Positions 1-64,000 of a stretch of DNA of 64,000 nt are shown one piece after another (the first letter of the stretch is position 1; every line of letters begins with the position of its first letter). This DNA comes from an uncultured cyanobacterium (GTDB lineage: Bacteria; Cyanobacteriota; Cyanobacteriia; PCC-9006; JAAUQQ01). Position numbers and translations under genes: made by a program. Under the pieces are notes generated by a model that did no database searches, was not told the DNA's origin, and was given only the letters and a program-made list of their open reading frames with translations. The DNA lies in the NCBI GenBank assembly GCA_963718615.1, contig OY970368.1, forward strand, positions 5,600,001-5,664,000, read 5' to 3'.

Positions 1-1
1 G

Positions 2-952
2 TTGTTGCCGCTGATTAATGATTATTGCTGGATGATTGGTCGCAGCGAAGACAATGATCTGGTGTTGGGCGATCGCTGGATTTCTCGTAACCATGCCATG
101 TTGCAGCAGATGGGCGGCAACGAAGGGGAGTCAGGAGCCTATTACTTAATTGATCTCGGTAGCCGCAACGGCACGTTCATTAATGGCCGACGGGTGAGTA
201 TTCCTGCGGTGTTGAGCCATGGCGATCGCCTGACCTTTGGCCAAACGGAAGTGGAATTTCATTATCCGAACCACCAAGAAAAGCATAGGGGCTCGGAGCT
301 TCCGGCCCATCACGACCATACGGCGACGGCAACCTTGCATGTGCGCCGCTTGATTTCAGTTTTAGTTCTAGACATCCGAGATTTTACGGTCTTAACCCGT
401 AAAATTGACGAAAGTGTTTTGTCAGAGCTTGTGGGGAGCTGGTTTCGGCGGGCCGGAGAGATCATCCAGCAGCATGGTAGCTGGGTTGACAAATATATTG
501 GCGATGCAGTGATGGCGGTCTGGATCCATGGATCCCAAGAAATTGAGGCCAATGATATTTCTCAGATTCTCAAAGCTTTAGACGCTCTGTATTCGATGAC
601 GGAAGATCTGCAAACCCAGTTTTCGTTACCGTTACCGTTGCGGGTGGGGGCTGGGATCAACTCTGGCTATGCCATGGTGGGCAATGCAGGGACGGGCGAT
701 CGCCCCGATTACACGGCCTTAGGAGATACCGTTAATGCCGCTTTTCGTTTAGAAAGTGCCACTAAAGAAATTCGTACGGATGTCGCCCTAGGACGAGACA
801 CGTATCGCTACATCCTGCAGCATTTACCCGCAGCGGAAACCTGTTTTGCGGAGCACCGGCTTCAGCTCAAAGGCTATGAACAACTGACCTTGGCCTACGC
901 CTGTTCTTTCCAAGAGATGAAGCAGCTCCTCGACAGTCCTTCCGTGAACTAA
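2..952 (+). CDS. FHA domain + class III adenylate/guanylate cyclase (CyaD-like); 5' end probably outside the window
   Basis: FHA motifs IGRSEDNDLVL, ISRNHA, DLGSRNGTFING; cyclase motifs VLDIRDFT, DKYIGDAVMA, GDTVNAAFRLES. Confidence 0.9.
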   Translation: MLPLINDYCWMIGRSEDNDLVLGDRWISRNHAMLQQMGGNEGESGAYYLIDLGSRNGTFINGRRVSIPAVLSHGDRLTFGQTEVEFHYPNHQEKHRGSELPAHHDHTATATLHVRRLISVLVLDIRDFTVLTRKIDESVLSELVGSWFRRAGEIIQQHGSWVDKYIGDAVMAVWIHGSQEIEANDISQILKALDALYSMTEDLQTQFSLPLPLRVGAGINSGYAMVGNAGTGDRPDYTALGDTVNAAFRLESATKEIRTDVALGRDTYRYILQHLPAAETCFAEHRLQLKGYEQLTLAYACSFQEMKQLLDSPSVN

Positions 953-1184
953 ATTCACATTTATGAAGGATTCGTAATATTTACGGAGCGCTTTTCCGGG
1001 ACTTCCCGATTCTTCAGGGGTTGACGATGCTTGCTGGGTACCGCTTGCGGTAGGCTAGTCACTAGCCTGAGAGGTCCGAATTGGGCCTGCCTGGGCGACT
1101 TTTTAGGGCTTTGCTGCAAGCCCACCATACAGATGTAAGACTTTCAATACAAAATAACTAATGCAGGTGAGGTTAAGACTTCGG

Positions 1185-1610
1185 ATGAAAAGGTTAATTA
1201 GCTGGTCAACGCTTCTGGTTGTGTGCTTGATTGCAGTCTTGGGCTTGGTTGTGCCCCGGCCCGTTCAGGCTTCTCCCCTGGCACAAACGATGAGTCCCGT
1301 GACGATTCTAGCTGCTGTGACTTCCCTCAATGAGGCGGATGCAAAGCGCGTTGAAGTGGGTGGGAAGGTCGATGTGAATAATTCCAGCGTTCGTTTCTTC
1401 CTGGATATGCCCGGCATGTATCCCACGATCGCTCGCAAGATTATTGCTAACGCTCCCTACGAGCAAGTTGAGGATATCTTTGATATCCCTGGCTTGACCG
1501 ATCGCCAAAAGGAAATCATTTCGAAATATGTCGATCGCCTCACGGCAACCGAGAAGAGCGAAGCGCTGACCTATGGGGATGACCGCATTAACAACGGTAT
1601 CTATCGATAG
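1185..1610 (+). CDS. psbU: Photosystem II 12 kDa extrinsic protein PsbU
   Basis: Signal peptide, then KVDVNNSSVR..PGMYPTIARKII.NAPY..VED; C-terminal GDDRINNGIYR. ATG at 1185 preferred over 1161. Confidence 0.95.
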   Translation: MKRLISWSTLLVVCLIAVLGLVVPRPVQASPLAQTMSPVTILAAVTSLNEADAKRVEVGGKVDVNNSSVRFFLDMPGMYPTIARKIIANAPYEQVEDIFDIPGLTDRQKEIISKYVDRLTATEKSEALTYGDDRINNGIYR

Positions 1611-1795
1611 GCGCTGAGGCTGCAAAAACCCGGTGTTTACAAGAGCTTCCTCGGTAGCTCACAGCTCAAAAATATAGCTCAAAATGCAGAGCAAAAATAT
1701 AGAGCCAAAGACGATGGTGTTTCCAGAATGGGCACCATCGTTTTCTTTTTGCAGGATGATGAATGAACCAATGATTCAACGACGGTCGGACAGGA

Positions 1796-3613
1796 TTGGA
1801 AAAGTTGGAAAAGGTTGAACTCGATCTTTCTGGGCTTCCCGAGAGTTGGGATGCAATTGTGGTGGGAGCGGGGGCCGCTGGGCTCTATACAGCACTCTGT
1901 TTGCCTCACCATTGGCGGGTATTGCTGTTGACGAAGGATGCACTGCGGCTCTCGGCAAGTGGCTGGGCCCAGGGGGGGATCGCGGCGGCGATCGCCCCAG
2001 AGGATGCTGTGGGGTTGCATGTTAACGATACGCTCCAGGCTGGGGCTGGGCTGTGTGAGCCCCAGGCTGTGCAGTTTTTGGTGGAAGAGGCTGCGGACTG
2101 CATCGAATCCTTGGTGGATTTGGGGGTTGCCTTTGACCGCCAGGCGGGGTTCCTGGCTATGACGCGGGAAGCTGCTCATTCACGACCTCGGGTCCTGCAT
2201 GCGGCGGATCGAACGGGAAAGGCGGTGGTGACAACGCTCACGGCCCAGGTACTGGAGCGAGAGAATATTCAAGTGCTTTCCCAGGCGTTTGTGGTGCAGC
2301 TTTGGCTGAATGGGGAGCAGGGGTGCCAGGGCCTTGGGGTTTGCCAAGGGGACGAAATTCGTTGGTTGCGGGCGAGCGCTGTCATTTTGGCGACGGGCGG
2401 TGGCGGGCAGGTCTTTTCCCACACCACGAACCCAGAGCTCAGTACGGGGGATGGTGTGGCCCTGGCCCATCGAGCCGGAGCTCTCTTGCGGGATCTCGAA
2501 TTTTTCCAGTTTCACCCCACAGCGTTGATGCAGCCTGGAGCCCCTTGCTTTTTGATTAGTGAGGCGGTGCGGGGGGAGGGTGCGCATTTGATTGACAATC
2601 CCGGCGATTCTGCGGGACTAGGCGAAACCAATCGGTTTACGCTGCACTATCACCCCGACGGAGAATTAGCGCCCCGCGATGTGGTGAGTCGGGCGATCTT
2701 TCAGCATTTACAAATCACTGGCCAGCAACGAGTCTGGCTCGATTTACGACCCATTCCCGCTGCCCAGCTCCAGTATCGGTTTCCTAACATCATCCGGGTG
2801 TGTCAAAAATGGGGGATTGATCCCCTCTCAGGACCGATTCCGGTTGCGCCAGCGGCCCACTATTGGATGGGCGGAATTGTGACCAATACGGTTGGACAAA
2901 CTACGGTTCCAGGGCTGTATGCGGTGGGCGAGACTGCGAGTACAGGGGTGCACGGTGCCAACCGCCTTGCCAGTAATTCCTTGTTGGAATGCATTGTCTT
3001 TGGGCGCAAGCTGGGACAGAGTTTGTTGACTCCCTCTCAATCGGTGCCAGCATCAGAGATCCGGGAGAGCCTAGGGCGAGATGTACTAGGGCAACCAGAT
3101 GTATCTGAGAAACGAGCAGTAGAAGTCTTGGCGATCGCCGATCTCGATCCGTCGCCCCATTCTCCGTCGCAGTCATCCAATTCCCTCACAGAGCTCAGCC
3201 AGACCGTTGCGACCCTGCGGCGATCGCTAGCGGAATTGCTATGGACCCATGCCGGGATCTGTCGGGAACAGTCGGTCATGGCAGCGGGTTTGGTGGCGAT
3301 TCAGGCCCTACAAGCAGAATTTGAAGCCTTGCCCTTAACCCAGACACTGAGAGCGATCGCGCCGGGTACGGACTATCATCTCGGGGAACCGGGGGCCAGT
3401 CAGCTGCTGCGGGCTTGGGGAGAACTCAATAATTTATTGACCATTGGCCAGCTCATTTTGACCAGTGCTCTATTCCGGGAAGAAAGCCGGGGGGGTCATT
3501 ATCGCTTAGATTTTCCGACGACCCAGGAGGCTTGGCGGGTGCATACGTTGGTGAGGGGCGATCGTTGGTTCAAGTCGGAGCCGGTTACCGATGGAGTGGA
3601 TGCAAAAAAGTAA
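1796..3613 (+). CDS. nadB: L-aspartate oxidase
   Basis: GAGAAGL FAD motif, WAQGGIAAA, EAAHSRPRVLHAAD, QFHPT, HYWMGG, VHGANRLASNSL, ESRGGHYR. Confidence 0.95.
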   Translation: MEKLEKVELDLSGLPESWDAIVVGAGAAGLYTALCLPHHWRVLLLTKDALRLSASGWAQGGIAAAIAPEDAVGLHVNDTLQAGAGLCEPQAVQFLVEEAADCIESLVDLGVAFDRQAGFLAMTREAAHSRPRVLHAADRTGKAVVTTLTAQVLERENIQVLSQAFVVQLWLNGEQGCQGLGVCQGDEIRWLRASAVILATGGGGQVFSHTTNPELSTGDGVALAHRAGALLRDLEFFQFHPTALMQPGAPCFLISEAVRGEGAHLIDNPGDSAGLGETNRFTLHYHPDGELAPRDVVSRAIFQHLQITGQQRVWLDLRPIPAAQLQYRFPNIIRVCQKWGIDPLSGPIPVAPAAHYWMGGIVTNTVGQTTVPGLYAVGETASTGVHGANRLASNSLLECIVFGRKLGQSLLTPSQSVPASEIRESLGRDVLGQPDVSEKRAVEVLAIADLDPSPHSPSQSSNSLTELSQTVATLRRSLAELLWTHAGICREQSVMAAGLVAIQALQAEFEALPLTQTLRAIAPGTDYHLGEPGASQLLRAWGELNNLLTIGQLILTSALFREESRGGHYRLDFPTTQEAWRVHTLVRGDRWFKSEPVTDGVDAKK

Positions 3614-3623
3614 AAATCGGAAA

Positions 3624-4535
3624 TTAGAAATCCCTAGATACCCCATACCCAGATTCCTGGGCCAGCGTCTCCAGATCCTGAGTCCCGCTCAGGGTCTTCT
3701 CGCCCAATTTCCAGGTGGGGAAGCCATCAATCCCGGCAGCCCGACAACGGGCGGTTTCGGAATTGACCCCCTGGGGATCGCATTCGACATAGGGTAAAAT
3801 CGCGGCCCCTTCCTGGCCAAACAGCTTCTTTTGCTCCTGGCAGTGGGGGCACCAGTAGGCTCCGTACATGACTGCACCACTGGCTTTGAGATGCTCTGCC
3901 AGTTTGAGTGCCGCCGGACTTGACGGCGTCGTAATCTCAGGAACGCTGGACGAGGACAAGTTGCCTAAGCCAGGTCCTTGGGCATTGGCATAGAGCCCGA
4001 ACGTGCCCACACCCACAACCAGCGCCACGAGCAAACCATTAAACAGCAGCCCTCCCCCATCCGCTGAAAAACGGCTGAGCAGAACCAACATCCAGAGGCT
4101 GAAGGCGCAAAGGGCGGAAAGGAGACAGTAGAGGCAGAGGGCTTGCAGTTCAAAGGCCAGAAGATAGAGCAAAAAGCCGCTAAACAGAGCGATCGCCGTC
4201 GTCCCTAAAAACAGCAGCGACCAAGTGCGTTGTTCCCAGGTCGATGCTTGAGTCGATGCTTTTCCCGATCGGCCCTCGTTGCGCAACAGCAGGGGTCCCC
4301 CAGCTAATAGGGCGATCGCCCCATAGGCCAACGCGCCAAACAGCGCCAGCGGCAAGCCCAACACCTCGGCATAGGGGCTATTTAAGACCGTGTCGCATCC
4401 CGCCGTTGGACAGAGCGCTTGGCCCCCCTGGAGTTTGACGATCGTGAGATAGCTTGTGAGTAGCAGCCCTAGGGAGGCGATCGCCGTCAGAACAGGGCGA
4501 ATCCAAGGCTGAGGGGCAGATCGACGGCTGGACAT
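3624..4535 (-). CDS. Vitamin K epoxide reductase (VKOR) fused to thioredoxin-like domain
   Basis: CPTAGCDTVLNSPYA, TM helices with CLYC, C-terminal YGAYWCPHC...GFPTW. Confidence 0.92.
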   Translation of the reverse strand: MSSRRSAPQPWIRPVLTAIASLGLLLTSYLTIVKLQGGQALCPTAGCDTVLNSPYAEVLGLPLALFGALAYGAIALLAGGPLLLRNEGRSGKASTQASTWEQRTWSLLFLGTTAIALFSGFLLYLLAFELQALCLYCLLSALCAFSLWMLVLLSRFSADGGGLLFNGLLVALVVGVGTFGLYANAQGPGLGNLSSSSVPEITTPSSPAALKLAEHLKASGAVMYGAYWCPHCQEQKKLFGQEGAAILPYVECDPQGVNSETARCRAAGIDGFPTWKLGEKTLSGTQDLETLAQESGYGVSRDF

Positions 4536-4580
4536 AGCGCTATCCCAAAAAACTGAAAAAAGTAAAGACTCAAAAAAGAC

Positions 4581-5438
4581 TTAGGACATCGAAGCAATAA
4601 TCGGGGTGGCGTCCGCAGGGGCCGCATTCGCCGGGACGGGAACTGGCGTTTGCATCGCTTCCATAAATTGGCTGACGCGTACCGGATCAATGGGATGCTC
4701 CCGATGACCATGACGCTTCAGCGACGACGATACAATCACGCCATCGGCGTAGGCTTTGAGCGCAGCAATATTGTCTATATCTGCCCCGCTGCCAATCAAA
4801 ACCGGCGTTTCTTTCGCTGCGGCCTTGGCCAATTCCAGGTCTTCTAGGCTCGGGGGACTGCCCGTTGCCCAACCGGACAGAATAACCGCATCTGCTAAGC
4901 CTCGGTCAATCGTGTCCTGCACCGCCACCGTTAGGTTAGGAGTCCCCAAGGGCCGAGCATGCTTGACCAAAACATCCGCCAAAATTTTGACATCACTGCC
5001 CAATTCTCGCCGATAGCGCAGAATCTCATGGGCCTGTCCTTCAATCAGACCCTGATCCGTTGCCATCACCCCCGTTAGGACATTGACGCGAATAAACTGT
5101 GCGCCGGTACAGGTGGCGATCGCCAAAGCGCTGCGCGCATCATTGCGCAGCACATTGATCCCGAGGGGCAGTGTGACTAAGCCCTTAATCTGTTCCACAA
5201 TCAGCGTCATCGCACTGACCACAGCGGGATCCACTCGATCCTTGGAAAAGGGTGCATCAAAGAAGTTTTCGATGATAATGCCGTTGACGCCCCCCGTCGC
5301 CAAGGCCGTCGCCTCCTGCTCCGCCCGCTCAATCACGGCATGCAGATTTCCTCCCCAACGGGCCGAGGTGGGCAGGGGCAGCAGATGGACCACCCCAATG
5401 ACCGGGGTAGAAGTTTTAAAGATATGCGCTAAATCCAC
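4581..5438 (-). CDS. btpA: Photosystem I biogenesis protein BtpA (BtpA/SgcQ family)
   Basis: IGVVHLLPLPTSARWGG, ENFFDAPF, GINVLRND, ADVLVKHA. Confidence 0.95.
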   Translation of the reverse strand: MDLAHIFKTSTPVIGVVHLLPLPTSARWGGNLHAVIERAEQEATALATGGVNGIIIENFFDAPFSKDRVDPAVVSAMTLIVEQIKGLVTLPLGINVLRNDARSALAIATCTGAQFIRVNVLTGVMATDQGLIEGQAHEILRYRRELGSDVKILADVLVKHARPLGTPNLTVAVQDTIDRGLADAVILSGWATGSPPSLEDLELAKAAAKETPVLIGSGADIDNIAALKAYADGVIVSSSLKRHGHREHPIDPVRVSQFMEAMQTPVPVPANAAPADATPIIASMS

Positions 5439-5771
5439 AGGTTTTGACTGAACTCAAGGACGCTTCCGGCAAGGCAACCACCCCAAATCATAGCGGTTCA
5501 TCGACCTTCCCTTGGGGATGTCCAGAGCGTCAGTTCAAAAAAAAGGCTTAACACATCGTAATATTTTTGAGTTTTGGGTTAGGATGTAGGCTGTAAAGTT
5601 CCTGTACGATTGCAGAACCAGAACGGTAAGCCCAATTCAGGCTTATTCCATGCAGTCTGGTGGCGCGAGGGATTGTCCGTCGCATTAAGGCGATCGCTAC
5701 AGAATAGTGTTCCTTGTGGACACGGCCTTATTGGACTGACGCTCCTGGATTCCAGGTTTTTCGAAGGAAAT

Positions 5772-7157
5772 ATGGGCAATACGCCAACCATCGCCTTTTC
5801 CCATTTGGGTTGCGAAAAGAATCGAATCGATACCGAACATATGATTGGTCTCCTAGCAGAGGCAGGCTATGACGTTGATGCCAATGAAGAGCTAGCCGAT
5901 TATGTGGTCGTTAATACCTGTAGCTTCATCCAAGCCGCTCGGGAGGAATCCGTGCGCACGCTGGTCGAACTTGCGGAAGCCGGTAAGAAAATTGTGATCT
6001 CGGGCTGTATGGCCCAGCATTTCCAAGAGGAATTGCTAGAGGAACTGCCTGAAGCCGTTGCCCTCGTGGGTACGGGGGACTACCACAAAATTGTGGATGT
6101 GATTCAGCGTGCAGAAGCCGGGGAGCGGGTGAAGGAAGTTTCCCTAGAGCCGACGTATATTGCTGACGAAAACTTGCCGCGCTATCGGACCACGACGGAA
6201 GCGATCGCCTATGTCCGGGTTGCCGAAGGCTGCGACTATCGCTGTGCCTTTTGCATTATTCCCCATCTGCGAGGAAATCAGCGATCGCGCCCCATCGAGT
6301 CCATCGTGGCCGAAGCTAAGCGTTTGGCCTCGGAAGGTGTGCAGGAAATTATCTTAATTTCCCAGATCACGACGAATTACGGGGTAGACTTGTATGGTAA
6401 GCCGAAGCTGGCAGAGTTGTTGCGAGCACTGGGTCAAGTCGATGTGCCCTGGATTCGGATTCACTATGCCTATCCGACTGGCCTGACGCCAGACGTGATC
6501 CAGGCCATCCAGGAAACGCCCAATATCTTACCCTATCTCGATTTGCCCCTTCAGCATTCCCATCCGGACGTACTCAAGGCGATGAATCGACCCTGGCAAG
6601 GCCAGGTCAATGACAAGATTATTGCGCGCCTCCGGGAATCCTTGCCCGATGCGGTGTTGAGAACCACCTTTATTGTCGGATTTCCCGGTGAGACAGACGA
6701 GCAGTTTGAACATCTAATTGAGTTTGTTCAACGGCACGAGTTTGACCATGTGGGTGTGTTTACGTTCTCTCCTGAAGAAGGCACACCTGCCTTTGACTTG
6801 CCCAATCCGGTTCCTCCGGAAATTATGGAGGCCCGGCGCGATCGCCTGATGTCCATCCAGCAGCCCATTGCCCACCGGCGCAATCGCCGGGAAATTGGGC
6901 GGATTGTGGATGTCTTAGTTGAGCAGGAACATCCCGGTCGGGGAATCAAAATTGGGCGATCGGCCCGCTTTGCCCCTGATGTCGATGGCTTGGTCTATGT
7001 TCAGGGCGAAGCCAGATTGGGAAGTTTAGTGCCGGTTCGAATCACCGATGCAGATATCTATGACCTGCATGGTGAAGTCGCCACTGCTGCCGATATGTTT
7101 GCGATGTCCACTGCTTCAGCAGTAGACGCTGAAGCGGTTCAGTCAGTCACGCTTTAA
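5772..7157 (+). CDS. rimO: Ribosomal protein S12 methylthiotransferase RimO
   Basis: [20 protein letters not shown], radical [15 protein letters not shown] domain. ATG 5772 (MGNTPTIAF) preferred over TTG 5610. Confidence 0.96.
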
Positions 7158-7273
7158 CGATTTGCGTTGAGGCCCGTTGGGTCTAGACCCCTGTCTAGTC
7201 CTGCTTTAGGAATGGGTTACAACGCGCAATGCCCACGGCGTCTAAGAGCGCCACTCAATTTCATGAGGATGAA

Positions 7274-8794
7274 ATGACAGTATCTTTCCAAAGTCTCGGT
7301 CTTTCGGACAGTCGAGTTCAGGCGCTTGAGGAGCTTGGGTTTGTTGAGCCCACTAAAATTCAGGCGGAAGCGATCCCCCATCTCATGGCGGGTCGAGATG
7401 TATTAGGCATGGCCCAAACGGGGACCGGCAAAACCGCAGCGTTTGCCCTGCCGATTCTGGAGCGCCTTGATCCCACCAGCCGCGATGTACAGGCGTTAAT
7501 CTTGACGCCGACGCGGGAGCTGGCGCTCCAAGTGGGTCAAGCGATTCGTCAATTTATGCTCGATCGCGCCCAAAACGACGAGGGTCAGCGGTTGCATCGG
7601 CCCTTTATTCTGACGGTGTATGGGGGTCAGGCGATCGATCGTCAGGTGCAGCGTCTGGAGCGCGGTGTTCAGATTGTTGTTGGTACTCCTGGTCGTGTCT
7701 TAGATTTGCTGCGGCGTGGTGATTTGCGCCTCAAAGGTCTGGAGTGGCTAGTCCTCGATGAAGCGGACGAAATGCTCAGCATGGGCTTTTTGACTGATGT
7801 GGAATCGATTTTGAAACAGGCTCCGACGGATCGTCAGACGGCCTTTTTCTCGGCAACGATGCCGCCCTCCATCCGTCAACTGGTCAGTCAGTTTCTCAGA
7901 GATCCCGTCACGGTCAAGGTGAAAGCGGCTCAAGGGGGCACGCCTTCCCGGATTAACCAGGTGGCCTATACGGTGCCGCGCGGTTGGTCTAAGGCGAAAG
8001 CGTTGCTGCCGGTCATGGCCTTTGAAGAGCCGGAGTCTGCCATTATCTTTGTGCGCACCCGTCGAACCGCAGCGGAGCTCACCAGCTATCTTCAGGGATC
8101 GGGGTATAGCGTTGATGAATATCACGGCGACCTTAGCCAGTCCCAGCGGGAGCGCATGCTGCAACGTTTCCGGGAAAAACAGGTGCGTTGGATCGTGGCG
8201 ACGGATATCGCGGCACGGGGCATCCATGTGGATGATCTGAGCCATGTGGTCAATTTTGATTTGCCCGATAGCGTGGAAAACTATGTCCACCGCATTGGCC
8301 GGACGGGCCGTGCAGGCAAAGAAGGCACGGCGATTTCCCTTATCCAGAACTATGACCGTCGTAAGCTGCGGGATGTTGAATTTCACACCAGCCAGCGTCT
8401 GGAAATGCGATCGATCCCGACGCGGGCCGAAATCGAAGCGCGTCATCTGGAGAAGTTCAAAGATCAACTGCGGGAGGTGATGGAAGGTGAACGGATGGCC
8501 TCATTCCTGTCCATTGCCGCAGAATTAGCCGAGGAGTTTGAGCCTAAGGCGATCGCAGCAGCAGCCCTACAAATGGCCTACGACGGCACCCGTCCCACTT
8601 GGCTGAGTCCCGAATGGGGTGAAGATGCCCCCGATGATTTCCGTCCGTCGCGTCGCAGTGGCGGAGGGGGACGTTCGGCGGGAGGTTCCGGCGGTGGTGG
8701 CGGCAGCCGGGGGGGCGGGAGTTACCGCTCTAGCCAACCCCGTCGTAATTCTGGTGAGCGTGCACCTGCGCCGATTAAGCGGGTTGAGCGTTAA
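7274..8794 (+). CDS. crhR: DEAD-box RNA helicase (CrhR type)
   Basis: AQTGTGKT, PTRELA, DEAD, SAT, HRIGRTGRAG. Lies directly downstream of rimO, the known cyanobacterial rimO-crhR arrangement. Confidence 0.9.
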   Translation: MTVSFQSLGLSDSRVQALEELGFVEPTKIQAEAIPHLMAGRDVLGMAQTGTGKTAAFALPILERLDPTSRDVQALILTPTRELALQVGQAIRQFMLDRAQNDEGQRLHRPFILTVYGGQAIDRQVQRLERGVQIVVGTPGRVLDLLRRGDLRLKGLEWLVLDEADEMLSMGFLTDVESILKQAPTDRQTAFFSATMPPSIRQLVSQFLRDPVTVKVKAAQGGTPSRINQVAYTVPRGWSKAKALLPVMAFEEPESAIIFVRTRRTAAELTSYLQGSGYSVDEYHGDLSQSQRERMLQRFREKQVRWIVATDIAARGIHVDDLSHVVNFDLPDSVENYVHRIGRTGRAGKEGTAISLIQNYDRRKLRDVEFHTSQRLEMRSIPTRAEIEARHLEKFKDQLREVMEGERMASFLSIAAELAEEFEPKAIAAAALQMAYDGTRPTWLSPEWGEDAPDDFRPSRRSGGGGRSAGGSGGGGGSRGGGSYRSSQPRRNSGERAPAPIKRVER

Positions 8795-9771
8795 CTCATA
8801 GCCATTAAGGTTTGACAATCTGCCGGACTCAGGGACCATCCTAGAGCTCCGGCATTTTGTTGGGCTTGCAGAGCATTTTTGGCTCCTGGAATGGGGACGG
8901 TGCCTTGGGAAATCAGCCAATTGAGTGCCACTTGGGCGGGGGTTTTTTGGTGAGTTTGGGCGATCGCCCGCAAAGCTTCAAACAAAGGTTCTAGCTTTTT
9001 CAAGCCTGCTTCGCTAAAGCGGGGATCAAGCCGTCGTGCTCCCACAGGAGATTGGTCCGAGGTTGCGCTGTATTTTCCGGTGAGCAGTCCCTGGGCCAAG
9101 GGACTATAGGCCAAAATCGTCACTCCCAGGTCCTGGGCTGTGGCCAGAACTCCATTGGTTTCCACCTGTCGGGCGAGGAGCGAATATTGCACCTGATTGA
9201 CCGCCAAGGGAATCCCAAAGGAGGCAAGATAGTCGTGGGCCTGCTTCATTTGCTCCGCAGAATAATTGCTGACCCCGACGGTCTGAATCCGGCCTCGCTT
9301 AACCTCCTGGGCAAGTGCTTCCATCAAAGGGCGTGGCCCCAAAAAGAAATCCAAGGGCCAGTGGACCTGGTACAAGGTAACGGAAGTCACACCGAGGCGC
9401 GTTAAACTAGCAGTCAGGGCATCTTCCACCGCCGACGGGGTAAAGCGCCAAGGCAGGGGAAAATATTTGGTGGCAATCTGGATTGCAGGGTCCGAGGATT
9501 GGCGATTGGCCGCTCGAAGAAAGCGACCCAGTAGTCGTTCTGACTCCCCCAGTCCATAGACCTCAGCGGTATCAAAAAAACGGATGCCTGCTGCCACAGC
9601 TGCATTAAACGCAGCTTGGAGTTCGGCTTCTCCATAGCGATTGCCATAGCCCCAAAAGAGGCGATCGCCCCAAGCCCAAGTCCCGATCCCTAAGGCTGGA
9701 ATGCGTGGACCTTGGGGGCCTAGGATAACGGATTGCAGTTCAGCATCAGTGTCAAAGTTGAGCGAAGTCAT
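8791..9771 (-). CDS. Aldo/keto reductase
   Basis: GIGTWAWGD, FDTAEVYG, IATK, LYQVHWP, GVSNYS, AYSPLAQGLLTGKY, PIPGAK. Confidence 0.93.
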   Translation of the reverse strand: MTSLNFDTDAELQSVILGPQGPRIPALGIGTWAWGDRLFWGYGNRYGEAELQAAFNAAVAAGIRFFDTAEVYGLGESERLLGRFLRAANRQSSDPAIQIATKYFPLPWRFTPSAVEDALTASLTRLGVTSVTLYQVHWPLDFFLGPRPLMEALAQEVKRGRIQTVGVSNYSAEQMKQAHDYLASFGIPLAVNQVQYSLLARQVETNGVLATAQDLGVTILAYSPLAQGLLTGKYSATSDQSPVGARRLDPRFSEAGLKKLEPLFEALRAIAQTHQKTPAQVALNWLISQGTVPIPGAKNALQAQQNAGALGWSLSPADCQTLMAMS

Positions 9772-10079
9772 AAACAATAAGGAGGTAGAAGAGCAGGAAC
9801 AATGATGGGGTAATAGATGAAGTTTTAACGAAGTAAAACGATTCTAGAAACTTAAATCAGAAACTTAAGCCAGAAACTGGAAAAGCGATCGCCTTCTGCT
9901 AACGAGATCTAAAAACTAAAGCTAAATTGTAAATGTTTCCGTAAACTAAGTAGATTTGAATCATCCTAAAGTCAGATTGACGCTGGGTGCTGGCGCTGCA
10001 TCGGCTTAAGCCAATGGGAATGCTCTGGAATGGGGCATGAAGAACCTGTATTCTCATAGATATTGCGAGGATTTATACC

Positions 10080-10796
10080 ATGGAGCTTCATAAAAACCTT
10101 AAGAAAAGTGGTGTTGAAAATAATTCTCTGCAACGTCTGATCCGAAGCCCTGGGTTTATTTGGGTCAATGGTCTTTCCATCGGATTTCTAGGGGCATTAG
10201 GCCTTTACGCACGCATTTTTAGTAAAGGAGTTGGGTTTTCACTCTTATTTAGCGATCCCTTTATTGGTCGACCCTTGTATCAAGGGCTATTTACCAATGT
10301 GTCTGAAGTGATTTGGTGTGTGGCCTTCTCCATTTGCCTGTTTAGTTTTGGCATGGTGCGATCGCTACGCCCCCCCCGTCAAGCGGATCGATTTTTGCTG
10401 GCAACAGCATTTCTAATTTTATTCTTGCTGCTAGATGATATTCAGAGAATCACATTGATTTTGCATTATGAGTTTGGATTGCCTAAAATTCTAATGCTGG
10501 GCTTTTATGGAATTATTGCTATTGCCTATGCGACTGTGTTTAGACGATATATTTTGCAGCGAACGCCGTATTTTTTGCTCATTATTACCATCGTCTTTTT
10601 CGTGATTTCGAGTTTGGCGGATGTGGCAACTGAGTTGTTTAGAATAGTGAATCAATTAGGCCCCATGGCGATGCTAGAAGACGGCAGTAAAATGATTGGG
10701 TTACTGAATCTCGTGCTATTTTGCTGGAAAGTGGGCCAGCAGGAAATCTTTGAGGCTATTCAGCAGCGCCCTTGGCCGTCGAAGCCGGTAGACTAA
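10080..10796 (+). CDS. Conserved multi-pass membrane protein, function unknown
   Basis: About six hydrophobic segments; LLLDD and EDGSK motifs within or next to TM helices. Confidence 0.75.
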   Translation: MELHKNLKKSGVENNSLQRLIRSPGFIWVNGLSIGFLGALGLYARIFSKGVGFSLLFSDPFIGRPLYQGLFTNVSEVIWCVAFSICLFSFGMVRSLRPPRQADRFLLATAFLILFLLLDDIQRITLILHYEFGLPKILMLGFYGIIAIAYATVFRRYILQRTPYFLLIITIVFFVISSLADVATELFRIVNQLGPMAMLEDGSKMIGLLNLVLFCWKVGQQEIFEAIQQRPWPSKPVD

Positions 10797-10824
10797 ACCC
10801 TCAGGTTGTCTAGCTGTTTCCCAG

Positions 10825-12231
10825 ATGTTTCAAGCCACGCGCCGACGGCTGGCCCTTTGGTACACCGCTGTAACGGCGGTGCTGCTGCTGCTCTTTGTGA
10901 GTGGGTTTTATGGTTATGCCCGCAGTACATTAATTGAACGGGTGGACGATACGCTCAGCCATATTGTGGAGGTGGTGGAGCGATCGCTCGTGATCGAATC
11001 TGCCCCCGATGGCCTGGTCTGGAGCGTGGATGGCCAGGTGTCGCTACGGGTCAATGTGGAGGCCAGCTTTCGCAACAACGATACCGATCGCGAAGATGAC
11101 CATATCGATATTGAATGGTTTGACCCCGATGGCCAACTCCTTTGGTCCACCTTTGACGACGTATTAGAACTGCCACTCCATCCCAGCAAAAAGGGCGAAA
11201 CGGTTACCGTCGAAGAACAGCGCTATGGTGAGCCGGTCGTGCTGCGGCAACTGACGGATCGGGTCCAGCTAGGGCGTCAGGTCTTGGGTTATTTGCGGGT
11301 GAGTCATCCCTGGTTTGAGGTGTCAAAACCCACCCGGCGGCTGCTCCTGGATTTGGTGGGGTGGACGGCGTTGATGATTGCTGGGGTGGCTTCGATTGGC
11401 TGGTTGCTGTCGGGGTTGGCGATGAAACCCGTACGGGAGTCCTATCAACGGCTAAAGCAATTCACCGCCGATGCTTCCCACGAGTTGCGTAACCCGATCG
11501 CTATGATCCAAACCAATGTGCAGGCTGCCTTGGAAGATGAGGCGATCGCCCCTCAAGATCGCCAGCAGCTCCAGGTGGTGGAACGGTTAACCCGGCGTTT
11601 AGGGCGGCTCGTGGATGATTTGCTGTTTTTAGCCCGACAGGATAGTGGCATGATCCAGCCGCAGCTAGAACCGGTAGCGTTGGATGAATTGCTGACCGAG
11701 GTCTTAGAAGAGCAAATGATGCGTGCGTTAGAGAAATCGGTGGATTTAGAGTTGCTATTTGATGCCTTGGAAGATGAGCAGGCGGCGACCGATGAGAATG
11801 GCGAGAACGATGGGACTGAGAATCAGGAGGTGTTTGAAATGCTGGGCGATCGCGATCAATTGGCCCGACTCTTTACGAATTTGATCAGCAATGCGATTCA
11901 ATACACCCCCTCGGAAGGACAGGTGCGGATTCAACTGTCTCAAGCTAGCGAGGCGTTGTCTCGGGGGCGCGGAGGCTCTGTGGTGGTTGTGCGAGTTGAA
12001 GATACGGGGGTGGGAATTCCCCCGGAGGCGATCGAACAGGTCTTTGAACGGTTTTATCGAGTCGATCCGGCCCGCAGTCGTCAGGCGGAAGCTGGGCCGG
12101 AGCTGGGGTCTGGGTTGGGATTGGCGATCGCCAAAGCCATCGTGGAACGGCATCGCGGTCAAATTCAGGTGGTGAGTCCTAGTCAGGGAGGGTCGATTTT
12201 TACAGTGACGCTGCCTTTAAGGGCTTCTTAA
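10825..12231 (+). CDS. manS: Membrane sensor histidine kinase, ManS (Hik27)-like
   Basis: Two TM segments, H-box FTADASHELRNP, N-box NLISNAIQY, G boxes DTGVGI and GSGLGLAI. The N-terminus MFQATRRRLALWY is recalled as the cyanobacterial ManS family; the kinase call is firm, the gene symbol is tentative. Confidence 0.6.
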   Translation: MFQATRRRLALWYTAVTAVLLLLFVSGFYGYARSTLIERVDDTLSHIVEVVERSLVIESAPDGLVWSVDGQVSLRVNVEASFRNNDTDREDDHIDIEWFDPDGQLLWSTFDDVLELPLHPSKKGETVTVEEQRYGEPVVLRQLTDRVQLGRQVLGYLRVSHPWFEVSKPTRRLLLDLVGWTALMIAGVASIGWLLSGLAMKPVRESYQRLKQFTADASHELRNPIAMIQTNVQAALEDEAIAPQDRQQLQVVERLTRRLGRLVDDLLFLARQDSGMIQPQLEPVALDELLTEVLEEQMMRALEKSVDLELLFDALEDEQAATDENGENDGTENQEVFEMLGDRDQLARLFTNLISNAIQYTPSEGQVRIQLSQASEALSRGRGGSVVVVRVEDTGVGIPPEAIEQVFERFYRVDPARSRQAEAGPELGSGLGLAIAKAIVERHRGQIQVVSPSQGGSIFTVTLPLRAS

Positions 12232-12425
12232 ACCCAGTGTGAAGAGTTATCGAACTCCAAAACAGTTGCCTGGATTTCAGCGTACATTGCTTAATAGAAG
12301 TGTATATCCCTGGATGAATAAGGTCTGGCTAAAAGAGTCTGGCTAGAAAGGTCTGGCTAGATAGGGCACAGAGTTGAGCGATCGCTATGCCGTAGTCGCA
12401 ATTTTGAGGAGAGGCGCAGATTGTT

Positions 12426-13064
12426 ATGTCAAAACCGGTGATTCAACCCTGTTCGGTCGTCATACCGATTGAACGGATTCAGCTCCCTGTAATCGCCTCG
12501 GTTGAATCGTTCACCTGGAGCATGGCTCGATTCCCCATTACCCAAGTCCAATGGCGATCCGTAGCGATGTTGCCTCAAGTGGATCGCGTGCTGTCACCTG
12601 ATCCTTCTCGTTTCAAAGGGGATCAACATCCCGTGGAAAATGTGTCTTGGTGGGACGCGGTGGAGTTTTGCCAGCGTCTCAGCCGTGCGACGGGGGAGCT
12701 CTATCGTTTGCCCTTGGAGGCGGAGTGGGAATATGCCTGTCGTGCTGGCACAACTACTGAATTTTGTTTTGGGCGATCGCTCTCTCCCCAATTAGCCAAC
12801 TACCAACATCGCCGCGCGCGCTCGGAAAACGGCACAACAAACGGCACAACCCCGGTCGGACAATTTCCCGCCAATGCCTTTGGCCTCTACGATATGCATG
12901 GCAACGTCTGGGAGTGGTGTGCCGATGCCGACCACAGCCATCGAGTTTTACGGGGGGGCTCTTGGTTTAATGGGCCGCAGGTTTGTCGTTCGACGTCGCG
13001 GTTAGAGAGTTTACCCAGTTGCCGGTTGGACAATGTGGGCTTTCGGGTCGTTTGTCTGGCCTAG
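12426..13064 (+). CDS. Formylglycine-generating enzyme (FGE-sulfatase) domain protein
   Basis: PVENVSWWDA, RLPLEAEWEYACRAG, NAFGLYDMHGNVWEWC, RGGSW, GFRVV. Confidence 0.9.
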   Translation: MSKPVIQPCSVVIPIERIQLPVIASVESFTWSMARFPITQVQWRSVAMLPQVDRVLSPDPSRFKGDQHPVENVSWWDAVEFCQRLSRATGELYRLPLEAEWEYACRAGTTTEFCFGRSLSPQLANYQHRRARSENGTTNGTTPVGQFPANAFGLYDMHGNVWEWCADADHSHRVLRGGSWFNGPQVCRSTSRLESLPSCRLDNVGFRVVCLA

Positions 13065-13065
13065 C

Positions 13066-13099
13066 TTGATGGCTTGCCTAGGTTGATGGCTTGCCTAGG
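13066..13099. repeat. 17-bp tandem duplication TTGATGGCTTGCCTAGG x2 between convergent genes
   Basis: Read directly at 13066-13082 and 13083-13099. Confidence 0.8.
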
Positions 13100-14405
13100 C
13101 CAAGAGCGCAGACTTCAGCCACTGACCGTGGGGCAGTACCGATCGCATCAATCCCCAGCGGACATCATTGGGAGCAACGGCAAACATGCCGAGCATGGCG
13201 CGAATCAGTTCTGGGGTCGAGAGGGTATCTGCCAGGAAACCCCGCCAATCCGCCGGGGGGAGTTGGAAAAACGTCGAGAAATGGTGGTTGAGGCGATCGC
13301 GCTCAAACCCCATCAAGGCCTCCATTCCAAACAAATAGAGATAGTGCGTCCGCAGGCGATCGCGGGACCAAAGGACCTGCCAACCGGCTTGGGCGATCTG
13401 CGTGGGAGAGGCTTGGGGATTTTGGAGGGACTGGGCGATCGCCGCTGCCAACCCCGGAGCCCGTCGCAGCAAGCCACCGACCATGAAGCCCGAGGCGGGA
13501 TGGACCATGCTGGCTGTACCGCCAAACCCCAGGACGGGCTGGTTGAAATCAGGCAAGGGGGTATTCATCGGGAAGAGACAATGCTCCACATGGTGAATTT
13601 CGTTCACCTGAATACCGCGATGGGCAAGACGACGCTGGAGCCGTTTTTCCAGGACTTCAAACTCTAGGGCGGGCGTGGCGGCGAGGGAGGTTTCTTCGAC
13701 GAAGTAAACGCCATGGCCCAGGTCCATTTCGTAGGAGAACGTCGGGGGCTGATGGCGTTCGGCTGCGCTAAGATGGTCGGCGCGGTAATCCATCATGACA
13801 AACTGGCCAGACTCGACGACGGGCGCAGAAAATTTGCCAACAATGCCATAGGCGGCTTGGTAGGCGATGGTGGCTGGGGGGCGTTGGAGCAGGGGGGAAT
13901 GGTGGCCGCTGGCGTCGATGACGATGCGGGCGCGGAGGTTGGGCTGCTCGGGATGGTCGGTGTGGACGATGGAATGGGTGGTGTGGTGTTCTAGGGCGGT
14001 GGCTTTGCCGCGATGCCAGATGACGGTTGGGCTGCGATCGCGCCAATAATTCTGAAGTTTAGTCTTATCAAAGAGGCCGTAGGAGCGGTTGTGGTTGAGG
14101 CGATCGGGCAGGTAGGAGACGCAGTTATCCCAACGATGCTCTAGCAACGCTGTGAGGCCCAAGGCTTCGAGTTCATCGACCCAAATGCCGTAGGTGTTGG
14201 GCCAAGGGTCGGTGGGGGCGGTGGGGGAGAGTCCGGCGACGGTGAGGCCCTGGTCGCAGAGGGCGGCGGCGATCGCTAACCCGGCGGGGCCGTTACCCAG
14301 GACGATGGCATCGAGTTCGGGTGTTTGCCCTGCGGGAGATTGCCCTGAATTGACCACCGTTGACCTCCTGACTAAACCGGAAAGATGTGTGCGAAATATC
14401 TTCAA
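13095..14405 (-). CDS. crtL: Lycopene cyclase family protein (CrtL type)
   Basis: GNGPAGLA FAD motif, WPNTYGIWVDE, YQAAYG, MMDYR, PTFSY, FVEETSL, MVHPASGF. Start codon uncertain. Confidence 0.82.
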   Translation of the reverse strand: MKIFRTHLSGLVRRSTVVNSGQSPAGQTPELDAIVLGNGPAGLAIAAALCDQGLTVAGLSPTAPTDPWPNTYGIWVDELEALGLTALLEHRWDNCVSYLPDRLNHNRSYGLFDKTKLQNYWRDRSPTVIWHRGKATALEHHTTHSIVHTDHPEQPNLRARIVIDASGHHSPLLQRPPATIAYQAAYGIVGKFSAPVVESGQFVMMDYRADHLSAAERHQPPTFSYEMDLGHGVYFVEETSLAATPALEFEVLEKRLQRRLAHRGIQVNEIHHVEHCLFPMNTPLPDFNQPVLGFGGTASMVHPASGFMVGGLLRRAPGLAAAIAQSLQNPQASPTQIAQAGWQVLWSRDRLRTHYLYLFGMEALMGFERDRLNHHFSTFFQLPPADWRGFLADTLSTPELIRAMLGMFAVAPNDVRWGLMRSVLPHGQWLKSALLA

Positions 14406-14487
14406 AATACCGCAAGCTTAGGGGCTTGGGGATGAAAGCTAGAATAGACCTATGCATTGGACCCATCGCATAAGGACGGTCTTGCCC

Positions 14488-14952
14488 ATGGCTTCTCCCT
14501 TTCCGGGTATGGACCCGTATTTGGAACATCCTCGAACTGGGTCGAATGTTCACCATCGGTTGATTACGGCGATCGCGATCGCCCTCGCTCCCCAGGTAAG
14601 ACCGAAGTATCGGGTGGTGGTGGAGGAAACGGTATATCAAAAGTGGGAGCCGATGCCGATTACAGCTCCAGTGGTGATGTCGGCCTATCGGATTTTGGTG
14701 AGTGCTAGCAAGGCTCGGCCTCGGGCAGAGTTATATGCGTTTGGTCTAGCGGATCCGATTCCGGTGTTTGGGGTGCCGTTGGCGGAGGGAGATCCTTCCG
14801 CTCGGGTTGATCTGAGGCTGCTGCTGGATGGGATTTATGAGCAGTCGGGTTATGACTTGGTGATTGATTATCGTCAGTCTCCACAGCCGCCGTTGTCGGA
14901 GGTGGAGGGGGTTTGGGCTGAGGCTTGGTTGCGGGAGAAGGGGGTGATTTGA
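14488..14952 (+). CDS. DUF4058 family protein, short and probably internally deleted
   Basis: Family-typical N-terminus MASPFPGMDPYLEHP and C-terminus YRILVS..RPRAELYAF.L.DPIP.F.VPL; the usual central EILSP..K segment is missing. Confidence 0.7.
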   Translation: MASPFPGMDPYLEHPRTGSNVHHRLITAIAIALAPQVRPKYRVVVEETVYQKWEPMPITAPVVMSAYRILVSASKARPRAELYAFGLADPIPVFGVPLAEGDPSARVDLRLLLDGIYEQSGYDLVIDYRQSPQPPLSEVEGVWAEAWLREKGVI

Positions 14953-15571
14953 GGGTTGCTATTTCGTTGATTCTTTACGGGGGAGATAGGTTTGTGGGGA
15001 TAGGGTTTCTGTGTTTTGCAAGAGGAGTTTCCGTAGGTGGATGTTGGTTTTGAAACGAAGTGTTACAGGGGGGCTACCGGAATCTAATTTGTCGGTAGGA
15101 TGAGAATTGAGATTAAGTCTCATAATGGTTTGAGCTTTGGCTAGAAGAATCTTTGGGGCGTTGAGTTGAGAGGTTGAATCAGTGGAAGATTTCGGTATAT
15201 GATCCTCAGTGGTATGACATGCAGAAAAGTTTGGCTTTTTTTAAGGAGTACGTGGGAAAATTCTGCATACTAAACTTGTTATACCGCAAGTTTTCGATGT
15301 GAGAATGCGAGCGCAATTTTATCTGTTAGTGTTTGAAATTAAGTAAGCATGCAGTTAATTAGATATCTTGCAAGAATATTTTTCCAGAGACTGGAACTCT
15401 TTTGGTTACGTTCAAAATCATGAAAATTAACGGGTTTTAATAGGGCATCAGCTCTCAAAAAGGTATCCGTGCAGCAGGTCTAATAGCGGACTCTTGCCAA
15501 TGGCTAAGCGTTAAGATTGCGGAAGTAAATGGGTTATCGGAATTCCATAAAAACACTCTTTGGGAACCTCT

Positions 15572-16366
15572 ATGGAGTTTGATCTGCGAAAGGCGATTAA
15601 CGCAATCTCAGATGTCGTTCAGAATCGACCAGTTCCACTTCGCGAATTCGACCAGATATATATGAAGGTCGCCGATATGGTTATCCAAGCGGAGTATGTG
15701 GCTCGTGTTTTTGACGACAAGGATGTCGTATTTGTCGGGGACGGTGATGGAATTGCACTGTCTGCTGCTCATTTAAAAGCTCAAAAGGTCATCAATTATG
15801 GCCCGCAATCAATTACTTTGCTCGATTTTGATGAACGGATCGTCAATTCTGTGCGGCGCTTTGGTGAAAAGCTTAGCCCTCACATCAAGATTTCATCACA
15901 TCTTTACAATGTGGCAGATGCATTACCTCCAGAACATTTTGGTGTATACGATGGGTTTCACATCAATCCGCCCTGGGGGGCAAGTAACGATGGGGAAAGT
16001 GTTATCGCCTTTTTTGAGCGTGGCAGTCAGGCAACAAAGGCGAAGAGTTTGGGGATTGTCGTTATAGCAGATGACCCTGACCTACTCTGGACTCAGGGAG
16101 TTTTACGAGATACGCAATGTCGTGCCCTTGAACTCGGATATGTAGTAGCCGAGATGCTGCCACAGCTACACCTTTATCATCTCGACGATGCACCTGATCT
16201 ACGGTCATGTTCGTGCCTATTTCGTCGTATTGATCCTAGTTGTATGCAGACTGTCTCGGAACCTCTTGAGTCGGCGCGGCTCGAAAATTTTTACGGCAAA
16301 AGTTCCCCGTTACGCTTTCGATACGTACGTGAGCGGACAACACTCAACACCGATAGAGAATCATGA
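15572..16366 (+). CDS. BpsA/DUF43-like (bis-aminopropyl spermidine synthase family) (dc)SAM-dependent transferase, C-terminus truncated by IS insertion
   Basis: REFDQIYM, VVFVGDGDGIALS (cf. BpsA GDDD loop), LLDFDERIV, YNVADALP, HINPPW. The stop codon TGA (16364-66) is the first three bases of the IS. Confidence 0.75.
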   Translation: MEFDLRKAINAISDVVQNRPVPLREFDQIYMKVADMVIQAEYVARVFDDKDVVFVGDGDGIALSAAHLKAQKVINYGPQSITLLDFDERIVNSVRRFGEKLSPHIKISSHLYNVADALPPEHFGVYDGFHINPPWGASNDGESVIAFFERGSQATKAKSLGIVVIADDPDLLWTQGVLRDTQCRALELGYVVAEMLPQLHLYHLDDAPDLRSCSCLFRRIDPSCMQTVSEPLESARLENFYGKSSPLRFRYVRERTTLNTDRES

Positions 16367-16437
16367 GGTGGACCCAATCGACTGAACAGATTTAACAGGA
16401 GACTAAGCTCTGAATTCTCCCCGGATTGGACCTCTAT

Positions 16438-17301
16438 TCAGCGACTGCTCTCAGCTGCACCGTCAAAGTAAATCTCATCCGGTGTTTTGTAATCCAACGA
16501 CTGATGCAATCTCAACTGATTATACCAGCTAAACCATTTCTTCACCTCCTGATTTAAGTGATTCCCATCCTCAAAACTCTTCAGATAAATCAGCTCGTAC
16601 TTCAGCGATCGCCACAGCCTTTCAATGAAGATGTTGTCATGACACCTTCCCCGTCCATCCATGCTCACCTGGGCTCCGGCTGTTCTCAACCTCTCGGTAA
16701 ACACCTTCGCCGTGAACTGAGACCCCTGATCTGAATTGAAGATATCAGGACATCCATATTCCTCCAACGCTTCCTCCAATGCATCCAAACAGAACTGCAC
16801 ATCCATCGTGTTCGAGATTCGCCAGCTCAGCACCTTACGGCTGTACCAGTCCATAATCGCCACCAGATAGAAATGCCCCTTCAGCACCGGCAGATAGGTG
16901 ATGTCCGTGCTCCAGACCTGGTTTACCTTATCAATCGCCACACCCCTCAGCAGATAGGGATATATCTTGTGCTCCGGGTTTGCCACAGTCAGCTTCGGCT
17001 TCGGATACAGCGTTTGTAGACCCAGCTTTCGCATCAACCGCTGCACTCGCTTGCGATTCACATCATGACCCTCTCTCTTCAACTGAGCCGTCATCCGACG
17101 AGAGCCATAGAACGGCATCTCCAGATACAGCTCATCCAAGCGACGCAGCAGTTCTAGCTCAGAGTCACTCACTGCTTTGGCACGGTAGTACAAGCTCGAA
17201 CGGCTGATGCCCAGTAGCTGACATTGACGCACCAGGCTCAACTCCTCGTGCTCTCGCTCTACCAGGGCTTTTCGCTGCTCAACCCCAGTTTGGCTGAGCA
17301 C
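16438..17301 (-). CDS. IS3 transposase OrfB (DDE/rve integrase core), probably expressed as an OrfAB fusion by -1 frameshift
   Basis: YGSRRM, NRKRVQRLMR, WSTDITY, FNSDQGSQFT, DNIFIERLWRSLKYE. Confidence 0.93.
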   Translation of the reverse strand: MLSQTGVEQRKALVEREHEELSLVRQCQLLGISRSSLYYRAKAVSDSELELLRRLDELYLEMPFYGSRRMTAQLKREGHDVNRKRVQRLMRKLGLQTLYPKPKLTVANPEHKIYPYLLRGVAIDKVNQVWSTDITYLPVLKGHFYLVAIMDWYSRKVLSWRISNTMDVQFCLDALEEALEEYGCPDIFNSDQGSQFTAKVFTERLRTAGAQVSMDGRGRCHDNIFIERLWRSLKYELIYLKSFEDGNHLNQEVKKWFSWYNQLRLHQSLDYKTPDEIYFDGAAESSR

Positions 17302-17582
17302 TCCGCTAAAAAATCCCGTTCCACCTTCAGCTTGCCGATTTGCCGATACAGCTCGTTGATTTCTGCCTGTTTATTCGCTTCCTCCTTTCCTCTATCAGAT
17401 GTCTGGCCTGAATCAAAGACGCTGCTTGCCCCTTCCAAGAGCTGCCTCTTCCACTGATGGATCAGCGTTGGATGCACATTGTGTTGGCTCGCCAGTTCCG
17501 GCACCGTCTTTGCCCCTTGCAAGGCTTCCAAGGCGATTCTCGATTTGAACTGGGCGCTGTACTGTCGGCGTTTCTTGCTCAT
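17259..17582 (-). CDS. IS3 transposase OrfA (HTH)
   Basis: KRRQYSAQFKSRIALEAL, ELASQHNVHPTLIHQWK, LYRQIGKLKVERDFL. Confidence 0.92.
   Translation of the reverse strand: MSKKRRQYSAQFKSRIALEALQGAKTVPELASQHNVHPTLIHQWKRQLLEGASSVFDSGQTSDRGKEEANKQAEINELYRQIGKLKVERDFLAECSAKLGLSSEKPW
17307..17313 (-). promoter_or_regulatory. -1 ribosomal frameshift slippery heptamer T TTT TTA linking orfA to orfB
   Basis: Minus strand GAT TTT TTA GCG is in the orfA frame; a -1 shift gives ..FSGVLSQTGVEQRK, which is the orfB frame. Confidence 0.7.
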
Positions 17583-17692
17583 CTTCTACTCCTATCATTT
17601 TTCGTGGAGTTTCAGAGCTTAACCCCCTGTCCAGTTTTTGGGGTCCACTATATCAGACCTTCTTTATACACTTGAAAAACTTGAGGTGGACA

Positions 17693-18265
17693 ATGGATGA
17701 CCAGATAAAGCAAGCAGGACTTATTTTTATGAAAGTTGGTCTGCATGCACAAGAGAGTATCGAAGATATTGTCGAGCGAAAGCAACGTGAATTTGAAGAA
17801 GCAGGCTCTATTTTTTGGGGCTATGGCGGTAATACTTGCCATCCACTCACTATGGTTCAACCGTTTGCAAAAGAGGTAGAAAAAAGTGGCAATCAAATTC
17901 TTATCGTTATGCAGAAGATGAACTCTAAACATGCTGCTCCACCAGAAATTGCTAAAGAGTACTCAGACGATGGTGTAAACTGGCAACCAATTCCCAAGGG
18001 TATAGAAGTTCGTGGGTCACGTTATGCACTAGTTCTGGATAAGCTTCGAGTCGAAGAGTTTGACTTGGATCTGGGTGAACTACAAGTTGGAATTGGACCT
18101 AGCCGTGGACGCAAAGCTGATCAATATTTAGTCGGTCAGGCGGACAAAGGATGCTTTCTTTATACGTCTCGGGAATCACCCATAACACAGGAGGAGCAGC
18201 CATTAAAACGTATCGGACTGGTTGCCAACGTTAAAGCACCTTATGCGGTTTTCCTCAAAAATTAA
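17693..18265 (+). CDS. Uncharacterised protein (paralog 1 of an unnamed family)
   Basis: ATG 17693 with RBS GAGGTGG at 17683-89; motifs MKVGLHAQESIEDIVERKQRE..GSIFWGYGG, SRYALV, APYAVFL. Confidence 0.8.
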   Translation: MDDQIKQAGLIFMKVGLHAQESIEDIVERKQREFEEAGSIFWGYGGNTCHPLTMVQPFAKEVEKSGNQILIVMQKMNSKHAAPPEIAKEYSDDGVNWQPIPKGIEVRGSRYALVLDKLRVEEFDLDLGELQVGIGPSRGRKADQYLVGQADKGCFLYTSRESPITQEEQPLKRIGLVANVKAPYAVFLKN

Positions 18266-18897
18266 CCAGATGTTGGGTATAGTAAGTTCCCTGTCACAGC
18301 ACGCAGATGATTGATGTACGAAGCTAGAGCCTCTTGCACTGACTCATAGTTTGCAGGAATAGTTACGCCAAATGCAATGTTCAATGCTTTATCGACATCA
18401 GGCTTCGATCTTACGCACTCTTGGACGTGAGTAAATTGATCCTCAACTAAGTACGAGAACAGCACTTCCATCGATATCACACGACCCGCCAGTGCATTGG
18501 CGAGGTAGGCGACAGATTCATGAGAGCAAAGCGCTGCTAGCGATCGCTTATCGCCCGTAATGATAAGTGCATCTCTAGCAGTAGCACCTACTGCAAGCAG
18601 CAAGGCTTCTCCGGTGTCGATATTTTGTACCGCACTCATTGCATCCAATAGATCTGGGTCAGCCAATCTAGCATCCAAGGACTTAGCGATTTTGAGGAAT
18701 GATTCTAGCCTAGAGTAGCTCTCTTCATCCTCACAAAAAAGCAAGCGATTTTTGGCGGGGAGGAGGACGTATTTTGCAGTCGCAAGCACCCGTACATCCG
18801 TGATTGTGAAATCGAATCGAGCTATGACCTCATCAAGTAGCCCGTAACGTGCAAGTTTAATTAAGGCATCGTTATCGATCAGAAACAGCCGATCCAT
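18262..18897 (-). CDS. PIN-like domain protein (putative nuclease/toxin)
   Basis: PIN-type acidic motifs LIDNDALIKL, IDTGEALLL, IITGDKRSL. ATG at 18897, or GTG at 18909 overlapping the upstream stop. Confidence 0.7.
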   Translation of the reverse strand: MDRLFLIDNDALIKLARYGLLDEVIARFDFTITDVRVLATAKYVLLPAKNRLLFCEDEESYSRLESFLKIAKSLDARLADPDLLDAMSAVQNIDTGEALLLAVGATARDALIITGDKRSLAALCSHESVAYLANALAGRVISMEVLFSYLVEDQFTHVQECVRSKPDVDKALNIAFGVTIPANYESVQEALASYINHLRAVTGNLLYPTSG

Positions 18898-18905
18898 GAA
18901 CGACC

Positions 18906-19952
18906 TCACTCAAGGTGCGATCCAGTAACTCTACCAAGGAATTCCAGGGTTTCCATCGGCAAGGTTTCAGGGTTGATGTGACCCCACATCGCTGCATTAA
19001 TAATTACTGGTGCGGGTGGATTCCCACCTTGCAACACCTTTGCGGCTGCAATACCCATTTCCCATTTCCCGGACTGATTCGCAAAGTTCAACACAATGTG
19101 TCCAGGATCGATGTGGTGGTTCTTGCCAAATCTAAACGCTGAATCAGCTAGTTCTCTGAAATTAACGTGACTATCTGAGGGAGTATAAGTCGCATCAGGT
19201 CTAGCGTTTAATAGCTCGATCGCAAACGCATCAGCCGTACGCTCGTCCAAATCGGCATCCTTCAGAGCGTAGGAGTCCTCGCTAAGCTCCTCATCAATCA
19301 ATATTTCATTGGGAGCCACATGCCCCAGCGCCAAGTGAGCGACTTCATGAGCCAAAATAAAGAGTTGCCACGCCCAGAGAGGAGACGCTTTTGACAAAAT
19401 GATGACGGGTCGGCTGTCCGTATGAATCACCATGCCATCCATTTTCGCTACACCGATGCCAAGTTCAGCCAGATAAATCACAGGCACGCCATGCAACCAG
19501 CAAAACAGGAGTAAATTTCTCAGCCCTAGCCAGTTACCTGGAAAGGAGGTCAGCACCTCTTGACGAAGAGCATTAGCACTACTGACAAACGGAATAAATT
19601 CTACACCACAAGCTGCTGCAACGGATTCCGCAACGCTAACTGCAATTGCTGTAGATGCCGTCAAGTTCTTCGCCTTGTTTGGAATTGAGCGCTTGTATTT
19701 CACGTCACGTCGCCGAAGCGATTCGACTCGTGGACTTGCATCAAAAAGAGGACTAGTACGAAGACCAAGCCGCTTTGCGAGAATCGCCGCAATTTCTAAC
19801 GATGCCGAGGTATCTGATAAAACTTCCGGTGTCACCCATTCGGGGAGCAGCACATTTTGTATGCTGCGTGGGAAGCCAGCAGATTCCAGGGAAACAAAGA
19901 TCCTATCGATCTGATGATTAGATGTGTCCGCGTGAATCTCCTGCTGTGTCAT
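18906..19952 (-). CDS. ImmA/IrrE (Peptidase M78-like) Zn metallopeptidase
   Basis: DGMV...RPVIIL, WQLFILAHEVAHLALGH (HEXXH), downstream ERTADAFAIELL. Confidence 0.85.
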   Translation of the reverse strand: MTQQEIHADTSNHQIDRIFVSLESAGFPRSIQNVLLPEWVTPEVLSDTSASLEIAAILAKRLGLRTSPLFDASPRVESLRRRDVKYKRSIPNKAKNLTASTAIAVSVAESVAAACGVEFIPFVSSANALRQEVLTSFPGNWLGLRNLLLFCWLHGVPVIYLAELGIGVAKMDGMVIHTDSRPVIILSKASPLWAWQLFILAHEVAHLALGHVAPNEILIDEELSEDSYALKDADLDERTADAFAIELLNARPDATYTPSDSHVNFRELADSAFRFGKNHHIDPGHIVLNFANQSGKWEMGIAAAKVLQGGNPPAPVIINAAMWGHINPETLPMETLEFLGRVTGSHLE

Positions 19953-20289
19953 CTACTTTTCTGGTTAACCCTTTCAGGCACTTAATCACTGCAAGCAAAG
20001 CTTTCCCGCCTGCCTCTGTTCCGTCCCATACATCAATAATAGCGTCTCGCAGTAGGTCATCATATCTATGACTAGCTTTACAATCTGTAACAGACAGCAC
20101 AGCATAGAAATTGCATAGCTTATTGAATGACTGGCTGATGCGCTGACGCTTCCCATCGAATCGTCGCATACGCGAAACAGTTGGCTGACTCACAGAGGCT
20201 AGTCGAGCGATTTCACTTGAGGAGCGGCTATCAGCTCTTAGGCAGGATAGTAGTTGTTGAACCACCAATTGAGTTTGGTCATTTGTCAT
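19918..20289 (-). CDS. Small helix-turn-helix DNA-binding protein
   Basis: SSSEIARLASVSQPTVSRMR HTH signature; overlaps the peptidase start by 35 bp. Confidence 0.75.
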   Translation of the reverse strand: MTNDQTQLVVQQLLSCLRADSRSSSEIARLASVSQPTVSRMRRFDGKRQRISQSFNKLCNFYAVLSVTDCKASHRYDDLLRDAIIDVWDGTEAGGKALLAVIKCLKGLTRKVDDTAGDSRGHI

Positions 20290-20291
20290 GT

Positions 20292-20328
20292 CTATTCATT
20301 ATGTTATTCGATGATTACTAATGAATAG
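20292..20328. promoter_or_regulatory. Perfect 10-bp inverted repeat (candidate operator) in the divergent promoter region
   Basis: CTATTCATTA (20292-20301), 17-bp spacer, TAATGAATAG (20319-20328), inside the 69-bp gap between divergent ATGs. Confidence 0.55.
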
Positions 20329-20358
20329 CATAATGATATAATTCTAGTCACTAGGGAT

Positions 20359-21171
20359 ATGGACACGATCATGAAAAAAATTCCCCCGACATTTTGCTGG
20401 ACTAAAATGGGATCTGAAGCTGGAGAAGAGTTGACGGCAATTATTCGTAGGAAGGAGTGGGAACGCCAATTAGGTGGTGGATACTTCTTTTGGGGAATTG
20501 GTCAGTCTCTCGGTGAAAATGCTAAAGTTGTAGCCCCTAAAATAGCTTCTTTACATGTGATTTTTTCACCAATGCCCAGCAAGCCTAAGCTAATTGATGT
20601 GGCACCGAATGATGTGGCTATATGGAACGCCTGGATTGATGCACAAGGCGTGGTAAGAAGATTGCCACTTCATTGCTTCATCACGAGTCGCGCATCTTTA
20701 CCCTCTGGCAGGAAAAAAGAAAGTCATTATGCTTTGGTGTGTTTCTCCGATCAGGAATTGGATAAACAGAGTAATGAAATCTTTATATTTCCAAACCACC
20801 TTCGCAATGTAGCAACCAATAAACCTCTTGGAGCATCACAGGTGACAGCTGTTGTTCATGCCCCAAATCTGGGAGATAAAACATCTGATGCCAAAAGCTA
20901 TTCTGTTAGTTTTACTGCTGAACTTCGTTTACCCTATTGTGTACAACTAGCTCAGCCATTATTGCTAGATGTGGAGGAACTTATTGAAATTAAGAAAATC
21001 ACAAATTTAGGTGATACTGAATCGTGGAAAGCTCTGGTTACATCTATCCGTTCTCGTATGATAGAAGAAATAAATTGGGTGCAATGCACATTAGATTTTG
21101 TTAATGAAGATGACTCATCGTTCACTGATAGCCTGAGTGTGCTTCATTGCTCTGGATATAGCAATGTATAG
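20359..21171 (+). CDS. Uncharacterised protein (paralog 2 of the family at 17693)
   Basis: WTKMGSEAGEELTAIIRRKEWE..GGYFFWGIGQS, SHYALV, LPYCVQL match the motifs of 17693..18265; about 70 extra C-terminal residues. Confidence 0.8.
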   Translation: MDTIMKKIPPTFCWTKMGSEAGEELTAIIRRKEWERQLGGGYFFWGIGQSLGENAKVVAPKIASLHVIFSPMPSKPKLIDVAPNDVAIWNAWIDAQGVVRRLPLHCFITSRASLPSGRKKESHYALVCFSDQELDKQSNEIFIFPNHLRNVATNKPLGASQVTAVVHAPNLGDKTSDAKSYSVSFTAELRLPYCVQLAQPLLLDVEELIEIKKITNLGDTESWKALVTSIRSRMIEEINWVQCTLDFVNEDDSSFTDSLSVLHCSGYSNV

Positions 21172-21511
21172 AATCTTTCTCAAAGCAAACGTGTCTTTAT
21201 TTTTGAATTTATTAAATGTTAATTAGAGTTTTTCGGAGATCTTAAGTTTCGAAAAAACTCTAGTACTAGATGGCATAAGTTCTTCGACTACTCATCTTTC
21301 TGACGTCTGACCGCATAGGCTGCCAGGCTGTCTACATGAATTGGTCGTCTAGATATTTACGCCAAGCAATACTAGGGAGAGGATTAAATATTGGAGATTT
21401 AGGGGGTAATCGGTGAGATTAAGGCGTAAATAGGCGTGGTGGTGCGGACTGTTGCAATCCAAATTGTAGCGTATCAAAGATTCTTTGTAGTCGCTGACTA
21501 CGAACGTTAAT

Positions 21512-21626
21512 GGTAGTGCTATTTCCGAAAGGCTAGAGAATAAGCAAGTAATCGTAAAAATCTTGCATTACAAGGAATCCTAGGCCTGTGCCTGTTTTTC
21601 TATGGCCCGCCCATAATAGCACTACC
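21512..21626. mobile_element. ~115-bp MITE with terminal inverted repeats, copy 1
   Basis: GGTAGTGCTATT ... AATAGCACTACC; the body (GAAAGGCTAGAGAATAA, CTTGCATTACAAGGAATCCTAGGCC, CCTGTTTTTCTATGG) recurs at 58316-58430. Confidence 0.8.
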
Positions 21627-21628
21627 CA

Positions 21629-21690
21629 GATATTGAGCAGGCTAAAGAACTGTACCAAGAATATAAAAGAAGAAAGAAAAAAGCTGGCGG
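21629..21690 (+). pseudogene. C-terminal remnant of a RelE/HigB-like addiction-module toxin
   Basis: GAT ATT GAG CAG GCT AAA GAA CTG TAC CAA GAA TAT AAA AGA AGA = DIEQAKELYQEYKRRK, a typical toxin C-terminus. It starts immediately after the MITE and precedes the antidote gene. Confidence 0.55.
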
Positions 21691-21743
21691 AGCAGGAATA
21701 AAAAAAGAAGCTGAAAAAAGAAGAGAAAGAAGAGGTAAAGAGC

Positions 21744-22106
21744 ATGGTATTAACAAGAGACTTCAAAGAAACAGTGAATGAACGAATACAACGAAATCCT
21801 GAATTCGCAGCATCTCTTCTGGATGAAGCTATTTCTCTTTTTCTCAAGGGTGAACCAGAAACGGCAAGACTTATTTGGAGAGAACTCGTAAATGCAACTG
21901 TGGGTTTTGAAAAACTAGCAGTCGAAACTGCTAAACCCAGCAAAAGCCTTCACCGGATGTTATCTGCAACAGGCAATCCTACAATGGATACTCTGACTAG
22001 TATTCTTAATGTTCTTCGTAAGACTCCGTATGTAGATATAGGTAGTCCTATTTCGGTAAGGATAGCCACAACCCCTTTCACGCAGAGTTTTCAGCGCTTA
22101 GAGTAA
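21744..22106 (+). CDS. Addiction-module antidote / HTH antitoxin (HigA-like)
   Basis: MVLTRDFKETVNERIQRNPEFA, VNATVGFEKLA, KSLHRMLS..GNPTM. Confidence 0.8.
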   Translation: MVLTRDFKETVNERIQRNPEFAASLLDEAISLFLKGEPETARLIWRELVNATVGFEKLAVETAKPSKSLHRMLSATGNPTMDTLTSILNVLRKTPYVDIGSPISVRIATTPFTQSFQRLE

Positions 22107-22405
22107 ACTTTATAGACCTGAAGTATCCTGGATTTTCTCACGGTTTTACAGCCACAAAGCCAAGATATTCACGAAATAATAGGTGCTCTGGGCCATCTCA
22201 TCGGCAGATACTTACCCTTTTCTACAGAGAAAGAAATTTGTGAAACTGGTGCTGATAGAGAGTTTCAGCCATCCTTACCTTTGGATCACTACCAAGCGTT
22301 GAAGAGGGCTGGGTTAAGGGAAAAGCTGGCATTGTGGTTTTATGCTTCAAAGAGGGCGAGTCGGTATAATTGAAAGTAAGGTCTAGAACCAACCGTTGCG
22401 CTACC

Positions 22406-22618
22406 ATGCAGATCACTCTGAATCTTGATGAGTCTCTTCTCAATGAAGCCCTTGAACTGACTAATCTTTCCACACAAGAAGAGTTGTTAGTCTTAGCTTT
22501 GCGCGAATTGGTGCGATCGCGGCGCAAGAAAAATCTTCTCGACCTCGCGGGAAAAATTCAGTTTACCGAGGATTTTGATCACAAAGACCTGCGTGAGACT
22601 CGTCATGCTGCTGATTGA
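22406..22618 (+). CDS. vapB: Type II antitoxin, VapB family
   Basis: MQITLNLDESLLNEAL...ALRELVR...LLDLAGKIQF; overlaps the vapC start. Confidence 0.85.
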   Translation: MQITLNLDESLLNEALELTNLSTQEELLVLALRELVRSRRKKNLLDLAGKIQFTEDFDHKDLRETRHAAD

Positions 22619-23003
22619 TACCTCGGTTTGGATCAGCGTCTTCCGCGATCGCACAGGTCAAGTCCGCCAAAAACTCGAAACACTGATTGACGATCGTGAC
22701 GTCTTCCTGGCGCGGTTCACTCAGCTTGAATTGCTTCAGGGGAGCTTGAACGAAAAAGAGTGGACGCTTCTTTCTAGCTATCTTAAAACCCAGGACTACG
22801 TGGAACTAACGAATGACTCTTGGCAAGCAGCAGCGCGGATTTTTTATGACTTGCGTCGTCAAGGGCTGACTGTTCGGAGTCCGATTGATTGCTGTATCGC
22901 TCAAGCTGCTTTGGAGAATGATTTACTGTTGATTCACAACGATCGCGATTTTGAGACAATTGCTCAAGCGAGATCGCTACAACACTTCCACTTTCAACCT
23001 TGA
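22605..23003 (+). CDS. vapC: PIN-domain toxin, VapC family
   Basis: LIDTSVWI, ELLQG, DCCIAQAA, HNDRDF. Confidence 0.9.
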   Translation: MLLIDTSVWISVFRDRTGQVRQKLETLIDDRDVFLARFTQLELLQGSLNEKEWTLLSSYLKTQDYVELTNDSWQAAARIFYDLRRQGLTVRSPIDCCIAQAALENDLLLIHNDRDFETIAQARSLQHFHFQP

Positions 23004-23263
23004 AACTTCTGCGAGGTGATCGGTAATTGCAGAACGATGGGACGTGGCGTTGCTGAATACTCAACCAGTCATGGAAGGGCATTGTCCACTGCCTCGGGAG
23101 AATGTCAAACAGCATGTAAATTTCTCGCAAACCTTGCCCCACCGGACAGCCCAACCCGCCAGTATAGAAACAACGACAGAGTCACTCGGTCTGATTTCTC
23201 TTGTTTACCTGATTTCCCGTTCCCTACCGGATTTCAATCCACTTCGTTATTTTTAGGTTGTCC

Positions 23264-23794
23264 ATGCATCCATCTCCCTGGAAACTTCCTCTCTTCCTCG
23301 CAGTCACCAGCATCCTAGCCAGCCTCGGTCAAACCGCCCAAGCCAGCGAACAGCCACTCGCGCAAGTGGTGCGAGGTTGTCAGTTTGGTGATTTTCCCAA
23401 ATACTACTCCCGCGTTACCACCAACCAAGGCGATCCCCTGCGCGTTCGCTCAGCCCCCGCAGGCTCTACCATCGGCTCAATCCCCAATGGCTGGGCCGTA
23501 GTCGTCTTGGAATGGAGCCGCAATGGCGTTTGGGCCAGAATCACCAGTCACTTCGGTAATATTGGCGAATTTGGTTTTGCTAGCGCGCCATCCTTCCGGG
23601 AGGGTTGGGTCTCTGCTGCCTACCTCAAAGACCTGGGGCGGTTTTGCGAAAAACCCACGAGCGCCGCTCAGCTCATCCAGCCAGAATTGTTAGGCACCCA
23701 ACCCATTGAAGTCGAACCCGATTGGCTCGCCCTCGCAGATGCGCTGGCCATCCCCCAGCAAGCCAATGCCAGTCTAGATGCACCAACGCAATGA
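23264..23794 (+). CDS. Secreted SH3b-domain protein
   Basis: Signal peptide (..QTAQA); PLRVRSAP...IGSIPNG..V.V....WARI...EGWVSAAYL. Confidence 0.75.
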   Translation: MHPSPWKLPLFLAVTSILASLGQTAQASEQPLAQVVRGCQFGDFPKYYSRVTTNQGDPLRVRSAPAGSTIGSIPNGWAVVVLEWSRNGVWARITSHFGNIGEFGFASAPSFREGWVSAAYLKDLGRFCEKPTSAAQLIQPELLGTQPIEVEPDWLALADALAIPQQANASLDAPTQ

Positions 23795-26144
23795 CCGCGC
23801 GATGACAGCCAGGATTGACGAAACTCAAGAGGAGCGATTGCAGGCGGTATTGGTTGCGGCGGCGCAGGCACCGGGGAATCGACAGCGGTTTTGGGCTGCG
23901 GGATTGCTGGATGAGGCTGGAAAGCTGGTGGCGGATTGGCAGACAGCCTTTGCGCGACTACGACCTTTGACGAAAGCTGAGTTGCGATCGCAACCCGGCC
24001 AGTTCCTCTCCCAAGCCCAAGACATCGTTTTTCGCGGCAAAACCAGCGGCACCCAGGGCGATGCCTTCACCTATTTTGCCGGAGCCCAGTGGAACCAAAA
24101 ACGCATCGAAGCCCGCCAACGCAGTCTGACTTGGTGGAGAATTGAGCAAACGCCGATGTTGAACTTGGCCAGTCGGCTTGCGCCCGTGCGGCTTCAGGAC
24201 TCCAGCTTGGTGGGACCCGTGGACGAACTGTTTTTGCAAACCTTAGTACAGGTTCTGGATGCTGGACCCGTGGTTTTGCGGGGATATCCCAGTCGCTTGT
24301 GTGAGGTGGTGATCGCCCTCCACCATCACCCCAGCCGACTCAATCCTGAAGCGATTCAAGCGGTGATGACTACTGGGGAATGTTGCTTTGAAGCCCAGCG
24401 ATCGCTCCTCCAAACCACATTTTCCGCGCCGATCATCAATGAATATGGCTGTCAGGAATCGGGACTCTCAGGGCTAAGTTGTCCGGAGGGCGAGCGGCTG
24501 CATTTGGATGGCGATCGCTGTTTCTACGAAGTCATAGATGGCCAACTGCTGACTACAGATCTCTATAACTACACCCTGCCCATGGTCCGCTACAGCAGCG
24601 GCGATGTGTTGGATTTTTACGCGGATCCCTGTCCCTGTGGACGGCCTGGACCGACAGCGCGGGTGCTGGGACGGCAAGAAGAGGAGATTGCGATCGCGGG
24701 TCAGCGGCGATATCCGGGGGAGATCGAACTGCCCCCCTTTGCGGGGATTTTGGCCTATCAAATTCAGCTGGGGGAAAAAGGGATGCGGGTTTGGGTTCAG
24801 CCGGAAACCACGGTGACGCCGGAGCAACTGGCTCAGTTCAAGTCCGGTTGTACAGCGGCATTAGGAGGGTCAAAATCGCCCGCATCATTGCCCGAATCAT
24901 TGCCCGCCATGGCAGCATTGCCCGCCCTAGAGGTTGTGCTGGAGTCTCCAGCGACGGTGTTGGCCCAGGCGCATGGAGGATCTGCTCCCAATTCGGTGCT
25001 CAATGCGGTGAGCAGTACAACTTGGCTTCGACAGGTCACGGAACAGTCTTGGGAACATTGGCTGAATCAGCCCTTGCCCTGGGGAGAGGCCCAGGAGATC
25101 GCGGTTTTATTGCAGGAATTGGTGGCTCCGCGCCAAATCGTGACCCAGGGGTTATCCTCCCAGGTGCGGGCACAGGTCCGGTTCCAGGTCCGAGCGTTAG
25201 CAGCGCCGCTGCACAGCGAAAACTGGGCCTTGGAGGCCCTGAGGCTCAGGGTATTGCTTTGGGCCACGGGGCTGATGGCCGGGGAGGATTGTCAGGATAG
25301 CGCCTTAGAGGCAGAGGCATTATATCGGTTGCTGATGCAGCGTATTGAGGATTTAGCCGAGAATTTAGAGGAGAAACGGTTAGCGGAGCACTCTGCCTTA
25401 GGGTTAGATTTGCTCGCCCCATTACTAACGCTGGAGCGGTCAATGGTGCGATCGCTGTGGCCCAACGTTCGCGATCGCCTCCAGCAGCTCTGGCCCTCAG
25501 GGCTGCGCCCCGATCGGTTGACGATGCATCACTACCTAGCCGTTTTAGATCAAGCCGGTCGAAAAGCACAGCGTCAGCCCCATCCCTGGGTCCCGGCCCT
25601 ACGACCGCTGGCGGCCCTATTGTTGGGGGATTTATCTCGATTTTCGGCACAGTTGAATGGGGCGATCGCCACGGCTTGGATCGAAATGGTGCAGGCTTGT
25701 CCAGGGGAGTTAGTGTGGCAACTGGAAAGCGAGCCGCCGGGAGAACTGGCGTTTTGTCAGGCTTGGTTGGTGCATCGACGGGTGTTGTTGGGGGGAGAGG
25801 CAGAGGAGATCGCGCGATCGCTGGCACAACTCTTTGACCAAGCCCAATCTCCACCGCAGGTCTCCCAGGCTTGGCTAGAAAAAGGCTATGCAACTTTGCT
25901 TCTGGGGGACGCCTTCAATCTGGATGAATGGCTGGAGATTCTACAACCGCAGTTGACGACGAATCCTATGCCCTGGATTCCGCTGCTCAATGCCCTTGCG
26001 CCTCAGCTAGCGGCAGCTGGAAAGCTGGACTGGGCCTATGCCTGTCTGTTTGCGGCGGCTCCGCCCGATCGCCATCGCTCCCAGTTCGATCGCCAAACCC
26101 GAGGCGTTAATCACAAACAGTCGATTATCAAAGGATTACGCTGA
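23778..26144 (+). CDS. Phenylacetate-CoA ligase/CapK-like adenylate-forming enzyme with long C-terminal extension
   Basis: LTKAELR, KTSGTQG, GYPS, TTGE, NEYGCQESG, TDLYNYTLPMVRY..GD, CPCGRP, LGR. About 400 further residues are unassigned. Start may be ATG 23802. Confidence 0.75.
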   Translation: MHQRNDRAMTARIDETQEERLQAVLVAAAQAPGNRQRFWAAGLLDEAGKLVADWQTAFARLRPLTKAELRSQPGQFLSQAQDIVFRGKTSGTQGDAFTYFAGAQWNQKRIEARQRSLTWWRIEQTPMLNLASRLAPVRLQDSSLVGPVDELFLQTLVQVLDAGPVVLRGYPSRLCEVVIALHHHPSRLNPEAIQAVMTTGECCFEAQRSLLQTTFSAPIINEYGCQESGLSGLSCPEGERLHLDGDRCFYEVIDGQLLTTDLYNYTLPMVRYSSGDVLDFYADPCPCGRPGPTARVLGRQEEEIAIAGQRRYPGEIELPPFAGILAYQIQLGEKGMRVWVQPETTVTPEQLAQFKSGCTAALGGSKSPASLPESLPAMAALPALEVVLESPATVLAQAHGGSAPNSVLNAVSSTTWLRQVTEQSWEHWLNQPLPWGEAQEIAVLLQELVAPRQIVTQGLSSQVRAQVRFQVRALAAPLHSENWALEALRLRVLLWATGLMAGEDCQDSALEAEALYRLLMQRIEDLAENLEEKRLAEHSALGLDLLAPLLTLERSMVRSLWPNVRDRLQQLWPSGLRPDRLTMHHYLAVLDQAGRKAQRQPHPWVPALRPLAALLLGDLSRFSAQLNGAIATAWIEMVQACPGELVWQLESEPPGELAFCQAWLVHRRVLLGGEAEEIARSLAQLFDQAQSPPQVSQAWLEKGYATLLLGDAFNLDEWLEILQPQLTTNPMPWIPLLNALAPQLAAAGKLDWAYACLFAAAPPDRHRSQFDRQTRGVNHKQSIIKGLR

Positions 26145-27196
26145 TGGTAACGTTGCCGGTGACGCTGACGGTTACGCCGCCGGATCTGCCCTTGCCCCTG
26201 GAAACGGCGACGGTCCTGTGTCATGCCTTAGAGAGTGAGGTTTTGCAGCGGGCGATCGCCCTCGAAGCGGCCCAAATTCCCATTCGCTGGCAAAGTCTTG
26301 GGCAAAGTCTCGGGTCTAGAACCCTAGCACCGGATCTACAAGCCTTCAGTTGCTCAGCTCCCTTAGCTCCCTTAGACCGCCCAAGCTATACCTGGCCTAA
26401 AGCCCCCACGGTGCTCGCCCTAATTCCCCACTGGCGCTGCGAAGCTTGGCTGCCCCGCTGTCTGGCTTCGTTGCACCAGCAAACCCATCCCTTGACCAAC
26501 ATCGTTGTCATTGATGACGCTTCCGCCCAGCCGCCCCTAGAGATCGTCCAACGGTTTGAGAACGTGACGCTGCTCACCGCCTTGGAACAGGTCGGTCCCT
26601 ATCGGTTGATCCAGTCCGTCATTGACGCTACGGATTATCATGCCTATTTGTTTCAGGACGCGGATGATTGGTCGAGTGGCGATCGCCTTGCCACGCTCCT
26701 ACAAACGGCCCGAACCCACGGCGCTGCACTGGTTGGCAGTCAAGAAATTCGCGTTCTTGAACCTCAACTCCAACTGCAAACCGTAGGCTATCCTCTGGAT
26801 GTGAACTTGGCTCTGGCCCAGGGTCCTGGTCATCCGCTGCTCCATCCTACCAGTTTGGTGACGCGGTGCTTGGTGCAGCAACTGGGTGGTTTTGCCACGG
26901 GGCTGAGATTTGGGGGTGATACGGAGTTTTTGCTGCGGGCACAGTGGCGAGCTCGAATCGTCAACAGTCCGCGCTATTGCTACTTTCGCCGCAAGCGTCC
27001 TGATTCGCTGACGACAGCCGTGGATACGGGGCTGGATTCTCCGGCGAGGCAGGCGTTAACGCAAACCCTGAAGGCGCGGGCGATCGCCAACCACCAGGCG
27101 GCCCAACACCATCACCCCCTCGACCTCTGCCCTCTCAAAACTGCCCCACCCATCTCCCTGCGCCACATCTGGGGACCAACGTTGCGGATGAGATAA
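26144..27196 (+). CDS. Glycosyltransferase family 2
   Basis: LIPHW, VIDDAS, FQDADDWS, GGF..RFGGDTEFL; TGATG overlap with the upstream stop. Confidence 0.85.
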   Translation: MVTLPVTLTVTPPDLPLPLETATVLCHALESEVLQRAIALEAAQIPIRWQSLGQSLGSRTLAPDLQAFSCSAPLAPLDRPSYTWPKAPTVLALIPHWRCEAWLPRCLASLHQQTHPLTNIVVIDDASAQPPLEIVQRFENVTLLTALEQVGPYRLIQSVIDATDYHAYLFQDADDWSSGDRLATLLQTARTHGAALVGSQEIRVLEPQLQLQTVGYPLDVNLALAQGPGHPLLHPTSLVTRCLVQQLGGFATGLRFGGDTEFLLRAQWRARIVNSPRYCYFRRKRPDSLTTAVDTGLDSPARQALTQTLKARAIANHQAAQHHHPLDLCPLKTAPPISLRHIWGPTLRMR

Positions 27197-27247
27197 TCAC
27201 TGAGAAAAGCCACTATCGATCGTCTGATTCATGCCCGCTGAGCGATC

Positions 27248-28222
27248 ATGTTAGATGTCATCATTCCCGTCAAGAATCGCCTCACCCTCAGCCGTTGCGT
27301 AACGACGCTCCTAGAGCAGATTGCCTTAGTCCCAGGATTGCCGTTAGGGCAGATCTTCCTCTGTGATGGCGGCTCAACCGATCGCCTCTGCCAACAACAG
27401 CTTTCCCAGTTGTCTCAGCATCCCAAGGTTCAATGGCTCTCTTGCCCTCATTCCGGCTTCAACAAAAGTTGGCTGATCAATCAAGGGTTGCAAGCTACCA
27501 CCGCCGATCAGATTCTGGTTTCAGATGTGGATATTCTCTGGAATAGTGCTGCGCTCCAAGCGATGGTCACAGTGACGCGATCGCCCCATCAACTCTGCTA
27601 CATCGCCACCGTCGAAGAATCCGAACCCCAAACCGTTGCCCTTCAGCGTCCCCGCTACGCCTACCGACTGACCCAAACGAGTCACGGCGATCAGCTCGAA
27701 CTTTATCTTGTGCCGCCGTCAGATCCATTGCAACCGCTTCGGCGTCCCGGCTATGGGTTGGTTTGTGCCCAGCGATCGCTCTTTCAACGGATCGGTGGTT
27801 ATCGTCACGATTTTCAAGGGTGGGGCTGGGAAGATCAGGATTTGCTCATGCGGGTACAACTCCTGGGATACGAACTCGTCGAAGCAGGTAGCGTGATTCA
27901 CCTTTCCCACGGTGACCATCAGCGCAATCTTAGCGAGGGGGAGCGACCTTCGCCGACGCCCCAGCAGAGTCGCAATCGCAACATCTGCCACTGCCTCGCC
28001 GGACTCGCCCAAGGTCGTCTTCTGGGAGACTGGAAAAATTCCCATTCAGCAGAGCCCCAACCCACCCGTTCCCAATCCACCCGTTGCCTTATAATCCATT
28101 GTCCACCGGAGTTTGCCCATGCGCTTGAGTTTGATTACCCCCTATCGCGATCGCCTGCCCCATCTGATGACGCAACTGACCTGGTGGAGCCAACAAATTC
28201 TTCAGGCTCCGACGCCCCCTGA
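27248..28222 (+). CDS. Glycosyltransferase (GT2 / GT7 C-terminal type)
   Basis: VIIPVKNR, DGGSTD, FNKSWLIN.G, SDVD, GGY..F.GWGWEDQDL..R. Confidence 0.85.
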   Translation: MLDVIIPVKNRLTLSRCVTTLLEQIALVPGLPLGQIFLCDGGSTDRLCQQQLSQLSQHPKVQWLSCPHSGFNKSWLINQGLQATTADQILVSDVDILWNSAALQAMVTVTRSPHQLCYIATVEESEPQTVALQRPRYAYRLTQTSHGDQLELYLVPPSDPLQPLRRPGYGLVCAQRSLFQRIGGYRHDFQGWGWEDQDLLMRVQLLGYELVEAGSVIHLSHGDHQRNLSEGERPSPTPQQSRNRNICHCLAGLAQGRLLGDWKNSHSAEPQPTRSQSTRCLIIHCPPEFAHALEFDYPLSRSPAPSDDATDLVEPTNSSGSDAP

Positions 28223-28886
28223 CTGGGAATGGATCCTGGTGGAAGTCACGGCGACCCCGTCTCCTCAGCTAGAAAAGCTGCTAACACAACACCGAGTGCA
28301 CTATCTGCATTTGCCCTGTACCGGCGTGTTCCACAAAACCCAAGCCTTAAATCTCGGCTTAGCCCGAGCCCAGGGAAATTTCGTGGCGGCGTTTGATGTG
28401 GATCTAATCCCCGTGGGGAAAACGCTAGAGCGTCACTGTTGGCTGGCGGAGCGATCGCCTCACCTCCTCCTCACGGGCTATCGATTGATGGCTTTAACGG
28501 AAACCCTGGATGGGTCCGATGCTCGGGCGATTGCCACCTGCCTCGCTCAATCTACCCTCGGACCCGAGGACCAACCGACAGCCCTGCGTAAGCATTTGCT
28601 CCAGGGGGAGCGATTTGGGGTGATGCCGCTGTTTGAGCGCGATCGCCTGCTGGCCCTGGGGGGCTGGGACGAAACCTTTCTAGGCTGGGGCGCAGAGGAT
28701 CAAGACCTCATCGAGCGCTATCTCCAAGCGGGGTTAGCCCTCAGCCGCTGCCCTGAATTGGTTTATCTGCATCTCCACCATGGCCCTGCCCCGGATTGGA
28801 ATATTGCCGATTTAACAGCCCAAAATCGAGCTTACTATTATGCCAAGCAGCGTCAGCAAGATGGAATTAAAAAGACCTATTACTAG
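28119..28886 (+). CDS. Glycosyltransferase (GT2 / GT7 C-terminal type)
   Basis: LITPYRDR, FHKTQALNLG, FDVD, GGWDETFLGWGAEDQDL, HLHH. Confidence 0.85.
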   Translation: MRLSLITPYRDRLPHLMTQLTWWSQQILQAPTPPDWEWILVEVTATPSPQLEKLLTQHRVHYLHLPCTGVFHKTQALNLGLARAQGNFVAAFDVDLIPVGKTLERHCWLAERSPHLLLTGYRLMALTETLDGSDARAIATCLAQSTLGPEDQPTALRKHLLQGERFGVMPLFERDRLLALGGWDETFLGWGAEDQDLIERYLQAGLALSRCPELVYLHLHHGPAPDWNIADLTAQNRAYYYAKQRQQDGIKKTYY

Positions 28887-29188
28887 GCAGAAAATTAAAG
28901 GCTAAAACGGGGATTCTATGGGCCCGATTTGGCCCAAGCGCCTCTCTTACCGTCGGTTGAGATCATTTGACCTAGCGGAGAGACAAATCTTAGAAGGTAT
29001 TAAAAAATATAGATTCTGATAGCCTACGGAAGCCTCAGCCCCTAGGACTCGACATTCCAATTTGATGGGTGATAGGCTCCTTACAAAGCGTTGCTTGGAA
29101 GCGTTGATTCGCGAGTAGTGGCTTTGAGTTATGGGTTGGAATTTTTTAGTTTGGGTCTACACCAAGCTCTAAGCCCCTAGGAGAGGTT

Positions 29189-31996
29189 ATGACTTATCTT
29201 AATGCTGTATTGTCCAGAACCGGAACTCCCCGTGATTGGGATCTGAGTCAATGCATTGACCAAGCCTTTGAGGCTCAAGTCGCTCAAACGCCCGAGCAGG
29301 TGGCGTTGGTCTATGGGGATCAAACCCTGACCTATGGAGAATTAAACCAGCGGGCAAATCAGTTGGCTTGGCATCTCCGCAATAATTATGGGGTGCAGCC
29401 AGAAGATGTCGTTGGGCTTTGTGTCGAACGCTCCTTTGAGCAGATGATTAGCCTTTTCGGGATTCTCAAGGCCGGGGCGGCCTATCTTCCCCTTGATCCC
29501 CACTACCCGGCGGAGCGGCTCGGTTGGATCGTCAGGGATGCTCAGCCCCAGGTCATTGTTACCCAATCGGATTTAGCCGGATGTTTGCCGGAAACCGCAG
29601 CCCAACAGGTTTGGGTCGATCCCTTTTCTTGGTCAACTTGGGCCGACCCTAGCCTCATCCATAACCCGATGTCAGTCGCTGGCCCCGAGCATTTGGCCTA
29701 CATCATCTATACTTCTGGGTCGACGGGGAAACCGAAGGGGGTGATGATTGAGCATCGCTCGTTGATGAATTTTGCTGGGGCGGCGATCGAAGCCTATGGG
29801 TTAAAACCGGGCGATCGCGTCTTGCAATTCAGCACCATTAACTTTGACCTCTCCGTAGAGCAAATTTATCCCTATCTGATCAGTGGGGGATCACTGGCGC
29901 TGCGAACACCGACGATGACAGACTCGATTCCGCAGTTTTTGAGCTGCTGTGAGGCTTGGGGCGTCACGGTTCTAGACCTGCCCACGGCCTACTGGCATCT
30001 CCTGATGGCGGAAATGGTGGCTGGATACTATCAAGCGAGAAAGCAAACGGGAAAGCAAACGGGAAAGCAAACGGGAAAGGGTTCGTTGTCAAATTATGCC
30101 CTGCCCGCTTCGATTCGATTGGCGATCATCATTGGTGAACCTGCCAATCCCCTGCGGGTTTGCCAATGGCGGCAGTATCTGGGCGAACGAGCTCAGCTGA
30201 TTAATGCCTACGGTCCCACGGAAGCGACGGTGGCTGCGACTCAGTATTGGGTTCCCGGTACGCTAGATGAAACCCTAGATGAAACCCTGGAAAAGACCTT
30301 GACACAGACTGGGACCGTGCCGGTGGGCAAGCCCATGGCGAATATGCAGGTGTATTTGCTCGATGACCAGCGGCAGCCCGTGGCCGAGGGAGAAATCGGG
30401 GAAATTTGCATTGGTGGGGTTGGCGTAGCGCGGGGCTATCTCAATCGCCCTGAGCTCAATGGCGATCGCTTTATCCCCGATTCCTTTGCTGCCGTACCGG
30501 GGGCCAGACTCTATCGCACGGGTGATCTGGGTCGCTATTTGCCCAATGGCCTGCTGGACTGCTTGGGACGCATGGATAACCAGGTGAAGGTTCGGGGTTA
30601 TCGAATTGAACTGGGTGAAATTGAGGCACAGCTCAACCAACAGCCGGGGGTCCGGCAGGCCGTGGTGATTGTGCGGGAAGACCAGCCCGGCGATCGCCGT
30701 CTCGTCGCCTACTGGGTCAATCAGCCTGATACCAGTCCTCCCTCCGCCAGTTCTACGGGCAACACCCTCCGCCAAGCCCTAGCCCAGCAGTTGCCGGACT
30801 ATATGATTCCCAGCGCCTTCGTTGAGGTTGAGGCGTTGCCCTTTAATCCCAACGGCAAAATTGACAAAGCAGCTCTGCCCCGCCCACAAGTCCAAGACCC
30901 GCAAGCACAAGACCCACAAGCGCAAGACCTGACCGATCGCCCCCTCCTCAACCCCACCGAACCAAAGCTCATCGCCCTCTGGGAATCTGTTTTAGGGGTG
31001 CACCCGATTCACCCCCATCATCATTTCTTTGAACTGGGGGGCAATTCTCTCTTGGCATTGCGGTTGCTGACGCACATTGAGCAACAGTTGGGCTGTCGTC
31101 TGCTGGTGGCCGATTTGCTCAAAGCGCCTACCCCGAGGGAATTGGCTCAAGTCATTACAACTCAAACTGCCGCTATCCCTTCAGACCTGCCTGCGCCAGC
31201 CCTCGCAGAAACAGCCCTCACCCCAATCAAAACCGGAGGGTCTAAACCACCGTTCTTCTTCATTAATTCCATCAGCTACGCCCTGGCCTTTGGGCCACAC
31301 TTGGAGCCAGACGTCCCCTGCTACGGCATCAACATTTTTGGCCGTACGGAAACCTTGCTTCATCTCCCCGAATTTTCATTGCCAGCCCTCGCAGAAGATC
31401 TCGTGGTGGATCTGCGTCAGGCCCAGCCCCAGGGACCCTATTTTCTGGGGGGGTATTGCGATGATTCCAAGCTGGCGTTGGCGATCGCCCATCTTCTCCA
31501 ATCCCAAGGCGAAGACATTGCGTTCCTGGCTTTCTTGGATGCGACCTGGGAGCCCGAGCGACAAACCCTGGCCTCCCACTGGGACAATCTTCGGCGGTTT
31601 GGATGGAACTATGGGGTTGAAAAACTCAAGGATAAGGTGAAAGTTTGGGGCGATCGCCTCAGTTTGGGCTTGCAGCGTCGTCAAGGCCGTTGGCGTCGAG
31701 CCTTTGGCCATAGTCCCACGGCGATCGAGCGGGATCTCGAACTCCTGCGTCGATACCAACAGGCTTGCAAAACCTATCGTCCTCCCCTATTCCCTGGCAC
31801 GATTCACTGCTACATCACGAGCGAACAGCAGTTGACTCGGATTCCTAAGGTGGAGGCGATCGCCCAAAACGGTATTTCAATTACTTCAGTCTCTGGCTTT
31901 CACCACACGTTATTTCAGCCTCCCCATGCCCAACGGTTAGCCCAGGCTTTGCAATTCGCCATGGAACAAACGCGGAAAGTAAACTTTGTTTGCTAA
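29189..31996 (+). CDS. Monomodular NRPS-like enzyme A-PCP-TE
   Basis: A-domain cores LTYGEL, YIIYTSGSTGKPKG, NAYGPTE, GEICIGG.GVARGY, YRTGD, KVRGYRIELGEIE, NGKIDK; PCP FFELGGNSL; TE-like domain QPQGPYFLGGYC. No condensation domain. Confidence 0.92.
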   Translation: MTYLNAVLSRTGTPRDWDLSQCIDQAFEAQVAQTPEQVALVYGDQTLTYGELNQRANQLAWHLRNNYGVQPEDVVGLCVERSFEQMISLFGILKAGAAYLPLDPHYPAERLGWIVRDAQPQVIVTQSDLAGCLPETAAQQVWVDPFSWSTWADPSLIHNPMSVAGPEHLAYIIYTSGSTGKPKGVMIEHRSLMNFAGAAIEAYGLKPGDRVLQFSTINFDLSVEQIYPYLISGGSLALRTPTMTDSIPQFLSCCEAWGVTVLDLPTAYWHLLMAEMVAGYYQARKQTGKQTGKQTGKGSLSNYALPASIRLAIIIGEPANPLRVCQWRQYLGERAQLINAYGPTEATVAATQYWVPGTLDETLDETLEKTLTQTGTVPVGKPMANMQVYLLDDQRQPVAEGEIGEICIGGVGVARGYLNRPELNGDRFIPDSFAAVPGARLYRTGDLGRYLPNGLLDCLGRMDNQVKVRGYRIELGEIEAQLNQQPGVRQAVVIVREDQPGDRRLVAYWVNQPDTSPPSASSTGNTLRQALAQQLPDYMIPSAFVEVEALPFNPNGKIDKAALPRPQVQDPQAQDPQAQDLTDRPLLNPTEPKLIALWESVLGVHPIHPHHHFFELGGNSLLALRLLTHIEQQLGCRLLVADLLKAPTPRELAQVITTQTAAIPSDLPAPALAETALTPIKTGGSKPPFFFINSISYALAFGPHLEPDVPCYGINIFGRTETLLHLPEFSLPALAEDLVVDLRQAQPQGPYFLGGYCDDSKLALAIAHLLQSQGEDIAFLAFLDATWEPERQTLASHWDNLRRFGWNYGVEKLKDKVKVWGDRLSLGLQRRQGRWRRAFGHSPTAIERDLELLRRYQQACKTYRPPLFPGTIHCYITSEQQLTRIPKVEAIAQNGISITSVSGFHHTLFQPPHAQRLAQALQFAMEQTRKVNFVC
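30039..30079. repeat. In-frame 12-bp tandem repeat GAAAGCAAACGG x3 (KQTG x3) in the NRPS A domain
   Basis: Read directly; further in-frame duplications at 30263-30286 (LDET x2) and about 30893-30930 (QDPQA repeats). Confidence 0.85.
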
Positions 31997-32353
31997 GCCA
32001 AGGACTTGATCCCCAGTGCGTTACTCTATAAATAGGAGCTTAGAAAAGCTTCTGAACCAAAATCTATCTTTTAGATTCTTGGAGGTTTCCTATCGGATCT
32101 AATTTTGTTTTTCTTGGTTTTAATAAAGCAGCACCCAACCCGGTTGCTCTCATTTCCTAATCTGGAATGCTGGGAGTTCTGTTGTCGATTCATCTCTTTA
32201 GTTCTTCTAAAGATTCCTCTAAAGATTGAATGAGACTCCATCTCTAAGTAGACTTTGTATATTAAGGAAGCGATTGAGTGTTCGGCAAGGGTGCTGCTTT
32301 TTGATGTTAAACCTGCAGGCTATAAGGCTTTAATGGGGAGCGAAAATTCAAGA

Positions 32354-32788
32354 TTATGGAAGGGGCAGCTTCACCACCGTGAGCCAAAAATCTTGAATTA
32401 CTTGAATAACTTGAATAAACTGTTGAATATCCACGGGCTTTGTAATATAGCAATTAGCCGCGAGCTCGTAGGATCGGAGAATATCGACTTCATCGGCTGA
32501 GGTCGTTAAAATAACAACCGGGATAATTTTTAGCGCCGAATCCCGTTTGATCTCCTGTAAAACTTCCCGCCCGTCCATGCCTGGAAGATTGAGATCTAAA
32601 AGAATCAAATCTGGGCGAGTTGCATCGACATAGTCTCCCTGCCGCAGTAGATAATCCATCGCCGTATCCCCATCCGCAACCCAGTAAATATTGTTACTTA
32701 ACTTGCTGTTGCGTAAATTTGATAAGGTGATATCGGCATCACTGGGTGAGTCTTCAATCAGTAGGATTTCGATGGGACGGGAAGGCAT
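32354..32788 (-). CDS. Single-domain response regulator (Rcp1-like)
   Basis: ILLIEDSPSD, PDLILLDLNLPGMDG, ILTTS, ANCYITKPVD, FWL. Confidence 0.92.
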   Translation of the reverse strand: MPSRPIEILLIEDSPSDADITLSNLRNSKLSNNIYWVADGDTAMDYLLRQGDYVDATRPDLILLDLNLPGMDGREVLQEIKRDSALKIIPVVILTTSADEVDILRSYELAANCYITKPVDIQQFIQVIQVIQDFWLTVVKLPLP

Positions 32789-32792
32789 AGTT

Positions 32793-35225
32793 CTAAGATT
32801 CTAAGAGCAACGTAAAGTAAATTGTAGTCCCCTTTCCGAGGTCTGATTCGGCCCAAATTTCGCCACCGTGGCGTTCGACGACCCGTTTGCAAATGGCTAA
32901 CCCGATGCCGGTGCCTGGAAATTGCTCTCGGGTGTGTAATCGGCGAAAAATTTCAAAAATTCGTTCGAAATACCTTTCTTTGATGCCGATGCCATTGTCC
33001 TGTACAGAAAATAGCCAATAAACCTGGTTTGGGTGGGTCAAATTAGTTTGCTGGGCTGCTTGTATGTGAATTTGGGGAGAACCGGAAAGATTGAATTTTA
33101 TTCCGTTACTGAGTAGATTTTGGAAAAGCTGAAGGAACTGAGTGCGATCGCCCCTCACCGTTGGCAGTCCCTCGAAGTAAATCTGGGTCTGGGAGGAGGC
33201 GATCGCCTCCTGCAAATTTCCCAAAATCTCCGCCAGCAGCTCATTGCAATCGACTTCAACCCATTTGAGTTCCAAACTGCCTACCCGTGAATAGGCCAGC
33301 AAATCCTGAATCAGCATTCGCATCCGTTGGGAGCCATCCAGTAAAAAGGCTGTGTATTTTTGCGCCTTGGGATCCGAGAGCTTTTCGCCGTATTCGCTTA
33401 ACAGGAGCTGTGTATAGGCCGTGATCGCCCGCAGGGGCTCTTGCAAATCGTGAGAGGTCACGTAGGCAAATTGTTCTAATTCTTGATTCGAGCGCCGCAG
33501 CTCTTGATTGAGTTGCTGAAGCTGCTTCTCGGTCTCTTTTTGACGGGTAATATCGACATGACAGCCGATCATGCGCAAGGGATTGCCCTGCTCATCCCAA
33601 TCAATCACCCGCCCTGAACAAATGACCCAAACCGTATTACCATTTTTGTGACGAAATCGGATCTCCTTGCAGTAAGGGATCTGCCCTCGGCTTTGAAAAT
33701 GTTGCTCAAAATTCTCTAACACTTTCGACAAATCTTCAGGAAAGATGGGATGCTGCCAGCTATCAAATTCTGTGAGTTCGTCGATACCGTATCCCAGCAT
33801 GCGCTTCCAGGTTGGGCTGAGGTAGACTGTCTGGCTGGAAATATCCCAATCCCAATAGCCTGCTAGGGTGCTCTCCAAAATATCTTCCAAAATCCGCAAC
33901 TCGCTTTTTAGGGCCTCCGCTTGCTTCAGTGCGGTGATATCTGTATGGGTGCCTAACATGCGCTGGGGCATACCCTTTTCATCCCAGGCCATGATTTTGC
34001 CGACGGAGAACATCCATTTCCAGTCACCATTGGCTGTACGGATGCGAAATTCGACCGCATATTCTGGAATTTCACCCCGCACATAGGCTTGATAGGTTGC
34101 AACAATAGAGTCTCGCTCTTCGGGATGGAGCCGTTCAGCCCATTGACTCGCTGATTCTTCGAAAGTTTGGGGATCGTAGCCCAGCATCCGAGCATAATTC
34201 TCATTTACAATCACCTTTCCCGTTTGAATCTCGGCGTCATAGAGCCCCTGATTCGCAGCGGAAAGCGCTAAGCGCAGGCGAGCTTCGCTTTCCTGTAACG
34301 CAGATGCTGTTTGCTGGCGCTGCATAGCATTGAGCACCGTTTCTGCAAAAAAATGCAGTGCCTGAATATTCTGTTCTGTCCAGGATTGGGGCTGTCGCAG
34401 GGCTGCGAATCCGACGGATCCCAACACCTGTCCTTCGGCAGAGATAATGGGGATGAGCAGGAGCGATCGCACCCCAAATTGTAGCCAGTTTTTTTGGTCG
34501 ATCGCAGCTTCTGGAGGCAGATCTACAATATTAGGGATGCAGACAGTTTCTCCACCTCTAATTTTTTCTTTTGACCAGGGGAAAAAGCTGCTAGAAAGGT
34601 TTTGAAGCTGCTCTTTCTGAGGGGAAATGCCTGCTCGAACCCATTCGTAGGCCATGCGGGCAAAAGCTACATCTGCTGTGTATTCAAAAACATAGCAAGT
34701 GTCGAGTTGTAGCAGCTCGCCCAGGGATTGCAACGCTTGCTGGATAATGCGGGGGAGTTGCTCCGCAGGAGATTGAATGAAGGTTCTAAAGAGGTTCGCC
34801 AACTCGCGATCGAGCTCAACTTGAGCCTGAAGCTGCAGTTCAATCGCAGTGGATTTGCCACGATCGGCCTCTGTTACCAAAATTCCCTGGATTTCTCCCA
34901 TAGCATTGTGTAATAAGCCCATGGAAAACCCCATAGAACCAGGAGAATGCATGTGATCAACGTTGGGGAACTGACCATGAACAGGGGCAGAGGGAGGCAT
35001 GGGTAGATGGGCCAGAGCAGAGCGCAGTTCTGCCTGCTGCTGGGGGACCTCTTGCCAAAGGGGACAATCGATCAATGGCTTGCCCAGTAAAGTATCTCGC
35101 CCGAGACCGCTGACCTGAAGAAAAGCCTGATTGACCTCTACAATGGTGCCATCCAGCGCCAAGATTACCATCCACCGGGAGGCTTGGTCAAAAACGGCTT
35201 GGAGTTGGGTGTAGCTTGCTGGCAT
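32793..35225 (-). CDS. PAS-GAF-PAS-PAS sensor histidine kinase (Cph1-type kinase core)
   Basis: PAS/PAC motifs, a GAF domain, H-box FAYVTSHDLQEPLR, QLFQNLLSNGIKF, GTGIGLAICK; directly upstream of the Rcp1-like regulator. Confidence 0.9.
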   Translation of the reverse strand: MPASYTQLQAVFDQASRWMVILALDGTIVEVNQAFLQVSGLGRDTLLGKPLIDCPLWQEVPQQQAELRSALAHLPMPPSAPVHGQFPNVDHMHSPGSMGFSMGLLHNAMGEIQGILVTEADRGKSTAIELQLQAQVELDRELANLFRTFIQSPAEQLPRIIQQALQSLGELLQLDTCYVFEYTADVAFARMAYEWVRAGISPQKEQLQNLSSSFFPWSKEKIRGGETVCIPNIVDLPPEAAIDQKNWLQFGVRSLLLIPIISAEGQVLGSVGFAALRQPQSWTEQNIQALHFFAETVLNAMQRQQTASALQESEARLRLALSAANQGLYDAEIQTGKVIVNENYARMLGYDPQTFEESASQWAERLHPEERDSIVATYQAYVRGEIPEYAVEFRIRTANGDWKWMFSVGKIMAWDEKGMPQRMLGTHTDITALKQAEALKSELRILEDILESTLAGYWDWDISSQTVYLSPTWKRMLGYGIDELTEFDSWQHPIFPEDLSKVLENFEQHFQSRGQIPYCKEIRFRHKNGNTVWVICSGRVIDWDEQGNPLRMIGCHVDITRQKETEKQLQQLNQELRRSNQELEQFAYVTSHDLQEPLRAITAYTQLLLSEYGEKLSDPKAQKYTAFLLDGSQRMRMLIQDLLAYSRVGSLELKWVEVDCNELLAEILGNLQEAIASSQTQIYFEGLPTVRGDRTQFLQLFQNLLSNGIKFNLSGSPQIHIQAAQQTNLTHPNQVYWLFSVQDNGIGIKERYFERIFEIFRRLHTREQFPGTGIGLAICKRVVERHGGEIWAESDLGKGTTIYFTLLLES

Positions 35226-35394
35226 GGGATAGCCCCGATTGGGTCTTATGCTTTGTCATCGAATCTTGACTTGAATCGCTTGTGATATAAAGTTAAGTAT
35301 AGTCAACTTTAATTGCTGTAACAGTTATTCGTTAAGTCACAATAATCTTTAATATGCCAAGATCAAAATCTTAGGATGAAAGACAGGTTTCGAT

Positions 35395-36534
35395 ATGGTA
35401 AATTCTAAAACCCAACGACTGCTGCTGGTGGAGGATTCTTCGACTGATGCTGATCTTTTTTGTTTACGTTTGGAACAGGTGACTCAACCGTTTCAAATTA
35501 GCCATGTAACGACGCTAAAAGCCGCGATCGAAGCTTGTAAGAATAGTCAGTTTGATGCAGTTTTATTAGATCTCAATCTTCCCGATTCTCAAGGTGTTCA
35601 GACCGTTGCTGAATTTTGCGGAATCGTCCATGATGCACCGGTCATTATTCTCACGGGTGTTGATGAGCAACGAATTGCGCTAAAGGCGATTTCGGCGGGG
35701 GCTCAAGATTATTTGGTTAAAGACGAAGTCAGTACGAAGGCACTGGTCAATGCGCTGCAATATGCTCGCCGCCGCCACCGCCTGCGTCAGCAGCTCGTTC
35801 AGCGCAATGAAGAGTTATTTAAAACGCTAGATCAAACCCTAAAACAAGGACAGTTAAAAACCTCGTTTTTGGGAGCCGCCATGCATCAAATCAAGAGTCC
35901 TGTCAATTTGATCGGCGTGTGTGTAGAAGCACTGAAGCAGACGAGTCAGGAGGTGGATGCCGATCTTCGGAGTCGTCGCCTGATGCAAATTGAACGGGCG
36001 GTGTCTGTGGTGTTTGAGTTTCTAGATGCAATGCAGCTCATGGTTGCGAATGCTGATGCTTCCAAAACACTGAAGATCGAGCTGCTGGATTTGCCGGAAT
36101 TTTGTGAAAATATCATTGCGTCTTTGCGGTTTCAGTTTGTGCATGAGCCGCAGATCAACCTCTATTATCCGCCTGAAGGAGTAAATGTCAGACTGGAACC
36201 TATTTTGGTGCGATATATTCTCTCCAATTTGCTGAACAATGCGGTGAAGTACTCAAAAGATGATGCGGCGATCGTCCTAGAGGTTCAACCTGGGGGGGAG
36301 GAGGTAACATTTGTGGTGAGCGATCGCGGTATCGGCATTCCTGCGGTAGATCAAGCCCACATCCTAGAACCCTTTTATCGAGCCGATAATGCCCGTGAAT
36401 GCGCCCTGGGCAATGGTTTGGGCTTGGCAATTGTGGCGAGTTGCCTTGAACTCCATCAAGGGACGATGGAGATTGACAGTGAATTGGATGTAGGCACGAC
36501 GGTAACGGTAACGTTGCCCGTGATTCCCGCTTAG
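35395..36534 (+). CDS. Hybrid REC-histidine kinase
   Basis: REC LLVEDS, LLDLNLPDSQG, AQDYLVK; atypical H-box MHQIKSP; NLLNNAVKYS, DRGIGIP, GNGLGL. Confidence 0.85.
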   Translation: MVNSKTQRLLLVEDSSTDADLFCLRLEQVTQPFQISHVTTLKAAIEACKNSQFDAVLLDLNLPDSQGVQTVAEFCGIVHDAPVIILTGVDEQRIALKAISAGAQDYLVKDEVSTKALVNALQYARRRHRLRQQLVQRNEELFKTLDQTLKQGQLKTSFLGAAMHQIKSPVNLIGVCVEALKQTSQEVDADLRSRRLMQIERAVSVVFEFLDAMQLMVANADASKTLKIELLDLPEFCENIIASLRFQFVHEPQINLYYPPEGVNVRLEPILVRYILSNLLNNAVKYSKDDAAIVLEVQPGGEEVTFVVSDRGIGIPAVDQAHILEPFYRADNARECALGNGLGLAIVASCLELHQGTMEIDSELDVGTTVTVTLPVIPA

Positions 36535-38685
36535 CTATCCCAGTCGCAAAACTTTGTTAGAAATAAATGAACCGTGCTCGATCGAGAGTTGACCGGCTTC
36601 GACCTGATGCCGAATGCGATCGCCCCGATATTGTGCCTGGGTCATGGGTTTACTGCCAAAGCTGGGTCGAATGTCCAAATAGCAGTCTAAAACCCGTTGC
36701 TCTTCAGCGGTGGAGCCTTGCAGGAGATCCTGGGGCGCGAGGTCGAGCTGCCAAAGGGCTTCTGCCAGCGTTGACGCCACATAGGCCGGACGATTGACAT
36801 GGTGATCTAGCAACAGTGCTACGCCAAACTCGGAGGTAATGAGACGGGATAGCGCATAGCCATCGAGACTGCTCTGACGGACAAAATAAAATTTATCGAT
36901 GCGATCTACGGCATGCAAAATTTCAATTGCCTGCACAACGGGATCGCGACCCGCGACCGCAAATCGATAGGCCCAAAGCGGTTGCCGCAGAATACTCTTT
37001 TGCGCATCGCTGCGCAGGGTCGTGCCGTCGAGCGTGATCCATCCCCGGACGCCATCACTGCCTTCCACATCCAAGCCAAACTGTCCCCAATAGTGCTCGA
37101 ACGCCTCCGGCTCGGCGCTTTTGAGCCGACTCAGAAACGCACCCAGTTCCCCCGGACGTTCGGCATTGCCCACACTCCACTGAAACAGGCCAAAGCTGAG
37201 ATACTGGCTGTCCCAGGTATTCACGGTGTCCAAATAGCCTTCGTTTTCGGATAGGGCGGCGATCGCATTGATTTCCGAATCGCTTAGATAAAGCTTTGCC
37301 AAATCGGCCCGTGCCGTCTGAATAAAACTGCGGGGATGCTCGGTGCCTCGGCGATAGAGACCCTGCTGATAGGTTATCCCTACAACTTCTGTTTCTTTGG
37401 AATCGGGCCACTGGGCAAAGAGGGTGTCATTCTCCTGGGTAAACTGCACGATGCTGGCTCTGGCGATCGCTGAACTCCGTGGAACAACGGGTGGGGCGGG
37501 TAGAGGAGTTGTTCCTGCAACGGGTGGATTGGGATAGGGTGTGGCGCTGGGGGGAGGGGTGGGTGATGGAGTTGGGGGGGATAGAGGGGTGGCTGTGGAA
37601 GAAGTGGGGATTTTGAGGACCATGCCGATGCGTAGGTCGTGGGTGCTGGTGATCTGGTTGAGATGGGCGATTTCGCGCCAGCGATCGCCGTTGCCTAAGG
37701 TTTTTTGGGCGATTTTGATCAGACTATCGCCAGGTTGGACGGTGTAGGTCTGTGGGGGATTGGGGGGGTGGGGAGTTGAGGGTTGGGCGGGTGATGGGGT
37801 GGCGGGTTGGGGGAGGGTAGAGGTCGGGATTTTGAGGACCATGCCGACGCGGAGGGCGCTGGGGTTGGTGATGTTATTGGCTTTGGCAATATCTCGCCAG
37901 CGATCGCCATGTCCTAGGGTTTTTTGGGCGATGCTAATCAGGCTATCGCCCCGCTGGACGGTATAGGTTTGGGCCGTGATGCTGGGGGGCGTTGGTATTG
38001 GGGGCTGAGAAGAAGGCGGTGGGGTGGGGTGGGGGGCAGAGGGAGTGGATGCTTTAGGCGGTTGAGAAGCTAGGGGGGATGTAGGGCTGGGAATTTTGAG
38101 GACCATGCCCACCCGGAGGATGGCGGGGTTGGTGATGCGGTTGATCTGGGCGATTTCGCGCCAGCGGTTGCTGTTGCCGAGGGTTTTCTTGGCGATGGTG
38201 CTGAGGGTGTCGCCGGGTTGGACGGTGTAGGTGTTGGAGGGAGTGGAGCGTGGGGATGGGGGGGCAGGTGATGGGATGAGGTCTCGGGGTTGGGCGGTTT
38301 GGGGTTCTGGGCTTTGAGATTCTGGAGTTTGAGGGTCTGGAATTTGGGGGTGTGGAATTTGGGGGGGTGGGAGTTTGGCAATGCTGGGAATTTTGAGAAT
38401 TCTGCCCACTCGCAGGGCGCTGGCGGTTTCGATCTCATTGAGCTGGGCGATTTCGGGCCAGTGGTTTTCGTCGCCGAGGGTTTTTTGGGCGATCGCCCGC
38501 AATGTATCACCGGACTCAACGATATATTCGCTGTCGGGTAATTGAATGACCTGCCCCACCCGCAGGGAACCGGGGTTGCGAATGCCGTTCAGGGCTGCAA
38601 GCTGTTGCCAAGCATCGCCGTTGCCGAGGTGTTGGCGTGCGATGGTGGTGAGGGTGTCGCCGGGTTGAACGGTGTAGGGTTTCAT
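36535..38685 (-). CDS. Five-LysM peptidoglycan-binding protein with lysozyme-like C-terminal domain
   Basis: Five LysM repeats (YTVQPGDTL..IA...LG...W..IA..N.I.....LRVG..L.IP), the later ones separated by Pro/Ser/Thr-rich linkers; C-domain SENEG..D.VNTWD...LSFGLFQW. Confidence 0.82.
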   Translation of the reverse strand: MKPYTVQPGDTLTTIARQHLGNGDAWQQLAALNGIRNPGSLRVGQVIQLPDSEYIVESGDTLRAIAQKTLGDENHWPEIAQLNEIETASALRVGRILKIPSIAKLPPPQIPHPQIPDPQTPESQSPEPQTAQPRDLIPSPAPPSPRSTPSNTYTVQPGDTLSTIAKKTLGNSNRWREIAQINRITNPAILRVGMVLKIPSPTSPLASQPPKASTPSAPHPTPPPSSQPPIPTPPSITAQTYTVQRGDSLISIAQKTLGHGDRWRDIAKANNITNPSALRVGMVLKIPTSTLPQPATPSPAQPSTPHPPNPPQTYTVQPGDSLIKIAQKTLGNGDRWREIAHLNQITSTHDLRIGMVLKIPTSSTATPLSPPTPSPTPPPSATPYPNPPVAGTTPLPAPPVVPRSSAIARASIVQFTQENDTLFAQWPDSKETEVVGITYQQGLYRRGTEHPRSFIQTARADLAKLYLSDSEINAIAALSENEGYLDTVNTWDSQYLSFGLFQWSVGNAERPGELGAFLSRLKSAEPEAFEHYWGQFGLDVEGSDGVRGWITLDGTTLRSDAQKSILRQPLWAYRFAVAGRDPVVQAIEILHAVDRIDKFYFVRQSSLDGYALSRLITSEFGVALLLDHHVNRPAYVASTLAEALWQLDLAPQDLLQGSTAEEQRVLDCYLDIRPSFGSKPMTQAQYRGDRIRHQVEAGQLSIEHGSFISNKVLRLG

Positions 38686-38733
38686 GGGGGCAGGGGGAGT
38701 GAGGACAGGGGGCCTTACAGTCCTATTAAAGAT

Positions 38734-41238
38734 CTAATTCAAGAAGCCTTGCCACTGGGTGATCGCCTGTTGGGCGGCGGGGTAGACTTCCATATCTGGC
38801 GGTACGAGGCGGGCGGCGGCGATCGCCATGGCCCACTGACTCTGTTTGGCGCGCTGTTCGGCAATGTTCAAAATCTCGCGACTCCAAGCTTGCCGGAGCT
38901 GGTCGGCTTCGGCGGTGGTGGCGTTTCCTCGGGGAATGCCTCGGGCGATGGCGATCGCCTGGTTATAGGAAGAAGCCTGACCCGGACGCACGACGGCTTT
39001 GGCGTACTGGAGCTGAGAGGGCACTTGCCACTGACTAATGCCCTGCTGGGCGGCGGGGTAACCGGCGATATCGGGGGGAACCAAACGGGCAGCGGCGATC
39101 GCCCCCAAATAATCCCCTTGATTGGCCCGCTGTTCGGCCATGGCAACGATGTCGCGGCCCCAGCGATCCATGGCAGCACGGGCCTGTTGATAACCGGGGT
39201 CGGTGGAGGGGATGGTGCGAGCTTGGGCGATCGCCTGGTTATAGCTAGAGGCTTGACCGGGTTTGACTAGACCGGCTGCGGTTTGGAGGGCGGGGGAAGG
39301 CGGCGCTGAGGCATTAGGAGTTTCAGCCTGGGAAGGGGAAGCTTGAGGGGATGAAGCTTGAGGGGATGAAGCTTGAGAGGGCGAGGCTGGGGGCGGACTC
39401 GCAGAAGCCGTTGGGCTAACCGCAGACGCTGGAGGCACTGGACTTGCAGAGGAACTGGGAGCCGTAGACGGTGAGGGGGAAGGGGCAGGGCTGGGGGTGG
39501 TACTAAAGCCTTGGGCCGAAGGGGTATTGCTGGGGCTGGGGCTGGGATTAGTGCTGGGATTGAGCTGTTCAGGGGGGCTATCGAGGTCGTTGTCTTTGCC
39601 ACGATTAAACATGCCCCAGAGCCCCAAAAGAGCCAGAAGCATCAAACCCGGCACCCAAAGTAGACGCGGCGTTAGCCAAGCAGGCCAGCCAGTACTGACG
39701 GGACGAGGCGTTGTGGCTTCGGTGGAATCTTCAGGGTCGAGGGGATCTAGTTCGATGATTGGCATACCGCCATCATCGTCCTCTTCGATGAGGCCACCGA
39801 AGCTTTCAATGTCAATCGTATTCAGGTCAATCGTATTCAGGTCGGGGGACGCTTGACCGGGGTCTATTCCATTGCTACCCCCACTCCAGATCAGGGCTCC
39901 GTCTGACCCGCTGTCTCCATAGGGCGGCGGTTCAGGGAAAATAAGGGAGGCTGTGGTGCTGGAATTATCGTTACTGCCGCTGTTGCTACTGCCTCCTAGA
40001 CTGCCTCCCGGATTACCTTCCTCGGGGGCCACAACCAAATCGGCCCATTGCCAGTTGGATCCCCCAGCCTTACCGTCTTCGTAGTCATAGACAACCGGAT
40101 TGCTCGTGGTCGTTCCATTGCCCAGGTCTAGTTCGTGGTCTTCTTCCCAGGCTAGGGCATAGGGATCGAGGTTGCCGTTGGTGTCGCTGTCAGAGGAGAC
40201 CGGATCGAGGGTGCCCGTTGGGGTCGGAACACCGGGTTCGTTGTCGAGGTTGAGGTAGGGGTCAGTGCTATTGCCGTTACCGTTACTATTGCCACTGCCG
40301 TTACTGTTACCGTTGGCATTGCCATTACCATTGCCGTTCGGACCGCCGAGATTGGAGTTTTCCCAGGTCCAGGTGCCAGCAAAGTCTTGGCCGAGGTCGC
40401 TGTCCGTACTGGTCGGAATGTAGTTGATATCGAGGGGCGTGATCGCGTCGCCTGCGCCGAGGATGCTGCTGCCGAGGGTGGTGCTGGTGCTGACGGTGCC
40501 GACGCCGATGGGTTGAGCGGGGGCGATCGCAAATTCCCCCACGGTCAGCGGACTTTGCAAGGGTCGCCAGTAATGGTTACTTAATTCCTCCATCCGATGC
40601 CGCAGATCTTGATCGAGGGCCTTGAGGCTGTCCACCGTTGGGTTTTGCAACGCTTCCAGTAGCGCCACGGTGAAAAATCCGTGCCGGAGCCCCGCTGCTT
40701 CACGGGAAAACTGGTCCTTTTGGGGTTCGCAGGATTGGAGCGTAGCAATGCCGTACTCATGGGCCAAGGCAGCGGTTTGAATCCCTACGGGTTCCGCTAG
40801 GGTGCCTTCGTTGTGGTTCATGTCCAGGAGCATCAGGATTCGCTGGGTGCGGGCTTCCTTGAACAACTGAAAAATTTCTTTGAACGTAATGCCGGTGGCG
40901 TCGGCCTGGGCGGGGTCGCCATCCACGGGCATGAGGTAGTCGGCCCCAAGGGTGTGGATGCCGTAGCCACAAAAGAAAACCCACAGTTCGTCGTCGGGCT
41001 GGAGGGCTTCATCCACAAGCCACTGTAACCATTGCAAAATCGTGGTGCGCAACGGAAAGGTGGATTGACCGAGATGGAGTGCTGAGGCGGTGGTTAGGAG
41101 GAGGCAATTTTCCGGGGCGATGCGATCGCTATCAATTAAATAGCGACAGAGGGCTTCTGCGTCGTTCTGGGCGTAGGTGAGGGATTGGAATGCTTGATAT
41201 GTATTGATGCCGATGGCGATCGCCCAATGCTTGCCCAT
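38734..41238 (-). CDS. Membrane-anchored caspase-like (C14) pseudo-orthocaspase
   Basis: WAIAIGINTY, L.YAQNDA; dyad positions read FFCGYG (His to Tyr) and LDMNH (Cys to Asn); acidic low-complexity linker, one TM, Pro/Ser linker, two C-terminal helical repeats GQASSYNQAIA. Confidence 0.85.
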   Translation of the reverse strand: MGKHWAIAIGINTYQAFQSLTYAQNDAEALCRYLIDSDRIAPENCLLLTTASALHLGQSTFPLRTTILQWLQWLVDEALQPDDELWVFFCGYGIHTLGADYLMPVDGDPAQADATGITFKEIFQLFKEARTQRILMLLDMNHNEGTLAEPVGIQTAALAHEYGIATLQSCEPQKDQFSREAAGLRHGFFTVALLEALQNPTVDSLKALDQDLRHRMEELSNHYWRPLQSPLTVGEFAIAPAQPIGVGTVSTSTTLGSSILGAGDAITPLDINYIPTSTDSDLGQDFAGTWTWENSNLGGPNGNGNGNANGNSNGSGNSNGNGNSTDPYLNLDNEPGVPTPTGTLDPVSSDSDTNGNLDPYALAWEEDHELDLGNGTTTSNPVVYDYEDGKAGGSNWQWADLVVAPEEGNPGGSLGGSSNSGSNDNSSTTASLIFPEPPPYGDSGSDGALIWSGGSNGIDPGQASPDLNTIDLNTIDIESFGGLIEEDDDGGMPIIELDPLDPEDSTEATTPRPVSTGWPAWLTPRLLWVPGLMLLALLGLWGMFNRGKDNDLDSPPEQLNPSTNPSPSPSNTPSAQGFSTTPSPAPSPSPSTAPSSSASPVPPASAVSPTASASPPPASPSQASSPQASSPQASPSQAETPNASAPPSPALQTAAGLVKPGQASSYNQAIAQARTIPSTDPGYQQARAAMDRWGRDIVAMAEQRANQGDYLGAIAAARLVPPDIAGYPAAQQGISQWQVPSQLQYAKAVVRPGQASSYNQAIAIARGIPRGNATTAEADQLRQAWSREILNIAEQRAKQSQWAMAIAAARLVPPDMEVYPAAQQAITQWQGFLN

Positions 41239-41449
41239 CTGAAAAATCCCCTTAGTTCACCCGACCAGCGGTTTATGACCGGCAGCAATTTAGCACAGAA
41301 ATTCGATTTCAACCCCAGAAAATCCACCGAATCTTGACTCGGACGCTCCAAAGGGTCGGGGAGTTTGCTACAACTGAGGCGATATTGATATCACTGGGCT
41401 ATCGTTTGTCATTCTGTTTTGTCATTTTGTATTGTCGAGGTGTTGGGGA

Positions 41450-41863
41450 ATGGCCATGGTAAATCGCTTGTGCTCGAATCGGTTGAGCGGTTGGGGGCTC
41501 TTGTGGGTGGTGGCGATGGGGAGTCTAACCATTCTGCCGAAACTCATTTCTCCGGCTCCAGCCCAAGCCTATGTGGCAGAAGTCCCGGTCTCGATCGATA
41601 TCGGCAGCAGCAACAGCTACGCCACGATGTTGCGCAGAGCCGAACAGGTCGCCCGCGCGGCGGCCCAGCGCTCCTTTGACAATGACATTTTGGTGACGGA
41701 AGTGGCGGTGATGATTACGGGCAACTATCGCGGTCTGGAGGTGCCGGTGCTGTCCCTAGAGATCGGGCGCTCTGACTGGCAAGCCCAGCCCGATCCAAAG
41801 CTGTGGGCGACGTATTATCCCATGAGCAAAAGCTTGCTGGGGTTTGGCAGCGAGCCAGAATAA
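41450..41863 (+). CDS. Conserved secreted hypothetical protein
   Basis: Signal peptide ending PAQA; RRAEQVARAAAQRSFD.DIL; start uncertain (41432-41456). Confidence 0.7.
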   Translation: MAMVNRLCSNRLSGWGLLWVVAMGSLTILPKLISPAPAQAYVAEVPVSIDIGSSNSYATMLRRAEQVARAAAQRSFDNDILVTEVAVMITGNYRGLEVPVLSLEIGRSDWQAQPDPKLWATYYPMSKSLLGFGSEPE

Positions 41864-41956
41864 GTCCTGCCTACAACCGCACAACCGCCTGCCAAAATCT
41901 GAGCCTCAATCAGGAGTGTTAGGATCCAGTCATACTGTGCCTGAACCATTGGCATC

Positions 41957-42487
41957 ATGACTGAACGAACGAACACTCCTCAAATCGCTGATGACCCATC
42001 GTCTCAAGCGATCCGTTATCCGGTCCTGCTAGAAGCGGTCGAAGGAGGCTGGATTGCTTCGATTCTTGGCATTGCTGCTTATCGTGCGGTTGGAGCTTCC
42101 AGAGATGAGGCCGTTCGGGGGCTTGAAAAAGTTATGCAGCAACGCTTGTGTGAGCTCCTGCCATTTGAAGTGACACATATTGAATTATCTTTTGCACAGC
42201 TCGGAGATTCGTTGCTTTCCTGGGAGCAACAAACCCATTCTGATATTAAGAGCGTTTTAGTCTCGAAAGGGCAGGTCAGTAAAATCTCGTTTAAGACATC
42301 TGTAGAAACTTCAGCAGAACCTAATCCGCTGCTGAAATTTGCAGGTCACTTGAAGGATGATCCTTTCTTCGATGAATATATGGAAAGCATTGCTGAGCAG
42401 CGTAGGGAACTGGATGACGAGTTTATGGACTCAGAGGACTTAGCTCAACCGGAGCCTGTGGAGACAGTAGCTGAGGTTTCGCTCTAA
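41957..42487 (+). CDS. Putative antitoxin with HicB-like N-terminus
   Basis: YPVLLE..GGWIASILG...A.GASRDEA; C-terminal PLLKFAGHLKDDPFFDE; ends 5 bp upstream of a PIN toxin. Confidence 0.65.
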   Translation: MTERTNTPQIADDPSSQAIRYPVLLEAVEGGWIASILGIAAYRAVGASRDEAVRGLEKVMQQRLCELLPFEVTHIELSFAQLGDSLLSWEQQTHSDIKSVLVSKGQVSKISFKTSVETSAEPNPLLKFAGHLKDDPFFDEYMESIAEQRRELDDEFMDSEDLAQPEPVETVAEVSL

Positions 42488-42492
42488 ATCCT

Positions 42493-42918
42493 ATGACGCT
42501 TTGGATTCTGGATACGGATCATCTCTCGTTGTTCGAAAGAGGTAACGCCTCCATCGCTCGCAAGCTTGCTGCTCTGCCCATTTCAAGCATTGCTATTACG
42601 GTGATTACCGTTGAAGAGGTTTTTAAGGGACGGTTCCAGCAATTGAGACGAGCCCGTGGGCAGCAGCAAATTTTGGGCCAGTACCAAATCATGATGCGGA
42701 CGTTGGAACTGGTTCAATCCCTACAGTGCTTACCCTTTGATGCTGCGGCTTATACGCAGTACCAAAAACTAGTTGATTTGAAGCTGCGGATTGGAACTCA
42801 GGACATGAAAATTGGGGCGATCGCTCTTGCTAGACAAGCGATCCTCGCAACCTGTAACCGTCGTCACTTTGAGAAAATTCCAGGATTGCAAATTGAAGAT
42901 TGGACGATAGAGCCGTAA
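42493..42918 (+). CDS. vapC: PIN-domain toxin, VapC family
   Basis: WILDTDHLS, ITVEE, GTQDMKIGAIAL, T.NRRHF.KIPGL.IEDW. Confidence 0.88.
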   Translation: MTLWILDTDHLSLFERGNASIARKLAALPISSIAITVITVEEVFKGRFQQLRRARGQQQILGQYQIMMRTLELVQSLQCLPFDAAAYTQYQKLVDLKLRIGTQDMKIGAIALARQAILATCNRRHFEKIPGLQIEDWTIEP

Positions 42919-42996
42919 GCTTACAACTGCCCTGGTAATCAGACACCACTGGTATCATAGAGTCTTGCATTTCGTTTACAGCCGGAGACGGGCTCT

Positions 42997-44280
42997 GTGA
43001 CTCAGACAAACTTTGACTTTTTGCAAGCGAGCGATCCGGCGATCGCCCACCTCATCCAAGACGAACTCGGTCGCCAGCGGGATCACCTGGAGCTGATCGC
43101 CAGCGAAAACTTTACCTCGGCAGCGGTCATGGCAGCCCAGGGCTCGGTCTTGACGAATAAATATGCGGAAGGCTTGCCCAATAAGCGCTACTACGGTGGC
43201 TGTGAATTTGTGGATCAGGTGGAGCAAATCGCCATCGATCGCATCAAAGAACTCTTCGGCGCAGCCCACGCCAACGTCCAGCCCCACTCTGGTGCCCAAG
43301 CCAACTTTGCGGTTTTCCTGACCCTGCTCCAGCCCGGCGACACGATCATGGGCATGGATCTCTCCCACGGCGGTCACCTCACCCACGGCTCCCCAGTCAA
43401 CGTTTCGGGCAAGTGGTTCAAGGTGGTTCAGTATGGCGTCAAGCAAGAAACCGAACGGTTGGACTTTGAGCAGATCCGCAGCCTAGCCCTGGAGCACAAG
43501 CCCAAGCTGATCATTTGTGGCTATTCAGCCTATCCTCGGACGATCGATTTTGAAGCGTTTCGGGCGATCGCCGATGAAGCCGGAGCCTACCTCATGGCCG
43601 ACATTGCCCACATCGCCGGACTCGTCGCCACGGGCCACCACCCCAACCCGATCCCCTTCTGCGATGTGGTCACCACCACTACCCATAAAACCCTGCGTGG
43701 TCCTCGCGGCGGCCTAATCATGACCCGTGACCCAGAGCTGGGTAAAAAATTCGACAAGGCGGTTTTTCCCGGCACTCAAGGCGGACCGTTGGAGCATGTG
43801 ATCGCCGCTAAGGCCGTGGCCTTTGGGGAAGCGCTCAAGCCTGAATTTAAGACCTACTCCGGCCAAGTGATCACCAATGCCAAAGCCCTGGCCGCCCAGC
43901 TCCAGGCTCGGGGGATCAAACTCGTGTCCGACGGCACCGATAACCACTTGGTACTCGTCGATCTGCGCTCTGTGGGCATGACTGGGAAAGTCGCCGATAT
44001 GCTTGTCAGCGAGGTGAATATTACCGCTAATAAAAATACCGTACCCTTTGATCCCGAGTCGCCCTTTGTCACCAGTGGCCTGCGCTTGGGCTCTCCGGCC
44101 ATGACCTCGCGGGGCATGGGCGAGGCGGAGTTTACCGAGATCGCCAATATCATTGCCGATCGCCTCACCAATCCTGAAGATGCTGCGGTGGAAGCGGACT
44201 GCCGCAAGCGGGTTGCTGCTCTGTGCAGTCGTTTTCCGCTCTATCCCCACCTGGAAGCCCGTCAGCCTGCGATGGCCTAG
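42997..44280 (+). CDS. glyA: Serine hydroxymethyltransferase
   Basis: [44 protein letters not shown]. Confidence 0.98.
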
Positions 44281-44355
44281 GGGTGAACGGCAGACGAACA
44301 ACAGGACGAAAACAATAGGACGAAAACAATAGGACGAACGGCTGTTCGTCCCTAC
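44277..44355. repeat. Degenerate REP-like palindrome with internal 13-bp tandem repeats after glyA
   Basis: CTAGGGGTGAACGGC ... AGGACGAAAACAAT repeats ... AGGACGAACGGCTGTTCGTCCCTAC (hairpin GGACGAAC/GTTCGTCC ending in CTAC). Confidence 0.55.
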
Positions 44356-44707
44356 GAGTTGGGGACCATGGCCGATGGTTCAATTGCGCGATCGCCTTGA
44401 CAAAACGGGCGATCGCGCTTTTCATAGACAGGTTTTGATCCCTGATCGAGCAGCCTGTCCTCCGAGAAAATTCCGAATTTCCCGTAGGTCCTAGCCTGAC
44501 TTTTTTGGGTTAAGGTGATGGGGGTCAAATCGTTACACAAGTTGATAAACTTCCGTTAGCTTCTATTAACCGTCCTGAAACAGGGACTTTTGGAAGGAGA
44601 AAGTCAGGGTGCTCGGTCTCATCGCTTTCGGTTGATGGTGATCTTCACCCTTAACCCCAAGACCTTCATTTGGCCTGTCGCAGTCCCATCCGCCCCCCGC
44701 GTTGCCA

Positions 44708-45766
44708 ATGCCTGTCCAGCTCTACCATCTGATTTCCTTTATCGTTGCCGCTTTGGTCGTGCTTGCTGTCACCCCAGTGGTGAAGCACATCGGGCTTCGC
44801 AGCGGCAAGGTAGACAAGCCTAACCATCGCAAGGTCCATCAGCAGCCCATGGTGCGGCTGGGTGGCGTTTCAATTTTTATCGGCGTCGTGGTGGCGCTAC
44901 TCGCGGTCTGGTTCTGCGGTGGTTTTGGCATTTTGCCGCCGGATAAGGAATATGAAATTTGGGGGTTGACCCTCGGTGGGTTGCTCTTTTTCCTGATTGG
45001 CTTGGCGGACGATTTATTTAATCTTTCTCCGTTCACTCGTTTGTTTTTACAAGTCATCGTCGCTTCGATGGCTTGGCAGGCGGGCGTTCAAATCGACTTT
45101 TTAACGGTGCCCCTTCCCGATGTGGGCTTGGTGACCCTGCCGGGATGGTTAAGCCTTCCCGTTACGACCATCTGGCTGGTGGGGATGGCCAACGCGATTA
45201 ACTGGATTGATGGTCTGGATGGTCTAGCGGCTGGGGTTTCAGGGATCGCGGCGGTGATCATGCTGATCGTCTGTCTATTTATGGACCAGCCTGCGGCGGC
45301 AATCATTGCAGCGGGTCTGGCGGGCGGAGCCCTGGGCTTCTTGCGCTATAACTTCAACCCGGCCCAGATTTTTATGGGGGATGGCGGGGCCTACTTTATG
45401 GGCTTTACCCTGGCAGGGGTTGGCGTGGTGGGCTTGGTCAAGAGTGTGACCACCGTAGCGGTCTTGCTGCCTTACCTGATTTTGGCAGTGCCCATTCTAG
45501 ATATGTCGGCGGTGATTTTCCAGCGGGTCCGCAGCGGTCAGTCGCCCTTCACCGCAGATAAGCGCCATCTCCACCATCGCTTGCTGCAGGCTGGTCTGTC
45601 CCATCGGGCGACGGTGCTGGTGATTTATTGCTTAACCCTTTGGGTCGGCAGTTTGGCCATGGCCTTTTCGGGGATTCCCAGCGGTTATGCCTATGCCTTT
45701 GGGGCAACGATATTACTGAGCTACGCCGGATGGCAGGTGAATCGCGCCAGCCGTCAGGCCAAGTAG
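44708..45766 (+). CDS. MraY/WecA-family undecaprenyl-phosphate GlcNAc-1-phosphate transferase
   Basis: RKVH..PMVRLGG, GLADD, NAINWIDGLDGLA, FMGDGG, HLHHRL. Confidence 0.9.
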   Translation: MPVQLYHLISFIVAALVVLAVTPVVKHIGLRSGKVDKPNHRKVHQQPMVRLGGVSIFIGVVVALLAVWFCGGFGILPPDKEYEIWGLTLGGLLFFLIGLADDLFNLSPFTRLFLQVIVASMAWQAGVQIDFLTVPLPDVGLVTLPGWLSLPVTTIWLVGMANAINWIDGLDGLAAGVSGIAAVIMLIVCLFMDQPAAAIIAAGLAGGALGFLRYNFNPAQIFMGDGGAYFMGFTLAGVGVVGLVKSVTTVAVLLPYLILAVPILDMSAVIFQRVRSGQSPFTADKRHLHHRLLQAGLSHRATVLVIYCLTLWVGSLAMAFSGIPSGYAYAFGATILLSYAGWQVNRASRQAK

Positions 45767-45778
45767 GACTTAAAACCC

Positions 45779-47032
45779 ATGGTTCGTGGTTCAGCAGAAA
45801 TTATTTGTGTGGGAACGGAGTTGCTGTTGGGGGAGATTCTCAACAGCAATTCGCAGTTTTTGGCCCAGGCATTGGCGGCCTTAGGGATTCCTCACTACAA
45901 CCAAACGGTGGTGGGGGACAATGTGCAGCGGTTGCAGCAGGCGGTTCAGGTGGCTTGCGATCGCGCCCAGCTCCTGATTTTTACCGGCGGACTCGGTCCC
46001 ACCCCCGACGACCTCACCACGGAAACCCTGGCGGATTTTTTCAACGCCCCCTTGGTCGAACATCCTGAAGTCATTGCAGACATTCGCCAAAAGTTTGCCA
46101 GTCGCGGCTATGTGCCCACGGAAAATAATTTCAAACAGGCGCTCCTCCCCGCCGGGGCAGCGGTCTTGCCTAATGGGACTGGAACCGCTCCGGGGCTGAT
46201 TTGGGAACCGAAGCCGGGGTTGCTCTTGATGACATTTCCGGGGGTGCCTCGGGAAATGAAGCAGATGTGGGCGGATACGGCGGTGCCCTATCTCCAGCAA
46301 AACGGCTGGACGTCGGCCCAGCTCGTGAGTCGAACGCTGCATTTTTACGGCATTAGCGAATCGAGACTGGCAGAACAGGTTGCGCCGCTATTTAACCAGG
46401 AAAATCCCACGGTGGCTCCCTATGCGGGAGCGGGACAGGTGCGGCTGCGAATTACGGCCAAGGCGGATTCGCCGGCAGCGGCAGCGGCACTGCTCGATCC
46501 GGTGGAACGACAGATTCGGGAAATTGCCGGGGATTATTGCTTTGGGCGGGATGGGGAGACGTTGGCTTCGGTGGTGGGCGATCGCCTCAAACAACGCCAA
46601 GAAACCCTCGCCGTGGCAGAATCTTGCACGGGCGGTGGCTTGGGCCAAATGCTGACGGCAGTTCCGGGCAGTTCGGCCTATTTTTGGGGCGGCATTATTT
46701 CCTACGACAATTCGGTGAAGGAACGATTGTTGGGGGTGGACCCGACGGTGTTGGTGGAGTTAGGGGCGGTGAGTGGGCCGGTAGCGGAGCAGATGGCGGT
46801 GGGGGTGCGCGATCGCCTCCAAACCACTTGGGGGCTGAGCATTACGGGAATTGCAGGACCGGATGGAGGGACAGAATCAAAACCGGTGGGGTTGGTCTAT
46901 ATTGGGTTGGCGGGGCCGGATGGCTTTGTGGAAGCGGTGGAATGTCGATTGGGCGATCGCCGGGGTCGAGATTGGATAAGGTTGTTGAGTGCCTGTGAGG
47001 CGCTAGATCGGTTGCGGCGGCAATTGCGGTAG
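45779..47032 (+). CDS. cinA: Competence/damage-inducible protein CinA (molybdopterin-binding + NMN deamidase)
   Basis: VGTELLLG, GGLGPTPDDLT, PGVPREM, AVAESCTGG, SITGIAGPDGG. Confidence 0.95.
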   Translation: MVRGSAEIICVGTELLLGEILNSNSQFLAQALAALGIPHYNQTVVGDNVQRLQQAVQVACDRAQLLIFTGGLGPTPDDLTTETLADFFNAPLVEHPEVIADIRQKFASRGYVPTENNFKQALLPAGAAVLPNGTGTAPGLIWEPKPGLLLMTFPGVPREMKQMWADTAVPYLQQNGWTSAQLVSRTLHFYGISESRLAEQVAPLFNQENPTVAPYAGAGQVRLRITAKADSPAAAAALLDPVERQIREIAGDYCFGRDGETLASVVGDRLKQRQETLAVAESCTGGGLGQMLTAVPGSSAYFWGGIISYDNSVKERLLGVDPTVLVELGAVSGPVAEQMAVGVRDRLQTTWGLSITGIAGPDGGTESKPVGLVYIGLAGPDGFVEAVECRLGDRRGRDWIRLLSACEALDRLRRQLR

Positions 47033-47128
47033 GTGAGGTTTAATAGAAATTGATAGAAAATAGAAAGTGGAATTGAAATATCCGCAATATCCGTTATCTA
47101 ATGACCTTTGATGAGGCGCTGAACAACT

Positions 47129-47725
47129 ATGATTGCCGCAAGAGAGAATTCCCCACGACTGACGCCTGAAGAATATTTTGCCTGGGAAGAAAAACAGCTA
47201 GAAAAACACGAATATATTGACGGTGAAATCTACGCCATGAGCGGTGGCAGCAAAAATCACAGTTTAATCTCCGTTAGGTTGATCACCTTGTTCTCCAATC
47301 ATCTAGAAGGAGGTAGCTGCGAAACTGGTAATTCGGATTTGAGAGTTAACCTTTTTCAAACCACGAATTATACCTATCCCGATGTCAGCGTAACTTGTGA
47401 CGAACGGGATAAAACTACGACGCAGTATATTACTTATCCCTGCTTAATCGTTGAAGTTTTGTCAGACAGTACAGAAGCTTACGATCGCGGTGGCAAGTTC
47501 AGAATGTATCAGAAAAATCCTATGCTACGGGATTATTTGTTGGTCAGCTCTACCAAAATCGAGATGGATTCATATCACAAGAAAGAGAATGGAGAATGGA
47601 TTATTCTCAATTATAAAGAAGGGGATATCATCGAACTCAAAAGTATTAATCTCAGCTTTCCCATTGAGCAAGTCTATCGCGGGCTTGTTCTAGTACCGGA
47701 GGGGGAAGCACTAGAATCTATCTAA
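47129..47725 (+). CDS. Uma2 family (PD-(D/E)XK) endonuclease-like protein
   Basis: EYIDGEIYAMSGGS..H, YPDVSVTCD, IVEVLSDSTEAYDRG.KF. Confidence 0.92.
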   Translation: MIAARENSPRLTPEEYFAWEEKQLEKHEYIDGEIYAMSGGSKNHSLISVRLITLFSNHLEGGSCETGNSDLRVNLFQTTNYTYPDVSVTCDERDKTTTQYITYPCLIVEVLSDSTEAYDRGGKFRMYQKNPMLRDYLLVSSTKIEMDSYHKKENGEWIILNYKEGDIIELKSINLSFPIEQVYRGLVLVPEGEALESI

Positions 47726-47732
47726 ATTCCAT

Positions 47733-48188
47733 TTAGTCCGCATACAGTTCTATCGCGGCATCAATGAAATTCTGCCAAGTCTCATTCGGCACCCAAATCT
47801 TCTCCAGTAATGACTTCGCCTCACTCGCTGCCATGCCGCGCTTCAGCCGATTGTAGAGATACATCATCGCCGAAACCCGCATATTCAGCGCACAGTGAAC
47901 CCAGATCGGTTGTTCTCCTGTTTCTTCTAGTATCGCAAACAACTGCTCCAAATCATCCAGCGTCGGATAATCCCAGACCACTGGAATCGCTATATATTCC
48001 ATCCCTAGCCCCGTTACGATCTCTGGCTCCTTGGGCAACCAATTCGTCGAGGTCGGCATGGCTAAGTTGACGACCCGCCCATAGCCCGCAGCCTGAATCG
48101 CCACAAACTGAGATTCTGTGGGTTGTCCCGATGTGGCTAGGGTGGGAGAAAGCGCCAAGTAATTGCAAATTTCTGTAACAGCGGTCAT
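47733..48188 (-). CDS. DUF442 / tyrosine-phosphatase-fold protein
   Basis: ATSGQP, VVNLA, YIAIPV, WVHCALNMRVSA (CX5R). Confidence 0.8.
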   Translation of the reverse strand: MTAVTEICNYLALSPTLATSGQPTESQFVAIQAAGYGRVVNLAMPTSTNWLPKEPEIVTGLGMEYIAIPVVWDYPTLDDLEQLFAILEETGEQPIWVHCALNMRVSAMMYLYNRLKRGMAASEAKSLLEKIWVPNETWQNFIDAAIELYAD

Positions 48189-48379
48189 CCTCGACGCTCC
48201 TTCTGGCTGCTAATGGGAGAAAAATCCCGAGAGCAACAACGGTACCAAGAGCAGGGCGGCGATCGCAAACATGAGGCTAAACGCATCCACATTGATGGGT
48301 TTGGGGGCTGGCATCAGGACCACCTCAGGCATAACGTTACTCCATTATCTCTCTTCCATGGGAATTCTGGAGCGTCTGA

Positions 48380-49204
48380 CTAGGGTCGTGATGTTGGGGG
48401 TGGAGTTAGGGGGGGCGGGTTGCGACGCAGATCCTCCGGCGAGAGGCTCGTCATGTTAAAGGATTGCCATTGGGGCGTCACCCACTTAAACCGACCAATC
48501 GCAATATCGCCATTGGTTTTGAATTCCTGCCAAGCCACATGCTCGTCGAGCCAATAGTCTCCAGCCATACTGAGAAGATAGCGGGCGTTTAAGCGATCGT
48601 CGGGGCGTTTGGGGTCATCGGTCACCAGCCGAGCCTCAACCGTGGTGAAAACCCCTTTAATGTCTTGGGGATTGATAGAAGCTCGTCCGGTTGCGGACCA
48701 GAAGTGAAAGTTATAACCCGGTGAGGTTTTGACTGAAATGCCGCCATCTTGTTCTGGGCGGATCTGGGCCGGCTTGCTGACATTTCCCGCAAAGTCTTCC
48801 CGGAATGCTTGGCCTTGAACGCTGTTGGAGTCCTGGATCAGGTGCCACTGATTATCTTTTTTGCTGAGCACGTAGGCCCGCATGTTGCGAATTTGCACCC
48901 GCGTATTGGTTGCGGGGTTGCCTTTGGCATCTTCATAGAGCTGACCTGCCGCGATCATCGCCCGAAATTGTTTAGGGTTGTTACCCATGCCGATGCGGGG
49001 CTGTTTGACCCAATCATAGGAATCCGGAACACCGCGTGGACGGCCCTGGTGGGGGCGGGTCATATCGTCGATGACGGTATTGACGGAGTTAGCCGCTGTT
49101 CGAGAATTGAATCCCCAGACCAAACTTCCACCCACCGCGAGGCTAAGGGCGATCGCCAAAGCCGTTGGGGCGTAAAATCTGGGGCGAGCGGTTGGGCGAG
49201 ACAT
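48380..49204 (-). CDS. Exported/membrane-anchored hypothetical protein
   Basis: N-terminal hydrophobic segment; globular domain with GVP..YDW, NTRVQIR, HFW and GDYW motifs. ATG 49204 preferred. Confidence 0.7.
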   Translation of the reverse strand: MSRPTARPRFYAPTALAIALSLAVGGSLVWGFNSRTAANSVNTVIDDMTRPHQGRPRGVPDSYDWVKQPRIGMGNNPKQFRAMIAAGQLYEDAKGNPATNTRVQIRNMRAYVLSKKDNQWHLIQDSNSVQGQAFREDFAGNVSKPAQIRPEQDGGISVKTSPGYNFHFWSATGRASINPQDIKGVFTTVEARLVTDDPKRPDDRLNARYLLSMAGDYWLDEHVAWQEFKTNGDIAIGRFKWVTPQWQSFNMTSLSPEDLRRNPPPLTPPPTSRP

Positions 49205-49486
49205 GGTGTTTCTGGCCTCTTTCTGGCCGCAAGGGTCAACAATTAGCAATAGCATTTCCATCCTATCGATCTTCCCTTGGGTTGGGATGAATAAAATTTC
49301 AGGTTTAGACAGAGTTAATTCTTTAACCCCCTTGCTTGAAGAATGGTTAAAGATACAGTGACATCAGTCCAGTTTTTAAGATTCAAGAGACTGTGGAAAA
49401 TGGGACAGAGCGATCCATTGCCGGTCAAGCTGTTGCCGGATGATGGGGAGCGGGGTCGCCAAGCTGTATTGCAGGGGAGTGTCGAG

Positions 49487-51922
49487 ATGACCAACAAGCA
49501 GGCTATTCTTCGGTTTGACGGAACCCTGGAGCAAGGGTTTAAAGTCACGCTGGTAATCCAAGAACCGCTGGTGGGCATCGTGACTGAGGCCGAGGGGGCA
49601 TTACCGGCGAATGAGCGGCTGCGGCGAACCCTGGAGAACTGGCAGCAGTCCTATCGTCAGTGCTTGGACAATAGCCGTATTAGTCTGGAGCGCATCGCCG
49701 TGGAGTCCTCGCCTCAGGTTCATCAGACCGCCTGCCGAGACCTGGGTTATCAATTGCGCCAACAGCTTCAGCAGTGGCTTGACGCGCCGACGTTTCGGTT
49801 TATTGATCAGCGGCTGCGGGAGCATTTAAACATACGGGATTCAGGGCAGATTTTGCTGCGGACGGAGGATGTGCGGCTCCATCGATTACCCTGGCACACC
49901 TGGGATTTCGTTGAGCGTTACCCCTTGATGGAATGGGTTGTTGGCACACCGCCCCAGCGTTTGTCTTCGCCTCGGCGGGTGGACGATCGGGTGAGGATTT
50001 TGGCGATTTTGGGCGATCGCCGCAATATCGATACCGAAGTGGATCAACAAATCCTCAGCGCCTTGCCCCAGGCAGACGTGACCTTTTTGGTGGAGCCCTC
50101 CCGTCAAGCCGTGGACGATCGCCTCTGGGAGCAACCCTGGGATATTTTGTTTTTTGCAGGACACAGCCATTCTCTGGCTCAAACGGCTGCGACCGCTCGT
50201 CAAACCGGACGATTGAGTTTGAATGAGCAGGAGGTGTTGAGTATTGAGGAAGTTCGCTATGGTCTGAGGCGGGCGATCGCCCAGGGTCTTCAGTTGGCCA
50301 TTGTCAATTCCTGTGACGGGCTAGGGATTGCCTACGATTTGGAACCGCTCCATTTGCCCCACCTGATTGTCATGCGGGAGCCCGTACCCGATGAGGTTGC
50401 CCAGGCCTTTTTGAAATATTTTCTCGCTGCCTTTGCCCGAGGCGAATCCTTAACGCTGGCGCTGCGGGAAGCACGGGAGCGGTTGCAGATTTTAGAACAT
50501 CGGTTTCCCTGGGCTACGTGGTTGCCGGTGTTGTTTCAAAACCCAGCGGTTGAACCGATGACTTGGAGCCTAGTACAGGGCTTGGTGGCAGAATCGGGCT
50601 TGGAGGTGGTAGGCGATCGCCCGCCCCCGCGCCGCCGCTGGACCCAAGCCCTGGGTTCGACGCTAGGGCTCGGTCTAGCAATAGGCTTGTCTGTTATGAC
50701 AGGTCGGACCTTAGGACTGTTGCAGCCTGCGGAGCTAGCACATTTCGATCACTGGGTGCGGCTACAACCCTCTGAACCTGAGGACGATCGCATTGTGGTT
50801 GTAGAGGTCACTAAAGCGGATATTCAGGCCAAGTCTGAAGCAGAACGGCAGGGGCGATCGCTCTCGGACTCAACCCTCAACCAACTGCTCGAAACCCTTG
50901 ATGCCCTCAATCCACGACTCATTGGCCTAGACTTGTATCGTGAACAACCGACGACGTTGCAACCCTTAATTAATCAATTTGCCCACAACGAAAAGCTCTT
51001 TGCCGTCTGCAAAGGGGTAGACCCAGATCAAGGCGTTGAAGGCATTCCTAAGCCTCCGGCCTTACCTGAGGAGCGGCTGGGGTTTAGTGATGTACGGAGC
51101 GATCCACCGGATAAAATTGTTCGTATACAACTGTTGTCCGCTGTGACCTCCCCTGGCTCTGATTGCCTGATGGATTACTCCCTAAGTGCTGTGTTGGCCT
51201 ACCACGCCCTCCAGGCCGAGGGGCAAGAACTGAAATTTGAAGACGACGGGAATCTCTGGCAATGGGGCGATGTGCAACTGCGACGGATGGGGGCTTCGGC
51301 TTGGGGAGATGCGACCTATGTTGACTACGGTCCCTACGCTGGAATCAATGCCCAGGGGCATCAAATTCTACTGAATTATCGTACGCATCAATCGCCCCAA
51401 AGCCCCAAGAGCCCGATTCAGGCGTTTCAGTCTGTCACCGTTGCTCAAGTGTTGGATGGGCAACTGAGCCGCCGCGATCTTCAAGACAAAATTGTTTTGA
51501 TCGGCGTGACCGCAGCCAGTTCGCCAGATCACTGGGCAACGCCCTATCGCACCGTCGAAGGGCATCCCTTGAAGATTCCAGGTGTGTATCTTCAAGCACA
51601 GATGACTAGTCAGATCCTCAGCGCCGTGCTCGACCGTCGTCCTCTTCGCTGGTGCTGGCCTAGCTGGCTGGATGGTGTTTGGGTTTGGCTGGGGGTCTCC
51701 GGGGCGCTTTGGGTTTTGCAAAGGGGGCAAAATTTGGGGCGATCGCTCGGGGTGATTGTGGGGGGCGGAGTTCTCCTTTATGCTATTGCCTGGGGGGCTT
51801 TTACCTGGATAGGACTTTATTTACCTATCTTGCCCTTAGGTTTAGCGATCGCCATCGGCACGATGGTTTGGGGCAGCTTCAAAATCCAGCGTTATAAACC
51901 GAATGGGAGTATTTCAGGATGA
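49487..51922 (+). CDS. CHAT (caspase-HetF) protease + CHASE2 sensor with C-terminal TMs
   Basis: LPW..W, FFAGHS (His), NSCDG (Cys), IVMREPVPD; CHASE2 DDRIVVV, IGLDLYR, GFSD, KIVLIG, PGVYLQAQ; TM tail. Confidence 0.88.
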   Translation: MTNKQAILRFDGTLEQGFKVTLVIQEPLVGIVTEAEGALPANERLRRTLENWQQSYRQCLDNSRISLERIAVESSPQVHQTACRDLGYQLRQQLQQWLDAPTFRFIDQRLREHLNIRDSGQILLRTEDVRLHRLPWHTWDFVERYPLMEWVVGTPPQRLSSPRRVDDRVRILAILGDRRNIDTEVDQQILSALPQADVTFLVEPSRQAVDDRLWEQPWDILFFAGHSHSLAQTAATARQTGRLSLNEQEVLSIEEVRYGLRRAIAQGLQLAIVNSCDGLGIAYDLEPLHLPHLIVMREPVPDEVAQAFLKYFLAAFARGESLTLALREARERLQILEHRFPWATWLPVLFQNPAVEPMTWSLVQGLVAESGLEVVGDRPPPRRRWTQALGSTLGLGLAIGLSVMTGRTLGLLQPAELAHFDHWVRLQPSEPEDDRIVVVEVTKADIQAKSEAERQGRSLSDSTLNQLLETLDALNPRLIGLDLYREQPTTLQPLINQFAHNEKLFAVCKGVDPDQGVEGIPKPPALPEERLGFSDVRSDPPDKIVRIQLLSAVTSPGSDCLMDYSLSAVLAYHALQAEGQELKFEDDGNLWQWGDVQLRRMGASAWGDATYVDYGPYAGINAQGHQILLNYRTHQSPQSPKSPIQAFQSVTVAQVLDGQLSRRDLQDKIVLIGVTAASSPDHWATPYRTVEGHPLKIPGVYLQAQMTSQILSAVLDRRPLRWCWPSWLDGVWVWLGVSGALWVLQRGQNLGRSLGVIVGGGVLLYAIAWGAFTWIGLYLPILPLGLAIAIGTMVWGSFKIQRYKPNGSISG

Positions 51923-52821
51923 ATATCACAATGGGCTCAATCTTACCGAAAGTGTATCTTTTCCAAGGTCGTGAACCACGACGTCTGGCTTCAATCAGTT
52001 TAGGATTAATGCTTTGTTTAGAAGTCGGTAGCGCCCAGCCTGGAAGGGCTCAATCCCCAACTCGATTGATTACAGGTAACTCCGATTCTCCGATGGCCAC
52101 GGCTGCTGCTCAGAAACAACAGCAAAAACAACAGCAAAAACAGCGCCAAAAACAGCGTCCAAAGCCACCGAGCAAAGGACGATTTGTCACGGCAGGTGGC
52201 GCGGCTAGTCGGGGGTGTGGGGATGCGATGATGGGCCTCCAGCCGACGGAGCTGTTAGAGAATGGTCGACGCACAACCGGAGGCTTTACGACCGCTGCAA
52301 GGCCAACGCTATTTGCCTATATTCCCTATAAGGCGCAAATGGTAAAATCGCTCAAGTTTCAAATTCAAGATGAAAGCGATCAGGTCCATTATCAAACCCA
52401 ACTTGCGATTCCGCAAAGGCCAGGATTGATTGAAATTAGGATGCCCCAATCCGCTCCTCCGCTGGATGTGGGTGTTCAATATCGCTGGTTTTTAGAAGCT
52501 GAACTCAATTGTCAAGAACCATCGATAGCCGTTTTGCCGTTTCAGCAAATTAAAGGCTGGATTGAACGCTATCAACCGGATGAAACCTTATCCCAAGGGC
52601 TAGCCGCGAATCCTCTTAACCAGGCTCAGGTTTATGGTGAATATGGAATTTGGTTTGATGCGGCAGCGGAATTGATGGCTCTGTGGAAGGCTCAACCGGG
52701 TAATGCTCAACTGAGTCAATCTTGGTCAGATTTACTAGCGCTTTACGGCTTACAATCCTGGGCTCAAGTGCCGTTAGTCGACTGTTGTCAGGCCGTGGCT
52801 GAGTCGGCTGGTCTTCCTTAA
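51919..52821 (+). CDS. DUF928 family secreted protein
   Basis: GAASRGC, T...RPTLFAYIPY, YRW, GWIER, YG.YGIWFDA; ATGA overlap with the CHASE2 gene. Confidence 0.85.
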   Translation: MNITMGSILPKVYLFQGREPRRLASISLGLMLCLEVGSAQPGRAQSPTRLITGNSDSPMATAAAQKQQQKQQQKQRQKQRPKPPSKGRFVTAGGAASRGCGDAMMGLQPTELLENGRRTTGGFTTAARPTLFAYIPYKAQMVKSLKFQIQDESDQVHYQTQLAIPQRPGLIEIRMPQSAPPLDVGVQYRWFLEAELNCQEPSIAVLPFQQIKGWIERYQPDETLSQGLAANPLNQAQVYGEYGIWFDAAAELMALWKAQPGNAQLSQSWSDLLALYGLQSWAQVPLVDCCQAVAESAGLP

Positions 52822-52873
52822 ACCCTGTCTATGTAGACTGAACTGACGTCCTCATTCTCAAGGATCCTTCTTT

Positions 52874-52904
52874 AAGCCAGTGCATTCTTTGCATTGGCTT
52901 TTTT
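52874..52904 (+). terminator. Rho-independent terminator after DUF928
   Basis: AAGCCAGTGCA-ttctt-TGCATTGGCTT hairpin followed by a T run. Confidence 0.7.
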
Positions 52905-53054
52905 GGGGACAAAATCAATAATGTTTTCTGTGGGAGCTGACAGGCATGTGAATAAAAACGATCGCTCTAGATGAATAAGTCATGAGTAGCTCTTCTGAGA
53001 CCTAGCGATCGCCCCTTATTCAAATGTTCCTCTCTATAGCCCCAAGCTACAACA

Positions 53055-54488
53055 ATGAATAATCTTTTGAGTCAGGTGGAACAGTACTGGCAAATGGTTG
53101 TGCTGAATTCCAAAGGTCAGGTCAATCTGATTATGCTGCCCATGGCAAGAGATTTTATTCAATCCCTCTGTTTTTCGCAATCGATGGCTGAAGTTGATCT
53201 AGATCGATGGCTTCAAGATCAATTGCTAATTTTAATTCAAAATAGCTTAGCTGAGCAAACGCCACAAAAGAAGGCTTTAGCAGAGCTTTGTCTGCGCTGT
53301 CGAATTTCCCATCAGATTCGTCGAGTTTGTACGCACCTCATTCGTCGATTTGATCTCGCTAACCGCGTTGAAGTCTGCGAACTTTATCGCTTTGTCCTCG
53401 ATGATCGAGGAGAACTCCATGCAACCTATAGATCCACTGCACAGAAGATTCTAAAGAAATATGGGCCTGGTGTCGGTATGGGATTGCTGGCTTGGACTAA
53501 TTTACTCATTCAAAGAAATAAAGAAATTAATCATTTCTTGATTGAACAAGGCATTTATCGAATTAGCGACTGGGCAATTTTGAATGATACAAGTCTAGGA
53601 CACCTTGAACAAATTCTGCATCGTTTCTACGGTCAATCTCAGGCTGAAATCGAAGACGCAAAAATCCTCTTAAGTCGCTATCATGTGGTTTATCGCTCCC
53701 TGCGATTGCAACGCCTAACGGTACCGCGTAAAACGACTCTATGCCCACCCCCCACGATTTCGCAGCTTCAACAAATTGATCCGACCCTAACACCGAATGG
53801 CGTCTTAATGCAGTTGCGATCGCTGGCCACCCAGGTCCGTCAGTATCGCATTGCCGCTCGGGGAGGTCCCATGCCTCAAAGAGTGATAGAAATCTGCACC
53901 ATTGAGCAGCATTTAGAACAAGAAGCTGGAGAGAGTGACACAGAACAGCAACAGTTTTTAGAAGCTTTTCGAGCGAGATTTGAACAGGCGTTGGATAGGG
54001 CGATCGCCCAAACCCTAGAGGCTTGGGTTCAGCGCTTAGGACAACGGCATCCGACCAAGGCTTTGTTGTTTATGCAAGTCTTAACGCTGTTTTATGGAGA
54101 GGGGCTATCGATGGCGGCGATCGCGACGCAGCTACCGTCGCTAAAATCACCATCGAACGTCAGTCGTCTGCTGAACCTTAAATCCTTGAGACTGGAGATC
54201 AGTCAGGTTTGGTTGGTGCAGATGCAGGCTGGCCTAAAACAGCTAGCGGCCCCCTATCTGATACTGGAGAGGCGACCCGACATGACACCGGAGGCTCGGG
54301 CCGCAGTGGAGGAACAACTGGATAAATTTCTGGTGCAATTGATCCAAGGGGAAGTGGAGCGCGATCGCGCCGATCTCTCCAATCCTCGACGGGGTGTCCG
54401 GGGGCAAATTTCCCAGGAAACTCTGTTGGCGGTTCGGATGCGTCATGCTCTGGGGATGAGACAGTCTACGGTCTTTAGGTTTGGTTGA
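53055..54488 (+). CDS. Cyanobacterial sigma-factor-like / HTH protein of the family found with CHAT-CHASE2 loci
   Basis: AELCLRCRISHQI, VLDD.G, ISDWAILNDT, LCPPPT..QL; C-terminal region-4-like LFYGEGLSMAAIA...VSRLL. Confidence 0.6.
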   Translation: MNNLLSQVEQYWQMVVLNSKGQVNLIMLPMARDFIQSLCFSQSMAEVDLDRWLQDQLLILIQNSLAEQTPQKKALAELCLRCRISHQIRRVCTHLIRRFDLANRVEVCELYRFVLDDRGELHATYRSTAQKILKKYGPGVGMGLLAWTNLLIQRNKEINHFLIEQGIYRISDWAILNDTSLGHLEQILHRFYGQSQAEIEDAKILLSRYHVVYRSLRLQRLTVPRKTTLCPPPTISQLQQIDPTLTPNGVLMQLRSLATQVRQYRIAARGGPMPQRVIEICTIEQHLEQEAGESDTEQQQFLEAFRARFEQALDRAIAQTLEAWVQRLGQRHPTKALLFMQVLTLFYGEGLSMAAIATQLPSLKSPSNVSRLLNLKSLRLEISQVWLVQMQAGLKQLAAPYLILERRPDMTPEARAAVEEQLDKFLVQLIQGEVERDRADLSNPRRGVRGQISQETLLAVRMRHALGMRQSTVFRFG

Positions 54489-54569
54489 AGGGAGGGCTGA
54501 GCGACAAGTTGAATCTGATGCGCAAAGTTGTGCTGCCAATGATGTTATGCAAACTCAATGGCGATGTGA

Positions 54570-55529
54570 CTAATCACCCGCAACAAACGCCGTCATTTTC
54601 CAGTTTCCTGCATCATCCTTGTTGAATATTGCTCGATATCCAATCGGCGAAAAAGCATAACGACTCGAAATAAATCCCTTGCGCCCATCGGGCAAGCTCA
54701 CGTATTGCCATCCCTCATTGGTTGTTGAAAGGTCATACCAATCCTGAATGGCATTGGCCTCTGCTGCTGACAGTTTTTCTGGGTTGTAAGTGAGTCCTTG
54801 GGCATGAAGCACAGCATTTGAAACCCGTGTGATGAGTTTGCCCTTTAAGCTCGGTGTTTCTCGTACTGCGACATCCGTTCCGACGACCACAATGTCCCTA
54901 AAGGCATCGACTTCAGGATTCTTCGCAGGGGCCAAAAAGGTGACTGGACAAGCCCAGTAGGAACCGGAGGGAATTGAGTCCAATGCACAACCGGGATTGA
55001 GCGCACGCTCTAGCTTGCGCCAAACAATTGCCTCTGTATTCTTAATGTCTAGATCATCTAACATAATCGGACGCCCAAAGGTGAGGTTGATATTAGGGTC
55101 GGCGATCTGTCGTAAAAATGCGGCATCGCGATCGCGCACGGCCCGACGCAGCCGCTCTAAAACGGGATAAAAATCTGTTCCCGGTACCGCTTCATTTCTG
55201 AGGATTAGCGTTTGAGGTGAATAGGATTCCGCCCGTTGCTGCTGATCTTTGCGAGCCAGTTGCAAAAATACTTCCGGTGCTTTGACCGTTGATCTTTCGG
55301 GGCGCTGGGTTGAAGTTGCACGCTCTGGGACAGCTCGGGGTATGGCAGGTGCTGAGCGAGGCGTTGGAGGGGTTTGGGTAATGGGTGTGGCCAGTGTGTG
55401 GGCCGGTGGAATAGGTTCAAGATTGAGAGACTGGGGCGCTGGACCGAGCGCTGCAACCCCGGCACCCATAGCTGTGGCAGCCACGCCAAAGATAATTGCC
55501 AGGGCGGCAGATTGGGATGAAAATTTCAT
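54570..55529 (-). CDS. Secreted protein with C-terminal SH3-like domain
   Basis: Signal peptide, Pro-rich linker, VAVRETPS...W..V...GFISSRY..SPIGYRAIF....W.M.AFVAGD. Confidence 0.7.
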   Translation of the reverse strand: MKFSSQSAALAIIFGVAATAMGAGVAALGPAPQSLNLEPIPPAHTLATPITQTPPTPRSAPAIPRAVPERATSTQRPERSTVKAPEVFLQLARKDQQQRAESYSPQTLILRNEAVPGTDFYPVLERLRRAVRDRDAAFLRQIADPNINLTFGRPIMLDDLDIKNTEAIVWRKLERALNPGCALDSIPSGSYWACPVTFLAPAKNPEVDAFRDIVVVGTDVAVRETPSLKGKLITRVSNAVLHAQGLTYNPEKLSAAEANAIQDWYDLSTTNEGWQYVSLPDGRKGFISSRYAFSPIGYRAIFNKDDAGNWKMTAFVAGD

Positions 55530-55825
55530 GCGAATTGTTCTTCTACACCAAATGACTGAATGCCTAAAAAATTAGTTTATTTTCCTAGGACTTTCTTCTA
55601 TACTAACAACTCCTCTTTCAGCAGGTGCTGGGTTACGATTTTTGAAACTGCTTTAATCAGCTATTTGAGTCTAGCTGTCGAACAAACTGAATGGAGAGCC
55701 CTACAATCAGTAGAACTTGTGTAGCGATTGCCCCAAGAATCATCTCTATCGGTGCTTCACTGCCGCCAGCGTCCAACAGCAGCACTGGCCAAGGTAAGGG
55801 CGAGAAGAGGGAACTGACCTTCCCC

Positions 55826-56050
55826 ATGCATACCGAGCTAGTTCTGACGGCATTGAAAGCAGCCTTAGGCCAGCGTCAAGCATCGCCTCAGGGATTGATG
55901 TTTCATTCTGACCGAGGCAGTCAATATGCAAGTGCAGACTTTTAACTTGCTTTGCAGAAGGCAGAGATTCAAGCCAGCATGAGTCGTCGGGCTAATTGCT
56001 GGGATAACGCAGTGGTGGAGAGTTTCTTTGGTACGATTAAGAAGGATTTT
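55826..56050 (+). pseudogene. IS3-family transposase fragment with an in-frame stop
   Basis: LVLTALKAA...LMFHSDRGSQYAS.DF*(TAA 55943-45)LALQ...[21 protein letters not shown]. Confidence 0.85.
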
Positions 56051-56558
56051 CTTTGTACAATCTTAACGCTTCTTCTAGGAATCGATCCTCTTTGTTGGCT
56101 GCATACTCGTGAATATAATTGGAGATGCTTTGGCTAACGGGTCACGCACTATATAAATGAGTTTTACGTTAGGAATAACTTGATAAATACGTTGAGCCGC
56201 ATTGGGGAACTTTGTTACATTGCTATAGGATGGGGGGAAGCATTACTCCGTATTCGAATCGCACAAGGAAAGTGTGAGCGATACCAATCTATGCCTTTCT
56301 CCCAATTATGATCGACGCTAAAGAAGTTGATCTCTTTTCTTCAAGTAACAAAAATTTCGGGGTGCCGGGAGAGATAGGGCGATAGACTGGATGTACCAGA
56401 TTTCCTCGCTCCAATAACCAGAAAGTTGGGAAGATAGTGATGAGTTTCTATTGTAAGGTTATATACAATATACGGACTTCATGAATCTAGGCTTAATCTT
56501 GTTCTGATGTCATTGGATTCTCTGAAAACTTCAAGATCTCTAGAAGATCTCTAGCTGC

Positions 56559-58181
56559 ATGAGCATTCTAGTTTTTTTGCTTCGCGAATCTTGGTGGCAG
56601 GTTATTCTGGCAATTGCCTGTGGTTTACTCAGCGGTAGCTGTAGTGCAAGGCTTATTGCGCTCATTAACAGCATTGTTAGCGATCCTACAATGCCTGGCA
56701 TTGTACCTCAATTTATCGGTCTGTCTGTAGTCGTTCTAACTACAGCACCCATGGCTCAATATTTGCTCATTCATCTGTCCGAGGATGCGATCTATCAGTT
56801 GCGCATCAGGCTATGCGAGCAGATCCTGATGGCTCCTCTCCAACATCTAGAAACCTTAGGCTCCCCTCGCCTTTTAGCTTCTTTGACCGCAGACATCATG
56901 AAGCTTTCCAACACGGTTTTTATCGTTCCCTTTATTTGTATTGATATTTCTATCGTTCTTGGTTGCTTGACTTATCTTGCGGTTCTCTCCCGACTGGTCT
57001 TTCTATTTACGCTGTTGATGATCTTTTTGGGGCTCGTTACGTCCCAGTTTCTGCTGAGGCGATCGCGACAGTCCATGCGCAAAGCTCGTGATGAGCAGGA
57101 TCAACTGTTTAAGCATTTTCGAACCTTAACAGAAGGTATCAAGGAACTCAAGCTCCATCAGGATCGCCGTCAAGACTATCTCACGAATCAGCTTGCGGTC
57201 AGTGCCAATCACTCGCGACGCTATGCGAAAACCGGTCGAGTGTTCCTGGCTACCACCACCGCTTGGGGAAATTTCTTGTTTTTTTTGATTATTGGTTCCC
57301 TTTTACTCATCTTGCCTCGCCTGATCATCCTTGAACCCCTAGTGCTTTCGGGGTTTGTCTTGACAATGACCTACCTGATGGTGCCGTTCAAGAACCTGAC
57401 AGAACGCATTCCGCAGCTGATGGATATGGAGGTTGCCCTACAGAAAATTGCCCAGTTGGGGTTCAGCTTGGCGGATCAAACTGAGGATTTAAGCTTAACC
57501 CTACGTCAACCTATGACGCCTTTCCATCGCTTGGAATTGCGGGAAGTTTTTCACACCTACCGGGGAGAAGCCACAGATGAGGAATTTTCTCTGGGGCCAG
57601 TTAATTTGTCTTTTCATCCCGGTGAAATTGTATTTATTGTGGGTGGGAATGGCAGTGGAAAATCGACCTTGGCCAAGGTCATCACCAGTCTTTACATGCC
57701 TGAACAGGGTCAACTTCTGCTGAATGGTGAGGTTGTAACCGATCAAAACCAGGCTTGGTATCGTCAATACTTTACCGGTGTTTTTTCGGACTTTTACCTG
57801 TTTGATAATTTACTGGGTAGCGATCGCGATCAGACGGAGCGCCAAGCCCGTCGTTATCTCAAGCGGCTCTACCTCGATCATAAAGTTGATATTCAGCACA
57901 ACCAGTTCTCAACCCTTGCTCTGTCCCAAGGTCAGCGTAAACGTCTAGCGCTCTTGACCGTTTATCTTGACGATCGACCCATTTATTTATTTGATGAATG
58001 GGCTGCAGATCAGGATCCTCGCTTCCGAGCGGTATTTTATGAGGAGATTCTTCCCGATCTGCGAAATCGAGGCAATCTCGTGATTGCGATTACCCATGAT
58101 GATCGGTACTTTCACTTAGCAGATCGCGTTATTAAGCTCAACTATGGAAGGATTGAGTCTATTCAATTCACTCAGTCTTAG
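56559..58181 (+). CDS. Cyclic peptide export ABC transporter (SyrD/PvdE/YojI family)
   Basis: GIKELKL, GGNGSGKST, VFSDFYLF, LSQGQRKRLAL, FDEWAADQDP, ITHDDRYF. Confidence 0.92.
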   Translation: MSILVFLLRESWWQVILAIACGLLSGSCSARLIALINSIVSDPTMPGIVPQFIGLSVVVLTTAPMAQYLLIHLSEDAIYQLRIRLCEQILMAPLQHLETLGSPRLLASLTADIMKLSNTVFIVPFICIDISIVLGCLTYLAVLSRLVFLFTLLMIFLGLVTSQFLLRRSRQSMRKARDEQDQLFKHFRTLTEGIKELKLHQDRRQDYLTNQLAVSANHSRRYAKTGRVFLATTTAWGNFLFFLIIGSLLLILPRLIILEPLVLSGFVLTMTYLMVPFKNLTERIPQLMDMEVALQKIAQLGFSLADQTEDLSLTLRQPMTPFHRLELREVFHTYRGEATDEEFSLGPVNLSFHPGEIVFIVGGNGSGKSTLAKVITSLYMPEQGQLLLNGEVVTDQNQAWYRQYFTGVFSDFYLFDNLLGSDRDQTERQARRYLKRLYLDHKVDIQHNQFSTLALSQGQRKRLALLTVYLDDRPIYLFDEWAADQDPRFRAVFYEEILPDLRNRGNLVIAITHDDRYFHLADRVIKLNYGRIESIQFTQS

Positions 58182-58315
58182 TTTTTGTTGTAGTAAAAAT
58201 AACAAAATAGCTCTGAAGTGCCACGTATCCTTTGGAGAATGCGTCTAAATAACACCCTTTTCTAAAATAGAGGTGGTCTGTATAATAACCAAAAGAAAGA
58301 AAACAGCAAAAGGCC

Positions 58316-58430
58316 AGTAGTGCTATTTGCGAAAGGCTAGAGAATAATCAGGCAATCGTAGAATCCTTGCATTACAAGGAATCCTAGGCCCTTACCTGTT
58401 TTTCTATGGTTCTCCCGTAATGGCACTACC
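58316..58430. mobile_element. ~115-bp MITE, copy 2
   Basis: GTAGTGCTATTTGCGAAAGGCTAGAGAATAA ... TAATGGCACTACC; colinear with 21512-21626 apart from scattered substitutions. Confidence 0.8.
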
Positions 58431-58712
58431 CAAACCTACTCTGATGTAGATTGTGAATAGATGAGCGTGTAGGTTAGCAATAGAATTGAGTCGTTCTACA
58501 TTGAGCTGGAGCGTGTCACGTAATCATAGCAGGTAACAGCCTAAGCAATTCTTGATAAGCAATTCTTAAATACTTGCCTTTATTCCTGTTAATGAATTAT
58601 TAATGAGTTCGACTCTGATTTCATTATCAGATTTCATTGATAGAAGAAAAGTCAAATATTTTAAGCGCAGTACCGCGTCGCTAGAGTCAGCGTAAATACT
58701 ACTCACAAAACC

Positions 58713-60002
58713 ATGCATAGCTTGGCAATTCTTTTATTTTGTTTGTTTTTAGTGACTGTTGTGCGGATCCTGCGGGCAACGCTTCAGTTTCTTACCTTTT
58801 TAGGCGCGGATCAAGATGGGTGCAGCAACAGTGTAGAGAGAAGTTCTACATCATTGCCTAAGGTCGCTGTTGTCCTCAGTGTGCGTGGGAGCGATCCAGT
58901 TCTTGCCGATTGTGTTACAGCTTTGCTCCAGCAGGATTATCCCAACTATGCGGTCCGGATTGTTATCGATAGCCGAGAGGAGCCAGCATGGCAAACGGTG
59001 AGCAAGGTCATTGAGCAATTTAGCCCTGGTGAGGTGAACATTGAGCTTACCGCTCTAGAGGTGCGTCGTCCTACCTGTAGTTTGAAGTGTAGTGCTTTGG
59101 TGCAGGCGATCGCCAACCTAAACCCCTCCTTTGAAGTGATTGCTGTACTAGACGCAGATGTGGTTGCTCATCCGGGTTGGCTGAAAGCACTGGTGCGACC
59201 GCTACTGCAGGATCAGGATATTGGTGTGACTTCTGGTATCCGTTGGTACGCCCCGGCAGACTGGCAATATGGTTCGTTAGTTCGCTATTTATGGAATGTT
59301 TCTAGCGCGGTTAGCATGTATGTCTTCGATTGCCCTTGGGGAGGCTCTATGGCAATTCGAAGGTCTGTTTTTGATCAGGGAAAGTTGCTAGAAACCTGGA
59401 GCCAAGCTCTTTCCGATGATAATACTGCGGCAACCGCAGCCAAGAGCATCAATGCTCGTATTTGCTATACCCCAGACGTCATTATGGTGAACCGTGAGTG
59501 TTGTGATTTGAGTAGTTGCTGGCGCTTTGTGAAACGTCAATTTCTTTGGACAAAGCTTTACCACCCTCAATGGTTTCGCATTATTTTTCAAGTCTGGTTT
59601 AGAGTAGCAGTCCTAGCTGGTGCAATGCTACTGATGCCAATACTTTTCTTCAATCAACAGTGGGAGTTGTTCCAGTTAGTGGGTTTCGGAGTGGGGCTTT
59701 ATATGCTGACTGTATTCTTAGCATGGATTTTGCTGGAAAATGCCGTTCGAGAAAAGGTCTCTATGTATGGAGAATCTATGGGAAAAAATATATTGAAAGA
59801 GCGTCCTCTCAAGGCAATTTTATCTTTGTGTATTGCCCACGGTGTGACTTTGGCTGGAGCCATTTTTGCGTTGGGTATGAAATCGGTGGAATGGCGCGGT
59901 ATTACCTACAAGATTCAATCTCCTTTTCAAGTTGAGCTCCTAGGATATAATACTTATCAAGGCAGAACACAAGTGACTGAATCAAATATCTCAATTTTGT
60001 AG
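58713..60002 (+). CDS. Membrane glycosyltransferase, GT2 / ceramide-glucosyltransferase-like
   Basis: VVLSVRG, QDYPNY, LDAD, WGGSMA, LSDD, RQFLW, VEWRGITY; TM helices. Confidence 0.85.
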   Translation: MHSLAILLFCLFLVTVVRILRATLQFLTFLGADQDGCSNSVERSSTSLPKVAVVLSVRGSDPVLADCVTALLQQDYPNYAVRIVIDSREEPAWQTVSKVIEQFSPGEVNIELTALEVRRPTCSLKCSALVQAIANLNPSFEVIAVLDADVVAHPGWLKALVRPLLQDQDIGVTSGIRWYAPADWQYGSLVRYLWNVSSAVSMYVFDCPWGGSMAIRRSVFDQGKLLETWSQALSDDNTAATAAKSINARICYTPDVIMVNRECCDLSSCWRFVKRQFLWTKLYHPQWFRIIFQVWFRVAVLAGAMLLMPILFFNQQWELFQLVGFGVGLYMLTVFLAWILLENAVREKVSMYGESMGKNILKERPLKAILSLCIAHGVTLAGAIFALGMKSVEWRGITYKIQSPFQVELLGYNTYQGRTQVTESNISIL

Positions 60003-60060
60003 GATTTTCTTATACCAAGAGATCATCAGATATAGGTTTAGCTCTTGAGGCAGGAATTCT

Positions 60061-61653
60061 GTGGATTTATCTCGTCTCGATCGCGTCGCACAGGTTACAT
60101 CTTTCTATGAGAAAAAAGTATTCCAGATAGTGGCCTTTTGGCAGTATGCCATCTGTCGATTGCAAGCATTTGGATTAAAAGGATTAGGGCAGCTACCGAT
60201 ACAGAAATTTCGCCTATATTATGGACAAAGTTTGCGTAGACGGGGAGAGTTTAAAAAGGCGATCGCGATTTATCAAGAGATTTTAAACCACCATCCAGAC
60301 AACTCCCGCTGTCGATTACAATTGGCGAGTTTACTGCTTCAGCAAGGTCGGCGACAGATGGCATGCACGGTCCTGCCCGAAGCCAAGCATCTAGTTCCTG
60401 CTGACGCTCCAATAGTAAGTCCTGAAGCTCTCTCCTCTAAGACTTTGCACATTGTTCTGATTAGCGATTGTCCAGGAATCTATGGTGCAGAACAAATTAA
60501 CCATGGATTGATGTGTGGCCTCGTCAAAGCGGGTTACCGACTGACCTGTATTCAAAGTCGAGCGATGCATACTTTGATTGAACAACGGCAGTCTTTGGGC
60601 ATCGAGCATCGCTGGATATTGGCCGATGATATCTATCGCTTTCATGCGGATCAGCCCACGACTGCTTGGCAGCTTCCATGGGCGTTGGCTGATGCATCAG
60701 AAACTTTGCAGTATTTTATGGATACCGTACCAGATTTACTGATTTTTGCCGATGGTTGTATCGCTTCTAATTTGGCTGCGAAACAAATCGCGGCAGCACT
60801 TGATATCCCCTTTTTCGTGTTGATTCATCGGGTCGACCCTGGTTTTGCCCATCAGTTTGCACCCTATCTTCAGGAATTGTCCTCAGTTTGGCATCAAGCT
60901 AAAGCTGTAGTTACTGTTTCGCAGGAAAACCTGTTGCTCTTGCGGAAAAAGTTTGGTTTAGCCCAGAACCAAGGAAGTGTCATTCTCTGCGGTAGACCTG
61001 AAATATATTTTTCCTCACAAGATCAAGAAAAGAGAATCTCTGTACGAGAGAGGCTAGGTATTCCTCAGGATGCGATTGTCGTTTGCACAACGGCACGTAT
61101 GGATATTGATAAGGGCTATCAGTATCAAATCGATGCATTACGACAGCTAAAACAACGTCCTATTTGGTCAAAGCTCTATTTTTTATGGATTGGTACGGGG
61201 AGCCTAGCTGTATGGCTAAAGTTTATGCTGAAGCGTTGGAAGTTAGATGATCGTGTCTTTTGCCTAGGTGCTCGCAATGATGTTCCAGATTTGTTAGATG
61301 CTTCTGATATTTTTGTGTTGCCTTCTCAAGTGGAAGGAATGCCATTGTCGGTAATGGAGGCAATGGCGAAAGGGCTGGCAGTAGCAGCAACGGCAGTCAG
61401 CGGCATTCCTGAAGAATTGGGCAATACGGGGAAGCTTTTACCTGATCCGAAAGAGGATGCGGTAGGCATGGTTCAATCGTTGGTTGAGACGTTGGATGAT
61501 TGGGGACAAGATGTTGAGCGCTGTCGAACAATTGGTAAGGATTGTCGAGAGCGGGCAGAAAAACTATTTCAGGAAGAAATCATGCTCGGAAATTATCAAC
61601 AATTAATAGAGACAATCATGCTAAGAGAATCTTACAGATCTTTCTCAAATTAG
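60061..61653 (+). CDS. TPR + glycosyltransferase family 4
   Basis: N-terminal TPR (AIAIYQEIL..HPDN); ARMDIDKG, DIFVLPSQVEGMPLSVMEAMA.G. Confidence 0.88.
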   Translation: MDLSRLDRVAQVTSFYEKKVFQIVAFWQYAICRLQAFGLKGLGQLPIQKFRLYYGQSLRRRGEFKKAIAIYQEILNHHPDNSRCRLQLASLLLQQGRRQMACTVLPEAKHLVPADAPIVSPEALSSKTLHIVLISDCPGIYGAEQINHGLMCGLVKAGYRLTCIQSRAMHTLIEQRQSLGIEHRWILADDIYRFHADQPTTAWQLPWALADASETLQYFMDTVPDLLIFADGCIASNLAAKQIAAALDIPFFVLIHRVDPGFAHQFAPYLQELSSVWHQAKAVVTVSQENLLLLRKKFGLAQNQGSVILCGRPEIYFSSQDQEKRISVRERLGIPQDAIVVCTTARMDIDKGYQYQIDALRQLKQRPIWSKLYFLWIGTGSLAVWLKFMLKRWKLDDRVFCLGARNDVPDLLDASDIFVLPSQVEGMPLSVMEAMAKGLAVAATAVSGIPEELGNTGKLLPDPKEDAVGMVQSLVETLDDWGQDVERCRTIGKDCRERAEKLFQEEIMLGNYQQLIETIMLRESYRSFSN

Positions 61654-61670
61654 CCTCTAGGTATAAAGTA

Positions 61671-62600
61671 ATGGAAAATAGTAATATTGATTTTGATGGT
61701 GAGCTGAAAGACCCTAGTTTTATAGTACTTGGCGCATATAAAGCGGGCACTACAGCTTTATATCGCTATATGAGCCAACATCCACAAATTTATATGACTC
61801 CCTTTAAGGAGGCAAATTTTTTTGCAATGGATGGAGCAAAAATTGATTTTACTGGTCCTCGTGATAAGGAATGTTCTTCCTATCGACGCTCCGTTGTTGA
61901 ATTGGATGACTACCGTCAACTATTTGCTGACAGGACTTATGAACTATCCACAGGAGATATATCTCCTTTATACCTTTATTCATCCAGCGCTGCCCATAAA
62001 ATTAAGAATTATTTGCCCAACGTTAAGTTGATTGTAATTCTTAGGCAACCGGCTGAAAGAGCTATTTCAAGCTATGTTCATCTTGTTCGCGATAACCGAG
62101 AAGTCTTTAATGATTTTAGACATTCTTGGGAAAACGAACAGGCCAAAATAAAACAAGGATGGGATCCCATTCATTGCCTTCAAAGTGTTGGGTTTTACTA
62201 TGAGCAACTTTGTCGATATTATGATTTATTTCCGAAGGACAATATCAAAGTTATTTTATATGATGCTTTTCAAGCAAGACCCTATGAAGTTTTTCGTGAG
62301 ATATTTGAGTTTATAGGTGTAGACAAAACTTTTAAGCCTGATATATCAATTCGATACGGTCAAGGTAGATTGCCAATTGATCGCCCAATTGCGAATTGGA
62401 TTCGAGAATCTTTAGGTAAGCCATTAAAGAAGTCGAACAAAGTCATTTTAAGTTCTATAGGAAGTTCCATTATTTACTGGCTCACCTATAAACCTATATT
62501 TGACGATCAACTTAGGGAAGAGTTAACTGATTTTTATCGTGATGATATTCTGAAGTTGCAGCATTTAATTGATAATGATTTATCTTCATGGCTAAACTGA
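61671..62600 (+). CDS. Sulfotransferase
   Basis: 5'-PSB GAYKAGTTALY, KEANFF, 3'-PB LRQPAERAISSY. ATG 61671 preferred. Confidence 0.9.
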   Translation: MENSNIDFDGELKDPSFIVLGAYKAGTTALYRYMSQHPQIYMTPFKEANFFAMDGAKIDFTGPRDKECSSYRRSVVELDDYRQLFADRTYELSTGDISPLYLYSSSAAHKIKNYLPNVKLIVILRQPAERAISSYVHLVRDNREVFNDFRHSWENEQAKIKQGWDPIHCLQSVGFYYEQLCRYYDLFPKDNIKVILYDAFQARPYEVFREIFEFIGVDKTFKPDISIRYGQGRLPIDRPIANWIRESLGKPLKKSNKVILSSIGSSIIYWLTYKPIFDDQLREELTDFYRDDILKLQHLIDNDLSSWLN

Positions 62601-62640
62601 ATTGGTTGATTTTATTAACTAGTTGAATTTCTTGAAACCG

Positions 62641-63585
62641 ATGTCTTCTCGTTTAAATCAAATCACTGGCTCTTTAAGCCTCAATCGCATTATGCACCCT
62701 GGTTTGATTATTATTGGTGCCTATAAATGTGGAACAACAGCTTTATATAATTATTTGAATCAGCATCCGCAAATTTATATGACGCCTATTAAAGAAACCA
62801 ATTTTTTTGCGTTACGAGGAAAAGCTCCTTTCTTCAAAGGACCTGGTGATGAACAATCACCTACTATGAGATTATCAATTATCCATTTAGACGAATATCA
62901 AAAACAATTTGATACTATTTCTGATCGGACAATTACAGGTGAAGCCTCGCCTTTATATCTGTATGAACCGAGTACAGCTCAATGCATCGCCTCCTATCGT
63001 CCAGATGTAAAACTCATTGTAATTCTGCGACAGCCTGCAGAACGTGCCTACTCTAATTTCATTCAAAAGGTGCGAGAAGGTCGAGAGAGACTGAGCGGAT
63101 TTCAACAAGCCTTAGAGCAGGAGCCTGAAAGAATCAAAAACAACTGGGAACCCATCTGGTTTTTTAGAGAGGCAGGTCTCTACTATTCGCAACTGAAACG
63201 ATATTTTGATTATTTCCCACCAGAACAAATCAAAGTAATTTTGCAGGAAGATCTATTACAACGACCGAAGGAAACTTTTATAGATCTGTTTAGGTTTATT
63301 GGTGTGGACGAAACCTTTCAGCCGAATACTGTTATAAAGCATAATCAGTCTCGCATTCCTATCAATGGACCGATCGCGAATCTACTGCGTAAGTCTCTGC
63401 TACCATTTTTCAAGCAGTCTAGCTTAGATTGGGTCAGACTGCTCGGTAATACCATTGAATATCCTATAACATATAAGCCGAAACTATCTCAATCTCTAAA
63501 AAGACAGCTGACTGAGTTTTATTACGATGATATTATTCAGCTTCAAACCTTGATTCAAAGAGATTTATCTCACTGGCTTGAATGA
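62641..63585 (+). CDS. Sulfotransferase (tandem paralog)
   Basis: GAYKCGTTALY, KETNFF, GEASPLY, LRQPAERAYS. Confidence 0.9.
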   Translation: MSSRLNQITGSLSLNRIMHPGLIIIGAYKCGTTALYNYLNQHPQIYMTPIKETNFFALRGKAPFFKGPGDEQSPTMRLSIIHLDEYQKQFDTISDRTITGEASPLYLYEPSTAQCIASYRPDVKLIVILRQPAERAYSNFIQKVREGRERLSGFQQALEQEPERIKNNWEPIWFFREAGLYYSQLKRYFDYFPPEQIKVILQEDLLQRPKETFIDLFRFIGVDETFQPNTVIKHNQSRIPINGPIANLLRKSLLPFFKQSSLDWVRLLGNTIEYPITYKPKLSQSLKRQLTEFYYDDIIQLQTLIQRDLSHWLE

Positions 63586-63625
63586 CCTAGGCAGATCAAA
63601 GAAAACCATAACACCAAAAAACATT

Positions 63626-64000
63626 ATGGAGAAAATCTGTATTGTCACCACGATTAAAGCTTCACTACAGCAAACCTTGATGTTTGTGGCTTATCATTTG
63701 AATATTGGTGTTGATAACATAATCTTGTTTTTCTCCGAACCTGGGGATGAGGCGATCGCAACGCTTTCAAACATTCCACAGGTGATTTGTATTCCTTGCG
63801 ATCGCGCTCACTGGAATCAGCAGGGTATTGAACATCCAGAAGAACTAACGCTATCTCAGCGACAGTATATTAATGCTGATGTTGGACTGGCGATCGCCCG
63901 ATCTCAAGGCATAGACTGGATCTCCCACATTGACAGTGATGAACTAATCTATTCTGAACAGGATGTCAAAGCTATTCTTGCCGATTACGATGCGGATATT
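63626..64000 (+). CDS. Glycosyltransferase (GT2-like, Glyco_tranf_2_4 type), runs off the window; absent from the ORF track
   Basis: My translation from ATG 63626: MEKICIVTTIK...FVAYHLNIGVDNIILFF...RQ..NA...DWISHIDSDELIY; no stop before 64000. Confidence 0.8.
   Translation, partial: MEKICIVTTIKASLQQTLMFVAYHLNIGVDNIILFFSEPGDEAIATLSNIPQVICIPCDRAHWNQQGIEHPEELTLSQRQYINADVGLAIARSQGIDWISHIDSDELIYSEQDVKAILADYDADI

Follow-up and report, generated by a model that had tools for sequence, protein, structure and literature searches.

We know of no role for the BpsA_C family other than branched-polyamine synthesis in thermophiles. What, then, does a BpsA_C-like catalytic domain do in a cyanobacterium, at a place with no polyamine gene beside it? 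The window analysed here, by which we mean the whole stretch of 64,000 nucleotides, encodes such a domain on its plus strand (15572..16366). The original prediction described it as a stand-alone enzyme that may have been repurposed away from polyamine synthesis. We find that it belongs to a mobile clade with the BpsA_C fold, and we tentatively favour, at somewhat less than even chances, its being a SAM-dependent enzyme that marks nucleic acids or nucleotides within a mobile conflict module. No description of the clade or of such a cassette was found in the literature outside subscription journals.

A transferase clade distinct from BpsA

The transferase gene was delimited by translation, Pfam matching and family alignment. 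It comprises 264 codons plus a stop, with its 3' end cut short, and reads from 15572 to 16366 (+) without an internal stop into a 264 aa protein. The four predicted motifs are all present in the translated frame: REFDQ (residues 24-28), VGDGD (55-59, with GDGD at 56-59), DFDERI (85-90) and HINPPW (130-135), the NPPW being residues 132-135, or bases 15965-15976. The proposed membership of the BpsA_C/DUF43 family was confirmed by Pfam PF01861, which matches residues 10-214 with 53.7 bits (cut-off 27, E 2.3e-14). No other PF01861 match occurs in the host genome.

Relatives of the transferase are mostly 273-285 aa long, commonly 278 aa, and share at least 46% identity within the clade. Among the 80 related loci that were compared, three have broken genes, leaving 77 members for alignment. 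All 77 keep GDGD, with both aspartates (D57 and D59) invariant, and all carry NPP[WFY]G (NPPWG in 74, NPPFG in two and NPPYG in one). These motifs are thus not due to chance. The proteins also share a C-terminal extension of about 70 residues with invariant H.YHLDD..L.SC and FYG. Their last 16 residues are rich in acidic side chains (27% D/E versus 15% overall, 76 members), and model confidence is low there in the predicted structure.

A search with the family profile returned BpsA structures (E 2.5e-15 to 2.8e-12) and next METTL5 (E 0.008), with the clade's NPPW aligned to METTL5 in this hit. The predicted structure of an intact relative (pLDDT 89.3) gave the same order in Foldseek. The nine best rows belong to BpsA or to its P. 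furiosus orthologue 2QM3 (E 8e-15 to 4e-13, TMq 0.60-0.68), followed by the PH1948/METTL5 m6A rRNA methyltransferases (E 3e-9, TMq 0.54-0.58). The clade therefore has a class I Rossmann fold of the BpsA_C type and is distinct from BpsA itself.

BpsA (EC 2.5.1.128; PDB 5XNC, 5XNF, 5XNH, 6J26-6J28; P. furiosus 2QM3) belongs to the same Pfam family as the transferase and has the same catalytic fold. Common to both are R.FDQ, the loop G-D-x-D, D(F/I)DER and, following strand 4, a PP motif. The acid-rich C-terminus of the clade, absent from the window copy, recalls the flexible C-terminus of BpsA. The differences are extensive, structural alignments giving about 18-21% identity. The BpsA N-terminal domain of about 125 residues is absent, as position 12 of the family profile corresponds to BpsA residues 130-133; with about 278 aa the proteins are also shorter than the BpsA chains of 371-375 aa. 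The earlier remark that the protein starts almost at FDQ is true in this sense, relative to BpsA. The predicted replacement of GDDD by GDGD also stands: a glycine occupies the position of BpsA Asp159, whereas Asp160 is kept as transferase D59. TDPPE/TDPVEG of BpsA aligns with NPPWG of the clade, and the clade is found in a mobile cassette, not among polyamine genes, in mesophile hosts of many phyla. Part of the published account of BpsA (PMC12979288) describes Asp159 and Asp160 as holding the aminopropyl group of decarboxylated SAM (dcSAM), with Asp159 being needed and D160 contacting the aminopropyl amine, and a flexible C-terminal acidic cluster as carrying the aminopropyl group.

The METTL5/PH1948-type N6-adenine rRNA methyltransferases have NPP followed by an aromatic residue at the same position of the fold as the clade. 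Motif IV of the form (D/N/S)PP(Y/F/W) after strand 4 characterizes amino-group methyltransferases (N6-A, N4-C, N2-G, Gln), and the presence of NPP[WFY]G throughout the clade bears out the motif of this type that had been proposed. The clade departs from METTL5/PH1948 in its acidic GDGD at motif I and in its extra C-terminal residues. The usual motif I of methyltransferases is a neutral glycine loop, so an acidic loop is atypical.

An insertion sequence has cut the transferase gene

The original prediction gave a length of about 280 aa after repair of the gene. The length agrees with that of the relatives; the repair does not, since the frame is intact up to an IS3-family insertion sequence. 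A frameshift is thereby ruled out. The element is 1287 bp long (16365..17651, minus strand) and has imperfect terminal inverted repeats and two minus-strand genes, orfA (17259-17582, HTH_Tnp_1) and orfB (16438-17301, rve). It is flanked by a TCA duplication at 16362-16364 and 17652-17654, and a 3-bp target duplication is typical of IS3. The host genome contains eight identical full-length copies.

The first bases of the element, TGA, provide the stop codon of the transferase. The window protein is without the last 14 residues of its relatives, and comparison of the junctions with an intact locus places these codons intact beyond the element. The displaced 3' end (17652..17699, plus strand) comprises, after the duplicated Ser codon, 14 codons (DLLYTLEKLEVDNG) and a stop; the next gene begins within it (ATGGATGA). 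We conclude that the cassette in this host is an acquired accessory element that was recently broken by an active IS. With the insertion the enzyme lost its acidic C-terminal tail and the partner gene its coupling, which has probably disabled the module in this genome.

The transferase heads a conserved six-gene cassette

The description of a stand-alone domain did not survive comparison of the 80 loci. The transferase gene is translationally coupled to a gene for a 190-aa partner and heads a conserved cassette of six genes: the transferase and its overlapping partner, an operon for an HTH protein, an M78 peptidase and a PIN-like protein, and a 270-aa paralogue of the partner, often joined by an AAA_17 P-loop protein. 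With the window proteins as tblastn queries, the partner was matched in 77/80 loci, the 270-aa protein in 62 and the M78 peptidase in 56. Clustering of the locus proteins gave 64 loci with the PIN-like protein, 53 with the HTH protein and 22 with AAA_17; many of the 80 loci are cut by contig ends. An AAA_17 gene is missing from the window's cassette and from most loci, and hence AAA_17 is not essential.

In the window, the partner gene (17693..18265, plus strand) has no Pfam family; its model has a pLDDT of 92. Of 75 pairs compared, 62 have the partner gene starting before the transferase gene ends, and in locus L057 the two are fused into one gene. Other fusions join AAA_17 to the transferase in three protein clusters (AAA_17/AAA_18 proteins), and a divergent transferase relative to an EVE domain (PF01878, E 1.5e-14).

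The minus-strand operon begins with a gene for a 123-aa HTH-like protein (19918..20289), the HTH having been read by eye from the sequence. This gene overlaps the start of the gene for a 348-aa M78 (ImmA/IrrE-type) zinc peptidase (18906..19952), which was identified by a Peptidase_M78 match of 24 bits (cut-off 22) and an invariant HExxH. All 28 sequences compared keep the zinc-site residues H202, E203 and H206. The operon ends with a gene that overlaps the peptidase gene by 4 bases and encodes a 215-aa PIN-like protein and putative nuclease (18262..18909). The gene of the 270-aa paralogue (20359..21171, plus strand) and the HTH gene are divergently transcribed.

The PIN-like protein has nearly invariant D12 and D14 and invariant E101, D120 and D173. 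Pfam PIN matched 1 of 29 family members weakly (E 0.087), the named Atlas hits are PIN, DUF3368 and PIN_13 (0.91-0.92), and no match was found in the PDB. The 190-aa, 215-aa and 270-aa proteins gave no usable match in Pfam (E up to 10), NCBIfam or PDB profiles.

Alignment with hhalign identifies the 190-aa and 270-aa proteins as paralogues (98.3%, E 1.6e-14), and a WG.G loop is invariant in both families. The 190-aa family has N/S/G/T directly after the loop, where the 270-aa family has Q/N/T. The fold of the partner is possibly PUA-like (YTH/EVE-like), as 16 of 20 rows of a structural search with its model are PUA-like readers of modified bases, all of them weak matches. Foldseek of the model gave zero rows at E <= 0.001 against the PDB and likewise against BFVD. 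Member-wise scans for PUA-like Pfam families matched 0/44 members of the 190-aa family and 0/37 of the 270-aa family, and hhalign of both paralogue profiles against the EVE-bearing protein P0179 found nothing (probability 0.2%). The Atlas lead for the partner is PF24405, on 16% of one cluster.

No system model in PADLOC-DB 2.0 fits the cassette proteins, which gave only weak and scattered single-protein hits: mad2 for the transferase (1.9e-6), and capP (2.8e-6), PD-Lambda-2_B (2.9e-6) and RmrA for the peptidase. No hit came from the 190-aa, 215-aa or 270-aa protein.

The family is widespread and moves between phyla

Near-length relatives of the transferase form 2278 protein clusters at 90% identity, and the family has 196 confirmed places in a collection with one genome per species. 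Its hosts span at least 12 phyla and are, judging by their names, what we take to be mesophiles and not thermophiles. The transferase tree is incongruent with taxonomy, indicating that the family moves between phyla, and the gene is present in one of 60 relatives. Mobile or defence-type neighbours (type I RM, HEPN, RES, Fic, reverse transcriptase and integrases) lie within 6 kb in 13 of 21 loci. Transferase relatives were found in 5 of 72,556 plasmid records and in none of 50,697 phage records.

Only small shares of the stretch (0.08 and 0.07) appear in the two RNA runs, which gave no sign of transcription in the host organism. RNA-library contigs of metatranscriptome run X1 cover 15707-16113 and 17836-18055 with 2 to 6 differing letters each; they are short and may be DNA carry-over.

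Donor and acceptor of the transferred group

Among the scanned ORFs of the window there is no polyamine or SAM decarboxylase gene, as the original prediction had it, and no conserved polyamine gene lies beside the transferase in the 80 loci. The host genome has one AdoMet_dc gene, at 4,947,352, about 650 kb from the window. Of 15 cassette-bearing isolate genomes, whose completeness was not given, six have an AdoMet_dc (PF02675) match, and none was detected in the other nine. A search for PF01536 matched 0 of 10 cassette-bearing genomes and was uninformative, since the control likewise matched nowhere. That no SAM decarboxylase was seen in 9/15 hosts argues against dcSAM as the donor, and of the three groups originally proposed (methyl, aminopropyl and aminocarboxypropyl) aminopropyl now looks the least likely. 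Repurposing away from polyamine synthesis is supported indirectly, by the separate clade, the mobile cassette, the EVE and AAA_17 fusions and these nine hosts.

It is accordingly unlikely that the enzyme is still an aminopropyltransferase that uses dcSAM like BpsA, maybe with its acidic C-terminal tail in a ping-pong relay, and acts on a polyamine or on a new acceptor such as a base, nucleotide or protein. Membership of BpsA_C by sequence and fold would fit such an activity, and so would the AdoMet_dc gene of the window's genome and an acid-rich end of low model confidence that recalls the aminopropyl-carrier tail of BpsA. The two outer aspartates of the loop are invariant as well, D59 being aligned with the BpsA D160 described in part of the published account (PMC12979288). 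However, the position of Asp159 is glycine in every one of the 77 members, the BpsA N-terminal domain is missing, 9/15 cassette-bearing isolate genomes lack a PF02675 match, the loci hold no conserved polyamine gene and the hosts, by their names, are not thermophiles.

A protein could also be the acceptor. The tight coupling to the 190-aa partner, the one fusion with it and the W-G-x-G-(G) loops that are invariant in both paralogues would suit a methyltransferase of the HemK/PrmC kind (NPPY type) that modifies the two paralogues at these loops, and the enzymes that methylate the amide N of Gln in release factors likewise use NPP with an aromatic residue. Such an activity is very unlikely, as the nearest structures other than BpsA are rRNA m6A methyltransferases and not HemK, and the EVE and nucleotide-kinase-like AAA_17 fusions of relatives point to nucleic acids or nucleotides. 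The loop as a HemK-type Gln/Asn substrate was rejected as the main reading because the position after it is not a conserved amide. The fusions with AAA_17/AAA_18, and an adjoining AAA_17 in 22/80 loci, would fit a free nucleotide or small metabolite as the substrate. Together with the AAA_17 kinase-like protein, the transferase could make or destroy a modified nucleotide that acts as a signal or poison, and the 190-aa and 270-aa proteins could bind or hydrolyse it, some PUA-like (ASCH) proteins being nucleoside hydrolases. We consider this rather improbable: the window cassette and most loci do without AAA_17, and the domain scans of the cassette revealed neither a nucleotide-binding nor a cyclase-type signalling domain.

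Our preferred reading is a mark on nucleic acids or nucleotides. The clade would have shed the N-terminal domain of BpsA and the catalytic Asp159 of its GDDD loop, and would use its NPP(W/F/Y) motif IV to place an alkyl group from SAM, most probably a methyl, on the exocyclic amino group of a base. This base could be in RNA, in DNA or in a nucleotide. The 190-aa protein may be the substrate-binding subunit; METTL5 needs a small partner protein. The HTH/M78 pair could serve as a stress-responsive switch and the PIN-like protein as the nuclease effector, and the whole cassette would be a mobile conflict module, either defensive or of a toxin-antitoxin-like kind, with the architecture of the predicted (PIN)-GNAT-EVE/ASCH/AAA_17 systems but another transferase. 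The atypical acidic GDGD loop, the acid-rich tail reminiscent of BpsA and the absence of a fitting PADLOC model count against this reading.

A more elaborate proposal, which we regard as doubtful, is an immune or addiction module in which a nucleobase mark is both written and read. The transferase of the BpsA/METTL5 lineage would write a methyl, 3-amino-3-carboxypropyl or aminopropyl mark from SAM, the YTH/EVE-like paralogues would read it, and the readers would license or restrain the PIN-like nuclease through the HTH/M78 peptidase switch. If true, this would mean a new base modification and a new self-marking logic in prokaryotic conflict systems.

Comparison with known and predicted systems

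A large BpsA_C branch in mesophiles points to another role than polyamine synthesis. If the enzyme marks nucleic acids, the cassette would represent a predicted type of conflict system from which a new base modification might come. It would also be the bacterial counterpart of the (PIN)-GNAT-EVE systems, themselves predictions so far. In the part of their description on which we draw (Bell, Wolf and Koonin 2020, PMC7641849), (PIN)-GNAT-EVE operons include a second PUA-like (ASCH) protein, an AAA_17 ATPase and an HTH protein. As far as that part goes, the two systems agree in having a group transferase, an HTH protein, an optional AAA_17 and a location in defence or mobile regions, and the cassette's putative PIN-like nuclease and its 190-aa and 270-aa proteins, for which a PUA-like fold is weakly supported, would match the PIN nuclease and the two PUA-like proteins. 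One relative of the cassette's transferase is fused to EVE. By the same partial description, the cassette differs in that its transferase is a Rossmann enzyme of the SAM type and not a GNAT acetyltransferase, that its parts are separate genes and that it includes an M78 peptidase.

The HTH/M78 pair resembles the ImmR/ImmA, DdrO/IrrE and CapH/CapP switches, as the HTH gene is directly upstream of and overlaps an M78 gene with HExxH, and the peptidase is weakly hit by the capP and PD-Lambda-2_B profiles of PADLOC. We assume that the HTH protein is likewise cleaved by the M78 peptidase of the cassette, which, unlike those of the known switches, has long N- and C-terminal regions.

A BpsA_C family transferase interrupted by an IS3-family element

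The plus strand at 15572-16366 carries an uninterrupted frame that translates into 264 codons and a stop. Its Pfam match is to BpsA_C (PF01861, formerly DUF43), at 53.7 bits where the gathering score is 27 (E 2.3e-14), and no other PF01861 match occurs in the genome, a single contig of 6.1 Mb; an NCBIfam scan gave no model for it. This HMM search bears out the family proposed in the original prediction, and all the motifs named there occur in the frame: REFDQ (residues 24-28), VGDGD (55-59), DFDERI (85-90) and HINPPW (130-135). A profile of 48 family members ranks the solved BpsA structures first (2QM3, E 2.5e-15; 5XNC, 1.3e-14; 6J27, 2.8e-12), with METTL5 next at E 0.008. Structure prediction agrees. 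In Foldseek, the top nine rows for the model of the intact relative from locus L001 (pLDDT 89.3) are BpsA or its P. furiosus orthologue (E 8e-15 to 4e-13, TMq 0.60-0.68), followed by the N6-adenine rRNA methyltransferases PH1948 and METTL5 at E 3e-9. Membership of the BpsA_C family is secure, since profile search and Foldseek both place BpsA structures at the top.

Most close relatives have 273-285 aa, 278 being common, and run 14 residues past the end of the window protein (DLLYTLEKLEVDNG in the relative P0003). Immediately after codon 264 lies an IS3-family element of 1287 bp (16365-17651), with orfA (HTH_Tnp_1) and orfB (rve) identified by Pfam on the minus strand, and its first three bases supply the TGA stop codon. 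The terminal inverted repeats are imperfect; alignment to the uninterrupted locus L001 fixed both junctions to the base and revealed that the target TCA is duplicated. The displaced 3' end of the transferase gene survives beyond the element at 17652-17699 (+), where it overlaps the start of the partner gene in the form ATGGATGA. A protein of about 280 aa "after repair" had been predicted: the length holds, and the supposed repair gives way to the insertion.

The genome contains eight identical full-length copies of this element, plus three partial matches, which indicates that the insertion is recent. The identical copies also suggest a currently or recently active IS. One contig of the public run X3 joins 16359 to 17652 with the IS absent and mismatches the window at 51 of 635 letters before the joint and 14 of 325 after it, so a related organism has the intact form. 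The recent IS insertion deprived the window's transferase gene of its C-terminal tail and uncoupled it from the partner gene, and the gene is likely non-functional in this genome.

Departures from BpsA and the donor

Judged from the alignments, the features that define the BpsA enzyme fail in the transferase clade. The N-terminal domain is absent, as profile alignments start at about BpsA residue 130. The clade's GDGD aligns with the GDDD of BpsA, and its NPPWG with TDPPE in T. kodakarensis BpsA or TDPVEG in T. thermophilus BpsA. Gly occupies the position of BpsA Asp159 in 77/77 clade members (all 80 loci except L017, L018 and L023, which are broken), and all 77 carry NPP(W/F/Y)G. According to a 2026 review, Asp159 and Asp160 of GDDD hold the aminopropyl group of dcSAM in place, and in the ping-pong reaction this group is carried by acidic residues of the flexible C-terminus (PMC12979288). 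In the clade, D/E make up 27% of the last 16 residues vs 15% overall, and confidence in this stretch of the L001 model is low; such an acid-rich end recalls the BpsA tail and is precisely the part removed by the IS in the window.

If dcSAM were obligatory, the hosts would be expected to be able to make it. AdoMet_dc (PF02675) was found in 6 of 15 cassette-bearing isolate genomes of unreported completeness (1/5, 2/5 and 3/5 by batch), in a search whose positive control matched in seven well-known genomes. The eukaryote-type family PF01536 matched in none of 10 genomes, but its control matched nowhere, making that result uninformative. The AdoMet_dc distribution speaks against aminopropyl transfer and in favour of SAM itself as the donor; it fits methyl and 3-amino-3-carboxypropyl transfer alike and does not separate them. 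The transferase is very probably not a branched-polyamine synthase.

A conserved cassette

A one-genome-per-species scan gave 240 pattern matches; 196 of these encode a relative, of which the 80 best serve as the loci analysed here. In the window, the transferase gene is followed by genes for the 190-aa partner (17693-18265, +), a PIN-like protein of 215 aa (18262-18909, -), an M78 peptidase (18906-19952, -), an HTH-like protein (19918-20289, -) and a 270-aa protein (20359-21171, +). Searches with the window proteins (tblastn, E 1e-5 or better) placed the partner in 77/80 loci, the 270-aa protein in 62/80 and the peptidase in 56/80. All-against-all ORF clustering added the 215-aa protein (64 of 80), a protein of 117-aa median upstream of the peptidase (53 of 80) and an AAA_17 P-loop protein (22 of 80) whose gene lies before, within or after the cassette. 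All of these are minimum counts, many loci being cut off at contig edges. Upstream of the transferase, the clustering found nothing kept in more than 9 of 80 loci.

The partner's start overlaps the end of the transferase gene in 62/75 pairs and lies at most 60 bases away in the remainder. In a metagenome-assembled Solirubrobacterales genome (L057, 5992-7395), both proteins occupy one 467-aa frame, which may be a natural fusion or result from misassembly. In a variant seen in nine loci, the long M78 and PIN-like operon gives way to two genes directly upstream of the transferase, one for a short M78 peptidase (about 190 aa; PF06114, E 1.7e-25) and one for a 131-aa protein (L030:5019-6004, L037:245-1161 and seven further loci). 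One Burkholderiaceae chromosome holds two whole cassettes (L027 and L028), about 2.1 Mb apart, with identical match statistics.

By hhalign, the 190-aa protein and the 270-aa protein are paralogues (probability 98.3%, E 1.6e-14, 171 columns), and scans of the window proteins and family members gave no Pfam family for either. The partner model (pLDDT 92.2) had no Foldseek match; a further structural look gave YTH and McrB-N rows only, and an ESM Atlas lead came from the fourth cluster, 16% of which carries PF24405 'Pua-like'. We treat a PUA-like fold as a hypothesis and not a finding. The 215-aa protein has a PIN-type acidic pattern, with D12 and D14 nearly invariant and E101, D120 and D173 invariant. 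Its named Atlas neighbours are PIN families (0.91-0.92), and it has no significant HMM match. HExxH is invariant in the M78 peptidase, and the 123-aa protein is read as HTH-like from its sequence.

The wider clade and its fusions

Full HMMER search of the family profile against 1.84 billion representatives gave 945 matches with E of 0.001 or below, of which 404 reached 1e-10 and at least 150 reached 1e-30. In 49 full-length sequences read among the matches listed, most of the more distant short relatives (about 255-330 aa) retain the G-D-x-D loop, and almost all have NPP(Y/W/F). P0143-P0265 and P0272 belong to a clade that is larger and more divergent, made up of short BpsA_C-like proteins with NPP(Y/W/F) and mostly G-D-x-D; single members of it, among them P0179 and P0205, bear fusions.

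Some relatives are fused to other domains. P0179 is joined to an EVE domain (PF01878, E 1.5e-14), P0205 to a radical-SAM domain and P0272 to a Ser/Thr protein kinase; P0275 is no fusion and resembles a gene disrupted by a recombinase. Three of the five matches in a search for longer forms carry an AAA_17/AAA_18 kinase-like domain at the N-terminus, and the two inspected retain GDGD and NPPWG. AAA_17 proteins are nucleotide-kinase-like. EVE domains bind modified bases (PMC7641849). The EVE and AAA_17 fusions point to nucleic acids or nucleotides, not polyamines.

Mobility and genomic setting

The gene was found in 1/60 relatives of the window's genome and in none of seven same-family genomes (62-93% complete). 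A maximum-likelihood tree of 75 loci and the window (leaving out L017, L018, L023, L057 and L028) unites all 13 cyanobacterial copies and the window in one clade (99/91), nested among beta- and gammaproteobacterial copies (100/99). Compared with taxonomy, the tree requires at least five changes for Pseudomonadota and four for Chloroflexota. Cyanobacterial and Pseudomonas copies are 77-79% identical. Five plasmid records and no phage records contain the transferase gene. Mobile or conflict genes occur within 6 kb in 13/21 loci whose flanks were scanned, including type I RM with an AbiEii-like ATPase, HEPN, RES, Fic, reverse transcriptase, VapE-like primases, integrases and a resolvase.

The window cassette is flanked on one side by a 166-aa DUF4058 ORF (14452-14952, +), probably a remnant at the island edge given its size and a best stretch covering only profile positions 161-252 of 254. 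On the other side, directly after the cassette, are a VapB antitoxin (22370-22618, +) and a PIN/VapC toxin (22575-23003, +), preceded by a 120-aa ORF without a Pfam family (21744-22106, +). Two long ORFs elsewhere in the window match no Pfam family at an E threshold of 0.001: one of 788 aa (23778-26144, +), upstream of two glycosyltransferase genes, and one of 834 aa (38734-41238, -).

Predicted function and relation to known systems

Donor, acceptor, partner role and phenotype are what we infer here. Most likely, the transferase would use SAM to alkylate (probably methylate) the amino group of a nucleobase, and the 190-aa partner would work together with it inside a mobile conflict cassette. 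The original prediction of an enzyme repurposed away from branched-polyamine synthesis is partly supported; its description of the gene as stand-alone does not survive the partner in 77/80 loci and the conserved cassette around it.

No PADLOC model set fits the cassette, and the literature searched, with most subscription journals outside its coverage, yielded no description of the clade or cassette. The nearest described architecture is the predicted (PIN)-GNAT-EVE operon, in which a second PUA-like protein (ASCH) and an HTH protein occur, frequently with an AAA_17 ATPase (PMC7641849). The cassette appears to combine the same kinds of parts, except that a SAM-type transferase replaces the acetyltransferase and an M78 peptidase is added.
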